This document shows positions 1 through 24,000 of a stretch of DNA of 24,000 bases, one piece after another. Position numbers and translations under genes: made by a program. The DNA comes from Aliamphritea hakodatensis (GTDB taxonomy: Bacteria; Pseudomonadota; Gammaproteobacteria; Pseudomonadales; Balneatricaceae), in the NCBI RefSeq assembly GCF_024347195.1, contig NZ_AP025281.1:4659695-4683694 (forward strand). Reading direction: 5' to 3'. Under the pieces are notes generated by a model. The model saw nothing but the letters and a program-made list of their open reading frames with translations. It was not told the DNA's origin and ran no database searches. Within the stretch, counting starts at the first letter, position 1, and every line of letters begins with the position of its first letter.

Positions 1-37
1 GCCAGTTGGCGGTTTCTTCGTTTCTGACAGTCAGAAA

Positions 38-514
38 TCAGACGTGATGCACCTGGTCAATTTCGTACTCAACAGCGCCACCCGGCGTGTTAACCACAAC
101 CACATCACCCTCTTCCTTACCTACCAGCGCACGGGCAATCGGCGACCCCACTGAAATCTTGCGATTTTTAATATCAGCTTCGTCTTCACCGACAATCTGA
201 TAACTGACGGTATCGTCAGTATCCAGATTGATGATATCCACAGTCGTACCGAAGATAACTTTACCGCTGTGAGGAATCTGGGTTACATCGATAACCTGAG
301 CAGAACCGAGCTTACCTTCAAGCTCCTGAATCCGGCCTTCAATGAAACCCTGCTGCTCACGTGCTGCATGGTATTCAGCATTCTCTTTCAAATCACCGTG
401 CTCGCGGGCATCCGCAATCGCTGCAATAACCGTTGGACGCTGAACAGTCTTCAGGTCATCCAGTTCTTCGCGAAGTGCTTTTTCACCATGCACTGTCATT
501 GGAAATTTTTGCAT
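38..514 (-). CDS. greA: transcription elongation factor GreA
   Basis: 158-aa ORF with an end-to-end by-eye match to enterobacterial GreA ([21 protein letters not shown] core; C-terminal [14 protein letters not shown]). The ATG is preceded by AGGA. It starts 19 nt after the carB stop on the same strand. Confidence 0.97.
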
Positions 515-533
515 ATCCTGTCTCTCTTATAAC

Positions 534-3500
534 TTAGTGCAGATCTTGCAGACGACGCACTTCTTTCTCTTCGCCATACTGCATTGCCATGATCATGGCC
601 TCAGCACCGGCCAGCGTAGTGGTATAAGGCACTTTATGCTGCAGCGCTGTACGACGGATCTCAGCAGAATCAGCAATCGCCTTACGGCCTTCAGTGGTGT
701 TGATGGCATAGGCAATTTCATCGTTCTTCAACATATCAACAATGTTCGGACGACCTTCCATTACCTTATTTACCAGACCCACTTCGATACCCGCATCTTT
801 CAGCAATGCCGCTGTACCGCTGGTTGCTACCAGAGTGAAGCCCAGATCAATCAGGTCACGGGCCAGCTTCAGCGCGCCCTGCTTATCCACATCACGTACA
901 GAGATAAACGCCTTACCTTTAGCAGGCATCTTCTCACCGGCACCGCGAACAGCCTTCATGAAAGCTTCGCCGAAGGTCTCGCCGACACCCATCACTTCGC
1001 CGGTAGACTTCATTTCCGGGCTCAGAATAGGGTCAACACCCTGGAACTTGTTGAACGGGAAGACAGCTTCTTTCACGTTGAACATGTCCGGCACGATTTC
1101 TTCAGTGAAGCCCAGCTCGCTCAGCTTCTTACCGGTCATAACCAGTGCAGCGATTTTCGCCAGTGACACACCGATACACTTGGAAACAAACGGCACAGTA
1201 CGGGAGGCACGCGGGTTAACTTCGATCACGTAGATCTCGCCATCCTGGTAAGCCAGCTGAACATTCATCAGACCAACCACACCCAGCTCCAGCGCCATTT
1301 TCTTCACCTGCTCACGCATCTGATCCTGCACATCAGCAGGCAGACTGTAAGGAGGCAGAGAACACGCGGAGTCACCGGAGTGAACACCGGCCTGCTCAAT
1401 GTGCTGCATGATGGCACCGATCACAACGGTCTCGCCGTCACAGATCGCATCGATATCCACTTCAACCGCTGCATTCAGGAAGTGATCCAGTAATACCGGC
1501 GCATCGTGAGATACCTGCACCGCAGTATTCATGTACTGACGCAACTCTGCTTCGTTGTAGACGATTTCCATCGCACGGCCACCCAGCACGTAAGACGGAC
1601 GCACAACCAGCGGATAATCCAGCTTGGCTGCTTCAATGATTGCTTCTTCCTGGCTGCGCACAGTGGCGTTTTCAGGCTGCTTCAGACCCAGACGTTTCAG
1701 CATTTGCTGGAACTGTTCACGGTCTTCCGCACGGTCAATCGCTTCCGGAGACGTACCGATAATTGGCACACCCGCCTGCTCAAGCGCCAGCGCCAGCTTC
1801 AGAGGGGTCTGGCCACCGTACTGAACAATGACACCCTTAGGCTGTTCAACGTGAACGATTTCCAGCACATCTTCCAGTGTAATCGGCTCAAAATAGAGAC
1901 GGTCAGACGTATCGTAATCGGTAGAAACCGTTTCAGGGTTACAGTTAACCATGATGGTTTCGTAGCCGTCTTCACGGGCAGCCAGCGCCGCGTGAACACA
2001 GCAGTAATCAAACTCAATGCCCTGACCGATACGGTTAGGGCCACCACCGATAACCATGATCTTGTCACGGTCAGACGGGTTAGACTCACACTCTTCTTCG
2101 TAAGTGGAGTACATGTACGCTGTATCGGTAGAGAACTCAGCCGCACAGGTATCAACACGCTTGAATACCGGACGGATATCCAGACTGTGACGCTGCTTGC
2201 GCACCTGCTTCTCGCTCACACCCAGCAGAGTCGCCAGACGGGCATCAGAGAAACCTTTACGCTTCAGACGGAACAGGGTGTCCTTATCCAGCTCAGACAG
2301 CGCCATTTCAGATACACGCTGCTCTTCTTTGATCAGATCTTCAATCTGAACCAGGAACCATGGGTCGATGCCGGACAGCTCGTACAGCTCTTCCATGCCC
2401 ATCCCCAGACGCATCGCATCGGCCAGATACCAGATACGTTCAGCGCCCGGCTGCTTCATCTCACGGATAATATCGGAACGAACATCTTCGTCGTCCGGAT
2501 TCACAATAGGATCCAGGCCAGTTGCACCGACTTCCAGACCACGCAGCGCTTTCTGCAGCGATTCCTGCTGGGTACGGCCAATCGCCATCACCTCGCCCAC
2601 TGACTTCATCTGAGTGGTCAGACGGTCATTAGCCTGTGGGAATTTCTCGAAAGTGAAACGCGGAATCTTAGTAACAACGTAATCAATCGCCGGCTCAAAG
2701 GATGCAGGGGTCGCACCGCCAGTGATGTCATTCTGCAGTTCATCCAGGGTATAACCAATCGCCAGCTTGGCAGCCACTTTAGCAATCGGGAAACCGGTCG
2801 CCTTGGATGCCAGCGCAGATGAACGGGAAACCCGTGGGTTCATCTCGATAACAACCATACGGCCAGTCTCAGGGCACATACCGAACTGTACGTTAGAACC
2901 ACCGGTTTCTACGCCGATTTCACGCAGCACTGCCAGAGAGGCATTACGCATGATCTGATATTCTTTATCCGTCAGCGTCTGCGCAGGTGCAACGGTGATA
3001 GAGTCACCGGTGTGTACACCCATAGCATCAAAGTTTTCGATGGCACAGATAATGATGCAGTTGTCGTTCTTGTCGCGGACAACTTCCATCTCATATTCTT
3101 TCCAGCCGATCAGGGATTCATCAATCAGCAGTTCGCTGGTCGGTGACAGATCCAGACCACGTTCGCAAATTTCAACAAACTCTTCTTTGTTGTATGCGAT
3201 ACCGCCACCGGTCCCCCCCATCGTGAAAGACGGACGGATAATACAAGGGAAGCCCAGCTGTGCCTGAACCTGAATCGCCTCTTCCATGCTGTGAGCAATC
3301 GCAGCACGCGGGCATTCCAGACCAATCGACTTCATCGCCTTATCGAAACGGTCACGGTCTTCAGCTTTATCGATGGTATCAGCGTTTGCACCGACCATCT
3401 CTACGCCGAATTTTTCCAGCACACCTTCGCGCTCAAGATCCAGCGCACAGTTCAGTGCAGTCTGACCACCCATGGTCGGCAGCACCGCATCAGGACGCTC

Positions 3501-3740
3501 TTTCTCGATAATTTTCGCAACTGTCTGCCACTGAATAGGCTCAATGTACGTCGCATCAGCCATACTTGGATCGGTCATAATGGTGGCTGGGTTAGAGTTC
3601 ACCAGAATAACGCGATAGCCTTCTTCACGAAGGGCTTTACAGGCTTGAGCACCTGAATAGTCAAACTCACAGGCTTGACCGATAACGATAGGCCCCGCAC
3701 CGAGGATCAGAATACTTTGTATATCCGTACGTTTAGGCAT
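534..3740 (-). CDS. carB: carbamoyl-phosphate synthase large subunit
   Basis: 1068-aa ORF. The N-terminus [30 protein letters not shown] and the duplicated ATP-grasp halves (second half restarts at [24 protein letters not shown]) are diagnostic of CarB. Confidence 0.98.
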
Positions 3741-3773
3741 GTGTAATCAACCGATCTTCAAAAGATTCAACGG

Positions 3774-3832
3774 GAATTTTACCAGCCGGTAAAATTCTCT
3801 CAATTCAAATCCGCCCGGATAAACCGGGCGGA
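3774..3832 (-). other. two perfect stem-loops in the carA-carB spacer
   Basis: 3774-3797: GAATTTTACC / AGCC loop / GGTAAAATTC (10-bp stem). 3810-3832: TCCGCCCGG / ATAAA / CCGGGCGGA (9-bp stem). On the coding (minus) strand the second is followed by TTTGAATT. The structures are certain from the sequence; their function is unknown. Confidence 0.5.
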
Positions 3833-3854
3833 AAATATTGCTGCGACGGGAAAA

Positions 3855-4994
3855 TCAGCCCGCCTTACGCTCTGCCATGGCCGCTATAAAGCGGTCAAAC
3901 AGAGGGGCCACATCATGAGGGCCCGGACTCGCTTCAGGGTGTCCCTGGAAGCTGAATGCCACCCGGTCAGTCCGCTCAACGCCCTGCAGGGAACCGTCGA
4001 ACAGTGACTTGTGGGTTGCACGGATCGTATCAGGCAGAGAATCCTCATCGACTGCAAACCCGTGGTTCTGACTGGTAATCAGTACCTGAGAAGAATCCAG
4101 ATCCTGTACCGGATGGTTCGCCCCGTGATGACCGAACTTCATCTTCACAGTGTTAGCACCGGATGCCAGCGCCAGCAACTGATGACCCAGACAGATACCG
4201 AATACCGGCAACTCAGTCTCACAGATCTCAGTGATCGCCTTGATCGCGTAATCACATGGTTCCGGGTCACCCGGGCCATTAGACAGGAACACACCGTCAG
4301 GATTCAGCGCCAGCACTTCCGCAGCCGGCGTTTGTGCAGGCACAACCGTCAGACGGCAGCCACGCTCAACCAGCATACGCAGAATATTACGCTTCACACC
4401 GTAATCGTAGGCAACAACATGATAAGGCAGTTCTTCAGCAGAACGCTCCTGGTGACCCTCAACCAGATCCCAGGTAGAAGACGTCCACTCATAAGACTCA
4501 TCAGTGGTCACAACCTTCGCCAGATCCATGCCCTTCAGGCCAGGGAATTCCTGTGCCGCAGCAAGTGCAGTTGCTTCGCTCAGGTCTTCACCTGCCATCA
4601 CGCAACCGCTCAGGGAACCTTTCTCACGTAAAATACGTGTCAGGCGACGGGTATCGATATCAGCGATACCAACAATATTGTTGGCTTTCAGGTAATCATC
4701 CAGGCTTTGCTCATTACGCCAGCTGCTTGCCAGCAACGGCAGATCTCGGATTACAAGACCGGCAACCCAGGTTTTAGCCGACTCTTCATCTTCATGCGTT
4801 GTGCCCACATTGCCAATGTGCGGGTATGTAAGAGTCACAATCTGACGGCAATAGGATGGGTCCGTCAGAATCTCCTGATAACCAGTCATAGAAGTGTTAA
4901 ATACCACCTCACCAGAGGACTGGCCATCCGCGCCAATAGCTACTCCCCGGAAGATACTTCCGTCTTCAAGGGCCAGAATGGCTGGTCTTGTCAA
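3855..4994 (-). CDS. carA: carbamoyl-phosphate synthase small (glutamine amidotransferase) subunit
   Basis: The ORF track starts at ATG 5090 (411 aa), but similarity to CarA begins at [18 protein letters not shown] at 4994 is preceded by GGAGG with a 5-nt spacer and gives 379 aa (E. coli CarA is about 382 aa). Motifs present: [20 protein letters not shown], and the GATase catalytic Cys in GICLGHQ. Confidence 0.92.
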
Positions 4995-5063
4995 ATCAAC
5001 CTCCCCGCTTAGAGCGCATCTAAACAGAATCAATAACTTAGAATCAACAACCGATAAGTTGCA

Positions 5064-5100
5064 AAAAAGCGAGACAGAACAAAAGTCCATCTCGCTTTTT
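5064..5100 (-). promoter_or_regulatory. terminator-like hairpin in the carA 5' leader (attenuator candidate)
   Basis: Minus-strand reading: GGAUUUUUUGAAAAAGCGAGA-(15-nt loop)-UCUCGCUUUUUUGC. This is a 7-bp core stem (AGCGAGA/UCUCGCU) extendable by A:U pairs and followed by U6. It sits about 70 nt upstream of the TTG start of carA. Confidence 0.35.
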
Positions 5101-5336
5101 CAAAAAATCCGGTTGTCGCATTTACTGTATGCAAAACGGCGGTATTTTAGTGCATTACCTCCCAGCTGTCTATGGGAAACCTGCAACCTTAACCGGCAAT
5201 TGCCATCCATAAGTATATTCACCACTCTGAGGAAAAGCCTTATTCACTGTCATCGTTCCGTCACCTGCAGAGCATTTAATAGCGGCGATTTTTAAGGATG
5301 AAACTCGTCACCCAACCGCATCCGGAAACCGAGATA

Positions 5337-7319
5337 ATGAAAATATCCACGATCAACCGCCTGACAACCGCCGCCCTGCTGATAATCGTCGGCATACTGG
5401 CTGCCGCCATGATCTGGTCACTGGCCAAACTCAATCAGAATTTTAATGCCACCCGACACTACACCGACCTGCAACAACACATCACCCGCACAATCAGCCG
5501 ACCTGTCCTGGCTTACCTGAGACTCGCCGACACAACCCTGCTGAGTGACATCGACAACAACATAGCCTTACTGAACAATGAAACCTCGCCACTGCAACGC
5601 CTGCCTGAACAGGCACGTCTGCAACTGCAGCAGCAGCTACAGAGTCTCCAGTCCACCGCCCTGTTTGAGCTTCGCGAAGCCGGCAAACTGAAAAACCCGC
5701 AATCCCTGCTGATCAATGCAGAAAATGAAATCCTGGCCAGCCTCAGCCAACTGAATGACTACGCACTGCAGGCCACTGAGCAACAACAGGCACTGGCCAA
5801 CCGTTACCGGCAACACCTGCAACAATTACTGCTACAGCTCCCGGAACTCAGTCACAGCCGTGAACGCTACTTCAGCAACAACGGCCATGACCGCAACCAC
5901 ATACAACAGACCCTCAGCCAACTGAACCACCAACAAAAAGCATTACAGGCACTGCCCCGTCTGAACATATATGCAGACGCTGAAGAAGACGACCTGCAGT
6001 CCCTGCTCGGTCTGGACAAAACCGATGCTGAACCAGACCGGGAAGAACTGGGCGACATTTACAACCAGGAACTAAACAGCCTGCTACGCCGCTACCTGAA
6101 AGACCTCAGTAATATAGAAGATATCTACACCACCAAAATCACGGCCAGCAACAACAGCCTGCAACTGATAACCGCGCTGGAAACCACCCTGCAGGAACTG
6201 AAAACCACTGCAGACCGCCAGTACCGAACCACGGAAGACAACGTATACGTCCTGCTGATCTGCTGCCTCACCCTGATAACCCTGGTGGCATTACTCATGA
6301 GCACAGTCAGCACCCTGCTCAGTAACACACTGCGAACCACCAGCAAAAACATACAACAACTGGCTTGCGGCAATCTGTCACCCCAGACCACAGACAAAAG
6401 CCGTATCAGCGAAATTTGCACCCTCAACTCCGCCAGCCAGCAACTCAGTAACTACCTGCAACAACTGATCACCCAGCTGAACCAGCAGAGCAGCAGCCTG
6501 AAAAAACTTGGCAGGGACCTCAGCAACAGCGCCTGCTCGCTGGATGAAATCGTCGCAGCCCAGCAATCAGCCACCCAAAGCATTGCTGAAGACATCAGCC
6601 GGCTCAGCGAATCAAACTCAGAAGTCGTCCGCAGCGCAACAGAAACATCAGACTCAACTCAGCAGGCCATCGCACTCAGCCAGAACGGTGTCAACCAAAT
6701 GGAACGCACCCGGGAAAGTATTCTCAGCCTGGTTGAGGAAACCCAGACCACCTACAACACCTTTCAGGTACTCAAAGAAGACGGGAAGGATATCGGCAAC
6801 GCATTAACGGTTATTCAGACACTCGCCGACCAGACCAACCTGCTGGCACTCAACGCCGCCATCGAAGCCGCCAGAGCCGGCGAGCAGGGCAGAGGATTCG
6901 CAGTGGTTGCCGACGAAGTCCGGGGACTGGCCAGTAACACCACCACCGCCGCCAAACAGATCAGCGGCATCATACTTAAACTGAATACCGCCATCGACCA
7001 GTCATCCGGCCGGATTGAACACCAGACAAATCTGGTTCAGCAAAGCGTCACACTCGCCGACGAGGCAAAACAAAGCATTGATCATATCCGCAATGCCATC
7101 AATGACATCAACCAGATGAACAGCCTGATTGCAGCCTCGGCAGAACAACAATCAACCATGACTGACCAGATCGCCACCGGCATTCGCACCACCGTGGAAC
7201 AGTCAGACCGTTCCGCCCGTGAGTCAGACAACAATCAGCGCTACGCCAGCCAGGTGGAAAGAATCAGCGAAAGCCTGTCAGGGCTGCTCGCAAACTTCAC
7301 CCAAACTCAATCAAAATAA
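5337..7319 (+). CDS. methyl-accepting chemotaxis protein (large helical periplasmic sensor domain)
   Basis: TM1 is [22 protein letters not shown] and TM2 is [26 protein letters not shown], about 270 aa later. The conserved signalling hairpin is [38 protein letters not shown]. The start is ambiguous: ATG 5298 (track) or ATG 5337 (MKISTINRL, the typical short N-terminus). I prefer 5337. Confidence 0.9.
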
Positions 7320-7333
7320 TTGTTTGCAGACAC

Positions 7334-7367
7334 AAAAAAGCCCCGCTGACTGACCGTCCCGGGGCTT
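7334..7367 (-). terminator. intrinsic terminator downstream of sbmA (possibly bidirectional with the MCP gene)
   Basis: AAGCCCCG / 14-nt loop / CGGGGCTT. On the minus strand the stem is followed by TTTTTT. On the plus strand it is preceded by A6 but followed only by TCGCATT. Confidence 0.7.
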
Positions 7368-7389
7368 TCGCATTGACCAAACAGCCTGA

Positions 7390-8685
7390 TTACTGAGCAG
7401 CACCCGGCTCAGCCACCGCTTCACTGTCAATTTCCGGCAACGGCTGATGGTGAATCACCGCCTCAAACGATGCCAGACGCTTATATACAGACAGCAGCTC
7501 AACAATGGTGGTCCATGAATTCACCAGATACTGAAAGGAATTACTCACCTGCCCAAAGGCCGTCAGAATCTGCTGCAGCACACCAAAGGTGATAGCCCCA
7601 ACCGCAATGGTCGGCACCAGCAATACAAAGACAAAAATATTATCTGCCTGCAGATACATCATCCGGGCAACATTGAAATACATATAGTGAAAATACAGCC
7701 GGAAATAGTTTTTTCGCACATTGGCAAACAGCTCTCGCAGCGTCACCGGCTCAGCACGGGCCTCATCATCCTCGCCATACACCAACTCCTTACGGAAAGC
7801 CGCCTCCACCCGCTGATTTTTAAACTCCAGCCCCGGCAGTTTGATCCCCACCAGCGCCAGCAAACCGGTACCGAAAATCGCCCACACCAGCGCCGCATAA
7901 AACAGCGGATGCGCAATCTCACCGACAACCGGCAGCTCAGACACATAATCAGACAACACCCAGAGCACCGGCAAAAACGCAAACAGCGTCATCACAGAAT
8001 CAATAATCGACACCCCAAGCCCTTCCATAATAGATGCAAAGCGCATGGTATCTTCCTGTATCCGCTGCGAGGCACCCTCAATATGCCGCACCTGCTCCCA
8101 TCTGGCGGTATAGTAGTCATTCATGGCCGTACGCCAGCGGAAAATAAAGTGGCTGACAAAGAAACGCGTCACCACAAAGACAAAAATCGCCAGAAACGCG
8201 ATCTCGGAAAAGATCACAATCAGATCAAACAACTCAGACGAAACCGAAGACACCTTCTCATCTGTCACGGCTGCAGCGGCAGCATCCCCGCCCTCAGGAT
8301 CAATGGGTTTCAGCGCCGTCTGTACCAGGTCGAAAAACGGCCGGCGCCAGTTGTTAATTGCCACTGATACCTGAACAGAAAAATAGGTCGAAAATAAAAT
8401 CGCAGACGAACCGACAATCGACCACCACTGCCACTTATGATTGGCATACTTAAACCAGAACAGAGAAAACAGCGCCGTACAAAGGAAGTAGTACCCATAA
8501 AACAACAGGAATGAATCAGTAACAAAGTGCCCTAAACCAATAACCGGTTGCTCATCCGCAATATCCAATCCGACCAGCAAGGCCATCTGATCATTAAAGC
8601 CGTACCAAATCCCGCAACTCACACCCGAAAAAAGCACCACCGACAAAAAAAACATTTTCGGGTTGGGAAAAAAAGAATTAAACAT
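7390..8685 (-). CDS. sbmA: peptide antibiotic / antimicrobial peptide transporter, SbmA/BacA family (no ATPase domain)
   Basis: 431-aa polytopic membrane ORF. It is collinear by eye with E. coli SbmA as I remember it: MFNSFFP..., FFVSHFIFRWRTAMNDYY, HIEGASQRIQEDTMRFA, GIKLPGLEFKNQRVEAAFRKELVYGEDD, RKNYFRLYFHYMYFN, NSWTTIVELLSVYKRL. AGGAA lies 8 nt upstream of the ATG. Confidence 0.92.
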   Translation of the reverse strand: MFNSFFPNPKMFFLSVVLFSGVSCGIWYGFNDQMALLVGLDIADEQPVIGLGHFVTDSFLLFYGYYFLCTALFSLFWFKYANHKWQWWSIVGSSAILFSTYFSVQVSVAINNWRRPFFDLVQTALKPIDPEGGDAAAAAVTDEKVSSVSSELFDLIVIFSEIAFLAIFVFVVTRFFVSHFIFRWRTAMNDYYTARWEQVRHIEGASQRIQEDTMRFASIMEGLGVSIIDSVMTLFAFLPVLWVLSDYVSELPVVGEIAHPLFYAALVWAIFGTGLLALVGIKLPGLEFKNQRVEAAFRKELVYGEDDEARAEPVTLRELFANVRKNYFRLYFHYMYFNVARMMYLQADNIFVFVLLVPTIAVGAITFGVLQQILTAFGQVSNSFQYLVNSWTTIVELLSVYKRLASFEAVIHHQPLPEIDSEAVAEPGAAQ

Positions 8686-8903
8686 AAAAACATTCCTATC
8701 AGACGAGTCTCTGTAAGACGGGCAGCAAGATCAAAAGTTCACGCCACCTTCGCACACCGGTCATCAACAGCCTAACAGAGAACCACAACCTGAGCATGCT
8801 CTAAACCAATAAATAGTATTTTGCTTTCCGATACTTATCCACAAGAAACCGCGACACATCCTTTTTATCCAGCACAACAGCAACTCACCATGCCGCGGCG
8901 CTC

Positions 8904-9668
8904 TCACCACTTCCACGGCACGCTTTGCGGCCTGAAATTTTCTGCCGTCACCGCCAGACTTTCATCCGTTTCCAAACGCCCGCTGTGCAAGCCAACCAGG
9001 TACCAGCCATCCTTTTCTTCAGAAAGCACCGGCCCACCGGAATCACCACCGGTCGTACGGCAATTACTTTGCAGTAAACGCTTACTCTCATGCAAAGCCT
9101 TAACCTTACAACCCGCCTGAACCGTTAATACGAATGCCCGGTCTCCCCGATAACCTGCCTGGATCAACGATTTGCCCTGAAACATACCATCCGCTTCCAG
9201 CAACGGCAGGTAACCCAACGCCCTTCCCAGCGGCTTGTTTAACTTCAGCAAAGCCCAGTCCCGCTTCACCTTATTCATTTCATTGTGCTTTGAATAGGTA
9301 TAACCCGGCGCGATCTGCATCGAAACACCTTTGGCAATCCCCTGAAAAGACTCCTTTTCCACACCGGCAACAAAGGTCAGATACTTCGCCGGATACCAGC
9401 GACCAACCCGCTGATTCCACAAACAATGGGCCGCAGTCAGCACCACATCCTCAGCCACCAGCGTCGCCGTACAGTGCCCGTAACCCGCCAGATTTATCCG
9501 CCCGATCGCCCGCCAGGGAAACTGCTGGCTCGACACCCATTTACGCTCCTGTGGATAATTTTCATGCAACACTGAAGCAGACTTATCTGCCGACCACACC
9601 GGCCCGGCAAGCGCACCGGACATAACAATCCACACAATAAACAACCGAGACAGTTTTACTACAGACAC
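8904..9668 (-). CDS. secreted trypsin-like (S1 family, V8/Glu-endopeptidase-like) serine protease, paralog 1
   Basis: 254 aa with a GTG start preceded by AGGCGGA. N-terminal signal peptide (LFIVWIVMSGALAGPVWSA). Catalytic triad motifs: LTAAHC (His81), RDWALLKL (Asp137), GDSGGP (Ser210). Confidence 0.85.
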   Translation of the reverse strand: MSVVKLSRLFIVWIVMSGALAGPVWSADKSASVLHENYPQERKWVSSQQFPWRAIGRINLAGYGHCTATLVAEDVVLTAAHCLWNQRVGRWYPAKYLTFVAGVEKESFQGIAKGVSMQIAPGYTYSKHNEMNKVKRDWALLKLNKPLGRALGYLPLLEADGMFQGKSLIQAGYRGDRAFVLTVQAGCKVKALHESKRLLQSNCRTTGGDSGGPVLSEEKDGWYLVGLHSGRLETDESLAVTAENFRPQSVPWKW

Positions 9669-9772
9669 AATTCCGCCTTTAAATACAAAGCTCCAATTTC
9701 AGAACACAGACTAAACCACAAAGTGACAGCCAGACCAACCTAAGCCAGAGATATCCTCTGCCATGCACCGGA

Positions 9773-10573
9773 TCAGAACCCGGACCAGAACTCTGAATAG
9801 ACGCGAGCCGCCACCGCCAGACTGGCAGAATCTCCAACCCTGACACTGTGCAACCCCAGCACATACCACCGGCCTTCCTGCCTGAACAGCAACGGCCCAC
9901 CGGAATCACCATACCCGCTCTGACAGTTGCTTCTGAGCAATCGCTGACGGTCATAAATACCGGTAATAACACACCTCTGCTGAACGGTCAGCACTTCCTG
10001 CCTGTCATAGCGGTAACCGGCATGCACCACCGGCATCCCGACTGACGGCCGCATGCCCGTAGCCAGAGAGACTGACCCCAACATGTCACCAAGCGGCTTA
10101 TCGAGCCTTAACAATGCCCAGTCCGATCGCACGTCCAGCCAGGGTTTAGCGGCCTGACTCACTGCCGCACTGAAAGCCCGGGAAACAAGCATGCGCTTAA
10201 TACCTGCGACCGCCTGAACATTTTTGCCATTCATACCTACAACAAACTTCAGATACTGCAGCGGATACCAGCGACCCATATCACGATTCCACAGACAATG
10301 AGCCGCCGTCAGAACAACATCCCGGGCAATCAGCGTCGCCGTACAGTAACCCCGCCCCGCCAGATTGATCCGGCCAATCGCCCGCCACGGAAAAACATCT
10401 CCGGACACAACAACTCTGGGTGAATAGATGTACTGCTGATCAGAAGACACAGCAGGACCAGATACCGGGCCACCATAAACACCGGCAATATAGAACCAGA
10501 CAACCAGAACAGCCGCCCGGATAATGCACGAAACTCCCTTTCCGCCTCCCCCCGATTCAACATTGTGAACCAT
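9773..10573 (-). CDS. secreted trypsin-like serine protease, paralog 2
   Basis: Same motifs as paralog 1 (FPWRAIGRINLAG, LTAAHCLWN, DWALLRL, GDSGGP) and about half of residues identical to it by eye. The start is uncertain: GTG 10615 (track), ATG 10573 (used here; no nearby SD), or ATT 10525, which sits 8 nt after AAGGGAG and directly precedes the hydrophobic signal core. Confidence 0.8.
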   Translation of the reverse strand: MVHNVESGGGGKGVSCIIRAAVLVVWFYIAGVYGGPVSGPAVSSDQQYIYSPRVVVSGDVFPWRAIGRINLAGRGYCTATLIARDVVLTAAHCLWNRDMGRWYPLQYLKFVVGMNGKNVQAVAGIKRMLVSRAFSAAVSQAAKPWLDVRSDWALLRLDKPLGDMLGSVSLATGMRPSVGMPVVHAGYRYDRQEVLTVQQRCVITGIYDRQRLLRSNCQSGYGDSGGPLLFRQEGRWYVLGLHSVRVGDSASLAVAARVYSEFWSGF

Positions 10574-10756
10574 AACAGTTAAGCGTATTAAGTTACCCCT
10601 GCCGCCGCGTCCCACGACGGATTTTCAAAGCATAGCAAAGCACGGGAATATCATGCGGACAAAAATTCATACCCGCAACACAGCACGAAAGCACAACAAA
10701 AACTGTAAGGGATAAAAATAAGAGAATAAAGAGTCATAAGAAAAGGGAAATAGAAG

Positions 10757-10832
10757 TGGTGGGTTGTATAGGATTCGAACCTATGACCAATTGGTTAAAA
10801 GCCAACTGCTCTACCAACTGAGCTAACAACCC
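10757..10832 (-). tRNA. tRNA-Lys (anticodon UUU), copy 1
   Basis: The reverse complement folds as a cloverleaf: acceptor GGGTTGT/ACAACCC, D-stem GCTC/GAGC, anticodon loop CTTTTAA, T-arm ATAGG-TTCGAAT-CCTAT, encoded CCA. 76 nt. Confidence 0.97.
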
Positions 10833-10880
10833 ACGCTTGTACCTCTCCCCATACCACTTTTCTGAAGAACTCAGAAAAAG

Positions 10881-10956
10881 TGGTGGGTCGTATAGGATTC
10901 GAACCTATGACCAATTGGTTAAAAGCCAACTGCTCTACCAACTGAGCTAACGACCC
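10881..10956 (-). tRNA. tRNA-Lys (anticodon UUU), copy 2
   Basis: Identical to copy 1 except for a compensatory change at acceptor pair 5:68 (C:G instead of T:A). 76 nt with encoded CCA. Confidence 0.97.
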
Positions 10957-10960
10957 GTAG

Positions 10961-11036
10961 TGGCTCCTCGAGCTGGACTCGAACCAGCGACCAATAGATT
11001 AACAGTCTACTGCTCTACCAACTGAGCTATCGAGGA
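10961..11036 (-). tRNA. tRNA-Asn (anticodon GUU)
   Basis: Acceptor TCCTCGA/TCGAGGA, anticodon loop CTGTTAA, T-arm GCTGG-TTCGAGT-CCAGC, encoded CCA. Only 4 nt separate it from tRNA-Lys copy 2. Confidence 0.97.
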
Positions 11037-11056
11037 ACAACGTTTCTCACATTTAA

Positions 11057-11147
11057 TGGCGGAGGAGCAGGGATTCGAACCCTGGAAGGGCTATTAACCC
11101 TCGCCGGTTTTCAAGACCGGTGCTTTCAACCACTCAGCCACCCCTCC
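11057..11147 (-). tRNA. tRNA-Ser (anticodon UGA), class II with long variable arm
   Basis: 91 nt. The anticodon arm CCGGT-CTTGAAA-ACCGG is identical to E. coli serT as I remember it. Long variable arm GAGGGTTAATAGCCCTTC, T-arm CAGGG-TTCGAAT-CCCTG, encoded CCA. Confidence 0.96.
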
Positions 11148-11160
11148 TGTGAGGCCGCGT

Positions 11161-11235
11161 ATATTAAAGGATTTTGCTTTTGTGTCAACACCCTCTTTTA
11201 AAAAAACCATAACTTTTTAGAAAATTTTACGGAAC
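11161..11235 (-). promoter_or_regulatory. sigma70 promoter of the tRNA operon with UP-like element and GC-rich discriminator
   Basis: Minus-strand reading: TTGACA (11188-11183), 16-nt spacer, TAATAT (11166-11161), then ACGCGGCC just before the tRNA-Ser 5' end. An AT-rich tract (AAAATTTTCTAAAAAGTTATGGTTTTTTTAAAAGA) lies upstream of the -35. Confidence 0.75.
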
Positions 11236-11384
11236 AGATCACGGCTCAACTATGCTGATGATATACAAGGTACTTATGACACCCTGCAGGCCTTAATTTC
11301 CCGCCTTATAACTGGGATAATATCGCCACGGCTACAGTGTATATAAGCACTGCAGTACCTCACTGAATCCAACTGGACACATAC

Positions 11385-12221
11385 ATGGCAACTATTGGCA
11401 GAAGCAATCAATTAAAAGTAGTAAAAGAAGTGAAGTTCGGCGTCTATCTGGACGGGGAAGAACTTGGCGATATTTTACTGCCAGTCCGTTATGTGCCGGA
11501 GAACACCAAAATCGGTGACATATTAGACGTATTCATTTATCTGGATTCAGACGACTACCTGATCGCCACCACACTGGAACCGAAAACCGCCGTAGGTGAG
11601 TTTGCCTGCCTGACGGCCGTCTCGGTTAACCGTATCGGCGCTTTTTTCGACTGGGGCCTGCCAAAAGACCTGCTGGTGCCTTTCAGTGAGCAGAAACAAA
11701 CAGTCGAAGAAGGTAAAAAGTACCTTGTTTATACCTATCTGGATAACGAAACAGACCGTATTGCCGGCTCCACTAAACTCAATAAGTTCCTGGATAACTA
11801 CCCGCACGCATTTAAAAAGGGCCAGCAGGTAGACCTGATTATCGAGGACCATACCCATATCGGCTACAAAGCAATTATCAACGGCACCCACTGGGGCGTT
11901 GTGTATGACAACGACGTATTCAAACCCCTGCGTTACGGCCAGAAGATGAAAGGCTTTATTAAGCAGATCCGCCCGGACGGCAAAATTAACCTCACTCTGC
12001 AAAAGCTTGGCTATGGCAAAACCGACGATGTCAGCAAACGCATTATGCATATGCTGCAGGAACAGGACGGCTTTATTGCCTGTAACGACAAAACCCCGCC
12101 GGATGTTATCTACAAACTGTTCGGTGTCAGCAAGAAAGCCTTCAAACTGGCCATCGGCCGCCTGTACAAAGAACGCAGCATTACAATCGAAGAACGTGGC
12201 ATTCGCCTGAACGAGAAATAA
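11385..12221 (+). CDS. cvfB: S1-domain RNA-binding protein, CvfB/YitL family
   Basis: 278 aa. The C-terminus (DGFIACNDKTPPDVIYKLFGVSKKAFKLAIGRLYKERSITIEERGIRL) parallels the winged-helix end of S. aureus CvfB as I remember it. Repeated S1-like segments run through the N-terminal two thirds. Confidence 0.85.
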   Translation: MATIGRSNQLKVVKEVKFGVYLDGEELGDILLPVRYVPENTKIGDILDVFIYLDSDDYLIATTLEPKTAVGEFACLTAVSVNRIGAFFDWGLPKDLLVPFSEQKQTVEEGKKYLVYTYLDNETDRIAGSTKLNKFLDNYPHAFKKGQQVDLIIEDHTHIGYKAIINGTHWGVVYDNDVFKPLRYGQKMKGFIKQIRPDGKINLTLQKLGYGKTDDVSKRIMHMLQEQDGFIACNDKTPPDVIYKLFGVSKKAFKLAIGRLYKERSITIEERGIRLNEK

Positions 12222-12297
12222 CCGGTCTCAGTAAAACGTCCAGTGCCGCTTTGCGCGGCACCCTGCTAGACTCGGGCAAACCGTTTAGGAGAGCCTG

Positions 12298-13371
12298 ATG
12301 TCTGCATATATTATTGCCGCTGCCAAAACCACCGATGGGCAACCCGCCGGCGGCAGCCACACCCTTTCAGACTGTCAGACTGTTCAGGCCCGGCTCTCAG
12401 CTGCAGGCATCAGCATCCACCACCTGACAATAGACCCTCTGAGTACCGACTGGCACAGCCCGCTCGAACCCGGTCATTTCCGCAGTGGCGCAGCACCTGT
12501 AGAAGCACTTACCGAAGCCCTCTCCCTCCTGCAGACACCCGGCACGGCCGTTGTCATCAGCGGTACCGACCCCTTGCGCACCGGATACGAAAAAACCGAC
12601 CGGACGGCACGCATGGCGATCTACGGTACAGACTATACCCTGATCGACGCCTATACCGATCTCAGTAAAGCTTTTGCCCACCAGCACAGCTTCAGTGAGA
12701 CACAATTCCGGCAGTGTGCTCAGGCGTTATTCGACAACTACCTGCACACCTTTGCAGAACGGCATCCTGACGCACCTCAGCCCGGTGCAGCCTGGTTTAA
12801 GCCGGTGAGCGAACTGTTCCGCGGCGTCGATTGCGCCAACCCGGTACAGGATTTCAGCGGTCAGTTAATACTCTGTCACGCAGACACCGCAGATACCCTG
12901 GCGATCCCTCAGGCACAAAGAGTCGCGGTACGGGGCGCTAGCTGCATAACACTGCCGGCCGACGGTAAACCGGCCATCGCAGAGATTGTCCGTTACGGGC
13001 ACCTGCACAGCACCTTTCAGCAAGCCTGTCAGCAAGCCAGCATAGACTTCAGAGACGCTTTTGTTCATGGTCACGCTATTCTGGATGTTTACACCTGCTT
13101 CCCCGTGGTACCAATGGCCTTTCTGCTAACCACCGGATTTGTCAGTTCGCCGGATGCCCTGCCGCATTTTCTTGCTGAATATCCGGTGACCGTCAGTGGC
13201 GGCATGAATCTCGCTAAAGGCCCCTGGAACAACCCGGCCCTGAGCAGCCTCATTGACAGCTACCGGGTAATCACAGAAGGCCGCAGTCAGATTGCCGGCG
13301 TACACGGCAATGGTGGTCTGGGATATAAACAGGGGTTTGCTATCCTGACCCACGCGGACTATCCCGCATAA
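12298..13371 (+). CDS. thiolase-fold (acetyl-CoA acetyltransferase-like) protein of unknown function
   Basis: 357-aa ORF with AGGAGAG 6 nt upstream of the ATG. The C-terminal half resembles thiolase-like proteins (ILDVYTCFPVVPMAF, TVSGGMNLAKGPWNNPALSSLI, GVHGNGGLGYKQG). The N-terminus AYIIAAAKTT resembles the first thiolase strand. The product call is tentative. Confidence 0.55.
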   Translation: MSAYIIAAAKTTDGQPAGGSHTLSDCQTVQARLSAAGISIHHLTIDPLSTDWHSPLEPGHFRSGAAPVEALTEALSLLQTPGTAVVISGTDPLRTGYEKTDRTARMAIYGTDYTLIDAYTDLSKAFAHQHSFSETQFRQCAQALFDNYLHTFAERHPDAPQPGAAWFKPVSELFRGVDCANPVQDFSGQLILCHADTADTLAIPQAQRVAVRGASCITLPADGKPAIAEIVRYGHLHSTFQQACQQASIDFRDAFVHGHAILDVYTCFPVVPMAFLLTTGFVSSPDALPHFLAEYPVTVSGGMNLAKGPWNNPALSSLIDSYRVITEGRSQIAGVHGNGGLGYKQGFAILTHADYPA

Positions 13372-13511
13372 AGTTACCCACATATTCTGTGCATAAGCCT
13401 TGGAAAAAGATCTGCATAACCGCCATACCCTGCGGTTCCCAAGGCTCTCAGCCAGCGGACAGTTAATGATCAACGCCCCCTGTTAAGAAAATAATTTAAT
13501 TTTTATATATT

Positions 13512-13531
13512 ATTATTGATAATCATTATTA
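13512..13531 (+). promoter_or_regulatory. Fur box overlapping a sigma70 promoter
   Basis: ATTATTGATAATCATTATT (13512-13530) matches GATAATGATAATCATTATC at 15 of 19 positions. TGATAATCATTATTA (13517-13531) matches the 7-1-7 form TGATAATnATTATCA at 14 of 15. It overlaps the -35 TTGATA (13516-13521) and the 17-nt spacer before the -10 TAGTAT (13539-13544). An AT-rich UP-like tract lies at 13487-13515. Confidence 0.75.
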
Positions 13532-13550
13532 TTTGCATTAGTATCAATCC

Positions 13551-13704
13551 CGCTCGTAAGTGGTCGGCAAAGTACTCACCTCACCGATACTTTGTCATCG
13601 CAGGCGACGCTGATTTGGCCAGCGTCGCCTGCAAACTTACATGCAAGCTTTACAGGCTCTTGTCATAAGTATTTTTTCAGCGGGTGCTCACCCGCTGTTT
13701 TTTT
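13551..13704 (+). ncRNA. candidate Fur-regulated small RNA (about 154 nt; 5' end estimated from the -10)
   Basis: Bounded by the promoter/Fur box above and an intrinsic terminator. Stem-loop 1 at 13566-13596: 9 bp with a 13-nt loop CUCACCUCACCGA. Stem-loop 2 at 13600-13632: perfect 13-bp stem GCAGGCGACGCTG/CAGCGTCGCCTGC. An A/U-rich linker follows. There is no ORF with an RBS. Confidence 0.6.
13678..13704 (+). terminator. intrinsic terminator of the candidate sRNA
   Basis: CAGCGGGT / GCTC / ACCCGCTG followed by seven T (13698-13704). Confidence 0.85.
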
Positions 13705-13838
13705 ATCTGCCCTCAACTGAACATTCATACCGCCCACCCGGACACCCCATTTGCTGACATAAATCAGCACCGGCCAGCTGTATATAGCAGCAACCCTGAG
13801 CTACTATAGGCCGCATTTCAACCAGCCCGGTTTTCTTC

Positions 13839-16070
13839 ATGCAACAGGATCTCACCCCAAAGGCCAAGCACCTGATATTTGTGGGCGGCGGCCACGCCCA
13901 TGCGCTTGCCCTGCTTATGATGGCAATGAAGAAACCGGAAGGCGTTAAAATCACTCTGATTTCAAATGCCATTCAAACCCCTTATTCAGGTATGCTGCCG
14001 GGGCTGATCGCCGGACACTACAGTTTTGACGAAGCCCACATCGATCTGGGCCGGTTATGCCGCTTTGCAGGGGTTAACTTCATTGAAGACTACGTGACCG
14101 GTATCGACCCGGACAACCGGACCGTACACTGCCGGAATCATCCGGATTTCAGCTACGATATCCTCAGCATCGATACCGGCTCGGTTCCCGGCCGCCATCA
14201 GATACCCGGGGCCACTGAATGGACCATCCCGGTCAAGCCAGTAGACCGTTTTCTGGACCATTGGCAGGCCATTCAGACACACATCCGCCAGTCACCCGAA
14301 GCCTCTTTGCGCATAGGTGCGGTTGGCGGCGGGGCCAGTGCTGTTGAAGTCATACTGGCCATGCAGCATAAACTTCAGCAGGCACAACTGGCAGATCAGG
14401 TCAGCTTCCATGTGGTCAGCGGTCCGGATGACATTCTGCCAAACCACAACGACAAGGTACGCAACCGCTACCGCCAGGTATTGAATAAACGTCAGGTGGA
14501 AGTACATACCGGCTTTACCGTCAGCCGGGTTAGCGAACACTGCCTGCATACCGCCGATGAACGTACCCTTGAGTTGGACTACATTATCTGGGCAACCGCG
14601 GCCACCGGTGCCGAATGGCCCGCGCAGGCAGGCCTGCAAACCGGGCCGTCCGGCTGCATTGAAGTGAATGACTGTCTGCAGTCACTCTCTCATCCGAATA
14701 TCTTTGCCTGTGGTGATATTGCCGACATGATCAACCATCCCCGGCCAAAAGCCGGGGTCTTTGCAGTGCGTCAGGGCAAGCCACTACTGAAAAACCTGCT
14801 GGCGGCACTGGCAGGTAAAAAGCTCACGCCTTTTAAGCCACAAAAACAGTTTCTCAGCCTGATCAGCACCGGCGACAAATATGCCGTTGCTTCACGCAGC
14901 AACTGGTCACTGGCTGGCCGCCTGATCTGGCACTGGAAAAACCGTATCGATCAGAAGTTCATGCGCCGTTTCAGTGAAGCCACCATGCTGCCGGACGCCA
15001 GCAGTAATAAGCCAGTCAAAGTGGAAAACCCGGACATGCGCTGCGGCGGCTGCGGCGCCAAGGTTGGTAATACCGTATTGCAACGGGTACTCAGCCAGTT
15101 GCCTTCCGGCTCAAAAGACGACATTCCCGTCGGGCTGCAACACCCGGATGACGCCGCAGTCATCGCCGTGCCTGAAGACAAACTGCTGGTGCAGTCTGTG
15201 GACAGTTTCCGTCAGTTGATTAACGACGACTACCAGTTCGGTAAAATAGCCGCGGTTCATGCGCTGGGCGACGTATTCGCCATGGGCGCCACCGCCCACA
15301 GCGCTCAGGCACTGGTCACCTTACCCCATGCCAGCGACGAACTGCTGGAAGAACAGCTCCTTCACCTGCTCAAAGGTGCTTTGGACATCTTTACTGAATG
15401 TGGCGTCACCCTGGTGGGCGGCCATACCTCGGAAGGCAGTGAACTGTCACTGGGCTTTGCCATCAACGGCTTTGCCGATCCGCAACAGCTGATGACCAAA
15501 GGCGGTATCCGCAGCGGCGACTACCTGCTGGTCACCAAACCTCTTGGGACCGGCGTACTCTTTGCCAGCGACATGCGCGGTCAGGCCCACGGCCGCTGGA
15601 TCAGTGCCGCCCTGCAACAGATGCAGCACTCCAACTTCAGGGCCAGCCAGATCCTTGGCGACTTTGACTGTAAAGCCTGTACCGATATCACCGGCTTTGG
15701 TCTGGCCGGCCACCTGCTGGAAATGCTCAGCCCCGGTGGCTTCAGCGCCGAACTGATAAGCAACCGCCTGCCAGTACTGGAAGGCGCAGAACTCTGCCTG
15801 CAGAGCGGCCTGCAAAGTTCACTGCACCCGGATAACCGGCGCTATGACAGTCAGGTGACCGCTGATAAAGACATTCCTGCCGGGCGTCAGGAGCTACTAT
15901 ACGACCCGCAAACCGCCGGTGGTTTACTGGCAGCCATCCACCCGGATAAGCTGGACGACTGTTTGGCAGCATTACAGACCGCCGGATACAGCCATACTGC
16001 CGTCATTGGTAAAGTAACCGACCCGGTTGGCTGCAGCGCAAAAATCCGGCTGGTAACCGGTACGGAATAA
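13839..16070 (+). CDS. selD: bifunctional FAD-dependent pyridine nucleotide-disulfide oxidoreductase (NADH dehydrogenase-like) / selenide, water dikinase SelD
   Basis: 743 aa. The N-terminal roughly 385 aa carries two Rossmann motifs (HLIFVGGGHAHA; IGAVGGGASAVE) and ACGDIA. The C-terminal roughly 345 aa is SelD-like, starting at MRCGGCGAKVG (Cys405/Lys408 align with E. coli Cys17/Lys20), with PDDAAV, DSFRQLINDDYQFGKIAAVHALGDVFAMGA, LVGGHTSEG and ACTDITGFGLAGHL. Confidence 0.9.
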   Translation: MQQDLTPKAKHLIFVGGGHAHALALLMMAMKKPEGVKITLISNAIQTPYSGMLPGLIAGHYSFDEAHIDLGRLCRFAGVNFIEDYVTGIDPDNRTVHCRNHPDFSYDILSIDTGSVPGRHQIPGATEWTIPVKPVDRFLDHWQAIQTHIRQSPEASLRIGAVGGGASAVEVILAMQHKLQQAQLADQVSFHVVSGPDDILPNHNDKVRNRYRQVLNKRQVEVHTGFTVSRVSEHCLHTADERTLELDYIIWATAATGAEWPAQAGLQTGPSGCIEVNDCLQSLSHPNIFACGDIADMINHPRPKAGVFAVRQGKPLLKNLLAALAGKKLTPFKPQKQFLSLISTGDKYAVASRSNWSLAGRLIWHWKNRIDQKFMRRFSEATMLPDASSNKPVKVENPDMRCGGCGAKVGNTVLQRVLSQLPSGSKDDIPVGLQHPDDAAVIAVPEDKLLVQSVDSFRQLINDDYQFGKIAAVHALGDVFAMGATAHSAQALVTLPHASDELLEEQLLHLLKGALDIFTECGVTLVGGHTSEGSELSLGFAINGFADPQQLMTKGGIRSGDYLLVTKPLGTGVLFASDMRGQAHGRWISAALQQMQHSNFRASQILGDFDCKACTDITGFGLAGHLLEMLSPGGFSAELISNRLPVLEGAELCLQSGLQSSLHPDNRRYDSQVTADKDIPAGRQELLYDPQTAGGLLAAIHPDKLDDCLAALQTAGYSHTAVIGKVTDPVGCSAKIRLVTGTE

Positions 16071-16175
16071 GCATTTAACCAAAAGATAAAAAACTTTCCG
16101 GTTTTCAGTTTTATTTCATTCCTCAGAATTAATCTGGACGACATGATCCAAGCACCCAATTCTGAGGGACACACC

Positions 16176-17336
16176 ATGAACAAAAAAATAGCCATCCCAG
16201 CCTTTCTGGCTGTCGCGGTGACCGGTGCCAGCGCACTGGTCTGGTCAGCCAGTGGCCAGACCAGCCAGAAAGCAACACCGATTGCCGAAAATGCAATGAC
16301 CAGCGAAGGCCTGGCCATCGCAACATTTGCCGGTGGCTGTTTCTGGTGTACCGAAGCCGGCTTTGAAAAACTGCCTGGCGTCACAGAAGCGGTCTCAGGC
16401 TATACCGGCGGACATGATACAACCCCAACCTACAATGAAGTTGCAGGCGGCGTGAGTGGCCACACTGAAGCTGTGCAGGTGTTTTACGACCCGGAAGTGA
16501 TTACCTATCGTGGTTTGGTAGAGTCCCTGTGGCGCCAGATGGATCCGACCGACGGGACCGGCTCATTTGTAGACCGGGGCAGCCAGTACCGCCCGGGCAT
16601 TTTCTTCCACAATGAAACCCAGCGCCGCATTGCAGAACAGTCCATGCTGGAGCTGGCAGCCTCAGGCCGCTACAGCCAGCCACTGGCCACCGAACTGACT
16701 CAGCTGGAAACCTTTTACCCGGCAGAAGAATACCATCAGGACTATTACAAAAAGAGCCCGATTCGCTATAAGTTCTACCGCTTTAATTCCGGCCGGGATC
16801 AGTATTTACAGAAAACCTGGGGCGACGATCTCAATCCGGATTTCACACAGTTTGGCCTTGAAGACCAGGGTCAGCAGCTAGTCACTCAGGACCGCAGCGA
16901 GTTTGTTAAACCCAGCGATGAAGAACTGCGGGAAACACTCACCGAGCTGCAATATGAAGTCACCCAGAAAGATGCCACTGAACGGCCGTTCAACAATGAA
17001 TTCTGGGATAACAAGCGTGAAGGTATCTATGTGGATATCGTCAGCGGCGAACCGCTGTTCTCATCAAAGGATAAGTTCAAATCCGGTACCGGCTGGCCGA
17101 GCTTTACCAAACCTCTGTATCCGGCATCCATTGTTGAGCACACGGATACCAGCTTCTTCATGACCCGCACGGAAGTACGCAGCCAGAATGCTGATTCCCA
17201 TCTGGGGCATGTGTTTAAAGATGGTCCGGCACCGACCGGCCTGCGGTACTGCATCAACTCAGCATCGATGCGCTTCATTGAAAAAGATCAGCTGGCCGCT
17301 GCCGGGTATCCGGAACTGCTCAGCCTGTTTGAATAA
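16176..17336 (+). CDS. msrAB: exported bifunctional methionine sulfoxide reductase MsrA/MsrB
   Basis: Start moved to ATG 16176 (GAGGGA 7 nt upstream), giving the signal peptide [25 protein letters not shown]. MsrA motifs: [23 protein letters not shown]. MsrB motifs: GTGWPSF, RYCINS. There are no MsrB zinc CxxC pairs. Confidence 0.92.
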
Positions 17337-17357
17337 TTCGTTTCGTTCCCCAACGAA

Positions 17358-17388
17358 TGCAGGCGCTGTTCACAGCGCCTGCGCTTTT
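17358..17388 (+). terminator. intrinsic terminator after msrAB (between convergent genes)
   Basis: GCAGGCGCTG / TTCA / CAGCGCCTGC followed by GCTTTTTC on the plus strand. It is weaker in the minus direction (followed by ATTCGTTGG). Confidence 0.8.
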
Positions 17389-17396
17389 TCAGGAAC

Positions 17397-19145
17397 TTAA
17401 CGGCGGCACTTAGCCCGTTTTTCTTCCAGACGCGCCATCAGCATGGCCATCTCATCACTCTGCCCACCGGCTGACTTAGCTTTTTTCGCCTGCCGCTTAG
17501 CTTTTTCTTCAGCCATCAGCTGCTTCAGACGCTGTTCCTTACCCACCGGATTTGCCGCAGAAACCGCCGCCTTTTCCGGCGGGTTTTTCGCCGCTGCACG
17601 GCGGCTGGCCTGCAGCGATGCTTTACGGGCAGCAACCTTAGCAATCAGCTTGGCCATTTCTGTTGTTTCAGCATCCTGATTTGCCAGCTGTTCAAGCAAT
17701 TTCTTTTCTGCTGCTGAAACAGGCTTCGGTGCCGGAGCAACAGGCGCTGCTTTAAAGGGTTCAGCCACTTCCGGGATAACGTCTGCAGACGCCGGTACCA
17801 CCTGAGTAACTGCCACGTCTGCCGCCGTCCGGGCAACCTCTGCTGCATTTGTAACAGCAAGCTGCCGGGGCTCAGCAACTTTTTCTGCCTCAGCTGCCTC
17901 AGCAATCCGCTGCCGGCGTTTCAGCGTCAGGGTTTTGCGCTTGCTGACCACTACAGGCTTACCGTTAGCATTGAAGCAATCACGGTTTACCTCAGCTTCA
18001 GATGCCTCTGCCTGAGGCGGTGTTTCCGGCGCCGCCTGTACGGTTAACGGAGCATCTGCCACAACGGTCTCAACCGGCATAACCTCAGCCGGGCGGACAG
18101 CTGCCGGAGCCGTTACGGTTTCCGGAGTAGCCACAGCAGCCGGAGAAACAACTGCCGGCTGAGGTATCGCCTGAACCGGTGCCGGTTCTGCTTTCACCGC
18201 GGGTTTAGCTTTGGCTGCAGGCTTCGCTTTTGCTGCTGTTTTCTTGGGCGGCTTCGCCCGGGAATCCAGCCGTGCTATCAGCGCAGCCATTTCAGCGGCT
18301 TCCGCCCGCTGTTTGGCCTGCCGCTCTTCCATACGGGCATCTTTTTCCTGCGCAATGGCTTCACGGATCTTTTTCTCTTTGGCGGCGGAATTCACCCGGC
18401 CAGTCGGCAAAGCCTCAGCCCCGTTCGGTACAGCTGCCACCGGGCTTTTTGCAGGTGCTTTCGCTTTGGCAACTTTCTTCGCCGCCGTTTTCTTTGGTTT
18501 CTTGCCACGGGCATCCATCCGGGCAATCAGCAGGGCCATTTCCCGGGCCGCGGCTTTCTCTTTGGCAACCTTTGCTTTGATGCGCTCATCCTGACGGGCA
18601 TCATAAGCTGCTTTTTCTGCTTTACGCCTGGCTGCCCACTCGGCATCCGACAAACGCGGTTTCTCAGCCGGTTCAGCCGGTTCAGCCGGCTTATCAGCAA
18701 CCTTTTCAGGAGACGGTGATTCAGGCTCGTCAGTGGTGTCCGCCGCTGAATCTTTTGCCGTAAACGGTATATCATCTACCAGCTCAGAGCCCTGTTCCTC
18801 AAGGTTCAGCAACGCATCACGGGTCAGGTCATCCTCAACGGCTTTTGGCTTAACCCTCCGGGCAGCCTTGGGCGCTTTCAGCTTCAGCCCCTGCAGACTG
18901 AGACCACCGGTTTCTTCCAGTGCCGCCTGCATCAGCTCACGCAACTCGGCAGTGTCTTCCGCAAGTGCCCATTCGCTGACTGCAAAACTGTCCATGCCAT
19001 GGTCACGGATATCGTCATACAGACGTGCTTCCACGCCCGCTTCAGCAGCTTTAATAATAACTTCCCAGCGCCGGTCAAGGTCTTCACGGCTGGTACCAAC
19101 ATATATCTGTTCAGTAATCGTATTGGTAATGGTAAAAACGATCAA
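17397..19145 (-). CDS. GIY-YIG (I-TevI-like) domain protein with a long Lys/Ala/Pro/Glu-rich repetitive C-terminal region
   Basis: 582 aa with a TTG start (GGAG 10 nt upstream; no in-frame ATG before residue 51). N-terminus IVFTITNTITEQIYVGTSREDLDRRWEVIIKAAEAG...LYDDIRDHGMDSFAV parallels I-TevI GIYQIKNTLNNKVYVGSAKDFEKRWKRHFKDLEKG...LQRSFNKHGNVFEC. The remainder is low-complexity with four EMAxLIA(R/K) modules. Confidence 0.8.
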   Translation of the reverse strand: MIVFTITNTITEQIYVGTSREDLDRRWEVIIKAAEAGVEARLYDDIRDHGMDSFAVSEWALAEDTAELRELMQAALEETGGLSLQGLKLKAPKAARRVKPKAVEDDLTRDALLNLEEQGSELVDDIPFTAKDSAADTTDEPESPSPEKVADKPAEPAEPAEKPRLSDAEWAARRKAEKAAYDARQDERIKAKVAKEKAAAREMALLIARMDARGKKPKKTAAKKVAKAKAPAKSPVAAVPNGAEALPTGRVNSAAKEKKIREAIAQEKDARMEERQAKQRAEAAEMAALIARLDSRAKPPKKTAAKAKPAAKAKPAVKAEPAPVQAIPQPAVVSPAAVATPETVTAPAAVRPAEVMPVETVVADAPLTVQAAPETPPQAEASEAEVNRDCFNANGKPVVVSKRKTLTLKRRQRIAEAAEAEKVAEPRQLAVTNAAEVARTAADVAVTQVVPASADVIPEVAEPFKAAPVAPAPKPVSAAEKKLLEQLANQDAETTEMAKLIAKVAARKASLQASRRAAAKNPPEKAAVSAANPVGKEQRLKQLMAEEKAKRQAKKAKSAGGQSDEMAMLMARLEEKRAKCRR

Positions 19146-19199
19146 AAGAGGATGACTCCGTACACAAAATCGACAGCCGATGGGGCAAAAAGATCGCGT

Positions 19200-19228
19200 A
19201 TTATAGAGATCCTTTTTTTAAAGGTAAG
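19200..19228 (-). promoter_or_regulatory. possible promoter of the GIY-YIG gene
   Basis: Perfect TATAAT on the minus strand (19205-19200), about 55 nt upstream of the TTG start. The -35 region at 17-nt spacing is only CTTACC (3 of 6), preceded by an A-tract. Confidence 0.3.
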
Positions 19229-19369
19229 ACTTGAAATTCAGTTATTTTTTTGAATCTTCAGGGAGAGGCAATATCATGTCGGAATCAGCGGATACAAACA
19301 TTTAATTTTACTTAATTTTTTGCCCTGCTCCCTTACCCGGAGAAGCAAAGAACAGGGCAAAAATATTCT

Positions 19370-20173
19370 TCAGAATGCGAACTGCTCCCGCCACTGCGCC
19401 GCCGTCATAATACGGCGGTTTTGTGCATCGGCTTCCGCAGCAACCTGCCGGATGAGCACACTGTTATCCGCCGCCAGCTCACCGTGCTGATCATAGAGGT
19501 TATTTTCAAAGCCAACCCGGACGTCACCGCCTTTCTGCATTGCCAGACGGGCACAGCGATGTTCATCCGCCCCAAAGGCACAGACCATCCAGGGTGTATC
19601 GTCCCGGTGCGCGGCAAGGAAGGGTAACAGATCATCCGGCGACGACTGCTGCTGCGCATGATAACGTCCCAGCACGAACAACAGATGATGCGGTACCGAC
19701 GGAATGACGCCGGCCGCTTTCAGCCGGTGGTAACGCTGCACATCTTCAGCACTGTAAAGAATATACTGACAAACGATTTCCTGCGTTGCCAGCCAGTGAA
19801 AGAACCCCTGGGCACCATGGGTATCTTTGTCTTCCGGCAGTAATTCCCGCACCGCTACCGATACCGCCTCCGGCTGCACTTCACGCACCATGGCCATTTG
19901 AGCCGGCGGCTGATAAATCCCCGCAGCTTCGGTAGTCAGCTGTACCGCGATGTCATCACCCACCTCGGTTTTCAGCATATCCCGGATCTGCTGATTCAGC
20001 CGGGGATCCAGTGAATGCCGCCCCTGTTCGTCCCGGGCATGGGTGTGGATCATGGTTGCCCCGGCCAGCACGGCCTCACGGGCGGCTTCAACCACTTCGG
20101 AAGGAGTTACCGGCAGTGCCCGGTGATCCTGCTTTTGCTTATAAGCACCGTTAGGTGCGACCGTAAGAATCAT
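19370..20173 (-). CDS. beta-keto acid cleavage enzyme (BKACE / DUF849; 3-keto-5-aminohexanoate cleavage enzyme family)
   Basis: Start moved to ATG 20173 (MILTVAPNG...), giving 267 aa. Family landmarks: ILTVAPNG, LPVTPSEVVEAAREAVLAGATMIHTHARD (the two Zn-ligand His residues), RVGFENN (ligand Glu). It starts 16 nt after the aminotransferase stop. Confidence 0.88.
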   Translation of the reverse strand: MILTVAPNGAYKQKQDHRALPVTPSEVVEAAREAVLAGATMIHTHARDEQGRHSLDPRLNQQIRDMLKTEVGDDIAVQLTTEAAGIYQPPAQMAMVREVQPEAVSVAVRELLPEDKDTHGAQGFFHWLATQEIVCQYILYSAEDVQRYHRLKAAGVIPSVPHHLLFVLGRYHAQQQSSPDDLLPFLAAHRDDTPWMVCAFGADEHRCARLAMQKGGDVRVGFENNLYDQHGELAADNSVLIRQVAAEADAQNRRIMTAAQWREQFAF

Positions 20174-20189
20174 TGCCTGTGTCACTGCC

Positions 20190-21524
20190 TTAGCCTCCCA
20201 GTGCCTTAAAGGTATCATCCAGCGCCAGGGTGAACTTATCCATCAGCTCATCCGCCTGAGACTGTTGCAAAATAAATGGCGGCGCAATTAATACGTGGTG
20301 ACCGTTTTGCCCATCGATAGTACCGGCCATGGGGTAACACATCAGCCCGTGTCCGAATGCAGCCTGTTTTACTTTGGCATTCAGCGCCGTTTGCGGGGCG
20401 AATGGCTGTTTGGTTACCCGGTCTTCAACCAGTTCAACCCCCATAAACAGTCCGCGGCCCCGGATGTCGCCCACATGCGGGTTTTCAGCAAACCGCTCCC
20501 GCATGCCGGTAAACAGATAATCACTCATGTTGCTAACGTTTTCTAACAGCTTATCTTCCTTAATGACCTGTTGCACCGCCAGCGCCGCGGCACAGGCAGA
20601 CGGATGCGCCATATAGGTATGGCCGTGCTGAAAGAAACCACTGCCATCCGCAATGGCCTGGTAAATTTTATCGCTAACGAGTGTTGCACCAATGGGCTGA
20701 TAACCGGCCCCCAGCCCCTTCGCAATCGTCAACAGATCCGGTGCAACACCGTCTTCATCACAGGCAAACAGATGGCCTGTGCGTCCCATGCCACACATCA
20801 CTTCGTCAAAAATCAGCAAAATGCCGTACTGATCACAGATTTCACGTACCCGCTTCAGGTAGCCGGGCACCGCCGGCACAGCACCGGCCGTTGCGCCCAC
20901 CACCGGCTCAACTACAAATGCCAGCACCTTCTCAGGGCCGGTTGCCAGTAAAGCGTCTTCCAGCTCACCGGCCACCCGCTGACCGTATTCAAATTCGGTT
21001 TCGTCCGGGCGCTGATCCCGGTAGGTATAGCAGGGTGCAATGTGCTGCACCGGGGATAACAGCGGATCAAATTGCTGACGGCGCCACTGGTTACCGCCGA
21101 CAGCCAGCGCCCCCAGCGTATTGCCATGGTAGCTCTGCCGGCGGGCAATAAAATACTGGCGCTCGGTTTCACCTTTTTCCGTGAAATACTGTCGGGCCAT
21201 TTTCAGGGCAGCTTCCACTGCTTCAGAGCCGCCACTGACAAAATACACATGATTCAGATCCCCCGGGGCTTCAGCCACCAGTACATCCGCCAGGCGCTCT
21301 GCCGGTTCGGACGTAAAGAAAGCACTGTGCGCAAAGGGAATAGCATCCAGTTGCTGTTTAACAGCGGCAATAACCCCGGGATGATCATGCCCCAGGCAGG
21401 ACACTGCCGCACCGCCGCAACCGTCCAGATAACGTTTACCCTGCTGATCAATAATGTAAGCCCCTTCACCGGCAACGGCATATGGCAGTTCAGAATGACA
21501 ATGACGATGGAAAATATGACTCAT
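20190..21524 (-). CDS. class-III (omega-type) pyridoxal-phosphate aminotransferase
   Basis: Start moved to ATG 21524 (MSHIFHR..., CAGGAA upstream), giving 444 aa. The track's 88-aa extension is antisense to the LysR gene. Motifs: VSGGSEAVEAALKMARQY, FDEVMCGMGRTGHLFA, TIAKGLGAGYQP (PLP Lys). Confidence 0.9.
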   Translation of the reverse strand: MSHIFHRHCHSELPYAVAGEGAYIIDQQGKRYLDGCGGAAVSCLGHDHPGVIAAVKQQLDAIPFAHSAFFTSEPAERLADVLVAEAPGDLNHVYFVSGGSEAVEAALKMARQYFTEKGETERQYFIARRQSYHGNTLGALAVGGNQWRRQQFDPLLSPVQHIAPCYTYRDQRPDETEFEYGQRVAGELEDALLATGPEKVLAFVVEPVVGATAGAVPAVPGYLKRVREICDQYGILLIFDEVMCGMGRTGHLFACDEDGVAPDLLTIAKGLGAGYQPIGATLVSDKIYQAIADGSGFFQHGHTYMAHPSACAAALAVQQVIKEDKLLENVSNMSDYLFTGMRERFAENPHVGDIRGRGLFMGVELVEDRVTKQPFAPQTALNAKVKQAAFGHGLMCYPMAGTIDGQNGHHVLIAPPFILQQSQADELMDKFTLALDDTFKALGG

Positions 21525-21647
21525 ACTGGATTCCTGTTTCCGGGCAAGGGGGAAAACGTGCTTCTCTATTAAAGTTGCTATTAAAACGATTGGCCAGCAG
21601 GGCGACAAACGCGTTATGCTCTTTTTGATATGCCAAAAAGGAATACC

Positions 21648-22532
21648 ATGCGCCGACATCTGCCCCCTCTTAATGCAATCAAAGCTTTTGAAGCGGTGGC
21701 CCGCCAGCAAAGCTTTACGGCAGCCGCCGCCGAACTCTGTGTCAGCCAGAGCGCGGTCAGCAAACAGGTCGCCCGGCTGGAAGCACACTTACAGCTGCAG
21801 CTGGTTGAGCGTCACGCCAAAGGGATTCGTCTGAGTAAGGAAGGCGAAGCATATCTGCAGGTACTGACGGACGCGCTGGATGCCATTGATCAGGCCAGTG
21901 CCCGGCTCAGCAATGTCCCCCATCAGTTGCGCATTGATACCCTGCCTTCCCTCTCAAGTATCTGGCTGATTCCCCGGTTAACCGATTTCCAGCAACGTCA
22001 CCCGGGTATTGAAGTTGAGCTGATCACCGGTGACGGTCCGGTGGACTTTACCGCGTCCGAAGCAGATCTGGCGATCCGCTGTTTTGCCGATACCCCCACC
22101 GGCAACCACAGCCAGCTGTTAATTCGCGAACGGCTGCATCTGGTGGCTTCGCCTGCACTGGTTGAATCCCGCCCGGTGAACCACCTCAGTGATCTGCGGC
22201 AGTTTACCCTGTTACGTCAGACCACCCGCCCGGATCTGTGGCAGCAGTTTTTCCGCCACTGGCATGATGATGAACAGGCGTATACCTATGGATTTGCCTC
22301 ACAGCATTTCTTTATGACATTGCAATCAGTCAAGGAAGGGATTGGTATTGCCCTGCTGCCAGACTTTCTGGTGGCAGAGCAACTGGAGAGCGGCCAGCTT
22401 TGCGCCCCCCTGAATCTGAGTCTGGACAGTGGCTATGGGTATTATCTGCAGATCCCTGTTCATAAGCGTCAGCAACTTCAGGTCCGGCAGTTCAGCCACT
22501 GGCTGCAAACACAGCTGCCAGCCGCTGAATAA
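21648..22532 (+). CDS. LysR-family transcriptional regulator (GcvA-like), divergent from the aminotransferase-BKACE pair
   Basis: Start moved to ATG 21648 (AAGGAA 4 nt upstream), giving MRRHLPPLNAIKAFEAVARQQSFTAAAAELCVSQSAVSKQVARLE, the typical wHTH N-terminus. A LysR substrate-binding domain follows. Confidence 0.9.
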   Translation: MRRHLPPLNAIKAFEAVARQQSFTAAAAELCVSQSAVSKQVARLEAHLQLQLVERHAKGIRLSKEGEAYLQVLTDALDAIDQASARLSNVPHQLRIDTLPSLSSIWLIPRLTDFQQRHPGIEVELITGDGPVDFTASEADLAIRCFADTPTGNHSQLLIRERLHLVASPALVESRPVNHLSDLRQFTLLRQTTRPDLWQQFFRHWHDDEQAYTYGFASQHFFMTLQSVKEGIGIALLPDFLVAEQLESGQLCAPLNLSLDSGYGYYLQIPVHKRQQLQVRQFSHWLQTQLPAAE

Positions 22533-22549
22533 AATCCGCCGTACAGGTG

Positions 22550-22909
22550 TCAGCGGCGCAGCTCTTCAACCCGTTCAGCCAGCATCTTGTATTCGCCGTA
22601 AGCTTCGCCTACAAGGGTTCGCAGGCCGTTAGAAAACTCATTCACCTGATCAATATCACCGTTGGGCAATACTTTATCCCAGGCGGCCTTAAGGGTTTTA
22701 TCCATCATAAACAGCGGCTGGCACTCAATGCTCTGCCAGATTTGCTCCAGCCGGAAACTGCGTTGCGCCACTGACAGACAGGCCCTGACCGCCGGCCGTT
22801 GCTGGAGGATAAAAATAGCCGCCGAGCGAGCTTCTGCCGTTGGCAAAGCCTGCACCGGGAAACTCATAAACACACACAAAAACAATGGAAAAAAAGGCTT
22901 CATCAACAC
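22550..22909 (-). CDS. small secreted hypothetical protein
   Basis: 119-aa ORF with an N-terminal signal-like segment (MLMKPFFPLFLCVFMSFPVQALP). I recognise no family. It is convergent with the LysR gene, with only 17 nt between the stops. Confidence 0.5.
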   Translation of the reverse strand: MLMKPFFPLFLCVFMSFPVQALPTAEARSAAIFILQQRPAVRACLSVAQRSFRLEQIWQSIECQPLFMMDKTLKAAWDKVLPNGDIDQVNEFSNGLRTLVGEAYGEYKMLAERVEELRR

Positions 22910-23126
22910 TCCGGGCTCACCAGAAAAATATCCAAAAAAGTAGAATTACTCTGTTAACGACCAGCTGCACAGCAAGTTTAGCTAAAATACTCCTGCCACG
23001 TATCAAAAAAACTGGCCATTTGGTCAGGAAGCGTTTGCATTTAACCCTCGGGCACAGGTAGAGTTAGCCACTGCGTCAGAGGCGATAGATGCTTCTGCAA
23101 CAGAATAATAAATGGAGATCATTTCG

Positions 23127-24000
23127 ATGAATCAATTTCGCAAAACTGTGCTCGGTCTAAGCACTGCGATTTGTATTATGGGCATGAGCGCAGCTGCTCA
23201 GGCTGAAACTCTGAAAATCGCTCTGGCCGGTCCTGCTACAGGTCCTGTTGCTCAGTACGGTGATATGCAGAAAATTGGTGTTATGGCGGCGATCGAAGAT
23301 ATCAACGCAGCTGGCGGCATCAACGGTATGCAGCTTGAAGGCGTTATCTACGACGACGCTTGCGACCCTAAGCAAGCGGTAGCTGTTGCTAACAAAATTG
23401 TTAACGATGGTATCAGCCATGTTGTTGGTCACCTGTGCTCTTCTTCTACTGAACCTGCTTCAGACATTTACGAAGAAGAAGGCATTCTGATGATCACTGC
23501 AGCGTCTACTTCTCCGTCTATTACTGAGAAAGGCCACCAGATGGTATTCCGTACTATCGGTCTGGACAGCCTGCAGGGCAGCCTGGCAGCGGATTACATC
23601 AAAACAGTTAAGCCTAAGCGTTTAGCAGTAATTCACGATAAGCAGCAATACGGTGAAGGTCTGGCGACAACTGTCCGTGACTCACTGAAAGGTGCTGGTA
23701 TCGAAGCGGCTATGTTCGAAGGCGTAACATCAGGTGACAAAGACTTCTCTGCCCTGATCGCTAAGCTGAAGAAAGAAGGCGTTGACTTCGTTTACTACGG
23801 TGGTTATCACCCGGAGCTGGGCCTGATCCTGCGTCAGTCAGCTGAAAAAGGCTTTAATGCTCAGTTCATGGGTCCTGAAGGCATCGTAAACGCAGACCTG
23901 GCAAAAATTGCCGGTGAAGCGATGGAAGGTGTACTGGCGACTGCTCCTAAGAGCTTCGACCAGAACCCTGTTAACCAGAAACGTGTAGAAGCAATTAAAG
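23127..24000 (+). CDS. branched-chain amino acid ABC transporter substrate-binding protein (LivJ/LivK/BraC family), 3'-truncated by the window end
   Basis: Not in the ORF track because it is open to the window end. ATG 23127 with TGGAGA 8 nt upstream. Translates to [95 protein letters not shown]..., a signal peptide followed by the LivJ-type fold. Codon usage is strongly biased to GCT/GGT/CGT/TCT/ACT, unlike its neighbours. The 91-aa minus-strand ORF at 23157-23432 is its antisense shadow. Confidence 0.93.

Follow-up and report, generated by a model that had tools for sequence, protein, structure and literature searches.

Bacteria control iron homeostasis after transcription chiefly through Fur-repressed small RNAs (sRNAs), which are known from few lineages. 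Because these sRNAs are unrelated in sequence, that of each lineage must be found afresh. The closest described systems are RyhB (RF00057) of Enterobacteria and Vibrio, and PrrF1 and PrrF2 (RF00444) of Pseudomonas, with ArrF of Azotobacter. The genes prrF1 and prrF2 of P. aeruginosa are presented as a tandem sRNA locus in two reports (PMC7948967, PMC2851614).

The window analyzed in this study is the whole stretch of 24,000 nucleotides of Aliamphritea hakodatensis DNA. Its sequence, read together with that of its relatives, makes it very probable that the window carries a genuine sRNA gene, which is transcribed independently, has a structured product, and is furnished with a Fur-type operator. 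The product is likely to be an iron-repressed, trans-acting, base-pairing sRNA that would work like RyhB and PrrF without being homologous to them. Because the element is conserved with compensating changes in two genera and matches no catalogued family, a new lineage-specific counterpart of these iron-sparing sRNAs is the most likely reading.

The predicted sRNA resembles PrrF in the Fur box over the promoter, in size (~110–150 nt), and in the C/U-rich single-stranded region ahead of the intrinsic terminator. Both also occur as tandem genes, with two in P. aeruginosa, four in one Amphritea locus, and one in the window; this is a likeness of layout and not evidence of homology. The hosts are related to those of PrrF; GTDB places the genus Amphritea in the Pseudomonadales. 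In contrast, the PrrF model has nothing that corresponds to the two hairpins that covary or to the invariant loops of the new sRNA. With RyhB, the new sRNA shares (predicted) Fur repression, a hairpin loop containing CUCAC as a seed, an A/U stretch, and a terminator, and it has a predicted iron-sparing role through occluded ribosome-binding sites (RBSs). It differs from RyhB in being longer and in having another long G+C-rich hairpin as well as a predicted closing helix. The sRNAs NrrF, HrrF, BrrF, FsrA/IsrR, IsaR1, and RusT belong to the same functional class, with an iron-repressed promoter and C/U-rich seeds at RBSs, but their Rfam models gave no match.

The locus and the predicted transcript

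The intergenic gap is located at 13372–13838 (467 bp), from the stop codon of a 357-aa ORF to the start of a 743-aa ORF. The downstream ORF encodes a pyridine-nucleotide-disulfide oxidoreductase/SelD fusion, and its gene is called selD below. The upstream ORF is thiolase-like and showed weak NCBIfam similarity to acetyl-CoA acetyltransferases; no Pfam family was detected in it, and an exact-protein look-up returned no record. Within 13516–13704 (+), a promoter with a Fur box over its −35 and spacer is followed by two hairpins, an A/U-rich stretch, and an intrinsic terminator. The features are as follows.

13487–13515 (+): A/T-rich tract resembling an UP element, upstream of the −35, read directly
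13512–13530 (no strand): predicted Fur box ATTATTGATAATCATTATT, 15/19 against GATAATGATAATCATTATC, overlapping the −35 and the spacer
13516–13544 (+): sigma-70-type promoter TTGATA-17 nt-TAGTAT from the promoter scan, with the −35 at 13516–13521 and the −10 at 13539–13544
13552–13704 (+): predicted sRNA transcript of ~153 nt, scoring 97.8 bits with the covariance model and conserved from the Fur box to the T-run
13552–13561 (+): conserved 5′ end GCUCGUAAGU, near-invariant as G[CU]UCGU[AU]AG
13566–13596 (+): stem-loop 1, with a 9-bp stem (13566–13574/13588–13596) and the 13-nt loop CUCACCUCACCGA (13575–13587)
13600–13632 (+): stem-loop 2, with a perfect 13-bp G+C-rich stem (13600–13612/13620–13632) and the 7-nt loop AUUUGGC (13613–13619)
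13653–13665 (+): C/U-rich motif CAGGCUCUUGUCA, a candidate second seed, marked by conservation
13666–13677 (+): A/U-rich stretch UAAGUAUUUUUU, a candidate Hfq site, unpaired in the folds and 5′ of the terminator
13678–13704 (+): intrinsic terminator from the terminator scan, with an 8-bp stem, a 4-nt loop, and T7; the hairpin is at 13678–13697

The original prediction had described a self-contained + strand unit in this 467-bp gap, and its elements were all found in the proposed order and orientation. The scans recovered both the promoter and the strong terminator. Stem-loop 1, with a loop proposed to be anti-Shine-Dalgarno-like, and the GC-rich stem-loop 2 are both present as described. The A/U-rich stretch is there too, and the sequence 5′ of the terminator is A/U-rich in all copies compared below. 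The near-consensus Fur box also held up. Its 7-1-7 core TGATAATCATTATTA (13517–13531) has one mismatch (14/15), and the box is the sole site with two mismatches or fewer in the 24 kb, for which shuffles gave an expectation of 0.06. At the sequence level, a predicted Fur-binding site thus overlaps the promoter, as is expected of an iron-sparing sRNA.

The sRNA probably starts at G13552, which is 8 nt past the −10 and opens the conserved block GCUCGUAAG. The sequence GUAAGU (13556–13561) can pair with ACUUAC (13635–13640), and this helix, P0, would close the 5′ domain. In the modeled minimum free energy (MFE) folds, P0 appears in most copies with differing partner sequences. Folded singly, the copies all gave the same layout, with a mean unpaired probability of 0.83–0.99 for loop 1, and the C/U-rich motif CAGGCUCUUGUCA is predicted to be approximately 50% unpaired in the ensemble. 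The MFE of the predicted RNA was −64.4 kcal/mol (z = −7.0 vs. dinucleotide shuffles). The opposite strand folds about equally well in A. hakodatensis (z = −6.2), so the strand is not given by the folding energy alone. The + strand was called from the orientation of the promoter and terminator and from the G·U pairs in the relatives. These make up 27 of the 250 pair cells, and pairing reached 94% on the + strand vs. 86% on the − strand.

Rfam 15 was used to compare the locus with described RNA families. The original prediction had pointed to RyhB, PrrF, and other Fur-regulated sRNAs as the models to search, and at the gathering threshold the whole window gave four tRNAs alone, with no family for the sRNA. 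The best match at E ≤ 10, in a 511-nt interval, was PrrF RF00444 (21.9 bits, E = 0.2, vs. a gathering score of 90). The matching columns lie mainly in the terminator and in the Fur box/promoter, which is part of the PrrF model. The match did not recur for the Amphritea copies, since PrrF was not listed at E ≤ 1 for the whole of L008, L011, and L023 or at E ≤ 10 for the L011 interval (comparison loci carry L numbers). RyhB RF00057 was missing from the matches to the 511-nt interval even at E ≤ 10, and a blastn search (word size 11) of 5,426 complete E. coli genomes was negative at E ≤ 1; the dissimilarity to E. coli RyhB that had been noted earlier was therefore borne out. The 3′ part of the sRNA showed sub-threshold scores of 14–26 bits to ncS16 and anti-hemB of Burkholderia and to SorX/SorY of Rhodobacter, which cover only the CUCUUGU-type C/U-rich stretch and the terminator. 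The sub-threshold Rfam matches at E ≤ 10, for the window interval and the Amphritea loci, were rejected as being at chance level.

The blastn search of the PLSDB plasmids gave no match. The pattern CTCACCTCACCGN{20,30}GATTTGGCC had 8 matches in the JGI metagenome contigs, which were G+C-rich and unrelated and were rejected by the covariance model, and it had 0 matches in the viral contigs. Literature searches on sRNA or Fur in Amphritea, on PrrF or RyhB in the Oceanospirillales, and on the loop sequence found nothing relevant.

Conservation in Aliamphritea and Amphritea

The SelD-fusion protein of the window has 100% identity with the A. hakodatensis protein. The comparison loci were taken from the DNA around its homologues, and sRNA copies were sought there. 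Beyond the window, Aliamphritea and Amphritea yielded 11 copies, each of them 5′ of the selD-fusion gene. The family comparison comprised 12 copies from 9 loci of the two genera, including the copy of the window. The Aliamphritea-like loci L001, L004 (A. spongicola), and L005 carry the element upstream of selD and are near-identical inside it, with diverged flanks. Much more diverged copies are present in the Amphritea loci L008 (A. balenae), L010, L011, L021, and L023. The locus L023 (Amphritea MAG, GCA_025800245.1) holds four tandem copies at 316–1417, and every copy has a Fur-box promoter and a terminator to itself. In copies 1–3, the terminator hairpin differs from that of copy 4 at the same position. 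A 214-aa gene called at 590–1234 of L023 spans sRNA copies and is almost certainly spurious.

The conserved block begins at the Fur box/−35 and stops at the T-run of the terminator, and the flanks diverge. The 17-nt promoter spacing is kept in 12/12 copies. A −10 hexamer of the form TANNNT at this spacing is present in 11/12, and copy 1 of L023 has AATATT, with a 1-nt alignment gap. The 25 nt equivalent to the UP-like tract are A/T-rich in all relatives, and the sequence itself is unconserved. The Fur box lies at an identical offset in 12/12 copies, −4 from the start of the −35, and matches at 14–16 of 19 positions.

Inside the transcript, the stems vary, and four single-stranded blocks show little or no variation. 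These blocks are the 5′ GYUCGUWAG, loop 1, loop 2, and GCUCUUGU. The loop 1 sequence CUCACCUCACCG, which contains UCACCUC, is invariant in 12/12 copies, and the loop 2 block GAUUUGGCC is invariant across the copies. The motif GCUCUUGU ahead of the terminator is likewise invariant in 12/12, despite an unalignable insert of 0–100 nt upstream. The sRNA is approximately 150 nt long in Aliamphritea and 170–220 nt in Amphritea. The family range is therefore approximately 150–220 nt, because the Amphritea copies add unalignable hairpins of 40–100 nt between hairpin 2 and GCUCUUGU.

The alignment of the 87-column 5′ core showed covariation in two helices. Compensatory double changes were found in 15/23 stem pairs. 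Standard pairing was present in 94% of the cells, vs. 37–51% when the 3′ partners were slid by 1–3 columns, and 0/500 shuffles reached the observed values on all five measures. Helix 1 was 99% paired, with double changes in 5/10 pairs; helix 2 was paired in 90% of the cells, with double changes in 10/13 pairs. RNAalifold recovered both helices independently, with a covariation term of −5.7 kcal/mol. The terminator is present in every copy, with 5–8 T and a G+C-rich stem, and this stem was paired in 92% of the cells family-wide, with double changes in 3 pairs. Such a discrete conserved block with covariation in the relatives makes the sRNA feature far more than chance. With its promoter, terminator, covariation, and lack of a conserved ORF, the interval is a self-contained non-coding unit with a conserved structure. 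The original prediction had named conservation and covariation in relatives as a check, and both hairpins passed it around an invariant loop 1. Its suggestion of an unrecognised family or a lineage-specific analogue gains support from these covarying hairpins, the fixed Fur box, and the lack of an Rfam family.

The element is absent at L006/L007, where SelD is 74% identical. At L002, L003, L012, and L024, which have more distant fusions (SelD identity 50–56%), there was no sRNA or no intergenic space. Decayed remnants were found in two Amphritea loci, L009 (1508–2000) and L022 (1111–1500). Both loci have lost the Fur box and the −10, their stems have degenerated or been deleted, and their terminators carry mutations; the two blocks described below, with the DnaA boxes and upstream of selD, are intact. 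On this sequence pattern, the two remnants look like natural sRNA pseudogenes. The absence or decay of the gene indicates that it is dispensable or relocated in L006, L009, and L022, and this counts against the preferred reading.

Proposed mode of action and competing explanations

From the features above, we infer transcription, control by Fur and iron, dependence on Hfq, and the kind of target; the iron-sparing role is suggested by analogy with RyhB and PrrF. When iron is plentiful, Fur-Fe2+ on the −35 and spacer would block RNA polymerase. Under iron limitation, the sRNA would be made and would end at its own intrinsic terminator. The 5′ part of the RNA would form a closed domain containing two hairpins, of which hairpin 1 would present the invariant C/U-rich loop. 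The second C/U-rich motif GCUCUUGU, which may be a second seed, would follow with the A/U stretch and the poly-U tail. An A/U-rich stretch with a poly-U tail is the usual Hfq-binding module. Here, UAAGUAUUUUUU, the terminator hairpin, and U7 give the arrangement of an Hfq-dependent sRNA, and by analogy Hfq may bind at the A/U-rich stretch. Loop 1, and possibly the 3′ motif, would then pair antisense with GAGGUG-type RBSs in the mRNAs of dispensable iron-using proteins. This pairing would block translation and trigger mRNA decay.

The UCACCUC of loop 1 is the 7-nt core of the anti-Shine-Dalgarno sequence at the 16S rRNA 3′ end (GAUCACCUCCUUA). Because it contains UCACCUC, loop 1 should pair with GAGGUGA-type RBSs. 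When loop 1 was compared with the 15 translation-initiation regions of the window, none exceeded the background. As CAGGCUCU, the 3′ motif pairs with the RBS of the thiolase-like 357-aa ORF at −16.5 kcal/mol, with an 8-nt perfect match. The initiation region of this ORF is at 12238–12300, its RBS and start are GGAGAGCCUGAUG, and the complementary 8 nt are AGAGCCUG. The Aliamphritea loci retain the match, which carries a single change in A. spongicola, and the Amphritea locus L010 lacks it. The thiolase-like gene was rejected as a target, as the complementarity is approximately at chance level, not significant, and lost in Amphritea. Duplex folding of the full-length sRNA with the selD initiation region was uninformative, with long loops allowed.

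The trans-acting reading has to be weighed against the position of the gene. Each of the 12 copies sits immediately 5′ of the selD-fusion gene and has the orientation of that gene. A cis-acting element would show this arrangement too, which makes a selD leader the main rival. Under that explanation, which we regard as quite improbable, the Fur-box promoter and read-through of the terminator would control the mRNA of the SelD fusion (and msrAB), and the short RNA would be a by-product. In its favor, just 84–135 nt separate the terminator from the ATG. However, each of the four tandem units of L023 has its own promoter and strong terminator, the terminator of every copy has 5–8 T and a G+C-rich stem, and inspection of the sequences by eye did not reveal a conserved anti-terminator pairing. 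Moreover, the selD-upstream block with its −10-like TACTAT/TAATAT survives in L009 and L022 despite the loss of the sRNA promoter and stems, and is also present in L006, which lacks the sRNA. This block outlives the decayed sRNA gene, which argues against a plain selD 5′ UTR; the original prediction had likewise set its transcript apart from such a UTR. Vertical inheritance in two sister genera explains the constant synteny equally well. A wider proposal for the same arrangement earns little credence from us. It supposes an independently evolved, Fur-controlled riboregulator whose invariant loop mimics the 16S anti-Shine-Dalgarno heptamer and competes broadly for strong RBSs instead of acting on a few iron-protein mRNAs, with the dose set by 1–4 tandem copies; the gene would stay beside selD and a DARS-like cluster of DnaA boxes because terminator read-through or local pairing links iron status with selenium metabolism.

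Other explanations accept a gene at this locus and differ in its control or product. A Fur-controlled sRNA may act as a decoy or sponge that sequesters a protein or RNA, instead of pairing antisense. Three invariant single-stranded motifs, including AUUUGGC, which is not C/U-rich, exceed the need of a single seed, and the copy number of 1–4 is like that of titrating RNAs. Repeated GGA or other known protein-binding motifs were not found in it, though, and the C/U-rich seed, A/U stretch, and terminator poly-U form the standard layout of an Hfq-type base-pairing sRNA. The weak sub-threshold matches of the 3′ part are also solely to base-pairing-type sRNAs with CUCUUGU seeds, and we consider a decoy unlikely. 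It is very doubtful that the Fur box is merely an A/T-rich palindromic promoter and that a real sRNA responds to another metalloregulator or a stress signal. The context is A/T-rich, and some copies match at only 12–13/15 in the 7-1-7 form. Against this, every copy reaches 14–16/19 at the fixed offset, the A. balenae box (L008) is a perfect 7-1-7 site, a single such site occurs in 24 kb where 0.06 was expected, and the box sequence is conserved while the flanking A/T tract is not. Least credible is a small protein, which we hold to be extremely improbable. ORFs of 38–50 aa exist mechanically at 13516–13668, 13592–13720, or 13641–13757. They lack an RBS, as the original prediction had observed for the interval, and they are also unconserved. 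No ORF is common to the 12 copies, and one of them is free of ORFs of at least 15 aa. All reading frames are interrupted between copies by indels, some of 2 nt and others of tens of nt (40–100 nt), and the substitutions track base pairs rather than codons.

With the Fur-repressed, base-pairing sRNA as the preferred reading, Aliamphritea and Amphritea (marine Oceanospirillaceae) gain a well-supported candidate iron sRNA. The family would be an addition to Rfam 15, where it is absent, and the understanding of this class of regulators is unchanged. The comparison also provides a covariance model, seed candidates for mutagenesis, copy-number variants (0, 1, and 4), and natural pseudogenes as a resource.

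Flanking blocks and other features of the window

A conserved block is located just upstream of the selD-fusion start at 13775–13838, and equivalents are present in all loci. It holds the −10-like GCTACTATAG, which is GCTAATATATAGCG in Amphritea, and is probably selD's own promoter. The −10-like element was not called by a simple promoter scan.

A conserved cluster of DnaA boxes at 13374–13419 precedes the sRNA promoter by approximately 100 nt and consists of TTACCCACA (+), the 5-bp spacer TATTC, TGTGCATAA (−), a degenerate box, and TCTGCATAA. The cluster was also found at L005 2034–2079, L006 2327–2372, L008 2079–2114, L009 1585–1607, L010 1553–1575, L011 1553–1575, L021 1055–1077, and L022 1200–1222. 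It is kept in all Aliamphritea/Amphritea loci, including those without the sRNA, whatever the upstream gene. The core of E. coli DARS1, AGTTATCCACTATTCCTGTGGATAACCATGTGTATTA (PMC6868365), has the same layout, with two opposed boxes 5 bp apart and a further box in the box II orientation. The cluster may be a DnaA-reactivating sequence or a site under DnaA control.

Elsewhere in the window, a 582-aa ORF without a Pfam family is located at 17397–19145 (−). Its first ~55 residues weakly match TIGR01453, a GIY-YIG "group I intron endonuclease" domain, with a score (22.9 bits) under the cut-off. A tRNA cluster at 10757–11147 (−) comprises Ser(UGA), Asn(GUU), Lys(UUU), and Lys(UUU), and two trypsin-like protease genes and an sbmA/bacA-like transporter gene lie near it.
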